Shown: piece by piece, positions 1-64,000 of the stretch
Position numbering within the stretch: the first letter of the stretch is position 1
Layout of the letters: each line of letters starts with the position of its first letter
DNA from: an uncultured Candidatus Rokubacteria bacterium
GTDB lineage: Bacteria; Methylomirabilota; Methylomirabilia; Rokubacteriales; CSP1-6
Assembly (NCBI GenBank): GCA_963789955.1
Contig: CAWBMV010000003.1
Location: 96,001 to 160,000 of the forward strand
DNA: 64,000 nt
Direction of reading: 5' to 3'
Notes under the pieces: model-generated
What the model saw: the letters and a program-made list of their open reading frames with translations, nothing else
Database searches by the model: none
Told to the model about the DNA's origin: nothing
Made by a program: the position numbers and the translations under genes

Positions 1-2
1 CG

Positions 3-1397
3 ATCGGGATCGCGTCGGGCGCGGGCGCGGGCCGCGCCGTGGCCGAGTGGATCGCCGGCGGCGAGCCGCCGATGGATCTCTGGGACGTCGACATCCGCCG
101 CGTCGCGCCGTTCCAGGGGAATCCCGCCTATCTGCGCGATCGCACCGTGGAGATGGTCGGCGTGCTCTACGCGATTCACTGGCCGTTCCAGCAGCCGGTC
201 ACGGCGCGCGGCGTGCGCAAGAGCGCGCTGCACGACCGCCTCGCCGCGCGCGGCGCGTGCTTCGGCTCCGTGATGGGCTGGGAGCGCGCCAACTGGTACG
301 CGACACCCGGGATGGAGGCCGCCTACCGGTACAGCTACGGGCGGCAGAACTGGTTTCCGTGCGCAGCCGCGGAGCATCGCGCCGTCCGTGAGGCCGTCGG
401 ACTCTTCGATCAATCGTCGTTCTGCAAGCTGCGGGTGGAAGGGCCCGATGCGCTCGCCGTCCTGCAGCGGCTCTGCGCCAACGACGTCGACGTGGCGCCG
501 GGCCGGCTGGTCTACACGCAGATGCTGAACGCCCGCGGCGGAATCGAGGCCGACCTGACGGTGACCCGGCTGGCCTCCGACGCCTTCCTGGTGGTCACCA
601 GTGCCTCCGCCTCGACCCACAACAGCCACTGGATCCGGCGCCACCTCGGCGAGTCGCGCGCGGTGCTCACCGACGTCACCTCGAGCGAGGCGGTGCTCGG
701 CGTGATGGGGCCGCGCTCGCGAGAGCTGCTGGCGCGACTCACCGACGCCGACCTCTCGAACACGGCGTTCCCGTTTCTCTCCTCGCAGAACGTCTGGCTC
801 GCGTCGGCGCCGGTGCGGGCCGCACGTGTGACCTATGTCGGCGAGCTGGGCTGGGAGCTGTACGTCCCCACGGAGTTTGCCGGCACCGTCTACGACGCGG
901 TCGTTACCGCGGGGGACGGCCTGGGCCTTCGCCACGCGGGCTATCACGCGATGGACTCGCTCCGGATCGAGAAGGCGTATCGCTCCTGGGGTCACGACCT
1001 GGGGTGCGAGGACTCGCCGCTCGAGGCCGGCCTGGGGTTCGCGGTGCGGTTCGACAAGCGCGCCGCGTTCATGGGCCGCGACGCGCTGCTGGCCCAGGGC
1101 GAGAAGCCGCTCGCGCGGCGGCTCCTGGTTTTTGTTCTCGACGACCCGGAGCCGCTGCTCTACCACGACGAGCCCATCTGGCGCGACGGTGTGCTGGTCG
1201 GTCGCATCGCGTCGGGTGCGTACGGCCACACGCTCGGGCGCTCCATCGGTCTGGGCTGGGTCAGCCACCTCGACGGCGTCACGGAAGCCTTCGTGACGAG
1301 CGGACGGTGGGAGATCGAGATCGCGTGCGAGCGCCGAGGCGCCCGCGCCCAGCTGGTACCGCCCTACGACCCGAAGTCGCTCCGCGTCCGCGCCTGA
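3..1397 (+). CDS. GcvT-family FAD/folate oxidoreductase (dimethylglycine/sarcosine dehydrogenase-like), 5'-truncated by the window edge
   Basis: Frame is open from base 3 (IGIASGAGAGRAVAEW). Motifs GWERANWY, TQMLNARGGIEADLTV, TYVGELGWELY, SLRIEKAYRSWG. Confidence 0.9.
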   Translation: MGIASGAGAGRAVAEWIAGGEPPMDLWDVDIRRVAPFQGNPAYLRDRTVEMVGVLYAIHWPFQQPVTARGVRKSALHDRLAARGACFGSVMGWERANWYATPGMEAAYRYSYGRQNWFPCAAAEHRAVREAVGLFDQSSFCKLRVEGPDALAVLQRLCANDVDVAPGRLVYTQMLNARGGIEADLTVTRLASDAFLVVTSASASTHNSHWIRRHLGESRAVLTDVTSSEAVLGVMGPRSRELLARLTDADLSNTAFPFLSSQNVWLASAPVRAARVTYVGELGWELYVPTEFAGTVYDAVVTAGDGLGLRHAGYHAMDSLRIEKAYRSWGHDLGCEDSPLEAGLGFAVRFDKRAAFMGRDALLAQGEKPLARRLLVFVLDDPEPLLYHDEPIWRDGVLVGRIASGAYGHTLGRSIGLGWVSHLDGVTEAFVTSGRWEIEIACERRGARAQLVPPYDPKSLRVRA

Positions 1398-2494
1398 TCC
1401 GGTAGTAGCGGCCAGGCGAGCTGGTGCCAGTACCCTTCCGGCACCGGTCGCCCGGTGATGCCGTAGACCTCGGGCCAGCGCCCCTCAGGCAAATACGCGG
1501 TGCCGAAGAGCCGGTCGATCCACGGCAGATGCACGGCGAAGTTCTTGTCCACCGGAGTCGCGGCGTGGTGCCAGTGGTGAAAACGCGGTGTGGCCACGAG
1601 CCAGTCGAGCGCTCCGAGATCGACCCGCACGTTGGCGTGGATGAAGACCGCGAGGAACGACACGAACACGAGGTATGCGTAGACGGCCGGCGGCGCGAAG
1701 CCGAGCACGTAAAGCGGCACGAACGAGAGGCCGCGCGTCACGACGATGTCGATCAGATGCAGCCGCGATCCGGCCAGCCAGTCCATGGTCTCCGACGAGT
1801 GGTGGATCGCGTGGAGGCGCCAGAGCGAGGGCACCCGGTGAAACGCCCGATGCACCCAGTACTGGGTGAAGTCGGCGACGAGGATGATCTCGAGAAACTG
1901 GAGCGCCAGCGGCTGCGCCGCCACCTTATCTTGTAAATAGGGCTGCGTGGCCCAGCGGAAGAGCAGCGCCGCGGGCAGCATCGTGAGCACGACCGTCACC
2001 TGCACCATGAGGTGGCTCATCGCGAAGTGCATGAGGTCGGTCGTCCAGCCCGGACGGAAGATCGGCTGCGCGGGCAAGCGCGGGATCACGCGCTCGAGCG
2101 GGACGAAGAGGAGTGCGAGCACGAACAGGTTCAGCAGGAACCAGTCGAGCCCGACCGCGGTCGTCCCGCCGAGGGTGCCGACCTCCGCGGTCGATCCTCC
2201 GAGCAGCGTGCCTGCGGTGGCGAGCGCCATGCCCGTGAAGCCGAGCACCTTGCGGCGCCGCAGCACGACGCTCAAGGCGCCGAGACCGAAGCCGATCACG
2301 AGCATCACGTAGATCAGGAAGCGGACGAGGTCGAGCGGATAGAGCGCGCGCGCCGATGGCGTGGTCAGCCAGCTCGGGAAGAGCAGGCACAGGACCCCGC
2401 CGTAGCCGAGCGCGCCGCAGGTGACCGCGAGGACGCCGCTGATCCAGCCCGATCCGAAGTGATGCCCCGTGCCCTTGCCGAGGCCCGAGGTCAT
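1364..2494 (-). CDS. Sterol desaturase / fatty-acid hydroxylase family membrane protein
   Basis: His boxes YWVHRAFH, HAIHHS, FIHAN, FHHWHH. Likely start MTSGLG at 2494, an ATGA overlap with the upstream stop; the ORF-track extension to 3016 overlaps another gene. Confidence 0.85.
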   Translation of the reverse strand: MTSGLGKGTGHHFGSGWISGVLAVTCGALGYGGVLCLLFPSWLTTPSARALYPLDLVRFLIYVMLVIGFGLGALSVVLRRRKVLGFTGMALATAGTLLGGSTAEVGTLGGTTAVGLDWFLLNLFVLALLFVPLERVIPRLPAQPIFRPGWTTDLMHFAMSHLMVQVTVVLTMLPAALLFRWATQPYLQDKVAAQPLALQFLEIILVADFTQYWVHRAFHRVPSLWRLHAIHHSSETMDWLAGSRLHLIDIVVTRGLSFVPLYVLGFAPPAVYAYLVFVSFLAVFIHANVRVDLGALDWLVATPRFHHWHHAATPVDKNFAVHLPWIDRLFGTAYLPEGRWPEVYGITGRPVPEGYWHQLAWPLLPDQARTRSDFGS

Positions 2495-3543
2495 GCGAAG
2501 GCGAAGGCGCGGGCCGGGTTCTCCACGAGAAGACGCGTGAGGCCGAGGTCGTCGACACCCTTGGCGCGCAGGCGGGGCACCACGTTCACGAGCAGGTGGT
2601 GATAGCCGTAGCCGCCGTACTTCACGAGCGAGGTCTTGTAGGCGATGTCGTGCGACATGAGGATCTGATCGCGGTGGCCGGCGTCGATCAGCGCGAGCAC
2701 GTGCGCCATGCGGCCGCCGTCGTTGGGCATGTCGAAGCTCGGGTTGTACGGATAGAACGAGTTCTCCATCCCGAAGAGGTCGTACTCGAGCCAGATGCCG
2801 GTCTGGGCGAGGTCGATCACCGCTCGGATATCGCTGATCGTGCGGCAGATGTGGCACATGATCGTGCGGCGCAGCTCGCCGCCTTCCTTGCGGATGAACT
2901 CGGCGAGCTGCATCGGCATGTCCGGGTGGCGGCCGGGATGGATCATGAGCGGCGCACCCGTCTCGCGCTGGGTGATGATCGCCGCCCGCAAGACCTTCCG
3001 TTCGTTCTCTGTCCACGGGTAGGTGGTGCCGATCTCGCCGATGAGACCGGCGCGGACGCCGGTATCGCCGACTCCGGAGGTGACGTCAGCGATCATCTCG
3101 CGCGCCAGCTCGTCGACGGTGCGGCGATCCATATCGGCCGGATGGGACGCGCTGACGTAGTAGCCGGCGCCCATGACCACGTTGAGGCCGGTGGCGCGCG
3201 CGATGCGGGCGAGGGCCAGGGGATCGCGGCCGATCGTCTTCGGCGTCGGATCGACCACGGTGCGGCCGCCGGCGTGCTTGAACAGGAGGATCTCGTCCTG
3301 GGCCACCTGCTCGTCGAGGAGCCGGAGGTTGTCCAGGTTGGCGTTGAAGTTCTGGCGGACCCAGCCGAGGTTGCCGAGGCTCACCGGCTCCCAGGCGCGC
3401 CCCTTGTCGCTGGCGGCCGCCGGCTCGGCGAACATCACCTTGAAGTCGATCAGGAGGTGCTCGTGGGGCAGGGTGACGCCGATCGCGCTCGGCGCGATGG
3501 CGCCGAGTACTGTCTGGACCTGCCCCGCCAGCGGCCCCGGCAT
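2491..3543 (-). CDS. Phosphotriesterase-family amidohydrolase
   Basis: TLPHEHL, GLIGEIG, MIHPG, IMCH, LMSHD, ENPARAF motifs. Confidence 0.9.
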   Translation of the reverse strand: MPGPLAGQVQTVLGAIAPSAIGVTLPHEHLLIDFKVMFAEPAAASDKGRAWEPVSLGNLGWVRQNFNANLDNLRLLDEQVAQDEILLFKHAGGRTVVDPTPKTIGRDPLALARIARATGLNVVMGAGYYVSASHPADMDRRTVDELAREMIADVTSGVGDTGVRAGLIGEIGTTYPWTENERKVLRAAIITQRETGAPLMIHPGRHPDMPMQLAEFIRKEGGELRRTIMCHICRTISDIRAVIDLAQTGIWLEYDLFGMENSFYPYNPSFDMPNDGGRMAHVLALIDAGHRDQILMSHDIAYKTSLVKYGGYGYHHLLVNVVPRLRAKGVDDLGLTRLLVENPARAFAFA

Positions 3544-3546
3544 CGG

Positions 3547-4482
3547 CTACCGGAAGGCCGGCGCGATCTCCACGATGAACCGGTCGAGGTCGCGGCGCAG
3601 CTCGTCGACCGGGCGGAACATGCTCGGGATGAAGAGCGTGTCGACCTTGGCCGACTGGAGCTGGTGAAGCTGCTCGCGGATCTGGTCCGGGGTGCCCGCG
3701 AGGCACGTGTCGCGTGCGTCGGCGGCGTGACGGCCCATGCGCTTGGCGATCGTCTCGGCGAGCTGCTCCACTTCACTTTTGTTGTCGGTGATTAGGAGCG
3801 CCATGTTCGCAGAGCGCTTGAGGCTCTTGGGATCGCGGCCCAGGGTCGCGCAGTGGTCGTCGAGGATCTTGCCCTTGCGTGCGAGGACCCGCGGGCCGCC
3901 CCAGCAGTTCCAGTGATCGGCGTGCTTGGCCACGATGCGCAGGGTGACCTTCTCGCCGCCGCCGCCGATCATGAGCTCGGGGTGCGGTGTCTGGATCGGC
4001 TTCGGATCGAGCGGGGCATCGGTGAGCTGGTAGTAGCGTCCCTCGAACGTCGTGCGGCGCTCCTTCCACAGCGACCGGATCACCTGACAGGCTTCGTCCA
4101 GCCGCTCGAGCCGCTCGCGCATCGTGTAGAACGGGATCCCGTAGGCTTCGTGCTCGTTCTGCTGCCATCCCGCGCCCAGGCCGAGGAGGAGCCGGCCGCC
4201 GGAGATGATGTCGACCTGAGCCGCCATCTTGGCGACGACGGCCGGGTGCCGATAGGTGTTGCCGAGGACGATCGTGCCGATGCGCAGCCGCGGCACCAGG
4301 GCCGCCAGGGCACTCAAGGTGCTCCACGACTCGAGCATGGCGCCCTCGCGCTCTTTCGTGTTCGGCATGAAATGATCGGTCACACAGGCGATATCCCAGC
4401 GCGTCGTCTCGAGGTGCTTCCAGAGGTCGAGCACGCCCGCCCAGGTCTGGCCCCCCATGCTGGTGAAGATGCCGAAGCGCAT
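3547..4482 (-). CDS. LLM-class F420-dependent oxidoreductase
   Basis: DHF, YRHPAVVAKMAAQVDIISGGRL, MIGGGGEKVTLRIVAKHAD. GAGGAG RBS lies upstream of ATG 4482. Confidence 0.9.
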   Translation of the reverse strand: MRFGIFTSMGGQTWAGVLDLWKHLETTRWDIACVTDHFMPNTKEREGAMLESWSTLSALAALVPRLRIGTIVLGNTYRHPAVVAKMAAQVDIISGGRLLLGLGAGWQQNEHEAYGIPFYTMRERLERLDEACQVIRSLWKERRTTFEGRYYQLTDAPLDPKPIQTPHPELMIGGGGEKVTLRIVAKHADHWNCWGGPRVLARKGKILDDHCATLGRDPKSLKRSANMALLITDNKSEVEQLAETIAKRMGRHAADARDTCLAGTPDQIREQLHQLQSAKVDTLFIPSMFRPVDELRRDLDRFIVEIAPAFR

Positions 4483-4530
4483 GTCATTCTCCTCTCTTGT
4501 GCCCACATACTATCGCGACAGGGAGGACCT

Positions 4531-4652
4531 ATGGCCATCATCCGCATCCACACCGGCTCCGACGGCAAGTCGCATTTCCAGGAGATCGTGCCGAAATTCG
4601 AGTCGCGCGAGGACAAGTCCGAGACCGCCGAGCTGATCCCCGGCAGTGGCAT
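4531..4652 (+). pseudogene. Small cupin gene, copy 1: 5' fragment only (about 40 codons)
   Basis: GGGAGGACCT-ATG then MAIIRIHTGSDGKSHFQEIVPKF..ELIPGSG, near-identical to 9884-10234. Similarity stops abruptly at about 4652. Confidence 0.85.
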
Positions 4653-4878
4653 GCGCCGCGACGCCCGCGGATCCGCCGAGGGCCGCTCCTGCTCGAGCCG
4701 GGTCAGCATCGCCTCGAACAACTCCCCGGCGTCTGCGTGACCGTTGGCCATCGCCTCGGTGACCGGGCGGCCAAAGGCGTACTGCCAGAGGAGCGCCTCC
4801 ATACTGCCGGCCTGGCCCGCCAGGAGGCGCTGCCGGAGGCGCTCTTGATATTTCGGCCCGAGCAGATCGCGCGCTAGA
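4653..4878 (-). pseudogene. Fragment of a phage-like small protein (terminase-small/DUF5681-like C-terminus)
   Basis: ARDLLGPKYQERLRQRLLAGQAGSMEALLWQYAFGRP. Resemblance by eye only; no intact start. Confidence 0.3.
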
Positions 4879-4966
4879 CCCTTGGACCGGCTATACTACC
4901 GTTCCGTGGATTCAAGCGTGAGCCAACGTGAGGTCGATCGAAATCCCTTTTCGTTGAAGTCCCCAC

Positions 4967-5722
4967 ATGGTCGGCCTATTCCTCTTCATCATTGCCCTAG
5001 GGTGGCTGGCTGGTCCCGTCTATATTCAGCTGACCCGGCGTAAGAACGCGCTGTTCATGCGGATGCTCGAGCAAATCACTGACTGGCTCGACAGCCACGA
5101 CATCGAGTACTGGCTCGATTGGGGGACCCTGCTGGGAGCCGTGCGCGAGGGCCGTCTCCTGCGGCACGATACCGACGTCGATCTTGCGGTTCCTGCGGAG
5201 CGTGCAGCCCATCTTCGGCAGGCCGTGGCCCAGGAGCAGCTGGCGGATCGGTACTTCGTGAAAGATCGAGGAACGTCGATTCTCTTCGGATTGCGCCGCC
5301 ATCCGTTCCTCCATGCGATAGAGGATGAGGTCCTCGTCCACGTGGAGTTCGTTGAGGAGGATACGCAGGCCGGTGATCTCGTCCTTTCGGGCGGGAAGCG
5401 CCGTGTGCCTCTGGCCCTCGTCCGTCCGCTGGGTTCCATTCGTCTGGGGAACCGCGCCCATCCAACTCCGGGTGAGCGAGAAAACTATCTGCAGGCCTTG
5501 TATGGGTACTGGGGACGCCGGTGTGTTTATGAGGGTAACGATCGATATCGGGCTTGTGCCTCGATACGTGACTATCTGATTTACTGGGGTCAGCAGCTGA
5601 TCTTCTATCGCCTCTACTTCTCATGGAAGAGCCTGCCATTGCCGCGAACCTGGAAGGCGTGGCTGGACCACTGGTCAGGGAGACTATCCCGAAAGCTCTC
5701 GTTTCCCGAGCCCAAGACATAG
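4967..5722 (+). CDS. licD: LicD-family nucleotidyl/phospho-transferase with N-terminal membrane anchor
   Basis: YWLDWGTLLGAVREG..HDTDVDL signature and YLQALYG. Confidence 0.8.
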   Translation: MVGLFLFIIALGWLAGPVYIQLTRRKNALFMRMLEQITDWLDSHDIEYWLDWGTLLGAVREGRLLRHDTDVDLAVPAERAAHLRQAVAQEQLADRYFVKDRGTSILFGLRRHPFLHAIEDEVLVHVEFVEEDTQAGDLVLSGGKRRVPLALVRPLGSIRLGNRAHPTPGERENYLQALYGYWGRRCVYEGNDRYRACASIRDYLIYWGQQLIFYRLYFSWKSLPLPRTWKAWLDHWSGRLSRKLSFPEPKT

Positions 5723-5799
5723 CTTTCGGCGTGCAGTGCCCTCCGGGAGCTGGGAGGCGCGCGACGATCAGGCGATTCGCTCGGGTCGCGCGGGCCGAA

Positions 5800-5890
5800 C
5801 ATCCTTGGCGACCAGGCCCTCATAGTCGTGCGCAATCACTTCCGCCCACGCCTCGAACCCGTTCCGCGCGAGCCGGCGCACAGGCAGGCT
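5800..5890 (-). pseudogene. ATP-dependent DNA ligase internal fragment
   Basis: LPVRRLARNGFEAWAEVIAHDYEGLVAKD contains the ligase EG(L)VxK motif. The rest of the gene is absent. Confidence 0.55.
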
Positions 5891-6330
5891 GGATCGCCGC
5901 GTCCTCGTCGGGGACGAGCCTCGCGAGGAGGTAGATGCCATAAACTTCAATCGGTAGATCAGACATCACGGTAGCGTACCACCCGGGTGATGGCCGGGTA
6001 GCGCCGGTGCGGTTTGGGCCGAAGGTCATCAGGCGGATGTGGAGCCCGGCGCCGCCCATAGTTCACGTCTGCTAGACTCCGGTTGAGCGGTCCTCCTACG
6101 CGGTAGCCCATCTATTTGATGCGTCTCGCGTTCCTGACGCAGCGATAGATTCGCTTCAGGGTTGCGCCGTCGGAAACCACGGCGTTACCAGGTAGATCTC
6201 CAAGGCCTGGATGCGACGGCTCGGCCGGTGGATGTAACCGACGATCCGGACGTACTCGTACCCGCGGAATCACTGGTAGTCCAGAGACCGATTCAACCTG
6301 AGGCAATCGAGCGGGATTCGAACCCTGTAC

Positions 6331-6495
6331 CATCGACCGCTCGAAGTCGGCGGGCTCGCTGGGAGCGCCACTCGAACCCCGTGCGCGCAAGCACCGAACA
6401 CGGAGCCGCGCCCCAGTGAGCCTGACCGTGGTGGATGTCCAGTGGGGAATTGCGCTGCCAGCGCCAGTACAGGGTCGACGACACACCACGGAGCC
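6331..6495 (+). ncRNA. Putative IS110 bridge RNA (target-binding and donor-binding loops)
   Basis: Stem 6354-6363/6412-6421 encloses TCGAACCC, hairpin GTGC-gcgcaa-GCAC and AACACGG. Stem 6426-6433/6484-6491 encloses GTGGGGAAT, hairpin GCGCT-gcc-AGCGC and GTACAG. Guide segments match the element's own left junction. Confidence 0.75.
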
Positions 6496-6519
6496 GCCGG
6501 CCGAGCGAAGGAGGGCTCG

Positions 6520-6890
6520 ATGACTGAGACCGCCTATGCGATGTACGTCGGCATTGATTGGGGCACCGCCAGTCACCCGGTGGCGGTGCTCGACGCCCAG
6601 CGAGTGCCGCTGGGCGAGCGCGCCGTTGCCCATGACGGCGCGGCGTTCCAGACCTTCACCGAGTGGTTGACGCTACTCGCGGGCGCGGAGCCAGCCCGCG
6701 TCGCTGTCGCGCTGGAGGTGCCGCGCGGCGCCGTGGTAGACACGCTGCTCGAACGTGGCTTCCACGTCTTCGCCCTCAACCCCAAGCAGCTCGACCGCTT
6801 CCGCGATCGCCAAAGACGATCGTCGGGATGCTTTCGTACTGGCCACCGCCTGGCGACCGACCAACCGGCCTTCCGACGGCTCGCGCCCGA
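6520..6890 (+). pseudogene. IS110 transposase N-terminal (DEDD) domain, frameshifted and truncated
   Basis: YVGIDWG, VAVALE, LNPKQLDRFRDR, then AKDDRRDAFVLA and LATDQPAFRRL in other frames. Confidence 0.88.
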
Positions 6891-6926
6891 GTGCGCTACG
6901 ACGCCCACAGTCGCCACCATTACCAG

Positions 6927-7265
6927 CGGTTCCGACGGCAAATCGCACTTTCAGGAGATCGTGCCCAAGCTCGAGCCGCGCGGCGACAAGTCCGAGACCG
7001 TCGAGCCGATTCCGGCAGCGGCATCATCGTCCGCCGCTTCGAGCCGACGCGATCCAACCCGTGGCATCACGCACCCAGCCGCTACGCGGTGTTCTACCCT
7101 TTCCGGCGCGGTCGACATCGAGATCGGCGACGGGACGGTGCGCCGGCTCGGCCGGGCGACATCTTGATCGCCGAGGACCTGACCGGGCAGGGACACGCGA
7201 CACGGGAAGTCGGGCCTGAGCCGCGGGTCTCGATCTTCGTGCCGCTCCAGGCGAGCAAGAGTTGA
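6927..7265 (+). pseudogene. Small cupin gene, copy 2: lacks the first codons and has several indels
   Basis: GSDGKSHFQEIVPKL..IIVRRFEPTRSNPWHHAP..VDIEIGDGTVRRL..EDLTGQGHATREVG spread over three frames. Confidence 0.85.
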
Positions 7266-7322
7266 GAAAATGACATCCTCACTCTGTCGAGCGATCCATT
7301 CCATCGGCGAGAGGCGAAGACT

Positions 7323-9077
7323 TCAGTCAGCAGCGTGAAAGCCGTTCCGCGTCAGCACCCACGTGAGAGTGCCGGTGCTGCTGTGTATGCGCACGGGCTC
7401 CAGGCCGATTGCCCTGAGGAAACGCGGCAGCGCGGGTGCAGCAATCCAGCACAGATGGTAGCCGGGGAGCTGGTCGCGCAGAGCCGCTGTGAAAAATGCG
7501 ACCGCGTCCACTTCCTGTTGCGCTTTGGCCTCCTGCAGGAGCTTATAGCCAGGCGGCAGCGTGCGCGGCACGTAGCGCAGAGCAAAGCTCTCGGCGACGA
7601 TCAACACGTCGGGCCCACGCGCGTTCACGTCACGGTAGAAGCCATGAACCGACGGTACGCCCGGTAGGGCGCCCCAGGGCCGGTGGTCCGGAGGCTGCAA
7701 GCGCGTCACGCGGTACGGGGCCCCCGTGGAGGTGTCGAAGTGGGGCAGGTACCCGGACAATCCGTACGTCTCCACGAGCGTGCCTGGCGGTTGACGCGCG
7801 AGCCAGGCCGATACCGCGCGGCGCCCGTCGGACCACTGGGTGGCGATCAAGGCAGCGCAGTGTAGGGCGGCGGCCACGACGCAGACCGCCAAACCGGCCT
7901 CGATCACTCGTTGCCTCAACGCGCCCCTGGCGATGCGCAGGAGCGCCGCGGCCCCGGCGCCAGCGTAGTAGGTGGCCAAGAAGGCCGCGGGTAACAGGAA
8001 CCGGTGTTCGGCGCGCTTCACCACGAGAGTGAACAGCACCACGCTCGAGAGCGCCATCAACAACGGCATCAGCGGGGCCACGCGGCGCGAGTGCATGGCC
8101 CTCACGCCTGCCGCCACGAGCCCGATCGCACACACCATCAACACGGGTAGCGGCCACCACCACTCGGGCAACATCGCGACCAGATCGTGAATGTTCTGGC
8201 GCAGGCCGAGAAGCGAGTCGTCGTACCACGTCCAGTCCTGGCTGTTGGCTCCCGTCAAGAGCCGAATCCGCGCGACGAACCCAAGCGGATTGAACACGGC
8301 ACCGCTGCTCACCAGGTAAGCCCCGAGAAAGCTGATGACCATCTGGACGAGCTGATTGGTACGGCCGAGCGAAGGCTTTTTGAGCGCCGGCATCAACAAG
8401 AGTGGGAACACCGTCGCGTAGGCCTGATCCTTGGTCGCGATCGCCAACGCACAGAACACACCGAGGAGACGATAGTCACGCAGCGCGGCGCGAGCCGGCT
8501 GGCAAGAGAGCGAATGCCAGCGGTCGAGGCCAAGCGCAACCCACATCAAGTACGGCTCGTCCAGGTTGGAGACGCGCCCGTAGTAGGCCAGGCTGAGGTT
8601 GACCGTGAAGAACAGCGCGGTCCATCGTCCCGCGCGCACGTCCAAGGTGTTGCGCGCGTAGCGCGCAATCAAGAGCAAGGCGAGCGAGCTCATCACTATC
8701 GTCACGAGCTTCACGCAGATCGCGAGTCCGGTCGTCACGGCCACGGACGTGGCGGTGGCGACAAGATGCTCGCCCGAGAGCGACGGTGACAGCACCGGGA
8801 TCAAGAGCAGTGCCGGCAGAGATGCTACGAGCGAGATCACGAAGTGCAGGAGCGGATAGCGAGACGCGCTGCCGGGGACGAGATTGTCGATGATCCCGTC
8901 AAACACTCCGTCCGGCGCAATGCCGTCATTTTCCCAGCCGTGTCCGGGCAAGTCCCACAGGCAGGCGAGGCTCTGGACGAGGGCAAGAACCAGAGCAATC
9001 CGCGTGACGACCTGATCTTCTGCGGCGAGGGTGCGGACGAACTCGAGGATCGAACGGACCGCGCGCCTCATGCTCAT
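7323..9077 (-). CDS. GT-C fold integral membrane glycosyltransferase (ArnT/PMT-like)
   Basis: Many TM helices, GWEND loop, YPLLHF, LAIATKDQ, RFLLP. Start has an ATGA overlap with the ppm1 stop. Confidence 0.7.
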   Translation of the reverse strand: MSMRRAVRSILEFVRTLAAEDQVVTRIALVLALVQSLACLWDLPGHGWENDGIAPDGVFDGIIDNLVPGSASRYPLLHFVISLVASLPALLLIPVLSPSLSGEHLVATATSVAVTTGLAICVKLVTIVMSSLALLLIARYARNTLDVRAGRWTALFFTVNLSLAYYGRVSNLDEPYLMWVALGLDRWHSLSCQPARAALRDYRLLGVFCALAIATKDQAYATVFPLLLMPALKKPSLGRTNQLVQMVISFLGAYLVSSGAVFNPLGFVARIRLLTGANSQDWTWYDDSLLGLRQNIHDLVAMLPEWWWPLPVLMVCAIGLVAAGVRAMHSRRVAPLMPLLMALSSVVLFTLVVKRAEHRFLLPAAFLATYYAGAGAAALLRIARGALRQRVIEAGLAVCVVAAALHCAALIATQWSDGRRAVSAWLARQPPGTLVETYGLSGYLPHFDTSTGAPYRVTRLQPPDHRPWGALPGVPSVHGFYRDVNARGPDVLIVAESFALRYVPRTLPPGYKLLQEAKAQQEVDAVAFFTAALRDQLPGYHLCWIAAPALPRFLRAIGLEPVRIHSSTGTLTWVLTRNGFHAAD

Positions 9078-9841
9078 CGCCTTCGGTCGAAGAACTGCGA
9101 AAAGCGTATAGACCATACGCGCGTTGCCGCCTCCAACACGACGGCCCACGACATTTTCGAGTGCCCTCGACGGCGGTCTACGAAGACGATCGGCATCTCC
9201 GACACTCTGAATCCGTGGCGAATGGCCCGAAAGGTCAGCTCTATCTGGAAGGCATAGCCCGCAGAGGCCACAGTCGGCAGGCCGATGGCTTGAAGCACCT
9301 CTCTCCGAAAGCACTTGAAGCCGCTCGTCAAATCGCGCACGCCCACGCGCAGGATCGTTCGCGCGTAGAGGTTCGCGCCCAGAGAAATCAACCGCCGCCC
9401 GAGACCCCAGCCCATGGAGCCCCCGCCAGCCACATAGCGCGACCCAATCACGAGGTCGGCGTCCTCCGCGCGCGCGAGCATCTCCGGCAGATATCTCGGG
9501 TCATGGGAGAAATCCGCGTCCATCTCCACCACGAGCTCGTAACCGTCGGACAAGGCGCTGGCGAACGCCGCCAGGTAGGCGCGACCCAAGCCTTCCTTTC
9601 GCGCGCGGTGGAGTACCCTTACGCGCTTTTCACGTGCAGTGATCTCGTCTGCGAGACGTCCTGTCCCATCGGGAGAATTGTCGTCTACGACCAGCACGTC
9701 GACGTCGGACGTCGCCGCGAGGATACCGTTCGTGATGAGGCCGAGGTTGTCGCGTTCGTTATAGGTCGGTAACACGACGAGGACGCGACGGCGTGCAGGG
9801 CGCAAGTGCCGTGCTTCTCGAAGCGGCACGCCAGTGAGCAT
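9074..9841 (-). CDS. Polyprenol monophosphomannose synthase (Ppm1/DPM1-like GT2)
   Basis: LPTYNERDN, VDDNSPDGTG, EMDADFSHDP, DLTSGFKCFRR, FVDRRRGHSKM. Confidence 0.9.
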   Translation of the reverse strand: MLTGVPLREARHLRPARRRVLVVLPTYNERDNLGLITNGILAATSDVDVLVVDDNSPDGTGRLADEITAREKRVRVLHRARKEGLGRAYLAAFASALSDGYELVVEMDADFSHDPRYLPEMLARAEDADLVIGSRYVAGGGSMGWGLGRRLISLGANLYARTILRVGVRDLTSGFKCFRREVLQAIGLPTVASAGYAFQIELTFRAIRHGFRVSEMPIVFVDRRRGHSKMSWAVVLEAATRVWSIRFSQFFDRRR

Positions 9842-9883
9842 ACCAGAGGGGGGCGGATGTTACCTTCAACGCCGGGAGGACCT

Positions 9884-10234
9884 ATGGCTATCATCCGCAT
9901 CCACACCGGTTCCGACGGCAAATCACACTTCCAGGAGATCGTGCCAAAGTTCGAGCCGCGCGGCGACAAATCCGAGACCGCCGAGCTGATTCCCGGCAGC
10001 GGGATCATCGTCCGCCGCTTCGAGCCGACGCGATCCAACCCGTGGCACCACGCGCCCGGCCGCTACGCGGTGTTCACCCTCTCGGGCGCGGTCGACATCG
10101 AGATCGGCGACGGCACGGTGCGCCGACTTGGTCCGGGCGATATCTTGATCGCCGAGGACTTGACCGGGCAGGGACACGCGACGCGGGAAGTCGGGCCGGA
10201 GGCGCGGGTGTCGGTGTTCGTGCCGCTGGCGTAG
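9884..10234 (+). CDS. Small cupin-fold protein, copy 3 (intact)
   Basis: WHHAP..TLSGAVDIEIGDG..PGDILIAEDLTGQGH cupin motifs, with the GGGAGGACCT RBS. Confidence 0.85.
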   Translation: MAIIRIHTGSDGKSHFQEIVPKFEPRGDKSETAELIPGSGIIVRRFEPTRSNPWHHAPGRYAVFTLSGAVDIEIGDGTVRRLGPGDILIAEDLTGQGHATREVGPEARVSVFVPLA

Positions 10235-10277
10235 GTGACAGGAGGTTGGTTGGGCCGTAAAAGGCCGGCAACCGCGA

Positions 10278-12077
10278 TTAGCGAACTTGAGCCGGCCGTG
10301 AGTCCGTGATGGTGAGCGTGATGCTGCCGATGAGCAAATAGCTGCCGGGTCCGGTTTGGTTGTAGACCTGCACGAGGACGGCGCCGGCCGAGAGACCCGG
10401 CGCGGGCCCACTGAGGCTGGTGGTGTTGGTTGGAAACGGCACGGTCAGCGTGGTGCCGCCGACGAGCGTTGTGGCCCTGGCCTGCCCCAACAACGCTCCG
10501 TCGCGTACAAAATTTACGACCGGCCGCCCGAAGCCGTTGTCAGCGAAGCGCTGGCCGTCAATCGTGAAGATTGCCGGACGAGTCGCCAGATCGATTGAAC
10601 TGGGTGTAATGCCCGTCACTTGAAGTGGCCGCGAATCCGTCACGTTGAGCGTGATACCGCCGACCAGCGAATAGCTGCTGGGGCCGGTCTGGTTGTAGAC
10701 CTGCACGAGGACGGCGCCACCGCCCAAGACTCCGAGCAACGGGCCGCTGAGGCTGGTGGCATTGGTTGGGAACGGCACGGTCAGAGTGGTGCTGGCGGCG
10801 AGAGAGTTTGCCCGGGCTTGTCCCAGCAGCACGCCACCGCGGGTGAGGTTCACCACCGGCGCGCCGAACCCAGTGTCCGTGAAGCGCTCGCCGACGACTA
10901 TGAACGTAGCAGGAAGGGGATTCGCAAGATCGAACGAACCGGGGGTGATGCTCGCCACTTGGGCCGGTGGTCCTGAATCCTGAACGTTGAGCGGGGTGCT
11001 GCCGACGAGAAGATAGCTGGTGGGGCCGGTCTGATTGTAGACCTGCACGAGGACGGGTCCGCCCGCCGAAAGCCCAGGTAAGGGGCCTTTGAGGGAGGTG
11101 GCATCAGTCGGGAATGGCACGGTGAGTGTAGATCTGCCTATGAGGGAGTTCGCCCGGGCTTGTCCCAGCAGCACGCCGCCGCGGTTGAAGTTCGCCATCG
11201 GCAGGCCGAAGCCCTTATCGGCGAATCCACCGCCAGCGAAGGTGAATGTAGCCGGGGGAGCGACCAGATCGATTGAATTGGGTGTAAGGCTTCTCACGCA
11301 GAGCGCGCAGGGGCGCATGTCGTTGACGGTGAGCGTGATGCTCCCGACGAGCAAATAACTGTTGGGTCCTGTTTGGTTGTAGACCTGCACGAGGACGGCG
11401 CCGGCGGTCGAGAGGCCGGTCAGTGGGCCCTTGAGGCTGGTGGAGTCAGTCGGGAACGGCACGGTGAGCGAAGTGCCGCCAGTGAGGGAGTTTGCCCGGG
11501 CTTGTCCAACTAGCCGTTCTGCGCGCGTGAAGCTCACCACCGGAAGTCCAAAGCCGGTGTCAGCGAACCGCTGGCCTGTGATGGCAAACGCAGTCGGAAG
11601 TGATTTTGTTAGGTCGAACGAGTCCGGAGTGATGCTCGTTACTCGAGCCGGCGGCCGCGAGTCCTGAACGGTGAGCGGGGCGCTGCCGACGATTAGATAA
11701 CTGGCGGGGCCGGTCTGGTTGTAGACCTGTACGAGGACGGGCTCGCCGGCCGAGAGCCCAGGCCAGGGGCCGCTGACGCTGGTGGCATTGGTCGGGAACG
11801 GCACGGTGAGCGTGGCGCTCGCGGCGAGCGTCAACGCGCGAGCCTGTCCCAGCAGTACGCCGCCGCGGGTGAAGTTTGCCACCGGTAGACCGAAGCCGTT
11901 GTCGACGAAGCCGTCGCCAGCGATGGTGAATGTAGCCGGGGGAGCGATCAGATCGATTGAGCTGGGTGTGAGGCTTCTCACGCAGAGCTCGCAGGGCTGC
12001 GTGTCGTTGACGGCGAGCGCAATGCGGGGAGCCAACGCCAGAAGCGCAACAACCCACAGTCGGAACATCCGATTCAT
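10278..12077 (-). CDS. Secreted protein made only of five ~113-aa Ig/IPT-like repeats
   Basis: Signal peptide MNRMFRLWVVALLALAPRIALA. Five repeats contain GFGxPxxxF..GQARA..LTVPFPT..VLVQVYNQTG. Confidence 0.8.
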   Translation of the reverse strand: MNRMFRLWVVALLALAPRIALAVNDTQPCELCVRSLTPSSIDLIAPPATFTIAGDGFVDNGFGLPVANFTRGGVLLGQARALTLAASATLTVPFPTNATSVSGPWPGLSAGEPVLVQVYNQTGPASYLIVGSAPLTVQDSRPPARVTSITPDSFDLTKSLPTAFAITGQRFADTGFGLPVVSFTRAERLVGQARANSLTGGTSLTVPFPTDSTSLKGPLTGLSTAGAVLVQVYNQTGPNSYLLVGSITLTVNDMRPCALCVRSLTPNSIDLVAPPATFTFAGGGFADKGFGLPMANFNRGGVLLGQARANSLIGRSTLTVPFPTDATSLKGPLPGLSAGGPVLVQVYNQTGPTSYLLVGSTPLNVQDSGPPAQVASITPGSFDLANPLPATFIVVGERFTDTGFGAPVVNLTRGGVLLGQARANSLAASTTLTVPFPTNATSLSGPLLGVLGGGAVLVQVYNQTGPSSYSLVGGITLNVTDSRPLQVTGITPSSIDLATRPAIFTIDGQRFADNGFGRPVVNFVRDGALLGQARATTLVGGTTLTVPFPTNTTSLSGPAPGLSAGAVLVQVYNQTGPGSYLLIGSITLTITDSRPAQVR

Positions 12078-12283
12078 CGCGCCTTCTCCGGTCTCCGAAG
12101 CGTGCGCGGAACCAATAGTAATGGTGGCGACAAGTGTCAACAATCAGGCGACGCAGAAGTGCGGATGGAGCCACGGGTTTTGCGCGATCCAGTGAAGCTC
12201 GCTTGCTCTAGGACCGCAGCGGGGAAGATCTAATCGTGCGGCAGCGCGTGTCGATGTTCGCCCCGTTGCGCTAGCGGTACGCG

Positions 12284-14194
12284 CTAGTCAATCGGGAAAG
12301 AGATGCTCGTGTAGCCGCCGGTATTGGCGAAAGAGCCGCTGGGCTGATCGGCGGTGTCGCCGGAATTCCGGACCCAGACGCCGACGGCGGAATTGGGGTT
12401 GGTTCTGCTCGGGGTCCAGATGACCGTGGAGCCGGTGGACCAATCGCTCAGCACAGTCCAGGTAGCGCCGTCCGAGATCCACCACTTGAACTGATACGGA
12501 GCGACGCCGCCCGTCGCGGCTGTCGTGAACGTGACGGGGAGGCCCGGTGGTTGGGGCGCGGCGAGGTTGGCCGTTAGACCGGTCAAGATCGGGAGCGACG
12601 CCTGAATCGGGAAAGGGATGCTCGTGTAGCCGCCGGTATTGGCGAAGGAGCCGCTGGGCTGATCGGCGGCGTCGCCGGCATTCCGGACCCAGACGCCGAC
12701 AGCGGAATTGGAGTTTGGCCCGCTCGAAGTCCAGGCAACCGTTGCGCTGGTGGACCAGTCCCTCAGCACGGTCCAGGTAACGCCGTCCGAGACCCACCAC
12801 TTGAACTGATAGGGCGCGAGGCCACCAGTTGCGGCGGTCGTGAACGTGACAGTGGAGCCCGGTGGCTGGGGCGCGGCGCGGTTCGCCGTCAGGCTGGTCA
12901 AGGTGGGGAGCGACGCCTGAATCGGGAAAGCGATGCTCATGGAGCCGGCGGTATTGGCGAAGGAGCCACTGGGCTGATCGGCGGTTTCGCCGGCGCTCCG
13001 CACCCAGACGCCGACCGCAGAGTTGGGGTTGGGCGTGCTTGGGGTCCACGCGAAGGTGCCGCTCGTGGACCAGTCCCTCGCTATGGCCCACGTCGTACCG
13101 TTGAAAAGCCACCACTTGAACTGATACGGCGCGGTGCCGGCAGTCGCGGTCGCGGTGAACGTGATGGTGGAGCCCGGCGACTGCGGTGAGGCGAGGTTCG
13201 CGGTCAGCCCCGTCAAGCTCGCGAACGTCGCCTGAATCGGGAAGGCGATGGTCATGGAGCCGGCGGGATTGGCGAAGGAGCCACTGGGCTGATCGGCGGT
13301 CTCGCCGGCGCTCCGGACCCAGACGCCAACAGCGAAGTTGGGATTGGGCGCGCTCGGGGTCCACGCGAAGGTGTTGCTCGTCGACCAGTCTCTCGCTATG
13401 GCCCAGGCCGTCCCGTCAAACAGCCACCACTTGAACTGATACGGTGCAGTGCCGGAGGTTGCGGTGGCGGTGAACGTGATGGTGGAGCCCGGCGACTGCG
13501 GCGCGGCGCGGTTCGCGGTCAGATTCGTGAGCGTCGCCGCGCCGGTGCCGGTACCCGACGCGGTCTGCGAGATCGTGTCGCCGTCCGCGGTAATGACCAC
13601 GTTTGCAGTAGCGGTCGCGACCGTCGTCGGGCTGAAGCGCACGGTCACTGTCTGGGTTGCGTTCAAGCCGACGAGATTGAACGGACTGCCGGAAACGACG
13701 CTGAACGGTGCGGGAACCGACACGGCCCCGGAAACGGTCCCACCGATTATGTTCTGCACCGTGAAGGTCTGGTCAGCGAATGCGCCCAAGGCAACGCCGC
13801 CAAAATTCATGGGGCCGCCCGGGCTCACTATAAAACTGCTTCGCGCGGCGGCGGCGACCGCCGTCGAGCACGCGCTCTCGTTGCCGCCGAAATCTACCGC
13901 CGTGACAGCCACGAAATACGTTGTGCCATTCTTGAGTCCGGTCAGCTTGAACGTCGCGCTCTGATTCGCCTGTGGCGTCGCGGTGGGGGATGCCATTTGA
14001 AAAACAAAGGGTCCCGGGCACGGCGTGCCACCGTTCGAGTAATAGATTCGAAACAACGCAAGATCGGTTAGCGGAGTGCCGTCGGAATTGGTCGTCGGCA
14101 ACGTCCAGGACGCGTCGAGTACTCCAGCGCGTGCCGAGCTCGTAGAGAGCAGAAGAAGTGCTACGACCAGGCCGAAAGTCAGGCTTCGCCGCAT
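12284..14194 (-). CDS. Secreted multidomain surface protein: FN3-like domain, Ig-like domain, four ~104-aa beta repeats
   Basis: Signal peptide MRRSLTFGLVVALLLL..ARA. FN3-like LTGLKNGTTYFVAVTAVD..ES. Four repeats contain PYQFKWW..DWST..WT..AVGVWVR..ADQPSGSFAN. Confidence 0.8.
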   Translation of the reverse strand: MRRSLTFGLVVALLLLSTSSARAGVLDASWTLPTTNSDGTPLTDLALFRIYYSNGGTPCPGPFVFQMASPTATPQANQSATFKLTGLKNGTTYFVAVTAVDFGGNESACSTAVAAAARSSFIVSPGGPMNFGGVALGAFADQTFTVQNIIGGTVSGAVSVPAPFSVVSGSPFNLVGLNATQTVTVRFSPTTVATATANVVITADGDTISQTASGTGTGAATLTNLTANRAAPQSPGSTITFTATATSGTAPYQFKWWLFDGTAWAIARDWSTSNTFAWTPSAPNPNFAVGVWVRSAGETADQPSGSFANPAGSMTIAFPIQATFASLTGLTANLASPQSPGSTITFTATATAGTAPYQFKWWLFNGTTWAIARDWSTSGTFAWTPSTPNPNSAVGVWVRSAGETADQPSGSFANTAGSMSIAFPIQASLPTLTSLTANRAAPQPPGSTVTFTTAATGGLAPYQFKWWVSDGVTWTVLRDWSTSATVAWTSSGPNSNSAVGVWVRNAGDAADQPSGSFANTGGYTSIPFPIQASLPILTGLTANLAAPQPPGLPVTFTTAATGGVAPYQFKWWISDGATWTVLSDWSTGSTVIWTPSRTNPNSAVGVWVRNSGDTADQPSGSFANTGGYTSISFPID

Positions 14195-14211
14195 GAACGC
14201 GGAGCGCAAGG

Positions 14212-14228
14212 TGCACAGGCCCTGCCAA
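14212..14228 (-). promoter_or_regulatory. Possible sigma-54 (-24/-12) promoter
   Basis: Minus strand TTGGCAGGGCCTGTGCA = GG-N10-GC, immediately upstream of ATG 14194. Confidence 0.35.
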
Positions 14229-14585
14229 TTGAGCGTTGTTCCGTCGAAAGGCACTTAAGTGGGTACGATCCTGTGAAAGGTCGCTCGTCTCATTGGGCGC
14301 GATCGCTGTCCGCGCCTCACCCGAAAGTGTCAGGTATCTGTCACTTGCGACAGGACGCCAACAGTGGCGCCGCAAAGATTGAAACGTTTCGGGGGGCGCT
14401 GTCAAGCCGGGAATTACCCGAGCCCGCCGCATTCCTCCGGCGTCGTACGAGATGTCGCGAGACTCGCGCTCGATTCCGGAGTTTAGCGCGCTGGCGGCGG
14501 TTGTGGATAAGTACGACTAGGCTGCGTTCTTTATTTGAAAAGCCACAAATATCAAGCTCGGTTGCGCACCCGTCAGCGTCCCGAC

Positions 14586-15527
14586 TCAGCGGGCTGAGTC
14601 GCAACTCTCTTCGCGCAGCCAGTTGAGAGTTCGAGCGAGCCCCTCGATGAATGGGATGGTCGGGGCCCAGCCGAGGATATCGCGTGCCCGTTTTATGTCG
14701 AGAACGTTGGAGGGCACGTCGAAGCTACGCGCAGGTTTGTGGACGCGCGTCACGGGTCGTCCGAGCAGCTGTTCGATCGCGGCGAGAATCTCGTTCAGGC
14801 TTCGTCCCTGGCCCGAACCGATATTGAAGACTCGCTGCCCGCCGTCGTGGCTGAGCGCGCGGAGAAACGCGTCCACGACGTCCTTGATGTAGATGTAGTC
14901 GCGCCTCACGCTCCCATCGCCCCAGATCTCGATCGTCTCTCCGTGCAGCGCCTTGTGAAGAAACACGGTGACGGCGCCCTGCGCGGCCGCGACCCTCTGG
15001 CGCTCGCCGAATGGGTTCGCCAGGCGAAGCACGCAATAGTCGACGCCGTAGAGCGCCGAGTACATGTGGAGATACTTCTCGATGGCGAGCTTCGTGATGC
15101 CGTACGAGACAATCGGGTCGGTCGGATGGGTTTCGGCGATCGGGTCGGATAGGGTTGCCCCGTATACCGTGCCGCCCGACGAGACGAAGATGATCTTCCT
15201 GACGGCAGCAGCCTTCGCCAGATCGAGGAGCCGCAGACTCCCGATCAAATTCGTCTGCACATCGTAGATCGGATTGTCGTTCGACGATCGCGGCAGCGTC
15301 GTGTAGGCGAGGTGGAATATCGCGTCACAGCCCGGGAGGATGCGCGACACGTCCTCTTCGTTGGTGAAGTCGCCTTCGAGCCATTCCACTCGGGGGTCCG
15401 TCGCGAGGATGGAGGGGCGGATCACGTTCGGCCGATCGAATATTCGTACGTGATGCCCGGCCTGCAAAAGGCCCTCGGCGAGATGCGAACCAATGAATCC
15501 GGCGCCACCCAGGATCAGGCACTTCAT
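14586..15527 (-). CDS. NAD-dependent nucleotide-sugar epimerase/dehydratase
   Basis: MKCLILGGAGFIG, SSGGTVYG, YGITK, RDYIYIKD. Confidence 0.9.
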   Translation of the reverse strand: MKCLILGGAGFIGSHLAEGLLQAGHHVRIFDRPNVIRPSILATDPRVEWLEGDFTNEEDVSRILPGCDAIFHLAYTTLPRSSNDNPIYDVQTNLIGSLRLLDLAKAAAVRKIIFVSSGGTVYGATLSDPIAETHPTDPIVSYGITKLAIEKYLHMYSALYGVDYCVLRLANPFGERQRVAAAQGAVTVFLHKALHGETIEIWGDGSVRRDYIYIKDVVDAFLRALSHDGGQRVFNIGSGQGRSLNEILAAIEQLLGRPVTRVHKPARSFDVPSNVLDIKRARDILGWAPTIPFIEGLARTLNWLREESCDSAR

Positions 15528-16885
15528 GCGCGAGCCGCCCGGCCGTCGAGGAGAGAGCGGTAGACGGCGATGAGCTCCTCGACATAGACCGACATGGGCT
15601 TCGGGGTCCGCGCTCGTCGGGATAGCTGGGCCAGCAGGGTGCGGTCTCCGGCGAGTCTCGCGAGACTCAGTGCGAGCTGCCGCGCGTCTCCGGTCGGAAA
15701 GAGCAGCCCGTTGTCCTCGTGCGTCACGACCTCGGATACGCCCCCGACGTCGGACCCGATGATCGGACATCCAGCGGCCTGAGCCGAATAGACGACAAGT
15801 GGGGTGTTCTCGACCCATACCGAAGGCACGACCAACACGTCCATCTGCGCAAGGATCAGTCCGATCTGATCGTTGGGGAAGGTGCCGAGAAACTCCACGC
15901 GGCGATCGCGTTGCGCGAGTTGTCGCAGCCCAAGAGCGTAGTCGGCGGAATCCGCCTCTCGTCCATAGATCAGGACACGGATGTTCAGCTCCGGAAGCAA
16001 GCGTATCGCCTCGAGCAAGACGTGAGCGCCCTTGACGTGGGCGAGCGTTCCAATGAAACCGACCCGTAGGGCGTCAGGAGCCGTCGTGCGCGGCGCCACC
16101 GCGGCTGGCAGCTCAATTCCGTATGGGCAATACATCAGGCGTGAGGCATCCAGACCACACCGCTCAAGCGTGGCAAGCATCATCTTGGTAGGGGCGAGGA
16201 TCCGGTCGATTTGTCTCAGCCGGCTGAGCACAAAGTGCGGGCGCCTGCTCAGGGCATCGACGTGGCGGGCCGCTTGGAATCGAGCGAGAGGCCTCCGTGA
16301 CGAGCGTCGAGCGAGGGCCGCCAGGACACCCTCCGGAAGCAGATTGACCAGCGTGGCCGGCGCGCCCGGTTTCCTGATCGAAACGATGTGCCGGAGGCAA
16401 TTGATTCCGTTCTCGCTGGGCCCCCCGCAGAAGCTGCCGTCCGGGAGGCGCAGGTGAACGGTTGGACACATGAACCAGAAATCGGTGGGTGTCAGAACCA
16501 TGGGTAACAGGTGCCTGGCGCAGACGTCGACGATCGAAGCCGACAAGCGCATCAGGTGAAAGAAGTGTACGACGTCGGGCCGGTAGACGTCGAGCAGGCG
16601 GTCGAAGTACTCAGCGACCAGCAAGTTGTTGTATTCGGATTCGACGAAATTGTCCTGGCTTCCCATCGGTGTCGCGGACCGCTTGAAGCGGTCTACCTGG
16701 ATACCGCGATACTCATACTGATCGAAGCGTTCGTGGTCTGACAATGCCGTCCGAGCAGGGTACCCGGTGACGATCCGGACGGTATGACCGCGTTCCTTCA
16801 GCGCCAAGGCCGACGTCAACGTCAGAACCTCCGTACCGGTCGAATGCTCGGGCAGAAATTGATGGACAGTCAGAAGGATCCGCAT
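15524..16885 (-). CDS. GT4 glycosyltransferase
   Basis: MRILLTVHQF..GTE, GFIGTLAHVKG, PSVWVENTPLV. Confidence 0.88.
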   Translation of the reverse strand: MRILLTVHQFLPEHSTGTEVLTLTSALALKERGHTVRIVTGYPARTALSDHERFDQYEYRGIQVDRFKRSATPMGSQDNFVESEYNNLLVAEYFDRLLDVYRPDVVHFFHLMRLSASIVDVCARHLLPMVLTPTDFWFMCPTVHLRLPDGSFCGGPSENGINCLRHIVSIRKPGAPATLVNLLPEGVLAALARRSSRRPLARFQAARHVDALSRRPHFVLSRLRQIDRILAPTKMMLATLERCGLDASRLMYCPYGIELPAAVAPRTTAPDALRVGFIGTLAHVKGAHVLLEAIRLLPELNIRVLIYGREADSADYALGLRQLAQRDRRVEFLGTFPNDQIGLILAQMDVLVVPSVWVENTPLVVYSAQAAGCPIIGSDVGGVSEVVTHEDNGLLFPTGDARQLALSLARLAGDRTLLAQLSRRARTPKPMSVYVEELIAVYRSLLDGRAARA

Positions 16886-18225
16886 GCGGCGGCCTTGGCA
16901 AACGCGTAGACGCTCAGGACGTCCTCGACCATCGCATGGGTCGTCCTGGTGTACTCGGTCGTTGGGGACATCGTCGCGGCCAACGACGAATCGTCGACGA
17001 ATCGGCTCAGCACGCGCGTCAGATCGTCCACGCTGCCGAGGGCGAATCGGAATCCGCTCCGGCCCTCATCGACGAACTCGGTGAGTCCGGCGACATCGGA
17101 GACGACCACCGGCGTATGAGTAGCCAGCGCGCTGAGGAGGACGAGAGGGCTGTTTTCGGGCCAGCGCGACGGGATGATGACGACGTCGAGTCCGGCGAGG
17201 ATCTCCGCCATCTTCTCGCTTGGGAACGTGCCGAGAAAGCGGATCGCGTGACCGACCGCCGCACGCTTGAGCGTCGACGTGTAGGCCGGTGCTTGATCTT
17301 CGGGACCATAGATCTGCAGGCGGCTGCTCCCGCGCGGAAGTCGCGTGAATGCGTCGATCAGCAAGTCCGGTCCCTTGTGGGGAGCGAGTTGGCCGATGAA
17401 GCCGAACGAGACGGGCGTTCCCGGGTTACGTCGTGGTTTGGGCTCGCGCGAGATATCGACGCCAAATCGGATGTCGAACCAACGGAGGTCGAGGCCGTTC
17501 GCCACATACGCGTCGCGTAGGAAGCGCGTCGGGGCAATGACAGCGCGGTAGGTTTGGTAGGACGCGTGAAGGATGTCGGGGCGCATTCGCAGATCGTGGA
17601 CCAGCCGCCCCAGCCGAGTCGTCCGAGGTCCGGGAACACGCGCCACCATCGTCATGGCCAGAGCTGCGGCGGACACCCAGGCCGGCCTGGCTACCACTCG
17701 TCCCTTCCGATGAGGGTTGGCTTGGGCAGCGGCTTTGAGGTGGCAGGCGACGCAGTTCGCCCGAGTCCTGCTCGGGCCAGGGCACAGCGAGCCGTCGGCG
17801 GCCTCCAGCCGATTGTTGTAGCAGAATCCGAAGAAATCGGTCAGCGTTGCGACTGCCGGCACGCCCAGGTCGCGCACGACCTCGAGCAGGACGGCGGTGT
17901 GGTTGATCAGGTGGGTGACATGAACGATCTCGGGGCGAATGTCTTCCAGCACGCCCTTCAGGGTGTCCCGTAGCGCTTCCTGATAGTACGTCTCCTTGAC
18001 GCGGCGCTGCGGGATGTAGTTCTTATCGATGCAGTAGACGCGGAGACCGTCGTAACGGTACGTCGTCACCGCACTTTCGCGGCGTGGCTCTCCCGGGAAC
18101 GCCGCCGAGACCACGACGGGATCGTGCCCCATGCTCCGCAGTTGCCTTGCCACCTGCAGCGTATACGTCTCGGTGCCGTAGAAATGATTGGGAAAAAAGC
18201 AGTGAACGAACAGGGCGATCTTCAT
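16870..18225 (-). CDS. GT4 glycosyltransferase (paralog of its neighbour)
   Basis: Start MKIALFVHCF..GTE at 18225. GFIGQLAPHKG, PSRWPENSPLV. Confidence 0.88.
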   Translation of the reverse strand: MKIALFVHCFFPNHFYGTETYTLQVARQLRSMGHDPVVVSAAFPGEPRRESAVTTYRYDGLRVYCIDKNYIPQRRVKETYYQEALRDTLKGVLEDIRPEIVHVTHLINHTAVLLEVVRDLGVPAVATLTDFFGFCYNNRLEAADGSLCPGPSRTRANCVACHLKAAAQANPHRKGRVVARPAWVSAAALAMTMVARVPGPRTTRLGRLVHDLRMRPDILHASYQTYRAVIAPTRFLRDAYVANGLDLRWFDIRFGVDISREPKPRRNPGTPVSFGFIGQLAPHKGPDLLIDAFTRLPRGSSRLQIYGPEDQAPAYTSTLKRAAVGHAIRFLGTFPSEKMAEILAGLDVVIIPSRWPENSPLVLLSALATHTPVVVSDVAGLTEFVDEGRSGFRFALGSVDDLTRVLSRFVDDSSLAATMSPTTEYTRTTHAMVEDVLSVYAFAKAAACGSF

Positions 18226-18304
18226 CTGGGGCGGGAGCGAACCGCTGCGTGCACGATGACGGCACCGGAGTCGTAGGGCTCGACCGGGGTGTTGACGTGC
18301 CCGA

Positions 18305-20164
18305 TCACGACGCAGCCGGATCGTTCGGCCGCCGTGAAACGGGACGCAGGCGCGCCTTGAGACGATTCGGCAGGGCCATCGCCGCGAGCCGATAGGCGAC
18401 CCTGCGCAACGAAAGCGGCTCGTCGAGAAGGGCGTGAAGCAGTCTGAATGTTCTCGAATTGCGGATAGCGGCGAGCTCTTCAGTGCGGACGAGTAGCTGT
18501 TGGCTGAGTGCCGCGAGCTCCTGGCCGCGCGTGTAGTTTTCGGCGCCGAGCGTTTGAAGCGTTCGCTCAGTCTCGGATGTTTCTCGGGCGAAATCGACTG
18601 ACGTATCGAACTGGCACAGACTGCTAACGGGCGGGATAGGCTCGTGCGAGCAGACTGCGACGAATGCGAGCGGCGGGGCGGGGACAGGCGCGTCTGTGAC
18701 CGAGGAGAGCACGAGCTGCTTGCGTGGCGGTATCGGCTCGTCACCGATCAGCACGCTTGGGTATACCCACTGCCGAAGCATCAGGACGTGACCGAAGAAG
18801 GGTCGTAGGAGCTCGAGAAACTCATCCTCGTTCATCTCGCGCAGATGATACGGATTCTCCCCGTAGTGGGGCGTCACGCGCGGGTTGGGGGTCGAGATGA
18901 CGAGCTTGCCGTCGCGTGTGAGGAGGCTCGCGATGCTTCGAATGGCGGCGACCTGGGTGTCGTGATCCACGTGTTCGATCATCTCGAAGCACGTCACCAG
19001 ATCGAACGATTGGGCAGACAGCCCGCGGCCGAGGTCCGAGCGCTGCTCGAAATGCAAGCGCGGGTGTCGATGCGCGTCGCGAGCCCACTGGATGGCCGCC
19101 GGATCGATGTCCAGCCCAGTCACGGATTCGGCGACGCCCGCGAGTGCGGCGGCGCCATACCCGGTGCCGCAACCGAAGTCGAGCACATGCGCGCCAACGG
19201 CGAATCCCTTTGCGAACGCGTAACGAGGGAGATGCTCGTACTCGGTGAGCTTTGACCACGTTCCAGGCACGTAACGCTCGTGCATGAACTCCATGAAGTT
19301 ACTGCCGCGCGCTTCGCAGAGGATTCCGGCGAACTGGCTGAGCCCGTCGTTCAGTGGGGAGTGTTCGTCGTCGAAACGCGCGAGTCGAGCGGACGGCAGA
19401 AGATGCGCGCCTGAGGCGCTCACGTCGGTAAACCCCAGGCGACGCAAGAGGATCTGCAGTGATTCGGCCGAGTAGTAGATCAGGTGAGAGGGTGGATGAC
19501 GGTACGTCCATCTCGCCGGGTCGGCCACCGCTTCCGCGCTTCGTGCGTTGGGAGTCGATAGGACGACGAGCGTGTCGGGGCCGATTGCTCCCTTGCTGAA
19601 CAGCCTGAAGAAGACCTCGTACGGATTCTTGAGGTGCTCGATGATATCGAGCATCAGAACGAGGGTGAATCGATGCGGAATGAGGTCCTCGGCCTTGTCC
19701 AGGAGCGCGATTCGCTCGCCATGGCGCTCGCGCGCGATGCGCCGCGCGTGTGCCGAGGGCTCGATGCCGAAGCATCTCCAACCCCGGTCCGCCGCTAGCC
19801 GGAGGTGCGTGCCATACCCACAGCCGACATCGAGCACCGACAGCCCCGGGCCCCGCTGCGCGAATCGATCAAGAATGTTTGTGACCAGAGGGATCGAGGG
19901 CTCTGTTTGTGCGTCGTAGCTTTGATAGCCACCTCTCTCCCCGCCCTCGAACCACGCCTCGCGATCGTAAAGTTCCTTCAAAGTGTCGTCGGCCGGCATC
20001 GGCCAAACGAAGTCGGTGGCGGATGCTGGGCAGCGCCAGATGCGGAAACCATCGACCTCACACAAGGGTTGCACATCGCCCGAATTCGAGACCGGACATG
20101 CGGGGAGGGGCGCGGCATCCCCAGCCGTTGCCGGTGGCCTGGGGGCGCCGTCTTCAGGGCACAA
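18305..20164 (-). CDS. Tandem class I SAM methyltransferase with C-terminal coiled coil
   Basis: VLDVGCGYG and VLDFGCGTGYG domains. C-terminal helical ELAALSQQLLVRTEELAAIRNSRTFRL. Confidence 0.85.
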   Translation of the reverse strand: MCPEDGAPRPPATAGDAAPLPACPVSNSGDVQPLCEVDGFRIWRCPASATDFVWPMPADDTLKELYDREAWFEGGERGGYQSYDAQTEPSIPLVTNILDRFAQRGPGLSVLDVGCGYGTHLRLAADRGWRCFGIEPSAHARRIARERHGERIALLDKAEDLIPHRFTLVLMLDIIEHLKNPYEVFFRLFSKGAIGPDTLVVLSTPNARSAEAVADPARWTYRHPPSHLIYYSAESLQILLRRLGFTDVSASGAHLLPSARLARFDDEHSPLNDGLSQFAGILCEARGSNFMEFMHERYVPGTWSKLTEYEHLPRYAFAKGFAVGAHVLDFGCGTGYGAAALAGVAESVTGLDIDPAAIQWARDAHRHPRLHFEQRSDLGRGLSAQSFDLVTCFEMIEHVDHDTQVAAIRSIASLLTRDGKLVISTPNPRVTPHYGENPYHLREMNEDEFLELLRPFFGHVLMLRQWVYPSVLIGDEPIPPRKQLVLSSVTDAPVPAPPLAFVAVCSHEPIPPVSSLCQFDTSVDFARETSETERTLQTLGAENYTRGQELAALSQQLLVRTEELAAIRNSRTFRLLHALLDEPLSLRRVAYRLAAMALPNRLKARLRPVSRRPNDPAAS

Positions 20165-20886
20165 GGCGATGTTCGGGGCGCGGAACTGTATCGGTCGCCT
20201 TCCGGACGATGCAGTGCCGAATTGATGGTCTCATCTGGGTCGGGGATCTTGCGGTCCAGCCAAAGCGCGAGTCGGTTGACGAGCCGATAGATCCAGCCGC
20301 GGCCACGCCCTTGCTCGGCGAGATGGCTGTTCAGAATCTGGCCCATCAACGCGTAAACACCGCCGCACGGCGAGATGATCTCCACCGTGAGTCCGCACCG
20401 GGACGCCAACTCCGACAAGCCATAACGCGTGAATCGCCAGTAGTCGTACGGCGCTTCGTGAATCCGCCACTGCATGGGGGCCGTCATGATCAGGACTCCC
20501 CCAGGTCGCAACAGTCGCTCACACTCCCGCAAATAGAACTGAAAGTCGAAGACGTGCTCGAGCGTCTGCGTCGCGAGGATCGTGTCCACGCTTGCATCCT
20601 CGAGAGGAACGGGCTCGCCCGGGGCGATCTCGATGTCGAGTTTCGTATCTTTGGCGGCGGCGACGTCGGCGCCAATGTAGCGACTGATGTGCGGGCTGAA
20701 CAGCTCTCGATAGGGTTGGGCGCCGCAGCCAAAGTCCAGCATGACCCCGTGTGCCTGGGGAAGAGCAACGTCCCGAAGCCAACGATGGAAAATGCTGAGG
20801 ACGATGTAGTGATGGCTCGTCGGATCGACGTGGATCGATTTGATCCGAGAGACCCCCCGCAAGGCGACTCTGATGTCGCTGGACAC
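20154..20886 (-). CDS. Class I SAM methyltransferase (apparent +1 indel near 20218)
   Basis: MLDFGCGAQPY, TQTLEHV, HEAPYDYWRFT. Removing one base gives INWHCIVRK..LVP-stop at 20154. Confidence 0.8.
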
Positions 20887-20890
20887 CTGA

Positions 20891-22110
20891 CTAGCCGGCG
20901 CGCGGATGCGTGGGGATCCATGTGCACGGATGGAGGATCTTCCCCAGACAGGAAAATCTGACCGGACCGAGAAGGGCAGCATCACATCGGACAACGCGTA
21001 ACAGATGGCGAGATCGTCCGAGTACGCCGCGAACGCGGCCACATAGTCTCCGGGGGCAAGGCAACCCGGATCGAGGATCACGCACCCACGTTGAACGCCG
21101 TCGACCTGAGGCGGCGGCCAGAACACATTTGCCTCGCGGCTCGTCTGGCCAACGATCCAGTCCCCATCGGAGCGATAAATGCTCACGGCGAAGACGGTCC
21201 GCTCGATTGCGGTCGACGTCTGGAGTGCGAAGCGGAACTCGATAGGCTCACCGACGCGGTACACTGGCTTCGCGTCTGGAGACCAGCCGTGCAACCTGAC
21301 ATCGATGAACTTTGCCATCCCCGTTTCGTGCTGCGGAATGACCGCGGCCCTGGCGCCAGCACCGCTCGGCATACCGATCATGGCCACATAGTACTCCTGG
21401 CACACCGTCGTGGGATCGCCAACGCTAAGGATTTCGCCCTTGTCGAGCCACGCGACGCGATCGCAGATCATCTGCAGTGTGCTCAGGTCGTGCGATACGA
21501 ACAGCAGCGTCGTGCCCTTCTGGCGTAGCTCTCGGAGCTTGAGCATGCATTTGTTCCGAAAGGCGATGTCGCCGACACTCAGCGCTTCGTCGAGTACCAG
21601 GATGCGCGGTTCGACGTGAACCGCGACCGCGAATGCCAGTCGGACGAACATGCCGCTCGAGTAGACCTTGACGGGTTGCTCGAGGAAGTCGCCAATGTCA
21701 GCGAACGCCGCGATCTCGTCGTATCGGTCGGCGATCTCGCGTCGGCTCACGCCGAGAATGGACGCGTTGATGTGCACGTTCTCTCGGCCAGTAAACTCAG
21801 GATTAAAGCCAGCGCCGAGCTCGAGAAGCCCCGCCACTCGCCCATCGACCTGGATAGTTCCGAGCGTCGGAGCGAGGGTTCCGCAGACGATCTGCAGCAA
21901 GGTGGATTTCCCCGATCCGTTCCGGCCGACGATTCCCAGCGTCTCGCCCTCGCCGACAGTGAGGGACACATCGCGTAGTGCCCAGAACTCGCGAAAGAAG
22001 GACCTTCTGCCACGCCACAACGACTGCTTGAGTCTGTCGATCGGACGATCATAGATGTGGTAGCACTTGCCGACCTTGTCGACCCGAATGACGGGATTGT
22101 CAGAGGACAT
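20891..22110 (-). CDS. wzt: Polysaccharide ABC exporter ATPase with C-terminal carbohydrate-binding domain (indel near 20945)
   Basis: GRNGSGKST, YSSGMFVRLAFA, LDEALSVGD and an Ig-like Wzt_C. One missing G in a homopolymer fuses it to the next gene in the ORF track. Confidence 0.9.
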
Positions 22111-22903
22111 CGGCGAAGCCTCGACGCGTTCTCTGAAACCATACGAAGCCGAGCCACGCGATGGCGATGCTGCACAGTGTATAGACGAGGAGTCCCGGCC
22201 AGTCCGGAAGCTTTCCCCAGATCAACACGTCACGCGTCTGCTCGATCACGAACGTCAGGGGATTCAGATACACCAGCGGCCGGTAGACCGGAGGGAGCGC
22301 CGAAACCGGGTAGAACACCGGCGACAGGAACATGAGGACACTCACGGCGATGCCGACCGTGTGGCCCAGGTCGCGTACGAAGACTGACGTCGAGGCGAGG
22401 AACCAGGAAAGGCCCATGGTCAGCATGATCAGTGGAAAAAATACCAAGGGCAAGAGTGTCACGGTCCAGTGAAGGGGCAGTTGAACTACCACACCGAAAA
22501 CAAAAAGTACCGCGAAGCTCACCAGAGCGTGAAAGAGAGCGGAGCCCATCGTCACCCAGGGAAGAATCTCCAGGGGGAAAATCACCCTCTTCACGAAGTT
22601 CACGTTGCCAAGAATCAGGAGCGGTGCGCGGATGACGCACTCGGCGAAGAGTCCGTGCACGATCAGCCCTGCGAACAGAAAGATCGCAAATTCGGCGCTC
22701 GTCCCGGTGCGTTGCTCCCAGCGCGCCCTGAACACGGTACCGAACACGAAGGTGTAGACCAAGAGCATCAAGAGAGGGTTGAAGAACGACCACAGTAGAC
22801 CCAGGGCGGACCCCCGGTAACGACCGATCACTTCGCGCTTGGCCAGTTGCCACACCAGCTCGCGATGGCGCCAGGCGCTGGAGACGATCGTCGGTAGTGG
22901 CAT
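22100..22903 (-). CDS. wzm: Polysaccharide ABC exporter permease
   Basis: RYRGSALGLLWSFFNPLLMLLVYTFVF, PVFYP, LNPL, FADVL. Confidence 0.92.
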   Translation of the reverse strand: MPLPTIVSSAWRHRELVWQLAKREVIGRYRGSALGLLWSFFNPLLMLLVYTFVFGTVFRARWEQRTGTSAEFAIFLFAGLIVHGLFAECVIRAPLLILGNVNFVKRVIFPLEILPWVTMGSALFHALVSFAVLFVFGVVVQLPLHWTVTLLPLVFFPLIMLTMGLSWFLASTSVFVRDLGHTVGIAVSVLMFLSPVFYPVSALPPVYRPLVYLNPLTFVIEQTRDVLIWGKLPDWPGLLVYTLCSIAIAWLGFVWFQRTRRGFADVL

Positions 22904-23335
22904 GGCGCCAGCTCGCCCGGATCAGGCGCCGGATCCAATGGGCCGCCCGGTACCCGTCGCGTGGCCGGAGGTGAGAATGACGTGCCGCCGCGGCGCTGCG
23001 TTTTTCTTCACGAATTCCATAGTATTTTACTTCGGGATAACGCCGGCGTGCCAGACTGCAAAGCACCTCCACCTAAGGCACCCGCTTCCGACGTTCTCTG
23101 CCTTGGCTCTTGGCCGTGCTCTGACTCGTCTATATCGCGTCGGCGATCTGGCAGCACGTACAGATGAGCGAGCAGCTCGACTCGCTTTCTCTGCCAGTGC
23201 CGGCGAATGCCTTGCCCAAGAGAATCGCATTCGGAATCTATCGATCGGAATCGGGCCGAGCGGACACGCTGGCGGCCGACGGCGGCAAGCGAGACTGGGA
23301 CAATCGACGGGTGATCGTACCGGTCGGCGACTGAC

Positions 23336-25036
23336 CTAGGTCGCCAGGCGGCCGATCAAAGCCAGATATTGCTCGGCGTAGCCGCGCGAATCGTGATCGC
23401 GCGTGATTTTCTCCCGCGCAGCTTGCGCCATCGAGCCGTGCTCCTTGTCCGAGAGGCCGAGGAGCTTGTGCAATCCCTCCACGGCGCTGCGAAGCGAATT
23501 CGGCTCGATCAGAAGGCCGCTCGCTCCATCGTCGACGAGCTCAGGAATCCCGAACACGCGCGACGCCAATACCGGCAGGCCGAACGCCATGGCCTCGAGC
23601 ATGGAGCGTGGCATCGACTCGAGCGCGGACAGCAGCACGAAGCCATCGGCCAGGGCGTACCAGGGGTACGGGTCCGGCGCCACCGGGACAACACGAATCG
23701 CTCGGCCGAGCCCCTTCGCTGCGAGGTACTGATGAAGCGCCGTGGAATAGCTTGAGGGATAGTCGCCGACCAGCAGCAATTCGGCGTCGCGGTGATCCGT
23801 CACGATCTCGGCAAAGGCTTGGGCGAGGAAGATCTGCTGCTTGCGTCGCTCGACCGTTCCCATGCACAGGAGCGCCCGTGATCTCGGCGAGATCTCGAGG
23901 CTGGCGCGAGCCTCGCCTCGATCAAACGTCTGCAAGAAGCGATCGATCGTCGAGACATCGATGCCGTAGGGAATCTTCAGAAATCTGTCCTCGCGTCCGT
24001 ACGCGAGAAACATCTGACGTGTGGCCTCGGCTTCGAAAATGACGGCTGAACAGCGGCTCAGCGCCGTCTTGATGCGCGCGAGAAGAAATTCGCTCCCCGG
24101 CCGTTCTTGAGTGTAGAAGCCCGACCACGTGGACAGCGGAAAGCTCTCGTGGATGGCCCAGAGGCTCGGCAGCCGGACGTCGTGGGCGGCGTTGACCGCA
24201 TAGAAGCCGGACAGCGTGTTCGCCAGGACACAATCGAACTGCTGCCGCTGTAACCAGGTACCGAGTGCCTGCGTCGCCTGGTCATGGCGATCGACATGCG
24301 TCCTCGAAGGCTCCGGGACGATCTCAACGGTGAACCCGAGCGATGTCAGCTCGTGATGCAGGGGGCCATCGGACGGGGAGCAAACGACGCAGTCAACCTT
24401 CGCTCGCGCCGCGAACTGGCGGAGTAGCTCCTGCAGATAGAGCTGCCCGCCTCCGTAGCCGAGATCATGGGCAAAGCACGCGATTCTGATCTTCCTCTCG
24501 GCGCGACGAGTCGCGGGTGGAGGCGCGCTGCGGGGTGAGGAGGCACTCGAGTCGATATTCGTGTCGGCTCTCAATGGCAATGGGCGTGCGGGAAATGCGT
24601 GGACTTCTCCGGACATGAGATGAACGGTAAAGCCGACGTCCATCGTGTCGGCGGCCGGGAGCTGTCTGGGATCTATATTGATATGAAATCCGCAAATCCG
24701 AGCCTCTGGGAGGTCGGCCTCGATATCCGCACGCGGCATGCACAGTGCCGCGTACCCGATCGCTCTTCCGTCGATGAAGATCTCGACCCGATCGATCCGG
24801 CCAGAGCGACTCAACGCCCAGCCGGAAATGCCGCCGGTGGCGCGGCTGATGGCATCGAGGGGCAAATCGATGGTGCCCACCACCTCGCCGCCGGCGGCGA
24901 AAGCGTCGGTGCGCCGGACAATTCGCGCCCAGCGTCGAATGGAGAACAAACGCCGGAGAAATACCGCCCAGCCTTCGTGGCGAATCATGCTGACGGCGCG
25001 CGAAGCCAACGATTTCAAGCTGGACACCGTTCGCAT
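23336..25036 (-). CDS. GT4 glycosyltransferase with N-terminal Ig-like domain
   Basis: ISGWALS..VEIFIDG N-domain, HDLGYGGGQLYL, ESMPRSMLEAMAFG. Confidence 0.82.
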   Translation of the reverse strand: MRTVSSLKSLASRAVSMIRHEGWAVFLRRLFSIRRWARIVRRTDAFAAGGEVVGTIDLPLDAISRATGGISGWALSRSGRIDRVEIFIDGRAIGYAALCMPRADIEADLPEARICGFHINIDPRQLPAADTMDVGFTVHLMSGEVHAFPARPLPLRADTNIDSSASSPRSAPPPATRRAERKIRIACFAHDLGYGGGQLYLQELLRQFAARAKVDCVVCSPSDGPLHHELTSLGFTVEIVPEPSRTHVDRHDQATQALGTWLQRQQFDCVLANTLSGFYAVNAAHDVRLPSLWAIHESFPLSTWSGFYTQERPGSEFLLARIKTALSRCSAVIFEAEATRQMFLAYGREDRFLKIPYGIDVSTIDRFLQTFDRGEARASLEISPRSRALLCMGTVERRKQQIFLAQAFAEIVTDHRDAELLLVGDYPSSYSTALHQYLAAKGLGRAIRVVPVAPDPYPWYALADGFVLLSALESMPRSMLEAMAFGLPVLASRVFGIPELVDDGASGLLIEPNSLRSAVEGLHKLLGLSDKEHGSMAQAAREKITRDHDSRGYAEQYLALIGRLAT

Positions 25037-25100
25037 CCGGTGCTGATGGTAACCTAACGATGACTTTTGCCGAATGGCGACGGCAGCGCCCAGCGCCGTA

Positions 25101-25946
25101 ATGTTTTCGACGCGAACCAAGATCTCTCTCGCGCGCGCGATGTCTGCGCTGGTTCTTCTAACTCGTCGCCTCTTCGGACGCGGAGCCCAGGCCGACGTCG
25201 CACGGCGCGGGATCCACTGGATGCTCGACCTGCGCGAGGGGATCGATTTCGCCATCTGGGTCTTCGGCAAGTTCGAGGGGTCCACGGCGCGAGCGTACGA
25301 GAAGCTGGTCCAGCCGGGACATTCGGTCGTGGACATCGGTGCCAATATGGGTGCCCACGCACTCCCGCTCGCCCGCCTGGTCGGTCCCAACGGGCGTGTC
25401 ATCTGCTTCGAGCCAACGGATTTCGCGTTTCGAAAACTCGCCGCCAACGTTCGACTCAACCCCGATCTCGCCGCGCGCATGACCCTCGTGCAGGCGATGC
25501 TCCTCGGCGCCGCGAACGGCGCTGTCCCCGAGACGCTATTCTCGGGCCGATGACGACCCGAGGGGCGCGTGCGACGACCCTCGACGCGGCGCTCGCAGAG
25601 GCGGGAGGGGATCGTGTGGATTTCGTGAAAATGGGACGTGGATGGGTACGAGTGCGGTGTGCTGCGGGGCGCCGAGAGGATGCTGCGGCAGCGTCCGCCG
25701 ATTCTCATGGAGCTGGCGCCGTACGTCCTCGACGAGACGGGCGCGAGCATCGAAGAGTTGGTCGGGATACTCGGCAACGCGGGCTACACGCTCGCGAAGC
25801 TAGGATCGGGCCGGCGCATCCGGCTCGACGGAAAGGCGATCCGTGGGCTCGTGCCGATCGGTTCCTCGATCAACGTCCTGGCAAGATTCAGCGGCCCCCC
25901 TTCTCCAGCACGAGGAAGCAACGCGTGTGTTCTTGCCCCCGGCTGA
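25101..25946 (+). pseudogene. FkbM-family methyltransferase, disrupted
   Basis: VVDIGANMGAH, FEPT, and DFVKM/DVDGYE split over three frames, with an apparent internal deletion near 25545. Confidence 0.78.
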
Positions 25947-26126
25947 CGAGCAGGGCCGCGCGATGACCTGCCAGGTGCCCGACTCGTCGGTGATCTGGTC
26001 CCCGACCTGGAGCTGCATCGGCAGGACACGAACGGTGCCCGGTGGTTCGCGCGGGGGCATCCCAGGCAACGGAGGTTGGACCGGCTTGGCCTTCTGGCGC
26101 TTCCTCTTGGGAGGCGATTTGGCCAT
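25920..26126 (-). pseudogene. Fragment of a small hypothetical protein
   Basis: RVLPMQLQVGDQITDESGTWQVIARP..AGGKNTRV reads as a real beta-rich domain, then runs into the FkbM 3' end. Confidence 0.4.
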
Positions 26127-26374
26127 ACAGCCAGTGTCGCGCGAGACGAGAAGTCCAAAGTGATTCTTTGGCCGGGACCGTTCGTGTGGAACCCTAATAG
26201 GTACCGAATCCCCTGGGGGTTGGCGGATCAGCTGTTAAGCAATCTCTCCTGTTGCTGATAGTGCTCGGTATCACCGCACGGTCTCACGAGTGGGAACGCC
26301 GCAAGGGCGAGACTCGAGAGTCCGAGGGTCACGGCTGCCCAAGTCATCGAGGACTTCCTCTCGCGACGCCGAGC

Positions 26375-26545
26375 CACGTTCGGAGCTGGCCATTTCTATC
26401 TGACTGTTGACTGCGCGGGCGAGGACCCGAATTCGTTCCGGCGTGACTGCCCCGCGAAATTTTGCCAGCAGGGCGCCCTCGAGCCTCTCGCGTCGGTACC
26501 CCGTGCGGTGCGAACAGGCGCCGGGGCCTTGGCGCGAGCGAAACC
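26375..26545 (-). pseudogene. Large serine recombinase fragment (end of zinc ribbon, start of coiled coil)
   Basis: SRQGPGACSHRTGYRRERLEGALLAKFRGAVTPERIRVLARAVN. No catalytic domain. Confidence 0.5.
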
Positions 26546-26608
26546 GCACCGGTACCAACCATAGCGGTAGACCCAGCGCCTTGACAGAACTCGGTCTCAG
26601 ACAGCGGC

Positions 26609-27637
26609 TTGACGCCGTGTAAAATGTCACTCCCGAAGATGAGCCTCGCTAGCTGGTTTCGCACCCTAAAGACGATTGCTGCACAGGAACTTGCATCATC
26701 GGGCTCCGATCTGCGCGGCATCCTCGGTATCATCGCGCGTCTTACCCGCCTCGAGACAAGCATCACGAAGTTACAAAAATACGGCACGCCCTACGCTAGC
26801 ACTGGGCCAGTTCTGCTGCCGGTCGGCATTCCAGCTGACTTCATCGACGAGAACTATGTCTCGACTCATGACTGGTGGCGCGAAGCACATCACGACTGGT
26901 GGCGCGGGCAGGACCTCGACTTCAGCGCCCTGATGCGGCGTGACCCAGCGCCGCTGCCGGAATGTTCAAACCGCGAGGATTACTTCGGTGACAACCATCT
27001 CGCATACTGGCTCAGCGGGTATCGAGATTATCGGAAAACGCTCGCCGCGCTCCCCGATGGTCTTGTCGGCGGCAGATATTTCGACTTCGGCGGATCGACC
27101 GGGCGTGTGTTCCGGCACTTCGCGTTTCAAAGCGACGCGTGGGATGTCTGGTCGTCCGACTTCAAGATCAACTCCGTTGAGTGGAACCTTAGGCATTTCC
27201 CGACGACGATCAAAACTCTACTCAACACCAGCAGCCCGTCGCTACCGCTGCCCGACGGCTATTTCAATCTAGTGACCGCGTTCTCGGTATTCACCCACAT
27301 CAACGAGCCCGAGATCGCTTGGCTGCTCGAACTCCGGCGCATCTTGAAGGTCGGCGGCATCGCCTGCATTTCTATCCACGATGAGGCGACTTGGCAAAAT
27401 CGGGCGCCGCAACTCCAGGATGTCATGTTAAGGTTCCGCCCAGAGATCGCCAATCTCCCCGCGTTCCCAGAACAGAAGACGGTGGTGACCTTCCGGGAAG
27501 ACGATCCCTACAACTGTCATGTCTTTCACTCCCGAGAGCACATCGAGCGGGTATGGGGACGATTTTTTGAGATCTGTGCTGTGAAATCGCTTTATCTAGA
27601 CGCGCAGGCGCTGGTTGTCTGCCGACGTCCAAGCTAA
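26609..27637 (+). CDS. Class I SAM methyltransferase (start uncertain)
   Basis: YFDFGGSTGRVFRH, VTAFSVFTHI, WLLELRRILKVGG. Confidence 0.85.
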   Translation: MTPCKMSLPKMSLASWFRTLKTIAAQELASSGSDLRGILGIIARLTRLETSITKLQKYGTPYASTGPVLLPVGIPADFIDENYVSTHDWWREAHHDWWRGQDLDFSALMRRDPAPLPECSNREDYFGDNHLAYWLSGYRDYRKTLAALPDGLVGGRYFDFGGSTGRVFRHFAFQSDAWDVWSSDFKINSVEWNLRHFPTTIKTLLNTSSPSLPLPDGYFNLVTAFSVFTHINEPEIAWLLELRRILKVGGIACISIHDEATWQNRAPQLQDVMLRFRPEIANLPAFPEQKTVVTFREDDPYNCHVFHSREHIERVWGRFFEICAVKSLYLDAQALVVCRRPS

Positions 27638-27691
27638 AGTGGGATCATCCCACACTGTTCCAGCTGAAAGTGTTTTCGATCGTGAATCACG

Positions 27692-27790
27692 GAGCAGCAC
27701 GACGGTGCCAAGTGCGTGTTCCCGAGCCCGAACGGGAAGCCCTACAACCGGGCCCACATCAGCTGGGTCTGGCGCAAGGCGGCGAAGGCT
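27692..27790 (+). pseudogene. Tyrosine-recombinase-like internal fragment
   Basis: Hand translation EQHDGAKCVFPSPNGKPYNRAHISWVWRKAAKA resembles the segment preceding the HxxRH box. Confidence 0.45.
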
Positions 27791-27960
27791 CTCTTGCGTC
27801 GCGAGGGTCAGAAGTATCTGACCGCCGAAGCCACTTGAGAGCACGCGCGAGATTCGATTGAAGATTCGATTCGACGCGTACTGACCGTCTTCCGGCCGGG
27901 CTTCGCCAGTGTGCAGAGCCATCCGGACACCGAGCGGGCCGGTCGCACCCCACTCACTGG
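27790..27960 (-). pseudogene. Class III adenylate/guanylate cyclase fragment
   Basis: WGATGPLGVRMALHTGEA..FNRISRVLSSGFGGQILLT. Confidence 0.7.
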
Positions 27961-28178
27961 CGCGCAGCGCCCGCATCGCGAATGTCCGCCGGCATATGGG
28001 TGAAGAGGCGCGTTCGCTCATGTAACCGCGTGAGGATCCACGACGTATCACCCTTCGGGCCGAAGAATTCGCGGCGCATGTTGTTGTCCACGCCGAGTAC
28101 GGCGTAGCCCTGCGCGTCGAGCCAGACGACCGCCTCCGAACCAATCAGACCACTGGATCCGGTGATGAGAATCTTCAT
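27954..28178 (-). pseudogene. 5' fragment of an NAD-dependent epimerase (CDP-sugar epimerase-like)
   Basis: MKILITGSSGLIGSE..GVDNNMRREFFGPKGDTSW..DIRD, then an early stop. Confidence 0.75.
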
Positions 28179-28422
28179 CCGCGCTCCATTGCATTCACCT
28201 GCTCGGTGCGCCTCGGATCGTAGCAGGTGAAGGCCTCTGGCGAACCCGGTGAAGCAGCGCCCGCACCCAAAAGTGTGCCGCGGATCGTAACCCTCGGCAA
28301 TGTTCGCGCGCGCGGCGCCCCATCGCAAATGCGCCCCTCGCGCGACACCGGCCAACCCCGGCAGACCGTTCATACTAGCCTGGACGTGGAGTGAGATAGA
28401 TTACTCGAGCTAAAGGGCGGCT

Positions 28423-29358
28423 ATGAGAACAGCTTGCCATGAGGTGAGGCCTAGCGGATCTGTGCCGGGCGTGGGAATCGTCGTCCTGCATTGGGGAGCG
28501 CGAGAAGCGACCGACGCGTGTCTCGAATCGATCCGAAGCGCTGAATACCCGTCAGTCCGCGTGTTCGTGGTCGACAACGCGCGCTCGCTGGACGCGACCA
28601 TCACAGATCGGGCCACCCCCATGGCGATCGAGATCCTCCGCCCACCGCGCAACCTCGGGTTCGCCGAGGGGTGCGGGTGGGGGATTGCGGCCGCCCTGGA
28701 GGCAAACGTTGACTACGTCTTCCTCCTGAACAACGACGCCGTCGTCAATCGTCACTGCCTCGAGACGCTCGTTGCGGCCGCTCGGCGCACGCCCGGCGCC
28801 GGGATTCTCTCGCCCCAGATTGCCTTCCAGGAGGCGCCCGACCAGGTCTGGTATCGCGGAGGCGAATTCTCGCTGTGGGGTCGCGGGCCACGCCATACCG
28901 ACTGGCGCCGCCGGGTCGAAACAGCGCGCCCGCCGACCGACGTCGATTATGCGACCGGATGCGCCATGCTCATCGACCCGGCCGTGATCCGTACGGTGGG
29001 CACATTTGATGCGCGCTTGTTCGCATACTGTGAAGACGTCGACTTCTCGCTACGCGCGCGTCGAGCTGGGTTTCGGGTCCTCGTGGTCCCGGCTGCCCTG
29101 GTCTATCACGGCACGACGTACACCGATGCTCGTCGGGCTCAGCGCGTGTACTACAGCGTCCGGAACCTCCTCGCGGTGATGCGGAAGCACGCTCGCTGGT
29201 ACCACTGGGTCGGCTTCGTCCCGGCGTTCGCCGTCCAGTGGGTCGGCTTCTTCGTGCTTCTTGCGTGTCGGCATCGCCAATGGAGTCTCGCCTGGGCGGT
29301 GGGCCGCGGCCTCCTGGACGGAGCCCGTGGGCGTCTCGGCGCGCTCGAGGAGCGCTAG
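28423..29358 (+). CDS. GT2 glycosyltransferase (rhamnosyltransferase-like)
   Basis: VVDNA, NLGFAEG, LLNNDA, FAYCEDVDFSLR. Confidence 0.88.
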   Translation: MRTACHEVRPSGSVPGVGIVVLHWGAREATDACLESIRSAEYPSVRVFVVDNARSLDATITDRATPMAIEILRPPRNLGFAEGCGWGIAAALEANVDYVFLLNNDAVVNRHCLETLVAAARRTPGAGILSPQIAFQEAPDQVWYRGGEFSLWGRGPRHTDWRRRVETARPPTDVDYATGCAMLIDPAVIRTVGTFDARLFAYCEDVDFSLRARRAGFRVLVVPAALVYHGTTYTDARRAQRVYYSVRNLLAVMRKHARWYHWVGFVPAFAVQWVGFFVLLACRHRQWSLAWAVGRGLLDGARGRLGALEER

Positions 29359-30470
29359 CGATACCCGGCTGCCTCTCGGAGCACTCCAAGGGTCCGGCGC
29401 GCGGACTCTTCCCAGGTGAACAGCCGGCTCCGGGCGAGTCCGCGCTCGCGCAGATCCGCTCGGAGCGCTTCTTCGTCGATGACGCGAGCGATCGCTTCAG
29501 CGATCGCCGTCACGTCTTCGGGATCCACGAGCAGCCCGGCGGGGCCGACGACCTCTGGACACGCCGTCCGGTCGGAGCTGACGACCGGACACCCGCATGC
29601 CATGGCCTCGAGGAGCGGCAGTCCGAAGCCTTCGAAGAGCGACGGATAGACGAAGCAGGTCGCGCCACCGTAGAAGGCCGGCAAGTCGCCGTCGGGGATC
29701 GCACCGACCCAGTGCACTCGGCTCGACGCGCCCGAGTCGCGGAAAGTGCGCAGGAGCTCTTCCACTCCGTAGTCCACCTTGCCGGCGATCACAAGGCGCA
29801 GATCAGCCCGGCCCTGAGCCCGCAACAGGGCAAAGGCCCGGAGCAGGGTACCGAGGTTCTTGCGTCGATTCAGCCTGCCGACTGAAAAGATGAAGCCCGG
29901 TTCGAGACCGTAACGCGCGAGGACCGCGCGTATGGCGGTCTCCGGCAGCGGGCGAAAACTGTCGCTCACGCCGTACCAGGTCACACGGATTCGCTCTGGA
30001 GCGACGCGATAGCGCGCTTCGAGGTCACGCCGCGTGAACTCGGATGGGGTGATGATACGTGCCGCCCGGCGCAAGCTCCACGGGACCAGCGCGCGCAGTG
30101 CTAGCCGCAACCCGGGCGGGGATGACGCCACGTGGAGAAACGAGAGGTCATGAACCACGACCACGACAGGGCCCGCGTACGCCAGCGGCGCAAAGTATTG
30201 GACGTGGAGCGCATCCACCCGCTCGGACGTCGCGGCCCGAGCAAGCGTCCACAGGATACGGCCGAGCCCGCCGTGCTGGGCGACGGCACGAATACGGAGG
30301 CCCGGAGTGGCGCTGAGCGAGTGATAGAACGAATGGCCGGGCTCTCGTGCGAACAAGGTGAAGGTGTCGTCACCGTCGGCGGCGAGCAACGAACGGCACA
30401 AGTTCCTGGTGTAGGTCGAGTTGCCCTCGCCCTCACGCTCACTGCCGTGCGTATCAATGCCGAAGTTCAT
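29355..30470 (-). CDS. GT4 glycosyltransferase (mannosyltransferase-like)
   Basis: VHDLSF, RRKNL, YPSLFEGFGLPLLEAMACG. Confidence 0.9.
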   Translation of the reverse strand: MNFGIDTHGSEREGEGNSTYTRNLCRSLLAADGDDTFTLFAREPGHSFYHSLSATPGLRIRAVAQHGGLGRILWTLARAATSERVDALHVQYFAPLAYAGPVVVVVHDLSFLHVASSPPGLRLALRALVPWSLRRAARIITPSEFTRRDLEARYRVAPERIRVTWYGVSDSFRPLPETAIRAVLARYGLEPGFIFSVGRLNRRKNLGTLLRAFALLRAQGRADLRLVIAGKVDYGVEELLRTFRDSGASSRVHWVGAIPDGDLPAFYGGATCFVYPSLFEGFGLPLLEAMACGCPVVSSDRTACPEVVGPAGLLVDPEDVTAIAEAIARVIDEEALRADLRERGLARSRLFTWEESARRTLGVLREAAGYR

Positions 30471-30673
30471 GGAGGGGTGGCCCTGAATATACCTGTCACC
30501 GTCTTGATCGGGGCCTTCGTCTTATTGACACGATGAGGCGCACCGGCTATTGTCCGGCGCACGCTGTAGCCGCCTATTGACGAAGGCGCGGGTCACTTTG
30601 GGAGGACCTTTGTCGTGTGGACAGATTGTCGTTGTGATCTTCCCCGATACCCCGCCTGTCGGATCGCTGACCA

Positions 30674-31090
30674 ATGATGTGCCGCTTGCTTTCGGTCCAG
30701 TTGGTCGCGTGCTTCGTACTCGCGGCCGGCTCCGGACCCGCGGCCCTCGATAAGGACGGGGCGATGCAGAAAATCAGCCCCGAGCTGCTTGCCCTCTACG
30801 ATGCATACCTCGCGGCACAGCGCCGCGGCATTCCTTTCACGGTCAACGATACGCTGGTTCGGGTTGTCGATGACCGGGTGATCGTCGACGCGGTCGCTTC
30901 CGGCAGCGGGGCGGCTCTCGAGACAGACCTCAGAGCCATGGGAATGCGCGAGACCGTATCGGCAGGCCGGATCGTCTCGGGACAGCTACCGATCGCATCG
31001 ATCGCCGCGCTGGCCAGCCTGCAGAGCCTCCGGTTCGTTCGGGCCGCCGCATCGGCAACACACGGGGGGACAGAGGGGAAGAGGCCATAG
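30674..31090 (+). CDS. Small secreted protein homologous to the prodomain of the adjacent subtilase
   Basis: KISPEL..RVIVDAVASG..LETDLRAMG..GRIVSGQLPIASIAALASLQSLRFVR parallels KIADDL..WVTIDAVAAG..LEADFRRLG..GRVVSARLPISAISLLESLASLRFAK. Confidence 0.75.
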   Translation: MMCRLLSVQLVACFVLAAGSGPAALDKDGAMQKISPELLALYDAYLAAQRRGIPFTVNDTLVRVVDDRVIVDAVASGSGAALETDLRAMGMRETVSAGRIVSGQLPIASIAALASLQSLRFVRAAASATHGGTEGKRP

Positions 31091-31166
31091 GACCGAATCG
31101 GTCGGTGTAGTGAAGCGGGGTTGCCGGCCAGTAGGGAGCACCCCCGATAGGACGGAGACACGGGCT

Positions 31167-34100
31167 ATGAATTGGCAGCTCCGGCTGTGGGTCGTTGCGC
31201 TTCTCGCGCTGGCAGCCGCGCCAGGCGTCGCGTGGGCCGACCGGACTCAGGCGACAAAGATCGCCGATGACCTGGCTTCGATTGCCGCCCAGCACGCAGC
31301 AGCCGCCGCTCGCGGTCTCCCGTTCCGTTCCGCCAACCGCTTTCTACCGGTCGCCAACGATTGGGTCACCATCGACGCCGTTGCCGCCGGCGACCCGCAC
31401 GCCCTGGAGGCGGACTTCAGGCGGCTCGGCGCTCAACATGTTGCCGTCTCCGGTCGCGTCGTTTCGGCACGGCTGCCCATCTCGGCAATTTCCCTGTTGG
31501 AAAGCCTGGCGAGCCTGAGATTCGCCAAGCCGGCCTATTCCGCGACGAACGCCGGGTCAGTGACCAGCCAGGGCGACCGCGCGATGCGCGCGGACGTCGC
31601 GCGGGCGGCGCTGGGCGTCACCGGTGCAGGCATCACGGTCGGCGTGCTGTCGGATAGCTTCAACTGTCGCGGCGGCGCCGCGGCAGATGTGGCGACGGGT
31701 GACCTGTCACCGGTCACGGTCCTTCAGGACGAACCCGGCTGCGGCTCGGGAACCGACGAGGGCCGGGCGATGCTGCAGATCGTCCACGACGTCGCCCCGG
31801 GCGCAGGCCTTTCCTTCGCGACGGCGTTTGCAGGCATGGCGAGCTTCGCCGCCAACATCAGGGCCCTGGCTGCCGCGGGCGCCCGGGTGATCGTCGACGA
31901 TGTCATCTATTTCGGCGAGCCGATGTTCCAGGACGGTGTGATTGCTCAGGCGGTCGACAGCGTGACGGCCGGCGGCGTGACCTACTTCTCCGCGGCAGGC
32001 AACTACGCTCGCCAGTCGTATGACCATGCATTCGTGGCGGGGACCGCATTTCCCATTGGCGCTTTCCCGGGCTTCATCGGAGGTATTGCTCACGACTTTG
32101 GCGGTGGCGACGTCTTCCAACGTGTCACCCTTCCTCCATCCAGCAGCTTTCTTCTGGTGCTTCAGTGGGATTCCCCCACTTTCTCTGTCGGCGGCGTCGG
32201 GACGCCAAACGACGTCGATGTCTACATCTTCAACGCTGCAGCGACGCAAGTCCTCAGCGCGGCCACGACCAACAACGTCGCGTCCGGGGATCCGGTCGAG
32301 TTCCTCAGCTTCGTCAACTCTGGAGCCGCAGCGCTCGACGTCAACATCATGATCGTGACGCGGACGGGCCCGAACCCCGGACGCATCAAGTATGTGCTCG
32401 CCGGCGACAACCGCGCCGTCATTCAGCAGTTCACGACGAATAGCGGAACCATCTACGGTCATGCGAACGCCCTGGGCGCGGCCGCGGTCGGCGCGGCGTT
32501 CTATGGGTGGACACCCGAGTTCGGCGTCAATCCGCCGATCCTGGAATCGTTCTCCTCGGGCGGGACGACACCGATCTTATTCAACACGGCCGGTACTCGG
32601 CTCGGAACACCAGATCCCCGGGCGAACAAGCCGCTGATCGTGGCACCTGACGGCGCGGATACGACGTTCTTCGGCACTGACATTGAAGCGAATGGCTTTC
32701 CCAACTTCTTCGGGACGTCGGCAGCCGCGCCGCACGCGGCCGGCGTCGCCGCGCTGATTCTGCAGGCCGCCCCGACGATGCCGCCGGCCCAGGTGCTGGC
32801 GACGTTGCAAAGCACGGCACTCGACATGGAGACGTCGGGCTTCGACAACGACTCCGGATTCGGTCTCATCCAGGCTGACGCCGCATTGAGGTCACTCTTG
32901 AACGTTGCCGGAGTCACGCCGAATCCGATCGATCTGGCCAGCACGCCGGTGTCGTTCACGATCTCGGGCCAGGGCTTCGCCGACAGTGGCTTCGGCCTAC
33001 CAGTGGCGAACTTCGTAAGAGGCGGCAGTGTAGTCGGGCAGGCGCGGGCGACAGGGTTGACCGGCAGCACGACGCTGACCGTGCCGTTTCCGACCAACAC
33101 GACGAGTCTGAACGGGCCGCTGCCGGGGCTCACGGCCGGGACGGTCCAGGTGCAGATCTACAATCAGACGGGCTCGGCGAGCTGGGCGCTCGTGGGGAGC
33201 AACACGCTCACGGTCAACGACACGCGGCCGTGCCCGCTCTGCGTGACGGGCATCAGCCCGAGCCCGATCGATCTGGCCAGCGCGCCAGCGTTGTTCACGA
33301 TCGCGGGGGAGGGCTTGGCCAACAATGGCTTCGGCCTGCCGGTGGCGAACTTCATGAGCGGCGGCACGATCGTCGGGCAGGCGCGGGCGACGGGGTTGAC
33401 CGGCAGCACGACCCTGACGGTACCGTTTCCGACGAACACGACGAGTCTGAACGGACCGCTGCCGGGGCTGAGGGCGGGGACGGTGCAAGTGCAGGTCTAC
33501 AACCAGACCGGTTCGGCAAGCTGGCAGTTCGTGGGGAGCATCACGCTCACCATCGATGACACGCGACCGTGCGCGCTGTGCGTGACGGGCATCAGCCCCA
33601 ACCCGATCGATCTGGCCAGTACGCCGGCATCGTTCACGGTCGCAGGGCAGGGCTTGGCCAACAATGGCTTCGGCCTGCCAGTCGCGAACTTCGTCATCGG
33701 CGGCAGTGTGGTGGGGCAGGCGCGCGCGACGCAGCTGACAAGTAACACGACGCTGACGGTGCCGTTTCCAACGAACGCGACAAGTCTGAACGGACCACTG
33801 CCGGGGCTGGCGGCGGGGCAGGTTCTGGTGCAGGTGTACAACCAAACGGGGGTGGCGAGTTGGGCGTTCGTGGGGAGCATCACGCTCACCGTCAACGATA
33901 CGCGGCCGTGCCCGCTGTGCGTGAGGAGCATCAGTCCCAACCCGATCGATCTGGCCAGTTCGCCGGCGTCGTTGACGATCGCGGGCGGGGGCTTCACGAA
34001 CAGTGGCTTCGGCCTGCCGGTCGCGAACTTCACGAGTGGCGGCACGGTCGTAGGACAGGCGCGAGCGACGGGGTCAAGCGGCAACACGATGCTGACGGTG

Positions 34101-34280
34101 CCATTTCCGACGAACGCGACGAGTCTGAACGGGCCGCTGCCGGGGCTAGCGGCGGGAGCGGTGCAGGTTCAAGTGTTCAACCAAACTGGGGCGGCGAGTT
34201 GGATGCTGGTGGGAAGCATCACGCTGACGGTTAACGCGACACCGTCGTGCGCACAGTGCGTGAGCGCGGACCGCCCGTGA
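31167..34280 (+). CDS. Secreted subtilase (S8/S53-like) with four C-terminal Ig/IPT-like repeats
   Basis: Signal peptide, VGVLSDS, DEGRAM, SAAGN, FFGTSAAAPHAAG. Repeats span about 32900-34260. Confidence 0.88.
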   Translation: MNWQLRLWVVALLALAAAPGVAWADRTQATKIADDLASIAAQHAAAAARGLPFRSANRFLPVANDWVTIDAVAAGDPHALEADFRRLGAQHVAVSGRVVSARLPISAISLLESLASLRFAKPAYSATNAGSVTSQGDRAMRADVARAALGVTGAGITVGVLSDSFNCRGGAAADVATGDLSPVTVLQDEPGCGSGTDEGRAMLQIVHDVAPGAGLSFATAFAGMASFAANIRALAAAGARVIVDDVIYFGEPMFQDGVIAQAVDSVTAGGVTYFSAAGNYARQSYDHAFVAGTAFPIGAFPGFIGGIAHDFGGGDVFQRVTLPPSSSFLLVLQWDSPTFSVGGVGTPNDVDVYIFNAAATQVLSAATTNNVASGDPVEFLSFVNSGAAALDVNIMIVTRTGPNPGRIKYVLAGDNRAVIQQFTTNSGTIYGHANALGAAAVGAAFYGWTPEFGVNPPILESFSSGGTTPILFNTAGTRLGTPDPRANKPLIVAPDGADTTFFGTDIEANGFPNFFGTSAAAPHAAGVAALILQAAPTMPPAQVLATLQSTALDMETSGFDNDSGFGLIQADAALRSLLNVAGVTPNPIDLASTPVSFTISGQGFADSGFGLPVANFVRGGSVVGQARATGLTGSTTLTVPFPTNTTSLNGPLPGLTAGTVQVQIYNQTGSASWALVGSNTLTVNDTRPCPLCVTGISPSPIDLASAPALFTIAGEGLANNGFGLPVANFMSGGTIVGQARATGLTGSTTLTVPFPTNTTSLNGPLPGLRAGTVQVQVYNQTGSASWQFVGSITLTIDDTRPCALCVTGISPNPIDLASTPASFTVAGQGLANNGFGLPVANFVIGGSVVGQARATQLTSNTTLTVPFPTNATSLNGPLPGLAAGQVLVQVYNQTGVASWAFVGSITLTVNDTRPCPLCVRSISPNPIDLASSPASLTIAGGGFTNSGFGLPVANFTSGGTVVGQARATGSSGNTMLTVPFPTNATSLNGPLPGLAAGAVQVQVFNQTGAASWMLVGSITLTVNATPSCAQCVSADRP

Positions 34281-34596
34281 CGGGTGGCGATGGGAGCGAG
34301 TAGTCAGCGCGGCAAAGGCATCCGCGGCATGGGGGTGAACTGTATCGACGTTTGTAATCGGTTCCGGCGAGGATGGCCAGCACCGCCGTCTGAGCGTCGG
34401 CGATGCTCTCCCCCGCTGCTTCATCCCGCGCGATCTTGACGAGAACTCGAACGTGGCCCTTGTCGCGGACGTCCTGGAAGAGCTCTTCGGGAATACGGGG
34501 CTGGTCCATGGAGTTCCCGGTTCTTACAAGAGCACTGAGAATCAGAAACGTGAGTGCGACCAGGGGCGGTGGCACTCGGTGTTGGGCTCTCCGCAC
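34231..34596 (-). pseudogene. Secreted subtilase-prodomain-like (I9-like) protein, 3' degenerate
   Basis: Hydrophobic leader then ELFQDVRDKGHVRVLVKI..IADAQTAVLAILAGTDY..RRY. Confidence 0.4.
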
Positions 34597-34645
34597 CTGG
34601 TCACCTCCAAAGTCGAATGCCAGGCTGTACGATACTTCCGGAAAA

Positions 34646-34683
34646 AGTGATGGCCGCTTCAGTAGTGATGGCCGCTTCAGTAG
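34646..34683. repeat. Perfect 18-bp tandem duplication (AGTGATGGCCGCTTCAGT x2)
   Basis: Read directly at 34646-34663 and 34664-34681, followed by AG. Confidence 0.95.
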
Positions 34684-34800
34684 AGCGGAGCGGGCGGAGG
34701 CTGTCAGGCCTAAGCGTGAGGGGACCGTTGGGCCGGAGACGGCAGGGTGGTGCGGCTATAGCGACGCCAGACCGTAGGACTACTACTTAGGGGAAGTACG

Positions 34801-36211
34801 TCAGTGAGCGCCGGTCCCGCGCAGAACCTCCGGGAGGGTCGCCAGCAAAATCCGCAGATCGAGCGCGAGCGACCACTGGTCGACGTACTCGAGATCCATT
34901 CGCATCCACTCGTCGAAGTCCACCGTACTCCGGCCGCGCGTCTGCCATAACCCGCTCAGGCCTGGGCGCATGGCAAGTCTTCGACGCTGCACGCCCTTGA
35001 TCCGGCTCGCCTCGTACAGGGGCAGCGGCCGCGGGCCGACGAGGCTCATCTCGCCCTTGATCACGTTAATGAGCTGAGGCAGCTCGTCCACGCTGTAGCG
35101 TCGGATGAACCGGCCGAGCCGAGTTCGACGGGGATCGTCACTCACCTTGAAGACCGGACCGTTCATCTCGTTGAGATGCAGGAGGTCGCTCCGTCGCTGC
35201 TCCGCGTCCGCGACCATCGTGCGGAGCTTGTACATCTCGAAGGCCCGACCGTGAAAGCCGCTACGAATCTGACGGAAGATGACCGGGCCGCGTGAGGAGA
35301 CGCGGATGAGCGCTGCTACGACTCCGAGCAGCGGGAGCGTCAGAGCGAGAATGAGCACGGCACCGACGACGTCGATCGCACGCTTGACAGCGAACGCGCC
35401 CTGACGCGTGAGGGTCGGGGAGACACCGTAGAAGGGTAGGGTGAAGAGCTCCTCGACGTACGAGTGCGCGTGGGCAGGCCGGTAGAGGTCGACCAGCACA
35501 CGCGCGTCCACGCCGAGGTTCTCGCAGGCCTCCAGGGCCTCGCTGAGCCGATCGAGGCGGTCGGCCGGGACCGCGAAGAAGACCTCGTCGACGACCACGT
35601 CCTCCTGGAGCAGATCCGGAAGGTCCTGCAGGGTGCCGATGACCGGAACGCTGCCGACGCTTCGCACCGCGTCGGCCGGGTCCACGCTCAGGCAGCCGCG
35701 CACCAGCCAGCCCGCCTCTGGATAGCGCCGCAAGGACGCGATCAGCCGCTCGGCGCGCTCGTCGGTGCCCACCACGATGGCGACGTGCGACCAGCGTTCC
35801 CCGCGCCGGCGAAGCCACGCCAGCACTAGGGTGCGCTCGACCCAGAGGCCGACGGCGCTGACACCGGTGAAGAGGAGCAGGAGGCTGCGATTGATGTCGC
35901 CCTCCCGGGCGAAGAACAGCGACGCGGTCACCAGCAGCAGGCCGATGATGTTGACCCTGGCCACCAGCCATGCGCGCGAGCGCGCCATCCAGCCAAGGCC
36001 GTAGCCACCGAAGGCGGCGAGCAGGACGACCCATACCGGCACGATCGAGTCCGAGCAGCCAGAGGTAATGCGCGAGCGGGCCAGCGTTTCGCGCGAGCGG
36101 ATTGTTGAGGGCCACTCGCACTGCGTACGCGCCCAGAAGCGAGCCGAGCAGCACGCAGGCGTCGGCGACGGCCAGCCGCAGGGCCCACATCGCGCGGCGC
36201 TTGCCGAGCAC
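34801..36211 (-). CDS. Priming polyprenyl-phosphate sugar-phosphotransferase (WbaP/WcaJ-type); indel near 36045
   Basis: KRAIDV, YKLRTM, DDPRRT, DELPQLINV..GEMSLVGPRP. N-terminal TM segment is in another frame. Confidence 0.88.
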
Positions 36212-37323
36212 TAGCGGGCCTCGCTCAACACTTCGTGAAAAAGCTGCTCGTATGCGTCCGTGACCGACTCCCAGGAGTAGTGCTCGCGGACGCGTTCCCG
36301 CGCGCGTTCTCCGGTCTCTTGCACGATCGCTGGATCCTTGAGCAAGCGTTCCAGAACCGTCCGGAGGCTCGCGGCACCGACGGAACCCTCGTAGCTGAAC
36401 CCGGCGGCGGCGATCGTCTCGAGATTCTCCGGAGTATCATTGACGACGACGCACCGACCGAGCGCCATCGCTTCCAGGAGCGCCGGATGGGTGCCGCCGA
36501 CCTCGGAGGTTTCCACGACACAGTAGGCGTTACCGGCCAGCTCGCGGTACCCTTCGCCGAAGAGGTAGCCCGTGAAGATGACTCGGGGGTCCGTCGTAGC
36601 CCGGAGCCGGTTGATGTACGGGGCGGCGTAGGGAGCATCGCCGACGATCACGCACCGGAAATCCGTGGCGAGCCCGACAAACGATTCCACGAGGTGATGG
36701 GCGCAGTTCTCGGGAACCAGCCGGCCCACGAAGAGGATATACCGGCCCGGGACGAGCCCGTACTGCTCGAGGTATCGGCCCGGCGGTACGCTCATGGGCT
36801 CGGCGCCGTAAGCAATGTACGTCGGGGACGGCGCGCCGTACCGGGCGAGGTAGTACTCCTGAACCCGCCGTGAGTCGGTAACCACTCGATGCGGAAAGCG
36901 CATGGCCCAGCGCTCGGAGGCTCGAATGTACCACCGCGCCACGCGGCCCCACTTCTTGCGCTTCCAGTCGAGCCCATCGACATTGAGAACCACTCGCTGG
37001 CCGGCCAGACGCGGGATCCACGTCACGATGCTGCAGCCGACGTTGAAGAACAGGGCGATGTCGTACCTCTGGGACAACGCGTGGAAGGCCGAGAGCAGGC
37101 CGTGCGTGATGGTGTCGAGGTGCTTGCTGCGGATGGTCGGGAGCTTGACCAGGCGCATTCCGCGATACGCGCTGCCCTTATAGGTGATGTGGGGAACCCG
37201 GCAATAGACGGTGACGTCGTGGCCGCGCGCCGCGAGCCTGGTCCCTAACTCCTCGGCGCAGGTTTCGAACCCGCTGTAGCTTGCCGGCACGCCACGCGTG
37301 CCCAGCATACCGATACGGATCAC
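36211..37323 (-). CDS. GT4 glycosyltransferase (DUF1972-type)
   Basis: GTRGVPASYSGFET, NVDGLDWKRKKW, GRLVPEN, EVGGTHPALLEAM. Confidence 0.88.
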   Translation of the reverse strand: MIRIGMLGTRGVPASYSGFETCAEELGTRLAARGHDVTVYCRVPHITYKGSAYRGMRLVKLPTIRSKHLDTITHGLLSAFHALSQRYDIALFFNVGCSIVTWIPRLAGQRVVLNVDGLDWKRKKWGRVARWYIRASERWAMRFPHRVVTDSRRVQEYYLARYGAPSPTYIAYGAEPMSVPPGRYLEQYGLVPGRYILFVGRLVPENCAHHLVESFVGLATDFRCVIVGDAPYAAPYINRLRATTDPRVIFTGYLFGEGYRELAGNAYCVVETSEVGGTHPALLEAMALGRCVVVNDTPENLETIAAAGFSYEGSVGAASLRTVLERLLKDPAIVQETGERARERVREHYSWESVTDAYEQLFHEVLSEAR

Positions 37324-37661
37324 AGACAACGCGGTCGCGAGGCCATGGAGCGCCCCCAGGTGACGAAAGCTCAAAAAACGAGCACAACGTGGACACCGGC
37401 GCATCCACGGGCTCGCGTGAGAGTTGGTGGCGAAGTGCCGACCTTTTACCACGATACCGACGGGCGTTCAAGCGATCGGCGAAGGCGCACGGGGCGCAAC
37501 TGGCGAAATTTTGCGCGTGAACGGGCACGGCTCGCAAAAAAGCCTGACCGGTGCTATCGCTTGCCCCGTTCCGCGTATTCCAGTAGTTTCAAGCGCATGC
37601 GCAGGCTAGCCCGCCGGTTTGGGTTTCGCAGGCCACACCGATCGGTTATCCTCGGAGACCG

Positions 37662-37922
37662 ATGTCCCCGTCTGACGTCGGGATTGAGGCAGAGGTCGTT
37701 GCGATCGTGAAGCGCATCAGCCGCCAACCGGTCGAGCCGAGCGCCGAGAGTGACCTAGCGCTCGACCTCGGCTTCGATTCCATGCGCGTCTTCGAGTTGA
37801 TCGCCGCGCTCGAGGATCGCTTCGACGTCTCGATCCCATTGAACGACATCGAGACGATCCGGACCGTCGCTCAGGTGGGCGAGTACCTTCGCGACCTGAT
37901 CGAGCGGCCGGCTGGATGTTGA
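37662..37922 (+). CDS. Acyl carrier protein
   Basis: DLGFDSM phosphopantetheine site; acidic, 86 aa. Confidence 0.92.
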   Translation: MSPSDVGIEAEVVAIVKRISRQPVEPSAESDLALDLGFDSMRVFELIAALEDRFDVSIPLNDIETIRTVAQVGEYLRDLIERPAGC

Positions 37923-39595
37923 TGATCCGGACAGTCGCGCAGGCGCTCGACGACGCCGCGGCCGGCTCCGGCGGCTTCACGTTCGTCCGCGACAACGATC
38001 GCGAGCTCGTAACGCCGTTCAAGGTGCTGCGCGACTCGGCGCTTGCCGTGGGGGGCGCACTGCGCGCTCGTGGCCTCGATCGGGGCGACTGTGTCGCTCT
38101 CCTGATTCCGGAGGCCGATGGCTTTCTCACCGCCTTTCTTGGCGTTTCGCTGGCCGGTCTCGTGCCGATCCCGCTCGCGCATTCTCTCGACATCGGCCGG
38201 CTCGGCGCCGACGTCGAGAAGGTCGCGTCCTTCCTTCGTGTCGCCGGCGCGCGCGCGATCGTCACGAGCTCGCGCCTGCTCCCGTCGCTTCGCCCGTTGC
38301 AGTCGGTCGCGCCGACCGTGAAGCTCGTGGCCCCATGGAATGATCTTACCGGACCGGCGTTGGGAGCATCGGAGCCTGCCGACCCCGACGCGCCCGCGCT
38401 GCTCCAGTTCACCTCGGGCTCCACGTCGCAGCCGAGAGGTGTCGTCCTCACTCACGCCAACCTCTCCACGAACGTAGACGCGATCAGTGGGCCCCACGGC
38501 CTGGGGCTCGACCACACGGATATCGCTGTCAGCTGGCTGCCTCTGTTCCACGATATGGGCCTCATCGGCGTGGCCCTGTGTACGCTCTACGTCGGGTGCC
38601 GCGGCGTGTTCCTGTCGCCGGCGGAGTTTCTGAAGCGACCGGTGTCCTGGCTCCGTGCCATCACCCGGTATCGCGGCACGGCCAGCTTCGCTCCGAACTT
38701 CGCCTATGAGATGTGCGTGCGGCGGGTCAAGGATGCCGAGCTAGACGGTCTCGACCTGGCGTCGTGGCGCGTGGCCGGCTGCGGTGCAGAGCCGATCCAG
38801 GTGGCCACACTCCAGGCCTTTGCCACGAAGTTCGCGCACACCGGATTTCGCGCCGCGAGCCTGGTCGCCGCGTACGGCCTGGCGGAGCACACGCTCGCCG
38901 TCACCCTTGCGCCGCGCGATCGTGGCTTGCGCGTGGATGCCGTTCGCGCCCCGGAGCTGATCGCCCACGGGCGCGCCGTGCCCTGCTCCCCCGATTCTCC
39001 CGACGCTTCACGCCTCGTCGGTTGCGGCCGACCATTCCCAGACCACGCGCTCCGAGTGGTCGACGACGACGGCCAGCCAGTCGGGGAGCGCATCGTCGGC
39101 GAGATCCTCGTGTCCGGGCCTTCGGTGATGCGGGGTTACGTGAGCGCGCCGGACGCGACTGCCGGTGTCGTTCGAGAGCGCTGGCTCCCCACGGGCGACC
39201 TTGGGTATCTGGCCGACGGAGAGCTCTTCGTCTGCGGCCGCCGAAAGGAGATGATCATCGTCGGCGGTCGCAACTACTTTCCCCAGGACATCGAGCGAGT
39301 CGTGGATGAGGTGCCGGGTGTGCGTGCGGGGGGCGTGGCCGCGTTCGCGGCAACCGCCCCGGGACACCCAGACAGAGCGGTCTTGGTTGTCGAGACTCGC
39401 GGGCCGGTGTCTGCGGACGCGCTTCAGGCCGAGGTGCGGCGCCGGGTGCTCCAGGCGACTGGCCTCGCCGTTGACGAGATCGTCCTCGCGTCAAACGGGA
39501 CGATCGACCGAACGACCAGCGGCAAGCTCCGCCGGGCCGAGTTGCGCCAGCGATACGCGGCGGGGACGCTGGTTCCTCTAAGCGAGCGCGGGTGA
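37916..39595 (+). CDS. Fatty acyl-AMP ligase (acyl-ACP synthetase)
   Basis: LQFTSGSTSQPRGV, SWLPLFHDMGLIG, YGLAEHTL, TGDLGY, TTSGKLRR. Confidence 0.9.
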   Translation: MLMIRTVAQALDDAAAGSGGFTFVRDNDRELVTPFKVLRDSALAVGGALRARGLDRGDCVALLIPEADGFLTAFLGVSLAGLVPIPLAHSLDIGRLGADVEKVASFLRVAGARAIVTSSRLLPSLRPLQSVAPTVKLVAPWNDLTGPALGASEPADPDAPALLQFTSGSTSQPRGVVLTHANLSTNVDAISGPHGLGLDHTDIAVSWLPLFHDMGLIGVALCTLYVGCRGVFLSPAEFLKRPVSWLRAITRYRGTASFAPNFAYEMCVRRVKDAELDGLDLASWRVAGCGAEPIQVATLQAFATKFAHTGFRAASLVAAYGLAEHTLAVTLAPRDRGLRVDAVRAPELIAHGRAVPCSPDSPDASRLVGCGRPFPDHALRVVDDDGQPVGERIVGEILVSGPSVMRGYVSAPDATAGVVRERWLPTGDLGYLADGELFVCGRRKEMIIVGGRNYFPQDIERVVDEVPGVRAGGVAAFAATAPGHPDRAVLVVETRGPVSADALQAEVRRRVLQATGLAVDEIVLASNGTIDRTTSGKLRRAELRQRYAAGTLVPLSERG

Positions 39596-39605
39596 GGGGA
39601 GTCCC

Positions 39606-40844
39606 GTGACCCAGCGGAGCTTGTCCGGCGGCGATCTGTTCGACAAGTTGCGGGCCCTCGCAGTGCGCCGAGCGGAATTCGGGACCGAGGCCGCCTGCCC
39701 CGGTGACACCACCATCGACGAGGTGCTGAGCGCCTCAGAGGTCGTCATTCGCGGACGGCGCACGCTGATGCTCGGCTCGAACAACTACCTCGGTCTGACG
39801 TTTCACCCGGATGTGCGTGCGGCGGCGCGTGATGCCGTGGATCGTTACGGCATCGGCACCACGGGATCGCGCGCCGCCAACGGGACGCTGGCGATCCATA
39901 CGGCTCTCGAGCGGGACCTCGCGGGCCACTTTGGCAAGCGCCACGCCATCATCTTCACGACCGGCTACCAGGCGAACCTTTCCGTCATCGCCGGGGTCTG
40001 CCAAGCCGGGAACGTCCTGCTCGTGGACGCTGACAGCCACGCGAGCATCTTCGATGGGGCTCGGCTCTCGGGCGCGACGACGATCGTCTTCCGGCACAAC
40101 GCCCCCGAGGATCTCGCGCGAAAGCTGGCACGATTACCGAGCGGGAAGCGAGACCGTCTGGTCGTGGTCGAGGGCGTGTACTCCGTCCGAGGCGACGTCG
40201 CCCCGCTCAAGGACATCGTCGCGGTCTGCCGCGAGAATGGCGCCTATTTGCTGGTGGACGAAGCGCACTCGTTCGGCGCCTACGGTGCACGTGGTCTGGG
40301 CGTGGCGGAGTCCGAGGGTGTTCTCGACGACGTCGACTTCGTCGTCGGGACATTTTCGAAGGCACTCGGCGGCATCGGCGGCTTCTGCGTCTCCGATCGG
40401 TCGGAGCTCGAGAGCCTCCGTTTCCTGGCGCGGAGTTACGTCTTCACCGCATCAGGTTCGGCGGCGATGATCGAGGGTGTTCGAGCGGCGCTCCGGGTGA
40501 TCGCGCACGACCCGTCGCTGCGCGAGCGTCTCTGGGCGAACACGAGACGGTTGCGGGCGGGGCTCCAGGCCCTCGGCTGCACCGTCGGGCAGATCGAGTC
40601 GCCGATCGTCTCGATCCCGGTCGGCAACGAGGTGGCCGCGATCACGCTGTGGCAGCGTCTCCTCGACGCGGGCATCTATGTGAACATCATGCTGCCCCCG
40701 GCTTGTCCCCCCGATGCATGTCTGCTCCGCGCGAGCTGCTCGGCGGCGCACACCGCCGGGGAGATCGATCACGCGGCGGCCGTGATCTCACGAGTCGTGC
40801 GCGAGGCCGACGTCAAGCACGCGGCCGGCACCGAGAGCGACTAG
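39606..40844 (+). CDS. spt: Serine palmitoyltransferase-like alpha-oxoamine synthase
   Basis: GSNNYLGLTF, GSRAANGT, DADSHAS, EGVYS, DEAHS, DFVVGTFSK (PLP Lys), YVFTAS, LWQRLLDAGIYVN. Pattern follows Sphingomonas-type SPT rather than BioF, and it is operonic with ACP and FAAL. Confidence 0.85.
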   Translation: MTQRSLSGGDLFDKLRALAVRRAEFGTEAACPGDTTIDEVLSASEVVIRGRRTLMLGSNNYLGLTFHPDVRAAARDAVDRYGIGTTGSRAANGTLAIHTALERDLAGHFGKRHAIIFTTGYQANLSVIAGVCQAGNVLLVDADSHASIFDGARLSGATTIVFRHNAPEDLARKLARLPSGKRDRLVVVEGVYSVRGDVAPLKDIVAVCRENGAYLLVDEAHSFGAYGARGLGVAESEGVLDDVDFVVGTFSKALGGIGGFCVSDRSELESLRFLARSYVFTASGSAAMIEGVRAALRVIAHDPSLRERLWANTRRLRAGLQALGCTVGQIESPIVSIPVGNEVAAITLWQRLLDAGIYVNIMLPPACPPDACLLRASCSAAHTAGEIDHAAAVISRVVREADVKHAAGTESD

Positions 40845-40860
40845 GCTCTCCCCGGGCCGA

Positions 40861-42168
40861 GTGCTTCAATCGAAGCGTGACGGGCTCATTCTGTGTAGCG
40901 CGATCGTTCTGTCAAATCTCCGTGCTCTAAGCTTTTTCCCCCGGTTTCCCGATCCCTCGGCGCTGCTCGGAAGCGCATGGATCGAGATCGCCCTCTGGTT
41001 CGGCACGGCGCTGGTCGTCGCACACACCCTGAAGCGAGAGAATCTGCTCCCCGGATACCTGTCCCTCTGCCGCAGGAACTGGCTACTCGGTGTCTTTGTT
41101 TCGCTGGCGCTTGTCTCGACCTCGTGGTCACTCGATGCGGCGGCGACGTCATTTCGCGCCCTGGAGTTGCTCTTAGCGACCGTGGTCGCTGCCTACATCG
41201 GAACGCGCTACGACCCGAAGCAGATGCTGGAAATCCTCTTCTGGGCGGGCGCGATCTTCCTCATTCTGTGTATCGGGATCGTGTTCGGCCTTCCGACAGA
41301 AGGACAGATGCACTCGAGGCCGGAGTACCGTTCGTGGCGTGGCGTCTACTGGCACAAGAACCATTTGGGGAGTATCGCGGCCCTGGTCAATGTCGTTTCG
41401 TTGTGTCGCATGCTCATCGCCTTCGAGCACCGCACCGCCGACTGGCTCGGTGGCCTGTTCTATCTGCTCTCGTTGGCCGCTGTATATTTCTCATACTCCG
41501 CGACCGGCGGGGTCGTTCTGATCGTTCTGCACGGCTTCCTGTTGTGTGTCTGGCTGTGGATCAAGACGTCCCATCGCTGGCGGGCATGGCACTACTACGT
41601 TGCGCTTGGCACCGTGGTTTCGGGATTGGCGTGGACCGTGGCGAACGCCGACAGGGTCTTCAGCATCTTCAATCGCAGCCCAACGATGTCGGGAAGGGTC
41701 GATCTCTGGAATTACCTCTTGAAGGACGTCGTTCCGCAACGCCTTTGGTGGGGGCACGGGTTCGGAGCGATCTGGACGGTCGAATCATTCCGCGTGGGCG
41801 CAGGGGAGCGTGTTCACTGGGGTAAACCGGCGGTGATTGCCGACAACGGCTTTCTCGATATCCTGCTGCACCTGGGTATCTTCGGTCTGCTGATATTCCT
41901 GAGCGTTCTGATGGTCGCCTCGGTTCGATCGTTCCGGTACGCGCGCGCCGGTAGGACATTGACCGACTTCTTCCCGCTGTTGCTGATGTTCTACGCGATC
42001 GCCGGGAATCTTGCCTTCAGTCTGTTCATGGAGACGGAGCTTTTCGTCTGGATCCTGATCGTGATCGTGCTCTTCGAGACAACGGCGCGCTCGGATCCGG
42101 CCGAACTTCTGGCTATCGACACGCACGGTCGTGCCTCTGCACGCCACGAATCACCCCATCTGACCTGA
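40861..42168 (+). CDS. O-antigen ligase / Wzy-like membrane protein
   Basis: About 12 TM helices, WRGVYWHKNHLG, TMSGRVDLW, GHGFG, ADNGFLDILLHLG. Confidence 0.8.
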   Translation: MLQSKRDGLILCSAIVLSNLRALSFFPRFPDPSALLGSAWIEIALWFGTALVVAHTLKRENLLPGYLSLCRRNWLLGVFVSLALVSTSWSLDAAATSFRALELLLATVVAAYIGTRYDPKQMLEILFWAGAIFLILCIGIVFGLPTEGQMHSRPEYRSWRGVYWHKNHLGSIAALVNVVSLCRMLIAFEHRTADWLGGLFYLLSLAAVYFSYSATGGVVLIVLHGFLLCVWLWIKTSHRWRAWHYYVALGTVVSGLAWTVANADRVFSIFNRSPTMSGRVDLWNYLLKDVVPQRLWWGHGFGAIWTVESFRVGAGERVHWGKPAVIADNGFLDILLHLGIFGLLIFLSVLMVASVRSFRYARAGRTLTDFFPLLLMFYAIAGNLAFSLFMETELFVWILIVIVLFETTARSDPAELLAIDTHGRASARHESPHLT

Positions 42169-42362
42169 TACCGGATACCGGCTATGCTGACATTTGAGTC
42201 ACCCCTCATCCTCGTCCAAATGGGGCCCGGACTTGGCGTCCATTTCGTGATTCGGTACTCTGAGCGAACATGGTAGGCATGAGAGTGCAGGCCGTTCGGG
42301 CAGCGTGGTTCCCGCGCGCCGGCGCGGTGGTAGCCTGCCGGAGCTAGCGCTCTCCCCACGCG

Positions 42363-44648
42363 ATGTTCCGCATTCTCGATCGCTACGTGTATCGCGAGAT
42401 GCTCCCCGTTTTCGCCCTCGCCACCGGTCTATTCACGTTCCTCCACGTGATGGACCGACTGAACGATTTCAGCAACATGGCCGCGAATGGCGCACCGCTT
42501 CACCTCGTGCTCCGGGTCTGGGGACTGCTGCTGGTGTCCTTCATGAGTCACACGCTCCCGATGGGCCTACTCCTGGCGGTCGTGATTACGGCCGGCCGCC
42601 TGACGTCCGACCTCGAAGTCGTGGGGTTCGGCGCCTTGGGAGTCAGCCCGCTCCGCCTGTTCCGTCCGTTCCTGGTCGCCTCGATCGTGGTGGCCATGAT
42701 GGTTGGAGCCCTGACGATGTGGATCAACCCATGGGGTTCCTCCGCCTTCTTCCGGTATCTGCGGGACCTCCGCCAGCATGCCGCCTTTCCTCTGATCCAG
42801 GAACGCACCTTCACCCGGGTCGGCGATGTCGTCATCTACGTTGACCGGAAGGATCTATCGACCTCGGCCCTCTCGGGCCTGGTCATCGGTGACGAGCGCG
42901 ACCCCAGCACGTTCGGGATCATCACGGCGCCGGTCGGGCGTCTGATCGACGACGCCGAACGTCGGAGGACGATCCTCAGGCTGACCGACGGCGCCGTCCA
43001 CGAGTCGCGGCCGGCGTCACCCAATTGGTACCGCGTGACGGCGTTCAAGGTCTACGACATGCCCCTCGACGTGACTGCCCCGATCGCCGAGGCTCAGAAA
43101 GAACTCGGAGCCGAGCGGAACGAGACGACGTGGGATCTCATGGAGAATACTCGCGCGCTGGATTTCACGCGAAAGGCCGAGCACGCGGAGATGTTCGTCG
43201 TCGAATTCCACAAGCGACTGGCCCTCCCGCTGGCCCCCATCGTCTTCGCCATGGTCGTCTTTCCCCTGGGCATCCGGCTTCAGCGCGGTGGGCGAGCCGT
43301 GGCGGCCGTGAGCGGCATCATGGTCTACCTGGTCCATCACGTCGTGCAGGAGGGTCTCGGTCGCGTCGCGGTGCTTCGTCCATGGGGCGGTGGACATTGG
43401 CTGCCGATCGCTCTGTTCGCGCTGCTCGGCGTCGTGCTCCTTTATTTCACAGCCCATCCGGCGCCGCCTGCCTGGCGACGTGGCGTGAGTCGTCTCCTCG
43501 AGCTCCTTCCGGCTCGCCTGTTGCCGTTTCGCCGCCTGCCGACTGGCCTGCGGCGTGACCGCACCCGGCGGCTTCGCCGGCAGAGCTCGATCATCGATCG
43601 GTACGTCGCGCGACAGTTCCTCATCTACGTCGGCTATGGATTGGGCCTGGCCACCGCCATCTTCGTCGTCGTCGATCTCGTGGAGACCTTGAGTCGCTAC
43701 CGGCCACCGTTGCAAGCCATTCTCGAACACTTCGGCTATCGCCTTCCCGCGGCGCTGCACCAGTCACTGCCCATCATCGTGCTCGTGGCCACCGTCTTCC
43801 TCTTCATGGAGCTCCAGAGATACAACGAGCTCACGGCGCTAAAGGCGTTGGGCCTGAGCCTTCACCGGGTCAGCCTGCCCGTTCTCGTCCTGGCGGGAGC
43901 GGTGAGCGTCGCGGCGTTCGTCTTCCAGGAGACGGCGGCGCCGGTCCTGAATGCCAAGGCCGACGAGCTCGACCGCGTGGAGATCCGCAAGGTCGCGGCT
44001 CGGGGGAGCGCTCCCAAATACCATTGGTACCGCCGTTCCGACACCGAGTTCGTCCGCATCGGCCGGCTCGATCGCGCTCTGCGCCAAGTGCAGGGCGTCA
44101 CGCTCGTTCAGACCGATGCGGCCTTCCGACTGGTCAAGCGGCTCGACGCGACCCACGCAGTCTGGGCTCCGGACGGCCTGGAGTTCGGGCAGAGCGTGCT
44201 GCGGGAGTTCGGCCCCGACAAGACGATGCGCACCACGTGGCAGGACGAGAAGCCGCGCCGTCTTGCCGACTCCCTCGAGGCACTCGGCGCGATGCCCGCG
44301 CCCTCGGCGATGACGTTCATGGAGCTGCGCGCCTACGTCCGCCACCTGCGCGAGAGGGGGCAGGCGGTCGGTACTCAGGTGCTGCGTCTGCACTCCAAGC
44401 TCTCGTTCCCCTTGATGAGCCTCGTGCTCGCCTTCCTGGCCATCTCGTTTACAGCGCGATGGCAGCGTGGCGGGCGCTTCGTCGGTGCGGCTCTCGCCGT
44501 CGTGATCGTGATCGCATACTCGATCGTCAACTCGGTCGCCCTCTCACTCGGCCGGGTCGACCTCTTGCCATCCGTCGTCGCCGCCTGGACGGCGACCATC
44601 GTGTTCGGCGGCATCGGAGTCGCGCTCTTCATCCGCGCGCCCACGTAG
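42363..44648 (+). CDS. Fused LptF-LptG permease
   Basis: Two tandem LptF/G units in one frame: ILDRYVYRE..EFHKRLALP and IIDRYVARQ..LHSKLSFP. Confidence 0.85.
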   Translation: MFRILDRYVYREMLPVFALATGLFTFLHVMDRLNDFSNMAANGAPLHLVLRVWGLLLVSFMSHTLPMGLLLAVVITAGRLTSDLEVVGFGALGVSPLRLFRPFLVASIVVAMMVGALTMWINPWGSSAFFRYLRDLRQHAAFPLIQERTFTRVGDVVIYVDRKDLSTSALSGLVIGDERDPSTFGIITAPVGRLIDDAERRRTILRLTDGAVHESRPASPNWYRVTAFKVYDMPLDVTAPIAEAQKELGAERNETTWDLMENTRALDFTRKAEHAEMFVVEFHKRLALPLAPIVFAMVVFPLGIRLQRGGRAVAAVSGIMVYLVHHVVQEGLGRVAVLRPWGGGHWLPIALFALLGVVLLYFTAHPAPPAWRRGVSRLLELLPARLLPFRRLPTGLRRDRTRRLRRQSSIIDRYVARQFLIYVGYGLGLATAIFVVVDLVETLSRYRPPLQAILEHFGYRLPAALHQSLPIIVLVATVFLFMELQRYNELTALKALGLSLHRVSLPVLVLAGAVSVAAFVFQETAAPVLNAKADELDRVEIRKVAARGSAPKYHWYRRSDTEFVRIGRLDRALRQVQGVTLVQTDAAFRLVKRLDATHAVWAPDGLEFGQSVLREFGPDKTMRTTWQDEKPRRLADSLEALGAMPAPSAMTFMELRAYVRHLRERGQAVGTQVLRLHSKLSFPLMSLVLAFLAISFTARWQRGGRFVGAALAVVIVIAYSIVNSVALSLGRVDLLPSVVAAWTATIVFGGIGVALFIRAPT

Positions 44649-44665
44649 AACTGACCGGGGCGCCT

Positions 44666-46240
44666 TCAGCGCTCCTCGTGGTAGTCCGTCTCGGTGTTGA
44701 CCGCCCAGATGGCATCCTTGGCGGTGATCCCGGCGACCAGGTTGTCGACGGCGACCATGGCCGCGAGCATCGAGTGGTCCTGGTTGTTGTAGCGGTGCAT
44801 ACCGTTCCGGCCGAGCAGGAAGAGGTTCTCGAAGCGATCCGCCCAGCCGCGCAGGAGATCGAAGCGATCGTACGTGCCGAAGTAGGCGGGGTAGGCGCGC
44901 GGGGCGCGTACGACCACGCCGTCGAGGACGTCATCGGCGCCGATGTCGGCGATGCTCTGCCAGCTCGCGCGCCGCGAGTTCGAGGATCTCGGCGTCCGAC
45001 CGGCTCCACAGCGTATCGCCGACCGAGCAGAAGTACTCGAGGCCCACCCAGACGGTGCGCGGATCGCGCACCATGTAGGGGCTCCAGTTGTTGAAGATCT
45101 GCAGTCGCCCGACCCGAACGTCGGGCTCCTGAATGTAGATCCAGTTGTCCGTCAAATGCTCCTTCACCGCCGAGCCCGAGGCGGCGCAGGAGCAGCCCCA
45201 CGGTGATGAAGTCCCGATAGGCAAGCCCTTCCGCCACGTCGCGCACGGCGTCCGGCGCGGCCGGGCGGAGGGCGCGGACGAGGTCCACGACCGGCATGGT
45301 CGAGAACACGTAGTCGGCCGCGAGCATCGACGCGCGAGCCGGTCGCGAACGTCCTCGACGACGGCCGCGGTCACCCGCTCGCCCTCGGTCTCGAGGCCGA
45401 CCACGCGGGAGTGCATGTGGATCTCGCCCTTGCGAGCCATGATCTCGCCGGCGACGGTCTCCCACAGTGAGCCGGGCCCGAGCTTCGGGTAAAGGAAGCG
45501 CTCGATGAGGGAGGTCTCTTGCCCTTTCTGAGCGAGATCACCGCGTCCTGCCGCGCACCTGACGTCGAAGCGAGTGCACGCAGGGCGCGTGCGATCGACA
45601 GCCCCTTGACGCGCTGGGCGCCCCACTCCGCGGTGATCTCCGCACACGAGCGACCCCAGACTTTTTCTGTGTAGGCGCGAAAGAACGTCCGGTACAGCTC
45701 GTCGCCGAAGCGGTTGATGAAGAAATCTTCCAGGGTGACTTCTGGGCGCCGGGGGCGAAGCACTCGATGCCCGTAGGTGGCCCCGATCCGCAGCACGCGG
45801 GCGAGCCCGAGCTTCGACAACGTGTCGAGGCTCAATTGAAGCGGGTAGTCGTAGACCTTCCGGCCGAACAGGATGCGTGACCGGCGCGAGCGTACGAGCA
45901 TGACGCGGTCTTCGCGCTCGGGGTCGGGTCCGGACGGGAGGCCTTCGAGATCACGCGCCTGGCCCTGGTACGCCAGCACGAAGCGGTCCGGCGCGGCCGC
46001 CTCGATGGGCAGGAAGCTGAGCCACCAGCGCATGACCCGATCGGACTTCGAGAAGAAGCGATGGCCCCCCAGGTCCATGCGGTTGCCGGCGTGCACGATC
46101 GTGCGCGCCAGGCCGCCGATCTCCCCCGAGCCCTCGACGACGATTGGCCGGATCCTCGTCCGCTCGAGCAGCTCGTATGCCGCTGTGAGGCCGGCGGGCC
46201 CAGCGCCGATGACGACTGCCGTGCCGCTCCTATACGCCAT
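44666..46240 (-). CDS. FAD-dependent oxidoreductase (UDP-galactopyranose mutase/HemY-like) split by several indels
   Basis: [63 protein letters not shown] across four or more frames. Confidence 0.8.
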
Positions 46241-46369
46241 ACGCGGTCAGGTGGACCACCTCCCTGGGTCGGGGATCTCGGGACGGACGTGATGAGCCGG
46301 ACCGGATCATACCGAAAAGTGTACTCGTACGCGGAATGTCAGCGCGAATAGGCGTAAAATCTTCGATCG

Positions 46370-47548
46370 ATGAGGACGACGGCGCGTCGCGCTCGAGCAC
46401 TCTTCCTTTGGCGCTCGCTGCTTCCGGGAGGTGTCGAACGGACGGCGATCACACTGATGGACCACCTCCGCGCGCCCGACTGGAGCTTCTTCCTGGCGCT
46501 GCTCGAGCCCCACGGGGATTTTCACACCGGGGCTCGCCATCCTCGACGTCTGCTTTTTCCGCGTGGAGGACCCAAGACCGAGCGCCAGGTGGAAGACCTG
46601 GCGTTTGCGCTGAAGGCGGTCCCGCGGTTGGGTTGGTATGCGTTACGCACTCAAGCCCTGCTTGACCGGGTGAGGCCAGATGTCCTGTTCACGCACTCGG
46701 GTGTGGACGTCCTGGTGGCCGGGGCGCTGACCCGGCGTCGCGGTGCCGTCTGGGTGGCGAGCGTCGGAAGCGACGCTCTGTCCGGCATCAGCTTCAGGCA
46801 TCCATGGGGCCGACCGATCTTTCGTCGCTTTTTGTCGACGGCGTACCGCAGACCCGATCACATCGTGGCAGCGAGCGAGGGGCTGAGGCAGAGGCTCACC
46901 GAGGATCTGGGCGTGCCTCCAGCTCGAGTGAGCGTCATCCCCAACCCGGTCGATCTCGATTGGATCCAGGCGGAGGCGCGACGACCGCTACCGGAGTATG
47001 CGACGGGCGACTTCGTGCTCGGCGTAGGACGCCTCAGCGCATACAAGGGTTTCGACATCCTGATCCGAGCGGCGGCTCGGCTTTTCCAGCAACAACAGCC
47101 GATTCGACTCGTCATTCTCGGGGACGGCGAAGAAAGGGAGTCGCTTGCCCGCTTGACTCGGCAGCTCGGGATCGAACATCTCGTCACGATGCCCGGCCAT
47201 GAGCCGTGCCCTTGGCCCTGGATGAGTCGGGCCCTGGCCGTGGCGGCCCCCTCCCGCCAGGAAGGATTCTCCAACGTCATCGTGGAGGCCATGGCGTGCG
47301 GAGCCCCGGTGGTCGCCACGGCGTGTCACGGTCCCCAGGAGATCGTCAGTTCAGGCGTGAACGGTTCCCTGGTTCCGGTCGGAGATGAGCTGGCTTTCAC
47401 CCGTGCGCTCGTCGAGCTGCTGCAGGACCCAGGGCGCCGCGAACGCTATCGCGAAGCCGCGCTCCGGCGGGCCCAGGAATACGGGGTGACCAGGGTCGGG
47501 GAGCAATACCTTAGCTTGTTCCGCCGTCTCGCAACATCCGCGAGATGA
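46370..47548 (+). CDS. GT4 glycosyltransferase
   Basis: GGVER, IPNPVD, GRLSAYKGFD, EGFSNVIVEAMACG. Confidence 0.9.
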   Translation: MRTTARRARALFLWRSLLPGGVERTAITLMDHLRAPDWSFFLALLEPHGDFHTGARHPRRLLFPRGGPKTERQVEDLAFALKAVPRLGWYALRTQALLDRVRPDVLFTHSGVDVLVAGALTRRRGAVWVASVGSDALSGISFRHPWGRPIFRRFLSTAYRRPDHIVAASEGLRQRLTEDLGVPPARVSVIPNPVDLDWIQAEARRPLPEYATGDFVLGVGRLSAYKGFDILIRAAARLFQQQQPIRLVILGDGEERESLARLTRQLGIEHLVTMPGHEPCPWPWMSRALAVAAPSRQEGFSNVIVEAMACGAPVVATACHGPQEIVSSGVNGSLVPVGDELAFTRALVELLQDPGRRERYREAALRRAQEYGVTRVGEQYLSLFRRLATSAR

Positions 47549-48297
47549 AGGCGCCGATCTTCTACTATCATTCCGTCGGCGGTCCACCGCCTCAGACGCT
47601 AGCGCTCCCGCGGTTCCAGCAGCACCTCGAAGCGATCCGTCGCCATGACTACCGCACGGTCACCGTCGCTGAGCTGCTCGAAGCGGGTCGCAACCTTCCG
47701 TCACGGTGTGTCGCGCTCGCCTTCGACGACGGGCTCCTGGACAACTACACTCACGTGTTCCCGCTGTTGCTTCAGTACGGCATGCGCGCCACGTTCTACG
47801 TCGTTCCCGGCTATGATCGGGTCACCCGCTGGGTTGCGCCCCGGACCGGCCGCTGGAGCGACCTGCCGGCTCCGGGCTTTACCATTCCATTCGAGAGCAT
47901 GGGAACAGATCAGCGCCGGGAGCTCGCGCGACACGGCATGGAGATCGGCAGCCACTCACTCACGCATCGGACGCTCACTCGGGTGCCGAAGGACGAGCTG
48001 CCCCGAGAGGTGCGCGATTCAAAGGACGTCCTGGAGCAGGAGATCGGCGGGAGGGTGAAGACATTCTGCTACCCGCGAGGCCGCTTCGCGCCTGCCGTCG
48101 TACGAGCCGTGCGCAACGCGGGCTATGTGGGAGCGTGCAGTACTCTTCCCGGCTACTATCGCTCCGGACTGCCGCGGTACGTGCTGCCCCGCTTTCTCGT
48201 GGAGGATCCCGTTTATTTCCGCGCAGTGCTCATGGGGAAAGCCTTTCGGCCTGGCGCCTTGCTCCAGCTCGCGCGCCGACAGCTCGCTCGCTCATGA
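47545..48297 (+). CDS. Polysaccharide deacetylase (CE4)
   Basis: YYHSV, FDDG, EIGSHSLTH, FCYPRG. Confidence 0.88.
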   Translation: MKAPIFYYHSVGGPPPQTLALPRFQQHLEAIRRHDYRTVTVAELLEAGRNLPSRCVALAFDDGLLDNYTHVFPLLLQYGMRATFYVVPGYDRVTRWVAPRTGRWSDLPAPGFTIPFESMGTDQRRELARHGMEIGSHSLTHRTLTRVPKDELPREVRDSKDVLEQEIGGRVKTFCYPRGRFAPAVVRAVRNAGYVGACSTLPGYYRSGLPRYVLPRFLVEDPVYFRAVLMGKAFRPGALLQLARRQLARS

Positions 48298-48341
48298 TTC
48301 CGGTCCATGACTCGATGTCTGCGACCGCTTAGTCCCTGGCC

Positions 48342-49187
48342 GTGAGAGGCGCGAACACGATAAGAGAGGTAGGCCGGTACGTCTGGATGCATGTGGGTAC
48401 GGGCCAAGCGCCGATCGTCGAATGTTCCATGCGGTCCGGGAACCCGCGCGTCGTCATCTCGCTCACCACGACTCCGAGCCGGATCACGCGCTTGGGACCG
48501 ACCCTTCGCTCGCTGCTGACTCAGGACTATCCGCTCACCGCTATTTGCTTGGCCGTGCCGCGCCGTTCCGTGCGGGAGAATCGAGCTTACGCGGTACCCA
48601 CTTGGCTGGCGCGTCACCCGACGGTCACCGTGATCGACTCCGAGCGAGATTGGGGTCCGGCCACCAAGCTCCTGCCGATGCTACGCGTCGAGCAGGAGCG
48701 CCCGGAGACGCTCATCATCACCGTGGATGACGACAACGTCTACCCGCGTGAGATGGTCTCGACGTTCGTGCGCTTCAGCTTGACCCTGCCGGATGCGGCG
48801 CTCTGCTTCCGTGGCTGGCGCGTGCCGCCATCCGGGCGTTGGCAGGATGGCCGAGCGGTCTTCGGCACGCGCGTGGACGCGCCGACCCCGATGGACGTGA
48901 TCACGGGCTGTGGCGGCATTCTGGTCAAGCCGCGCTTCTTCGACGCCGCGGTGTTCAACTACGACGCCGCACCGCGCTCGGCATTTTTCGTGGATGATAT
49001 CTGGATCAGCGGCCATCTGGCGCGGCGTCGCATCCCGCGTTACGTCATTCCTTCGGCGGCGGCCTTTGTCTATTTGCCGACGCTGACTGCCTGGCGGACA
49101 CGAGGACTCGACCGGACCGAGAACGGCCCGCGCGGCGCCCACAACGACGTCATGCTCGACCATTTTCGATCCGCCTGGGGCGTGTGA
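48342..49187 (+). CDS. GT-A fold glycosyltransferase (start uncertain)
   Basis: VISLTTTPSRI, DWGPATKLLP, ITVDDD, VDDIWISG. Confidence 0.75.
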   Translation: MRGANTIREVGRYVWMHVGTGQAPIVECSMRSGNPRVVISLTTTPSRITRLGPTLRSLLTQDYPLTAICLAVPRRSVRENRAYAVPTWLARHPTVTVIDSERDWGPATKLLPMLRVEQERPETLIITVDDDNVYPREMVSTFVRFSLTLPDAALCFRGWRVPPSGRWQDGRAVFGTRVDAPTPMDVITGCGGILVKPRFFDAAVFNYDAAPRSAFFVDDIWISGHLARRRIPRYVIPSAAAFVYLPTLTAWRTRGLDRTENGPRGAHNDVMLDHFRSAWGV

Positions 49188-49206
49188 TCGCCCAGTCCCG
49201 GCCAGC

Positions 49207-49953
49207 GTGCTCATAGTCGGCTTGATCGCCGCCGCTGCACTCTACCTCGGGGGGTGCTTGCTCTTACGGCTCCGCTACCCCCGGGGCTACGTCGCGCCCC
49301 CCGACTGCTTCGTGGCGAAGGTCTACTCCATGCTTGGAGCAGTTGACAGGATCCTGACCGAACACCAGATACCGTACTGGATGGAGTCGGGGACTCTGCT
49401 CGGTGCTGTTCGGCATCGGGGCATGATCCCGTGGGATGACGACGTGGACATCGGGGTTCCCCAGGTCTTCGACGATCGCTTGCTGGGGCTCGCCGGCGAG
49501 CTGGAACGGGCCGGTCTCGTCCTGCACCGCTACTCGTGCGGTTGGAAGATCGGGTTCATCGGCGACCCGAACGAGGCCGACCGCTTCGAGCACTGGTGGT
49601 ACAAGATCGTGCGGTGGTTCCGGGGATCGAGCTATCCGTACGTCGACGTCATCTCGAAGCGGGAGGACGACGCCGGCTGCTTCTGGTACTCCTCGCCGGC
49701 TTGGGCGGCGCGCTGGCCCCGGCAGTTCGTCAATCACAGGTCCGAGCTCTACCCGCTGCGGCGTTACACGTTCGGACCGATCGAGCTCTGGGGTCCCCGT
49801 GATCCGATACCGTACCTGCGTCGCTCGTATGGCGACTGGGAGATGGGCCGCGTCGTGTTCGCCCGGAGCCAACCCCGGCTGTACTGTGTCTTCGGCCTGT
49901 TCCTCAAACGGCGGGTGACGCTGGACGGGCCCGGCTGGGCCTCGCCGGGCTAG
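49207..49953 (+). CDS. licD: LicD-family phosphotransferase with N-terminal membrane anchor
   Basis: YWMESGTLLGAVRHRGMIPWDDDVDI, YLRRSYGDW. Confidence 0.88.
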   Translation: MLIVGLIAAAALYLGGCLLLRLRYPRGYVAPPDCFVAKVYSMLGAVDRILTEHQIPYWMESGTLLGAVRHRGMIPWDDDVDIGVPQVFDDRLLGLAGELERAGLVLHRYSCGWKIGFIGDPNEADRFEHWWYKIVRWFRGSSYPYVDVISKREDDAGCFWYSSPAWAARWPRQFVNHRSELYPLRRYTFGPIELWGPRDPIPYLRRSYGDWEMGRVVFARSQPRLYCVFGLFLKRRVTLDGPGWASPG

Positions 49954-51044
49954 GAGAGGATCCGAACGAGATACCGCTCGAACTCGGTGGTCTTCGCGTC
50001 GAGCGAAAAGTCCTGTTCGACCCGCCGACGCGCTTCCATTCCGAGCCGCTGGCGCAGGCCCGCGTCGGCGGCGAGGCGTTGGGCCGCCGCGGCCAGCTCG
50101 TCGACACTCCCTGGCGCCACCACGAGGCCGCTCAGCTCGTCCACGACGATCTCGCGGACGCTCCCGACATCCGTTGTGATGCAGGGCAGACCACTCGCCA
50201 TGGCCTCCACGAGGGTATTGGGGAACGCTTCGGACTCGGAAAGGCTGGGCAGAACGAACGCGTCGAAGTTCGACAGGAGATCGGGCAGGTCCCGCCGAAA
50301 GCCGAGCCAGTGCACGCGATTCGCGAGGCCGAGCGCGTCGATCTGTCGCTCGAGTCGCTTCTGCTCGGGTCCCGTGCCCACGATAGCCAGATAGACGTGG
50401 TGCCCGCCAGGGACCAGCCTCGCGAGCGCCTCGAGGAGAATCTGGTGGCCTTTGCGGCGACTGATCCGGCTCGTGACACCGAAGAGCACGGCGTCGGCGG
50501 GGAGCCTCCACGCTCGTTTGAGCGCGTCGTGACGCTCGGGCCGGAACTGCTCCGTGTCCTTGCCGTTGTGGATCACCTCGATCGATTCCGGTCGAAGCCA
50601 GGGACATCGGCGTAGCATGTCGTCCTTGGCTCGATGCCCCACGGTCATCATCCGAGGCAGGAAGCGCCGGTAGAGGAGCCGCTCGAACGGCGTGTCGTCG
50701 ACGTCGTCGGGGCGGCCGACTCTGCGCACCACGGGCCGGTGAGCGACTGCGCCCGCGAGGGCGCCCGCCACGAGACCGAGACCGTAGTTGACGATGAGCA
50801 CGTCCGCAGCCATTTCCCGCGCCAGGGCGGCCAGCCGCACGACGGCAATCGGGGTGCCGAAGGGTCCGAAGGTGAAGCCGCGCGTGGGCAGACCGGCGTC
50901 GTGGCAAGCCTGAACCCATGCGTTGCCGCGCCGGCCCGCCATCATGCACCGATGGCCCCGGCGGCTCAGCACGATGGCCGTTTCGAGGGCCCAGGTCTTC
51001 ACGCCGCCCCACTCCACGTTCGCCAGGATGAAGAGGATGTTCAT
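49950..51044 (-). CDS. GT4 glycosyltransferase
   Basis: WGGVK, IHNG, RKGH, EAFPNTLVEAMASG. Confidence 0.88.
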   Translation of the reverse strand: MNILFILANVEWGGVKTWALETAIVLSRRGHRCMMAGRRGNAWVQACHDAGLPTRGFTFGPFGTPIAVVRLAALAREMAADVLIVNYGLGLVAGALAGAVAHRPVVRRVGRPDDVDDTPFERLLYRRFLPRMMTVGHRAKDDMLRRCPWLRPESIEVIHNGKDTEQFRPERHDALKRAWRLPADAVLFGVTSRISRRKGHQILLEALARLVPGGHHVYLAIVGTGPEQKRLERQIDALGLANRVHWLGFRRDLPDLLSNFDAFVLPSLSESEAFPNTLVEAMASGLPCITTDVGSVREIVVDELSGLVVAPGSVDELAAAAQRLAADAGLRQRLGMEARRRVEQDFSLDAKTTEFERYLVRILS

Positions 51045-52777
51045 GGGCTGCAGCGGTAGAGGAGAAAGTCATCGTCGTCGCGGCGCCGGGCGCGCTCGAG
51101 CTGATCGACGACGCATGGCCGACGCTCCTCGCGCACCGTCACCTCGAGCCGCTGCGGGTACTCTGAGGTCTGAAGCTGCCCGGCATTGACCCACAGCGTG
51201 GCCGGCGGCCTGGTTATGTCGCGTACGTGCGTGAAGCCCGTCCAGAAGATCGACGGGGGCTGTCGCGGCGCGTCTCGGTCGTTACCGGTGTATGTGTTGC
51301 TCCGGGTCACGACCGAGAACTCGGTCTCTGCTGCGGCCGGCGATTGTCTAAACAGCTCGAGCAGGTAAGACAGCTGAAGCACGGTCTCGTGAAAACTGCC
51401 GGATCCCGTCACCACGAGCACTGGCGCCGTCGCGGCCGCAGCGAGCGCCGCCCCCGCTCGATCGGGTTTTGTCCTCTTGGGAAACTCGAGCCCGATATCC
51501 GTCGCGACGGCGTTCCCGAAGCCGACGAGAAGGATGAGGGACAGAGCGGTCCAGGCCGGCGGCTCGACCAGGGCTCGGCGCCATGACGCCCCTGCTCGGG
51601 CGGGCAGCTCGGCGAGGATCCACGCAAACAGCGCAACGATCGCGGGGTAGTACACGAAGTGGTAGCGCGCTTCCGACACGAAATTCTTCTGGTATACGAG
51701 CGATGCGACGAGCAGCTCGGCGAGCGTGATGGCGGACACGAGCAGGAGGGCATCCGCGGCCGGTGGCCGTGACGCCGCACGGAGTCGTCGGCCGAGGCCG
51801 ACGAATGCGATCACCAGCATCCAGGCGCCGAAGACGATCGTCACTGCTTCGGTGATGACCAGGACCGGGAAGGAGGCATATTCCCACCCGCGGCCGGCGA
51901 ACATCGCGCGCCACGCGTCGAGCGTGCTGACGACGATGAACCACGGCGCCTTGAGCCGCATCCATCCCTGCTCGGGGCTCACTGAATGTTTTAACAGGAT
52001 CGGCAGCCACGGCAGGAACGCGATGCCGGCGACCGTGAGACTCACCGCGAGCCACCAGAGCTGCGGCAACGAGCGCTCGCGCGCCATGAGGATGGCCAGG
52101 GCGAGCGCCTGCGCGGCGAAGGCCAGCGTGCTGTAGTAATGCGCGTAGCACGCACAGATGTTGAGCGTCGTCCACGCGGCCCAGAGCGTCGGCGGAATCG
52201 ATCGCATGCCCGTCAGGCGCTTGACCATTGTCACCAAGACCCAGAACGCGGCCGCGAGCAGCATCAGCGGCAGGGTATAGTTTCGACCTTCCTGCGCGAG
52301 CATCACCATCGCGGGCGAGACCGCGGCGAGTGCCGCAGCGATGAGCCCGGCGCGCTCCCCGAACGCGGACCGCGCCAGGCCAAAGATCAGCATGACGGCG
52401 AGGACGCCAAAGACGGCCGCCACGGCGCGCAGTGTCCAGGCCAGCTCACTCAGCGGTGGTGCCAACCATGCTAGCCACGCGTGCATCAGCACGTAGAACA
52501 GAGGAGGGTGGGTGTGCTGGACGGCCGGATCGATGAGTCGTGTCACGACGTCGAGCCAGGTTGCCGAGGGATTGAGCGAGAAGATTGAGGCGAGGGCTGT
52601 GAGGGGTCTGGCCACGCCGAGCGGCACATCGTCGGGGCCCCGCCCGAGCACGACGAGGGCTGTCATGGCCTCGTCGATCCAGAGCGGCTTTGACCCGAGC
52701 CCAGCGAACCGGACCACCGCGGCGACGACGAGGATTGCGATGAGGGCGATCGAGCATCGCTCGGCGTGAAGCCGCAT
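51041..52777 (-). CDS. GT-C fold membrane glycosyltransferase (GT39/ArnT-like)
   Basis: LWIDEA, HPPLFY, QEGRNY, FLPWLP; multi-TM. Confidence 0.8.
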   Translation of the reverse strand: MRLHAERCSIALIAILVVAAVVRFAGLGSKPLWIDEAMTALVVLGRGPDDVPLGVARPLTALASIFSLNPSATWLDVVTRLIDPAVQHTHPPLFYVLMHAWLAWLAPPLSELAWTLRAVAAVFGVLAVMLIFGLARSAFGERAGLIAAALAAVSPAMVMLAQEGRNYTLPLMLLAAAFWVLVTMVKRLTGMRSIPPTLWAAWTTLNICACYAHYYSTLAFAAQALALAILMARERSLPQLWWLAVSLTVAGIAFLPWLPILLKHSVSPEQGWMRLKAPWFIVVSTLDAWRAMFAGRGWEYASFPVLVITEAVTIVFGAWMLVIAFVGLGRRLRAASRPPAADALLLVSAITLAELLVASLVYQKNFVSEARYHFVYYPAIVALFAWILAELPARAGASWRRALVEPPAWTALSLILLVGFGNAVATDIGLEFPKRTKPDRAGAALAAAATAPVLVVTGSGSFHETVLQLSYLLELFRQSPAAAETEFSVVTRSNTYTGNDRDAPRQPPSIFWTGFTHVRDITRPPATLWVNAGQLQTSEYPQRLEVTVREERRPCVVDQLERARRRDDDDFLLYRCSP

Positions 52778-52829
52778 GGAGCCCGATATTATCACCGGGT
52801 GCTGGGGCGACGTGGTATGACACAGAGTC

Positions 52830-54557
52830 ATGAGGGCGCAGCTTCGCGCGCTGTTCGGCATGGTGCTCGAGCAGCGGTGGCTCGTCGCGGTCGGCGGCGT
52901 GTTCGTGGCGGTCGGTCTCGTCGCGGCGCTGTCCTATCCGGTTCTCGTGAGGCGTTTGATCGACGAAGGCATTCTGGCCGGGCAGCGGTCGCGGGTCAAC
53001 GAGCTCGCGCTGCTGCTTCTCGTGCTGCTGGTGGCGGAGGGCGTCGCCACCGTCGTCCGCGACCACTACTTCAATCTCGCGGCCGAGCGTGTGACCACAC
53101 GGCTCCGCCAGCGCGTGTTCGACCACCTCTTGAGTCAGGAGATCGCCTTCTTCGACAGCCGCAACGTCGGCGAGCTGACGACCCGCTTGTCGGACGACGT
53201 CGCAGTGATCAACCGTGTCGTCGGCGACCGGCTGGCCGACGCGGTGCGGTCCGTACTGGTGGGAGTGCTCGGAACGGTGCTGCTCATCTACACGTCGCCG
53301 ATACTCACGCTGCTTCTCATGCTCGCGGTGCCGCCGATCGCCGTGGTGGCATGGGTGCTCGGAGGGCGTGTGAAGACTCTCTCCGCCGACACGCAGCAGG
53401 CGTACGCCGATGCCGGCATCATCGTCGAAGAGTCGCTCACGGGTATCCGCACCGTGCGTGCGTTCTCGCAGGAGACCTCTCTGGGCCTTCGCTACAGAGA
53501 CAAGCTCCAGGCGGGTGTCGAGCTCGCTCGGCGGCGGATCCTCGCGAACTCCACGCGGAGCGGCGTGTCATTCCTGGCCGGCGAAGGCGCGGCGCTGTTC
53601 GGCCTGTGGGCCGGCGCCAACCTCATCATCGAGAACCGTCTCACCTCCGGCGCAGTGATCTCATTCGTCCTGTATGGACTCCAGATCGCCCGTGGCCTCC
53701 GGAGTGCGTCGGATTTCTGGGGCGAGGCCGTGCGCGGGCTCGGCGCGACGCAGTGGATCTTCGAGCTGCTCGCGCGTGAGCCCCAGCTGCCGGTCGACGG
53801 CGGCGTCCAGCCCGCGCGCGTGGAGGGTGCCGTTACGCTCGACCGTGTGCACTTTCGGTATCCGGCCCGGCCGGACGTCGAGGCCCTGGCGGGCGTCGAT
53901 CTCAGCATCCGGCCCGGCGAGGTCGTGGCGCTGGTCGGACGCTCGGGAGCCGGCAAGTCGACCATCCTGAACCTGCTGCTCCGCTTCTATGATCCGGATG
54001 AGGGCCGGATCCTGGTCGATGGGCACGATATACGAACCCTCGACGCGACGTGGCTGCGGTCCCAGATCGGTGTGGTCATGCAAGAGCCGATGCTGTTCTC
54101 GGGAACCATCGCCGACAACATCCGGTATGGACTCGTCACACGAAGCGACAGCGAGGTGGCCGCGGCGGCCGAGCTGGCCAACGCCCGAGAGTTCATCGAG
54201 CGTTTCCCCGCCGGATTCGCGACCACGATCGGCACGCGAGGTGTCCAGCTATCGGGTGGCCAGCGGCAGCGTCTGGCGATCGCGCGGGGAGTACTGCGCC
54301 GACCGAGGATCCTCGTCCTCGACGAGGCGACGAACGCGCTCGATTCGGAAAGCGAGGCCTTCGTGCACAAGGCGCTGCAGGCGCTCGACTACCGCCCGAC
54401 GACGTTGATCATCGCCCACCGACTCTCGACGGTGATCAACGTCGATCGCGTCGTCGTTCTCGATCGCGGACGGATCGTTGAAACCGGCCGCCACGACGAG
54501 CTGCTCAAGACCTCGACGGTCTACCGCCAGCTCGTCGAAACGCAGCTCGGTGTCTGA
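52830..54557 (+). CDS. ABC exporter, fused TMD+NBD (MsbA/ABCB-like)
   Basis: GRSGAGKST, LSGGQRQR, LDEAT, IAHRLST. Confidence 0.92.
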   Translation: MRAQLRALFGMVLEQRWLVAVGGVFVAVGLVAALSYPVLVRRLIDEGILAGQRSRVNELALLLLVLLVAEGVATVVRDHYFNLAAERVTTRLRQRVFDHLLSQEIAFFDSRNVGELTTRLSDDVAVINRVVGDRLADAVRSVLVGVLGTVLLIYTSPILTLLLMLAVPPIAVVAWVLGGRVKTLSADTQQAYADAGIIVEESLTGIRTVRAFSQETSLGLRYRDKLQAGVELARRRILANSTRSGVSFLAGEGAALFGLWAGANLIIENRLTSGAVISFVLYGLQIARGLRSASDFWGEAVRGLGATQWIFELLAREPQLPVDGGVQPARVEGAVTLDRVHFRYPARPDVEALAGVDLSIRPGEVVALVGRSGAGKSTILNLLLRFYDPDEGRILVDGHDIRTLDATWLRSQIGVVMQEPMLFSGTIADNIRYGLVTRSDSEVAAAAELANAREFIERFPAGFATTIGTRGVQLSGGQRQRLAIARGVLRRPRILVLDEATNALDSESEAFVHKALQALDYRPTTLIIAHRLSTVINVDRVVVLDRGRIVETGRHDELLKTSTVYRQLVETQLGV

Positions 54558-55525
54558 TGAGCTCGCAGGACAGCAAGGCCCAATGCGGCATCGGCTGGCA
54601 GGGCTGGTGGCGCGGAACTCCCGCCGACCGCTGGACGCTCGGTTACGCGCTGGCCGTCGCAGTCGTGCTCGTCTGCCGTGTTCCTGCCGCCTACCTGCCC
54701 GTCGTCTTCGTAGTCCACGGCCTCCTCGTCGCGCTTGCGCTTCTGATGCCTCGAGCTCGGCGGTCCGGACCGGTCGGGCGCTTCGTCGGCGATTGGTATC
54801 CGTTGCTCATCTTGACGGCGCTCTACACTGAGATCGGGCTTGCCAACCTAGCCGACGGGCGGGCCTACGACCGGATCGTGCTGAGCTGGGAGCAAGCGCT
54901 GTTCGGCTTCCAACCTGCACGCGAGTGGATTCGCTCGAGCCCGTCAGTCTGGCTCTCCTGGGTCCTGCATCTCGGGTACCTGGCGTACTACGCCATCATT
55001 GTCGCGGCGCCGCTCGCTCTCTGGCTCACCCGACAGCGGGAGGCGATGCAGCGAGCCGTGACGACTATCACGGCCACCTTCTACCTCTGCTACGCGACGT
55101 ACCTTGTCTTCCCCGTCGTCGGGCCCCGGCACGTGTTCCCGGCGGCGGACAACGCCGCGGCGCAGACCGCCATTGCGCAGTGGACGGCGCGGTTCCTCGA
55201 ACACGTGTCTGCATGGGGCGCCGCGTTCCCGTCGAGCCACGTCGCGGTCGCCGTTGCCGCTACGGCCGTGGCACTTCTCGAGTGGCGGGTGCTCGGCCTC
55301 GCGCTCGTGGTCCCGACCACGCTGTTGACCCTCGGCAGCGTGTACGGGCAGTTCCACTACGCCGTCGACGCACTGGCGGGGATCGGCGTCGGGCTCGCGG
55401 TGGCGCTTGGTGCCTGGCTCGTGTCGCGAAAGGGCGCCACCGCGATAGAAGTGGCCCCGGGACTCGGCATGACGCGACAGCCGCCTATGCCTCCGGCCGA
55501 TCGCCGGAACAGTTTTCCGACGTGA
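54557..55525 (+). CDS. PAP2-superfamily membrane protein, AUR1/IPC-synthase-like
   Basis: YLVFPVVGPR, AAFPSSHV, FHYAVD; coupled to the ABC gene (TGATG). Confidence 0.75.
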   Translation: MSSQDSKAQCGIGWQGWWRGTPADRWTLGYALAVAVVLVCRVPAAYLPVVFVVHGLLVALALLMPRARRSGPVGRFVGDWYPLLILTALYTEIGLANLADGRAYDRIVLSWEQALFGFQPAREWIRSSPSVWLSWVLHLGYLAYYAIIVAAPLALWLTRQREAMQRAVTTITATFYLCYATYLVFPVVGPRHVFPAADNAAAQTAIAQWTARFLEHVSAWGAAFPSSHVAVAVAATAVALLEWRVLGLALVVPTTLLTLGSVYGQFHYAVDALAGIGVGLAVALGAWLVSRKGATAIEVAPGLGMTRQPPMPPADRRNSFPT

Positions 55526-55567
55526 TTGGAACGTCTCGACGAAGGCCGCGCGTCGATCGTGACGGAA

Positions 55568-56296
55568 CTACGAGCGGAGCGTGCCGAACACGCGGTCCCA
55601 GAGCGGACTGGACACGCCGAACTGTATCTCCGGCGTGCGAAAGTGGTGCGTGAGGTGATGGTGACGGAGGTAGCGCGCGACACGACCCCGGAGCGAGCCG
55701 GCGTGGCAGGCGTAGTGGAGCAGGTCGTAGACCAGGTAGCCGAAGATCGCACCGGCGAAGACCGGCGCAGATGCCGTCCCGACCAGCAACCGCAGCACAA
55801 AGAACAGAAAGGCCGCCACCGGCACCGTGACGATCGGCGGCATGAGCCAGCGGCGCCGGTCTTCGGGGAACGCATGGTGGACACCGTGAATCAAGTACGC
55901 GAACAGGACGCCGAGCCGGCCGCGGGGCGTCAAGTGGAACACGAAGCGATGAAGCAGATACTCCATCGCTGTCCACAGCACGACCCCGCCACCGAAAAGG
56001 AGGGAAGATACGAGAGGCGACCATCCCGCCACGACTCCCGCCCAGACGAAGTAGGCCGAGACCGGCAGATAGATCAAGACCAGCGTCCGAGGTCGCGTGC
56101 CCGTGAACCACTCGAGGAATGGGTGATTGAACATCTGGGGCTGTCCAGGCCGCGGCGCTCCCCAGTCGTGCACACTGAGTGTCACGGGACCGACAAGGGT
56201 CATAGGGCCGGTTGGGAACCGACGGAAAGTGGACGACCACATCGCGCGTGCCGAGGCGTCCGGCGGCTGCAGAAGACTACCGCGCGCTTGATTCAC
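55568..56296 (-). CDS. Fatty-acid 2-hydroxylase (SCS7/FA2H-like)
   Basis: WTAMEYLLHRFVFH, IHGVHHAFP..MPP, YDLLHY, HHLTHHF, FGVSSPLWDRVFGT. Confidence 0.85.
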   Translation of the reverse strand: MNQARGSLLQPPDASARAMWSSTFRRFPTGPMTLVGPVTLSVHDWGAPRPGQPQMFNHPFLEWFTGTRPRTLVLIYLPVSAYFVWAGVVAGWSPLVSSLLFGGGVVLWTAMEYLLHRFVFHLTPRGRLGVLFAYLIHGVHHAFPEDRRRWLMPPIVTVPVAAFLFFVLRLLVGTASAPVFAGAIFGYLVYDLLHYACHAGSLRGRVARYLRHHHLTHHFRTPEIQFGVSSPLWDRVFGTLRS

Positions 56297-56397
56297 GCCT
56301 GAAGTCTAGCCGCACTTTCCTACACTGGCAAGGCGATGGCCCATGAGCCGACGACGATCGACCGGGATAGCGCCCGGGCCCATCAGTCTGGTGTCCT

Positions 56398-57382
56398 GTG
56401 CGCGTGCTGGTGACCGGGGCGACCGGGCTCTTGGGCGCCAATGTTGTGCGGGCTCTCCTCGGGGCCGGCCATGCGGTGCGCGCAGCGGTCAGGGCTTCCT
56501 CGAGGCAACTCGCGCTCACGGACTTGCCCGTGGAGACATCGGTACTGACGCTGGAGGAGCCCGAATCGGTGGCAGCAGCGATGGCCGGGTGTCAGGCCGT
56601 TGTCCACGCGGCGGCGGCTAATTGGGTCGGCCGGAGCGGGCGAGCGTGGATGGAGCGGGTCAACGTGCAGGGCACCGAAGCGGTGTGCAGAGTCGCCTTG
56701 GAGACCGGTATTCGCCGTATGGTCCACGTCTCATCGGTCGACACGCTCGGTATCCGCTCCCTCGAGCACCCCGCCGACGAGGAGTGCCGATCTGATCTGG
56801 CGCACCTGCGTTGCCCCTACATCGACACGAAGAGAGCCGCCGAGGACGTCGTCCTCGGTCACGTGGCGCTGGGACTCCCCGCCGTGATCGTCAACCCAAC
56901 CTTTATGCTGGGCCCCTGGGACACCCGTCCTACTTCAGGTCGAATGCTCCTGGAGATCGCCAAGGGATGGGCGCTTCTCGCCCCGCGGGGCGGGAACTGC
57001 TTTCTGGACGTGCGCGACGCGGCGATCGGGGTCGTTGCTGCACTGGAAAGAGGGCGGGTGGGTCGGCGCTACATCTTGGGAGGCCAGAACCTCACATACC
57101 TCGACGCCTGGCGACGGATCGCCCCAATCGTCGGAGGGCGCGGGCCCCTCGGTACTGCCCCGTCCGCTGGCGCCTGGCTCCTCGGTCGTGCAGCCGGCTT
57201 CTGGGGGCGGCTCAGAGGTCAAGGAGCCCGTAGTCAATCCAGTCAGCGTGGCCATGGGCGAACTGCCGCATTACTTCAGCTCCGCTCGAGCCCGCGCCGA
57301 GCTGAACTTCCCCGAGAGCGACTTCGAGCGCGCCGTCTCGGACGCTTGGCGCTGGTTCCGAGAGCACGGCTATGCGCCCTGA
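56398..57382 (+). CDS. Extended SDR reductase (dihydroflavonol-reductase/HpnA-like); indel near 57220
   Basis: VLVTGATGLLG, YIDTK, VNPTFMLGP. C-terminus YFSSARARAEL..WFREHGY is in the next frame. Confidence 0.82.
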
Positions 57383-57434
57383 CAATGGTTTCCGCATTGC
57401 GCGGAGTGGCGCGAAGAGCCTAAGGCGCGTGTTT

Positions 57435-58148
57435 TCAGCGGTGCGCCAAGAGCCGACGGAATTCCGCGAGCTCGCGCGGCGGCACGTCCGACCGTTCGCG
57501 GAGCGCGGCGTCGACGCGGCCCGGGTCGTCGTCGATCGCGCGCGCGGTCTTCGCGATGTCGCCGACGATGCGCGTCGTCACCTTCATGGCTCGGGGCGCC
57601 ACGACCGCGTGGAACAACCGGGCCAGCGCTTCGAACGCGGCGTTGTCGATCCGGACGAAGCTGGCCATCGCCGGCGTGATGAGGCTCTTGCCGTCTGCTT
57701 GCGGCTTGATGGTGTAGTCGAGGAGCACCACGACGCGCCCGTGGATCGCGGGCAAAACCTGTGGTTGGTAGCGGCCCTGCAGATAGAAGATGCGGCTGCC
57801 TCGCGTCGCATACGCGATCCGGAACCGCACCAGGGCTCCCGCGGTGTCGTCGAGCCAGAGCCCATCGGGCTCACGCCAGATCCGATAGCGACCGATCTCG
57901 AGTGCCCGGATCACATGTGTCGCGAAGTCAGGGTGATCGAGCAGGTATTCGAACACGTCGTCCCGCACGAGAAAGGATTCGCCGTTCGACTGCGCAGTAA
58001 CCGACGCGTTCTCGGTGACCTGCTCCAGGCGAGCTCGCTCCGGCTCCGGCAGATCCGGGGGCAGCGCCGCCGTGGGCCAGGTCGCGAGGGCGCTCCCCAC
58101 GAAGATGAAGAGCAGGCCGACACCGGCGGCTCCGACTCTGATGGTCAT
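57435..58148 (-). CDS. Hypothetical exported protein
   Basis: Signal-like N-terminus, FEYLLDHPDFA, coherent composition; divergent from the GNAT gene. Confidence 0.65.
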   Translation of the reverse strand: MTIRVGAAGVGLLFIFVGSALATWPTAALPPDLPEPERARLEQVTENASVTAQSNGESFLVRDDVFEYLLDHPDFATHVIRALEIGRYRIWREPDGLWLDDTAGALVRFRIAYATRGSRIFYLQGRYQPQVLPAIHGRVVVLLDYTIKPQADGKSLITPAMASFVRIDNAAFEALARLFHAVVAPRAMKVTTRIVGDIAKTARAIDDDPGRVDAALRERSDVPPRELAEFRRLLAHR

Positions 58149-58207
58149 CGCAGCGCGTCCAGTATACGTCGCTGACTTGATTCGGTAGTACGAGCTACAC
58201 TCGGCCA

Positions 58208-59335
58208 ATGGCGCCTCTCGAGATCATTCGCGCCGAGACCGGGAGTGCCTTTCGCGCGTTCATCGACCTCCCGTATCGCCTCTATCGAGACCACCCGCAC
58301 TTCGTGCCTCCCCTGCGGCGGGAGCGCCGCGATCTCTTCGACAAGGCGCGGCACCCGTTCTTCCGCCATGCCGACGGCGCATTCTTCCTCGCCCGCCGCG
58401 GCGGCCAACCGGTCGGCCGCATCGAAGCCATCGTCAATCACGCGCACAATCAGTTCCATGACGATCGGGTCGGGTTCTTCGGCGCGTTTGAAAGCGAAAA
58501 CGACCGGGCGGTGTCCGACGCCTTGCTCGAAAGCGCCGCTCGGTGGCTCGGTGAGCGGGGATTGCAAGTCATGCGGGGCCCCGTCACTCACTCCACCAAC
58601 GAGGAGACGGGGCTGCTGATCGAGGGGTTCGAGGAGCCACCAATGATCGGGATGCCCTACAATCCGCCGTACTACGCCATGCTGGTCGAGGCCTTCGGCC
58701 TCACCAAGGCCAAGGACGTCTACGGCTGGGAGATCCGTGCGGAACAGACGATACCTGAGAAGATCCACCGCGTGGCCGACATCGTGCGGAAGAGCACGAA
58801 CGTCGTCGTTCGCCGGGCGAACTTCGCAGACTACGCCGGCGAGATTCGGCGGGCTATGGGTGTCTACAATGCCTCCTGGACGCGCAACTGGGGGTTCGTC
58901 CCGCTCACCGAGGCCGAGTTCGTTCACGCCGCCGATCAACTACGACCCGTCCTCGAGCGCTTCCCGGAAGGGGTGTTGTTGGCTGAGGTAGCCGGACGAG
59001 CGGTCGGTTTCTGCCTGGCCGCGCTGGACGTCAATCAAGCGCTCCGACGAGTGCGGAATGGGCGGCTCTTTCCGTTCGGGTTCTGGCATCTCTATCGCGG
59101 ACTCCGGCGCGTCGACCAGATTCGCGTGATGGCGCTCGGTATTCTTCCCGAGTTCCGGCATCGCGGCATCGATGCGGTCATTTACCTCGAGCTCTTGAGT
59201 CACGGCCAGCGCCTCGGCTATCGGCGCGCGGAGATCGGTTGGACACTCGAGGACAACCGTGCGATGAATCGAGCGATCCTCATGGGCGGCCGTCATCACA
59301 AGACGTACCGCCTCTACGAGGCGCCGCTACCCTGA
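58208..59335 (+). CDS. Double-GNAT N-acyltransferase, bacterial ceramide synthase (bCerS)-like
   Basis: FIDLPYRLY..VPPL, HPFF, VGRI, GFFGAFE, GLLIEGF..MPYNPPYY, NWGFVPLT, LGILPEFRHRG, WTLEDN, KTYRLY. Confidence 0.78.
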   Translation: MAPLEIIRAETGSAFRAFIDLPYRLYRDHPHFVPPLRRERRDLFDKARHPFFRHADGAFFLARRGGQPVGRIEAIVNHAHNQFHDDRVGFFGAFESENDRAVSDALLESAARWLGERGLQVMRGPVTHSTNEETGLLIEGFEEPPMIGMPYNPPYYAMLVEAFGLTKAKDVYGWEIRAEQTIPEKIHRVADIVRKSTNVVVRRANFADYAGEIRRAMGVYNASWTRNWGFVPLTEAEFVHAADQLRPVLERFPEGVLLAEVAGRAVGFCLAALDVNQALRRVRNGRLFPFGFWHLYRGLRRVDQIRVMALGILPEFRHRGIDAVIYLELLSHGQRLGYRRAEIGWTLEDNRAMNRAILMGGRHHKTYRLYEAPLP

Positions 59336-59350
59336 TGTAAGCCGTTCTGC

Positions 59351-59379
59351 TTGACATCGTTCCCTGCCTGCCATTAACT
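59351..59379 (+). promoter_or_regulatory. Sigma-70-type promoter for the FAS-II operon
   Basis: TTGACA-N17-TTAACT, about 70 nt upstream of ATG 59450. Confidence 0.55.
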
Positions 59380-59449
59380 CGGGCCTACGCTCTCTCCAGC
59401 CGAGCCTCAGCGCTCGCTGGCCACTACCATTGGGTACGAGGGACATCGA

Positions 59450-60223
59450 ATGGGATCCTGTCGCGGCCGTGTGGCCTTGGTCACCGGCAGCTCGCGTGGA
59501 CTGGGTCGAGTCATTGCACGGAAGCTGAGCGAGGCCGGCGCTGACCTGATCATCAACTATCGTCAGGCCGGTGGCCGCTCGGAGGCCCAGGCTCGAGCCC
59601 TCGCCAAGGAGCTCGTGGAGGGCGGATCCCGCGCGGTGGCCATCCAAGCCGATATCGGCCAGAAGGACGCCGTCGCCGCCATGTTCCAGCAGATCGGCGC
59701 CGAGTTCGGACGGCTGGACATCCTCGTGCTCAACGCGGCGCGCGCTCCCTTCAAGAAGGCCGGCGAGCTTCTCAAGCGCGACCTTCTCGAGCTCGTCGAG
59801 ACCAACTACCTCGGAAATGTCTACTGCATGCAGCAGGCTCTGCCGCTGATGCAGGGCCGCCCGGGTCACGTCGTGTTCATCTCCAGTCTCGGCAGCCGCT
59901 TCGCGCTGCCGAACTACCCGCTTGGTAGCATGAAGGCGGCCATGGAAAGCCTCGTGAAACAGTGGGCGACCGAGCTCGGGGATCGTCAGATCACCGTGAA
60001 CGGCGTCACGGTCGGCCTGCTCAAGACGGATTCGCTGATCGTGCTGCGTCAGTACTGGCCCGGTGTGGAACGGCTGCCGCCGTCTGCGTTCGTCGAGCTG
60101 GAGGACGTGGCCGGAGTCGTGCTGTTTCTCTGTACAGACGCCGCGCGGAGCATCAGGGGCCAGAACCTCGTTGTCGACAACGGACTTTCCAACGAGCTCT
60201 TGCACTCTGCGCACAGTTCCTGA
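59450..60223 (+). CDS. Enoyl-ACP reductase (FabL-like SDR)
   Basis: TGSSRGLG, LNAA, SSLGS, NYPLGSMKAAME (Tyr-Lys spacing longer than YxxxK). Confidence 0.75.
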   Translation: MGSCRGRVALVTGSSRGLGRVIARKLSEAGADLIINYRQAGGRSEAQARALAKELVEGGSRAVAIQADIGQKDAVAAMFQQIGAEFGRLDILVLNAARAPFKKAGELLKRDLLELVETNYLGNVYCMQQALPLMQGRPGHVVFISSLGSRFALPNYPLGSMKAAMESLVKQWATELGDRQITVNGVTVGLLKTDSLIVLRQYWPGVERLPPSAFVELEDVAGVVLFLCTDAARSIRGQNLVVDNGLSNELLHSAHSS

Positions 60224-60265
60224 CATCAGCGATCGCCTCATTGAGAGGAGGTCCACGAGGGGAGA

Positions 60266-60841
60266 ATGCCCGAGCCATTGATCAGCCAGGCCACGATTTA
60301 TCGAGCGGTGCAAACCGCCATCGGCGACGCGCTGCAGATCTCCGAAGACAAGGTGATGCCCGAGAGCTCGCTCATCAAAGACCTCGGAGTGGAGTCGCTG
60401 GATCTCATCGACATCAACTTCCGCCTCGAGCAAGACTTCAACATCGTGATGCCGCGCAAGTACCTCCTGGACCACGTGGAGGAGCTCTTCGGGGAGGGGA
60501 CGGCGATCGACGAACAGGATCGACTCACCGGCGCGGCCGTGACGATCTGGAACGCGCGGCTCGGGTCGGCCGGATCGGCCGTGCACGCGGGCATGTCGAT
60601 CGAAGCGGTACCGGCTCTCGTCACTCCGCACACGCTGGTCATGGTCGTCGAGGAGATCTTGGCCACCTGTCCGGCCACGTGCCCTGCTTGCGGGAAGTCG
60701 GCCTGGACGGTCGCCGATGGACGCGCCATCACCTGCGGCCAGTGCGGTGCGCGCGCGCCGCTCTTGGCGGGTGACGATGTCATCCGTCAGTGGCTCGAGG
60801 ACTTCCGGGCACGCGGTGGGCTGACGAGCCACACGCCTTGA
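60266..60841 (+). CDS. Extended acyl carrier protein with internal insertion and C-terminal CxxC..CxxC domain
   Basis: DLGVESLDLIDINFRLE, then CPATCPACG..CGQCG; GAGAGGAGG/GGGAG RBS. Confidence 0.85.
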   Translation: MPEPLISQATIYRAVQTAIGDALQISEDKVMPESSLIKDLGVESLDLIDINFRLEQDFNIVMPRKYLLDHVEELFGEGTAIDEQDRLTGAAVTIWNARLGSAGSAVHAGMSIEAVPALVTPHTLVMVVEEILATCPATCPACGKSAWTVADGRAITCGQCGARAPLLAGDDVIRQWLEDFRARGGLTSHTP

Positions 60842-62145
60842 CCAGCGCGTCACGCCAGACACGGGATCGGCGGCGCGTTGTCATCACCGGCGTGGGGATG
60901 ATCACCCCCCTGGGACGGAACGTGGCCGAAACGTTCGAGCGGGCTAGCCGGGGCGTCTCGGGAATTGACTACATCCGTCGCTTCGACACCCGCGGTCTTC
61001 CCGTTCGAATCGGCGGCGAGATTTCGGACGAGTGGATCGTGCGGCCGCGCGCGGAATCGGCGGCGGCGCTCGAGAGCATGGCCTCCAGGGCGATCCGATT
61101 CATGTGGACCGCGGGCATGGAGGCGGCCGAGCAGGCGAAGCTCGACCAGATAGGTGATCGCTATCGGGTCGGTGTCGTCCTCGGCCATCACGGAGAGACC
61201 GCCGGCCTCGACGATCTCGTCCGGATCTTTCGGGCGTCGGCCGGCGATGGTCGGTGGGACCCGGCCCAGCTCCGCGAGGGCGGCTACGACGTGTTCGCAT
61301 CGATACGCCGACGGGTCGACGTCGGACCGTCGCTGGTCTCGCGGGTGTTCGATTGTCGCGGGCCCAGCATTGGCATCGCCTCGGCGTGCGCCGCCGGCGG
61401 CCAGGCGATCGGTGAGGCCTACCGGCTCATCAAGTCGAGGCGTCTGGATGCCGCGCTGGCTGGCGGGTGCGAGGCATCGCTCACGTACCTGGGACTCTCG
61501 GGCTTCATACTCCTGAAGGCCCTCACCGAGCACTATCACGCTCCATCGACGGCGTCCCGACCGTTCGATCGCAAGCGAAGCGGCTTCGTGATCTCCGAGG
61601 GAGCGGGCGCGCTCGTCCTCGAAGAGCTCACGCACGCCCGGGACCGTGGCGCATCGATCCTGGGCGAGCTCCTGGGCTATGGAGACTCCACGGACGCGTA
61701 CCGCATCACGGACATCCACCCGCAGGCCGAGGGCGCCGTGCTGGCGATGGTGCGCGCGATCGAGGACGCCGGGATCGCGCGCGACAAGGTGGACTATATC
61801 AACGCGCACGGGACCTCGACCGTGCAGAACGACGCGCTCGAGACCCTTGCCGTCAAGCGAGTCTTCGGCGAGCGAGCGGCCTCTGTCCCGCTCAGCTCGA
61901 ACAAGTCGATGCTCGGTCACACCATCGGTGCGGCCGGGGCCATCGAGGCCGGTCTCACGCTCGAGGGCATCCGTCAATCGCTGCTCCTCCCCACGATCAA
62001 CTACAAGACACCGGATCCGCGATGCGACCTGGACTACGTGCCAAACGAGTCGCGTCGTGTTGCCCACCGGACCGCCCTCAGCAACTCCTTCGGGTTCGGC
62101 GGGCACAACGCCTCGGTTTGCATCGGCGCGTACGACGACGGCTGA
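60838..62145 (+). CDS. fabF: Beta-ketoacyl-ACP synthase II
   Basis: RVVITGVG, SACAAG (Cys), YINAHGTST (His), KSMLGH (His), SNSFGFGG. Confidence 0.92.
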   Translation: MTSASRQTRDRRRVVITGVGMITPLGRNVAETFERASRGVSGIDYIRRFDTRGLPVRIGGEISDEWIVRPRAESAAALESMASRAIRFMWTAGMEAAEQAKLDQIGDRYRVGVVLGHHGETAGLDDLVRIFRASAGDGRWDPAQLREGGYDVFASIRRRVDVGPSLVSRVFDCRGPSIGIASACAAGGQAIGEAYRLIKSRRLDAALAGGCEASLTYLGLSGFILLKALTEHYHAPSTASRPFDRKRSGFVISEGAGALVLEELTHARDRGASILGELLGYGDSTDAYRITDIHPQAEGAVLAMVRAIEDAGIARDKVDYINAHGTSTVQNDALETLAVKRVFGERAASVPLSSNKSMLGHTIGAAGAIEAGLTLEGIRQSLLLPTINYKTPDPRCDLDYVPNESRRVAHRTALSNSFGFGGHNASVCIGAYDDG

Positions 62146-62609
62146 TGCGCTTCCTCTTCATCGACCGGGTCACGAGTCTCGAGCGAGGGCGTCGCATCAC
62201 GGGGATCAAGTCATTCAGCTCGTCCGAGCCGTTTCTGGAGTCGCACTTCACCAGAACAGCCCTCGTCCCGGGCGTGCTTCTCATCGAGTCGATGGCGCAG
62301 CTTCTTGGTTGGCTGGCCAGCTATTCGTACGATTTCCGCTGCGTGGCCGTTCTGGCCCTCATCTCGGACGTGACGGTTCCGGCGGCCCTGAAGCCCGGAG
62401 CCCGCGTGGAGATCGAAGGCCGACTACTGTCCAGCACCGAGCGAGACTCGCTCGGTGCTGCCACGGCCACGGTTGATGGCCGGACGATCGCCCGGGTGGA
62501 GCGACTCATTTTGCACCACGTTCCACTTCCCAAAGGGGAAACCGCGCGGGAGTTCTTCCTCTACTACGCCGGCATCGACGACTTGTCGTCTCTCGAGCGT
62601 CCCGCATGA
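62145..62609 (+). CDS. fabZ: FabZ-like hot-dog dehydratase
   Basis: MRFLFIDRV, HF..PGVLLIESMAQ. Confidence 0.85.
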   Translation: MRFLFIDRVTSLERGRRITGIKSFSSSEPFLESHFTRTALVPGVLLIESMAQLLGWLASYSYDFRCVAVLALISDVTVPAALKPGARVEIEGRLLSSTERDSLGAATATVDGRTIARVERLILHHVPLPKGETAREFFLYYAGIDDLSSLERPA

Positions 62610-63359
62610 AGATCGATCTCAGCGGGCAGGTCGCATTGGTCACGGGCGGCGGTCGCGGCATTGGTGGAGCCTGCAGCGTGACCCTGGCGCGACTGGGGGC
62701 AACGGTCATCATCAACTACCGGCGCTCCCGCGACTCCGCCGAACGGCTCGAGAAGGACATCGTCGGTGAGGGCGGCAGCGGGCGCGCGTACCAGGCCGAC
62801 GTGGCGGACCCCGGAGCGGTCGACGCGATGTTCCAGTTCATCCGCCAGGAATATCGACGCCTCGACATCCTGGTGAACAACGCGGGGATCGTTCAGGACA
62901 CCCTGCTGCTCTCCATGACGCTGCAGGACTGGACGTCGGTCCAATGCCACCAATCTGACCGGCGCCTTTCTCTGCACGCGCCACGCCGTGGAAATGATGT
63001 TGCGGCAAGGCGGGGGCAAGATCGTCAATATCGCTTCGGCGAGCGCGGACGTCGGTGGACGCGGGCAGACCAACTACGCGGCCTCGAAGGGCGGGCTCGT
63101 GGCATTCAGCCGGGCGGGCGCCGTCGAGCTGGCCCGCAAGGGGATTCGCATCAACGCCGTGCTGCCCGGTATCATCGAGACCGACATGAGCCTGCCAGTA
63201 CGCCAGCGGGCCGCGAACAAGCTGCTCGAGCGCATTCCGGCCCGTCGATTCGGCCGCGTTGACGAGGTCGCCAACCTGGTTGCCTTCCTCGTCTCGGATG
63301 CCTCGGAGTACATCGTCGGACAGGCGATCGCCGTCGATGGCGGTCTCAGCGCCTCCTGA
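62606..63359 (+). CDS. fabG: 3-oxoacyl-ACP reductase; indel near 62945
   Basis: TGGGRGIG and VNNAG, then GQTNYAASKGG and PGIIETDM in the next frame. Confidence 0.88.
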
Positions 63360-63370
63360 CGCGTCGGCCC

Positions 63371-63859
63371 GTGCGCTATTACCTCGTAGATCGCATATCG
63401 GAGTGGGAGCTCAACACGCGCATCCGCGGCATCAAGAATGTCGCTATGACCGAAGACTTCCTCCAGTATCACTTTCCGCGAAGGCCGACGATGCCGGGGG
63501 TGCTCCTGCTGGAGTCGATGACCCAGCTTGCCGGCTGGCTGGAGGCGGTCAGCTCCGAGTTTACGCGCTGGTTCCTGCTCGAGCACGTCACGAGCTGTAA
63601 GTTTTACGACCTCACAGGGCCTGGCGACCGGGTCGAGTTCGTCGTCGACGCCATGCAGCCCGCCGAGGCGTCTCGCCGCCGTTATCGCGGAACCGGCAGC
63701 GTCGAGGGTAAGCGGCGTGTCGTCGCCGAGTTCGACGGGCAGGTGATTCCGCTCCACGACATCGACACCCCGTCGAGCCAGCGCCAGCTCTTCGAAGTGC
63801 TCACGAACAGCGCTACTTTCTCGCTCAGTCCCAATCCAGGTGTCGCGGGCCCCCCGTGA
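63371..63859 (+). CDS. fabZ: Second FabZ-like dehydratase
   Basis: YLVDRI, KNV, HFPRRPTMPGVLLLESMTQ, PGD. Confidence 0.85.
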   Translation: MRYYLVDRISEWELNTRIRGIKNVAMTEDFLQYHFPRRPTMPGVLLLESMTQLAGWLEAVSSEFTRWFLLEHVTSCKFYDLTGPGDRVEFVVDAMQPAEASRRRYRGTGSVEGKRRVVAEFDGQVIPLHDIDTPSSQRQLFEVLTNSATFSLSPNPGVAGPP

Positions 63860-64000
63860 CCGACCGAGTTCCCGCGATCACCGGCATAGGGTTGATTTCA
63901 TCCCTCGCCCCATCCCTCGAGCGTCACTGGCAACGGATTCTTCAGCTCGCGACCGGTATTCGGCAGGTCAGCGGCGAGGACGTACCCCGAGCCCTTCGTT
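63856..64000 (+). CDS. Start of a second ketosynthase-like gene, truncated by the window edge
   Basis: GTG overlapping the previous stop; VTDRVPAITGIGLISSL..HWQRILQLATGI. Confidence 0.7.
   Translation, partial: MTDRVPAITGIGLISSLAPSLERHWQRILQLATGIRQVSGEDVPRALR

Follow-up and report, generated by a model that had tools for sequence, protein, structure and literature searches.

A predicted zinc-ribbon acyl carrier protein of a type II KS-CLF module next to a ceramide synthase-like gene in a Rokubacteria-like genome

Four described systems come closest to the locus reported here. The canonical acyl carrier protein (ACP) AcpP has about 78 aa. In the rhizobial cluster acpXL-fabZXL-fabF2XL-fabF1XL-lpxXL, a specialised enlarged ACP of about 93 aa (AcpXL, without a ribbon) is combined with its own ketosynthase pair, a dehydratase and an acyltransferase. 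The koreenceine cluster kecA-K of Pseudomonas koreensis leads to an alkaloid with a C14 chain, and the pathway proposed in the available part of PMC6498172 comprises condensation, reduction and transamination only. Finally, bacterial ceramides are made by the AasR-AcpR-Spt-CerS-CerR system of Caulobacter and E. coli BL21, for which the accessible text of PMC9386255 names yghO as the ceramide N-acyltransferase gene and describes the bacterial CerS as an acyl-CoA N-acyltransferase. In the available sections of PMC9386255 and PMC11324152 and in the loci L104 and L105, these clusters contain neither a dedicated fatty acid synthase (FAS) module nor a large ACP for the second chain.

The window, i.e., the whole stretch of 64,000 nucleotides that was analyzed, belongs to a Rokubacteria-like genome (G000) and holds a 191-aa ACP gene within the following operon:

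59450..60223, + strand: FabL-like short-chain dehydrogenase/reductase (SDR), probable enoyl-ACP reductase (best NCBIfam match FabL at 194.7 bits, below the cut-off of 328)
60266..60841, + strand: ribbon-type ACP, 191 aa, the subject of this work (PF00550 27.3 bits, cut-off 20.8; model pLDDT 90, pTM 0.87)
60395..60397, + strand: Ser44 codon, phosphopantetheine attachment site (sole invariant column in 69 diverse homologues)
60449..60595, + strand: helical insert of ~50 aa (residues ~62-110) between ACP helices II and III, boundaries approximate
60680..60745, + strand: ribbon Cys139-x2-Cys142-x14-Cys157-x2-Cys160, probable structural Zn site
60770..60811, + strand: C-terminal helix 169-182, beginning at a conserved GD motif and retained where the ribbon is deleted
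60838..62145, + strand: KS1, ketosynthase predicted to be active from its Cys-His-His residues
62145..62609, + strand: FabZ-like dehydratase 1 (PF07977)
62606..63359, + strand: FabG-like ketoreductase (the frameshift near 62945 comes from an assembly error; 3 of 3 DNA runs lack the extra base)
63371..63859, + strand: FabZ-like dehydratase 2
63856..64000, + strand: start of KS4, chain-length-factor-like ketosynthase with Ser at the catalytic Cys position (continues to G000:C3:161157)

The original prediction of a 191-aa ACP with a DLGVESLD site and a C-terminal Cys ribbon in one frame, coupled to the downstream ketosynthase, was borne out by the reading frame, the profile match and the structural model. 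A single open frame on the + strand (60266-60841) encodes DLGVESLD, which includes Ser44, and CPATCPACG-x13-CGQCG; a GGAG site lies a few bases 5' of its ATG, and its stop overlaps the TTG start of the ketosynthase at 60838 (TTGA). The PP-binding profile PF00550 above its cut-off, together with the conserved serine, assigns the protein to the ACPs. It resembles canonical AcpP in the four-helix core and the DSL-type serine motif, but remains below the cut-off in all AcpP equivalog scores, and the AcpXL model PRK06508 gives 40.6 against a cut-off of 83 over residues 11-73. A separate, housekeeping-type ACP of the canonical kind is encoded beside a fabF on contig C12 of the same genome. The four-cysteine domain was correctly foreseen as far as the CxxC-x14-CxxC pattern is concerned, which is conserved, although the protein has five cysteines (135, 139, 142, 157 and 160), of which Cys135 is not conserved. 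Two CxxC pairs spaced by 10-20 residues occurred in only 4 of 20,000 shuffles of the ACP sequence.

The AlphaFold2 model, built from 37 homologues (pLDDT 90, pTM 0.87), contains helices at 8-23, 44-58, 67-75, 89-105, 112-118, 121-132 and 169-182 and two short strands at 147-157. In a structural search, the ACP fold was placed on residues 1-137, with Z values of 9-10 to solved ACPs, rmsd of 1.5-2.7 and 78-85 aligned residues (range about 75-95); AcpXL aligned at Z 9.1 over 95 residues. This placement leaves ~50 residues as an insertion separating helices II and III, and it puts the ribbon after helix IV. The insert after helix II had thus been anticipated, whereas the ribbon does not directly adjoin it, since in the predicted model helices III and IV (112-118, 121-132) return between the insert (~62-110) and the ribbon (~136-165). 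As modelled, the window protein combines an ACP that carries an internal lobe with a ribbon and helix at its C-terminus. Sequence and model agree on two CxxC knuckles with a beta-hairpin between them, the arrangement of a zinc ribbon. No match at E 0.001 or better was returned by Foldseek against the PDB, and among the matches listed in PDB sequence searches, only the N-terminal half of the ACP was aligned. The ribbon modelled on its own reached a pTM of 0.47 and a best Z of 2.7 in the fold search, and its Atlas search gave no usable match.

A fusion created by sequencing or annotation was the alternative that had been raised at the outset, and indel errors in the surrounding assembly (57221, about 62945) speak in its favor. 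The extra single bases at these two positions are lacking in 3 of 3 short-read DNA runs of near strains, and another one at 57407 is lacking in 2 of 3; the frameshifts in the epimerase gene upstream and in fabG are therefore assembly errors. The ACP gene, however, is covered gap-free by near-strain short-read contigs in 2 of 3 DNA runs (run X3 contig 58922-60879 spans the whole gene, and X2 contig 59612-60791 reaches through both Cys pairs), and the four-Cys motif recurs in independent homologues. The fusion as an assembly error is refuted, and the chance of any artefact is negligible. An RNA run (X15) gave short contigs over parts of the operon, which are not evidence of transcription.

The fusion and its cysteines are conserved, as the original prediction had proposed to check. 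A protein search returned 68 database proteins matching the ACP, mostly of 185-191 aa; at E up to 0.001, there were 881 representatives, many of them ordinary ACPs. Within the 137 matches of 165-245 aa, 111 carry the four-Cys motif, and the 26 without it include fragments, unrelated long ACPs and one real clade of nine proteins (one member named Nitrospinota) that lost three of the four ribbon cysteines and kept one. An alignment of 69 rows, hand-picked for full length and diversity (20-77% identity), shows an invariant Ser44 and has each ribbon Cys in 90% or more. GTDB genomes were searched with ACP-core patterns; 193 relatives were confirmed, 80 kept, and three phylum loci added, and the four cysteines are retained in 82 of these 83 loci, with x14 spacing in 74. 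The closest relatives among the 80 kept loci come from Rokubacteria/Methylomirabilota (55-78%), followed by Nitrospirota, Syntrophobacteraceae and others. A sample of 201 genomes from the organism's own phylum contained six with the full-length form and about 15 with a form of 130-150 aa that has the insert and lacks the ribbon; the helical insert is also present in ribbon-less ACPs of ~130-145 aa. The family also occurs in cultured bacteria, among them Pseudomonas and Nocardia brasiliensis. In N. brasiliensis (P0082/P0288) and Acidobacteriota (P0086, P0087), the ribbon ACPs are distant members of 205-219 aa. Plasmid searches yielded no full-length ribbon ACP. A description of a ribbon on an ACP was not found in the literature within reach of our search, which extended to few subscription papers.

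The family nevertheless has a member that has been handled in the laboratory. In a profile alignment (hhalign), Pseudomonas ACPs matched the window group at 99.7% (E 3.5e-26, 174 columns), and a Pseudomonas-type ACP shares 28% identity with the window ACP over 183 aa. This full-length homology to the KecA-type ACP includes the insert, the four Cys and the C-terminal helix. The Pseudomonas loci run acp, four ketosynthases, a 968-aa class III aminotransferase fusion, two SDRs and export genes, which is the layout of kecA-K in the accessible part of PMC6498172. An SDR of these loci matches PDB 9NG1, named PpFabG4/PP_2783 in PMC12490732, and the PP_2777 cloning primers in Table S3D of its supplement match both ends of the 189-aa ribbon ORF in locus L146 (27/28 and 22/22 bases, by eye); the legend of Fig. 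S3 in the same supplement equates PP_2777-2784 with P. koreensis genes. The window ACP family thus includes P. putida PP_2777, orthologue of the koreenceine protein KecA, as traced through primers, locus layout and figure legend rather than the KecA or KT2440 sequences. Across 35 Pseudomonas-type loci, 32 of 32 full-length ACPs have the four cysteines. Common to both systems are the family, the length (189 aa in kec), the insert, CxxC-x14-CxxC, the GD-helix and KS-CLF partners, while kec differs by two KS-CLF pairs, a reductase-transaminase release enzyme and a C14 alkaloid product; no FabZ-like gene was seen in kec-type loci, and the reductase-transaminase KecF and the export genes kecI-K are absent from the window operon and the genes after it. 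A kec-like cluster of Photobacterium encodes a 152-aa ACP from which the ribbon is cleanly deleted and in which the last helix is kept; some lineages can evidently do without the ribbon. The koreenceine-like cluster at L137:14971-29075 (Photobacterium sp. DA100) is unannotated.

According to the available part of PMC12490732, purified PP_2777 supported no PpFabH2 or PpFabG4 activity in a reconstituted E. coli FAS, even though PpFabG4 comes from its own cluster, and the authors ascribe to it "an unusual predicted structure" while also allowing for misannotation. Failure in the E. coli FAS is what would be expected of an insulated carrier, and the result suggests as much, but it may also reflect poor phosphopantetheinylation. 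No mention of a ribbon or metal was found in the accessible portions of the KecA/PP_2777 literature. The original statement that no ACP with a metal-binding ribbon had been characterised thus stands for the ribbon itself, which is undescribed, but not for the protein, as PP_2777 was purified and assayed and the cluster product is known from P. koreensis.

The surroundings of the ACP are also conserved. In 79 of 82 loci, the gene immediately upstream encodes a FabL-like SDR, and in 79 of 80, the next gene downstream is KS1, while 30 of 83 ribbon-ACP loci have their own AcpS. The long form of the operon reads fabL, acp, KS1, KS2, fabZ1, KS3, fabG, acpS, fabZ2, KS4 and an LpxL-type acyltransferase; the window holds the short form, i.e., fabL, acp, KS1, fabZ1, fabG, fabZ2 and KS4. 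The catalytic Cys is found in KS1 and KS3 and is absent from KS2 and KS4, which resembles the KS-CLF pairs of type II systems, in which a ketosynthase with the catalytic Cys is accompanied by a paralogue without it. Every reducing step is encoded in the window operon, in which no FabD or FabH gene was seen. Compared with the AcpXL cluster, the window-type module adds its own FabG, a FabL-like enzyme, a second FabZ and often AcpS. In a Binatia locus (L066:12941-20533), the ribbon-ACP operon is followed by LpxL-type, condensation-domain, DUF374, PAP2 and Kdo hydroxylase genes.

The operon directly follows a putative ceramide synthase gene, and further candidate sphingolipid genes lie upstream in the window:

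37662..37922, + strand: small ACP, AcpR-like (38% to the E. coli cluster ACP, its only match)
37916..39595, + strand: acyl-ACP synthetase, AasR-like (best genome match, 37%)
39606..40844, + strand: serine palmitoyltransferase, SPT (SPT structures at E 5e-108 to 4e-84, next family at E 4e-59; 48% to the E. coli cluster enzyme)
42363..44648, + strand: fused LptF/LptG permease that may export sphingolipids (two stretches match PF03739; role assigned by analogy with the available part of PMC11324152)
52830..54557, + strand: MsbA-type ABC exporter, possible flippase (role inferred)
54557..55525, + strand: PAP2_3 membrane protein (PF14378), possible head-group transferase (role inferred)
55568..56296, - strand: fatty acid hydroxylase family protein (PF04116; not conserved at other ribbon ACPs, 0 of 83 loci)
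56398..57423, + strand: NAD-dependent epimerase/reductase, CerR candidate (frameshifted at 57221 by an assembly error)
57435-58208, - strand: conserved 257-aa protein without a Pfam or NCBIfam match (flanked by epimerase and cerS in close relatives; in L120, located upstream of fabL)
58208..59335, + strand: GNAT acyltransferase, apparently of the bacterial ceramide synthase (CerS/YghO) type (33.5% to E. coli YghO over 376 aa; sole copy in the genome)

The CerS-like GNAT gene ends 115 bases before fabL. Its assignment follows from full-length homology to YghO/ECD_02850 and linkage to spt, and no solved relative was found. The intact orthologue of the CerR candidate is 29% identical to the E. 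coli cluster epimerase and 28-39% to epimerases linked to spt or cerS; at 29%, the CerR assignment is weak. Thus, acpR, aasR, spt, a cerS-like gene, an epimerase and LptF/G are all in the window, with acpR-aasR-spt 17 kb upstream across glycosyltransferase genes; in the relatives, spt is on other contigs. Altogether, 37662-59335 forms a near-complete sphingolipid island that also contains glycosyltransferases and a LicD-family gene; a literature report of such an island in Rokubacteria was not found. Compact epimerase-spt-cerS operons, unlinked to the ribbon-ACP operon, were seen in Nitrospirota (L133-L136; genomes G213, G233, G231 and G222). A complex prediction of the CerS-like protein with the ACP and Zn scored 0.08 (mark 0.32) and was not used as evidence.

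Most relatives of the ribbon ACP end their operon with another enzyme, as the AcpXL cluster does. An LpxL-type gene closes 24 of the 27 long loci that hold KS4, and in five of five genomes tested, it is the only full-length PF03279 match (two have an extra partial match). Orthologues of the operon-type LpxL, at 51% or more, were found in 44 of the 46 genomes behind L007-L052. This genome, in contrast, lacks a linked LpxXL/LpxL acyltransferase in its operon; the best match to the operon-type LpxL is 30% in G000 and at most 34% in its three closest relatives. In these four genomes, cerS lies directly upstream of fabL, and the three relatives have an spt orthologue (80-83%). At the sister locus L006, an LpxL-type gene (43%) is present, and searches for cerS and spt gave no match. 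Ribbon-less modules with a 135-aa ACP are likewise joined to LpxL in L122-L124 and to cerS/aasR in L117-L118. On the ACP tree, which comes from a quick, unfinished search with SH-aLRT support only and two rows skipped, the cerS-linked groups fall in two separate clades (SH-aLRT 95 and 93). Judged by gene content, lineages differ in their release enzyme: most relatives have an LpxL type, Pseudomonas has a reductase-transaminase, and the lineage studied here has a CerS-like GNAT. The switch to cerS appears twice on this tree, and for ribbon ACPs it would be one event in four closely related genomes. Genome-wide searches for cerS and LpxL covered the loci other than L053-L082 (30 of 80). As cerS-like genes are common in the phylum sample (57 of 201 genomes, against 26 of 50 ribbon-ACP genomes), co-occurrence was not used as evidence, only adjacency.

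Taken together, we propose the following route. KS1 and its chain-length-factor partner KS4 would extend an acyl starter on the phosphopantetheine of Ser44, and every round would be reduced by enzymes that the module itself encodes, namely FabG, two FabZ and the FabL-like enzyme. The insert, the ribbon and the last helix would form an extra lobe, in which the four Cys hold one structural Zn that stabilises it; structural zinc binding is probable. The lobe would fit the carrier to its own KS-CLF pair and reductases and not to the housekeeping FAS, and such a role in insulation, docking and partner selection is slightly favored. The finished chain would pass to whichever release enzyme the lineage has attached. 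In the Rokubacteria-like lineage, the CerS-like GNAT would place it on a sphingoid base from AcpR/AasR/SPT, and the resulting ceramide would carry a special N-acyl chain, plausibly an extended one. As the operon lies directly behind the ceramide synthase-like gene, it probably supplies a special fatty chain for bacterial sphingolipids, and ceramide is a reasonably probable acceptor; against it, the lpxC and two other LpxL-family genes of this genome could take the chain, CerS is described as acyl-CoA-using, and spt is 17 kb away. Whether the chain exceeds C18 is evenly balanced. The joint reading, in which the ACP is the zinc-ribbon carrier of a self-contained, highly reducing type II KS-CLF module supplying the ceramide N-acyl chain, has in our view an even chance of being correct in all its parts.

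Lipid A is the obvious competing destination. The module would then be an AcpXL-like very-long-chain system whose product is transferred by an unlinked LpxL-family enzyme, with cerS as a mere neighbor in an envelope island. The frequent closing LpxL gene, its standing as the sole full-length PF03279 match, the lpxC and two LpxL-family genes of G000 (unlinked to the operon) and the Nitrospirota loci, which often adjoin bamA-skp-lpxD-fabZ-lpxA-lpxI-type genes, all agree with this, but the missing operon-type orthologue in G000 and its three relatives (30-34% versus 51% or more) and the recurrence of cerS adjacency in a second, separate ACP clade make it unlikely. Somewhat less probable still is a product other than the N-acyl chain, either an unusual precursor of the long-chain base, made for SPT, or a metabolite that is secreted. 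L118 does cluster a 135-aa ACP with an SPT-like gene, aasR and cerS; however, SPT has its own acpR-aasR in one operon. Nocardia has no lipid A, and members of the family occur there; in Pseudomonas, the available cluster descriptions have modules of this family making secreted alkaloids. A secreted product is countered by the genes after KS4 in G000, which include no thioesterase, reductase-transaminase or other release enzyme. In the same genome, a second LpxL-family gene and genes for an ACP, a ketosynthase and AcpS share a stretch of about 20 kb (G000:C37:218481-238658), another specialised acylation cluster, and runs of carrier domains in long ORFs (C34:174900-225400 and C1:535100-543100) mark large NRPS/PKS clusters.

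As to the lobe, an enlarged acyl pocket for long chains had been the original prediction, and the insert, placed after helix II and before helix III, does adjoin the pocket; AcpXL (2kw2) ranks high among the sequence matches and aligns over 95 residues, and the KS-CLF pairs with LpxL resemble the rhizobial very-long-chain cluster (available part of PMC5613085). The architecture of KecA, however, 28% identical over 183 aa, carries the 14-carbon koreenceine intermediates (PMC6498172, as far as accessible), so ACP size does not imply very long chains. Pocket enlargement is not supported as a general rule, and a lobe that mainly enlarges or caps the pocket to shelter very long chains is improbable; a long chain may still be made in this genome but is not implied by the size of the ACP. 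For the metal site, docking or redox had been suggested; a site that binds metal and serves docking or structure is the most likely reading, whereas redox is not supported as a general rule. In the redox version, the four Cys would form a rubredoxin-like iron site that donates electrons to a hydroxylase or desaturase, whose substrate would be the bound chain or ceramide. Weak matches to the Pfam family RUBY_RBDX, the rubrerythrin rubredoxin-like model, were indeed more frequent than those to any other (14 of 19 ribbons with E up to 1; lowest E 4e-4), and a fatty acid hydroxylase gene lies 4 kb upstream in the window. Yet Zn-ribbon models did similarly (RRN7 12 of 19, best 7e-5), none passed its cut-off for the window ribbon, and classical rubredoxin (PF00301) was not among the matches listed for the ribbons. 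No hydroxylase or desaturase recurs in the ribbon-ACP loci (0 of 83), and the proposed koreenceine pathway is without oxidation, so that a redox ribbon has no evident job there although all 32 Pseudomonas-type proteins keep the four Cys. With the ribbon deleted in the koreenceine-like cluster and three Cys lost in the nine-protein clade, this electron-transfer reading is very improbable; iron binding as such is less likely than zinc. A LysW-like amino-carrier was dropped, as the C-terminal Glu motif is missing.

New in this work are the tie to KecA/PP_2777, the variable release enzyme including a CerS-like GNAT, and a ribbon for which we found no previous description. A broader and rather doubtful possibility is that a giant, zinc-stapled ACP forms the core of a modular and orthogonal type II synthase with lipid A, ceramide or alkaloid as outputs, which in Rokubacteria-like soil bacteria serves as a dedicated very-long-chain ceramide elongase; if true, it would be a bacterial counterpart of the eukaryotic elongase-CerS route. 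The available part of PMC11334938 reports unexplained C32-C39 N-acyl sphingolipids from the Black Sea, and one may speculate that such a module is a candidate type of source for them. Textbook ACPs have 80 residues, and a widespread, metal-binding, lobed form would be a new way to separate parallel fatty acid pathways, which would be of use in synthetic biology. The PP_2777/KecA tie takes the family beyond uncultured genomes into genetically tractable Pseudomonas, where products can be read out by mass spectrometry, and the cerS link hints at the way in which the second ceramide chain is chosen or built in some bacteria.
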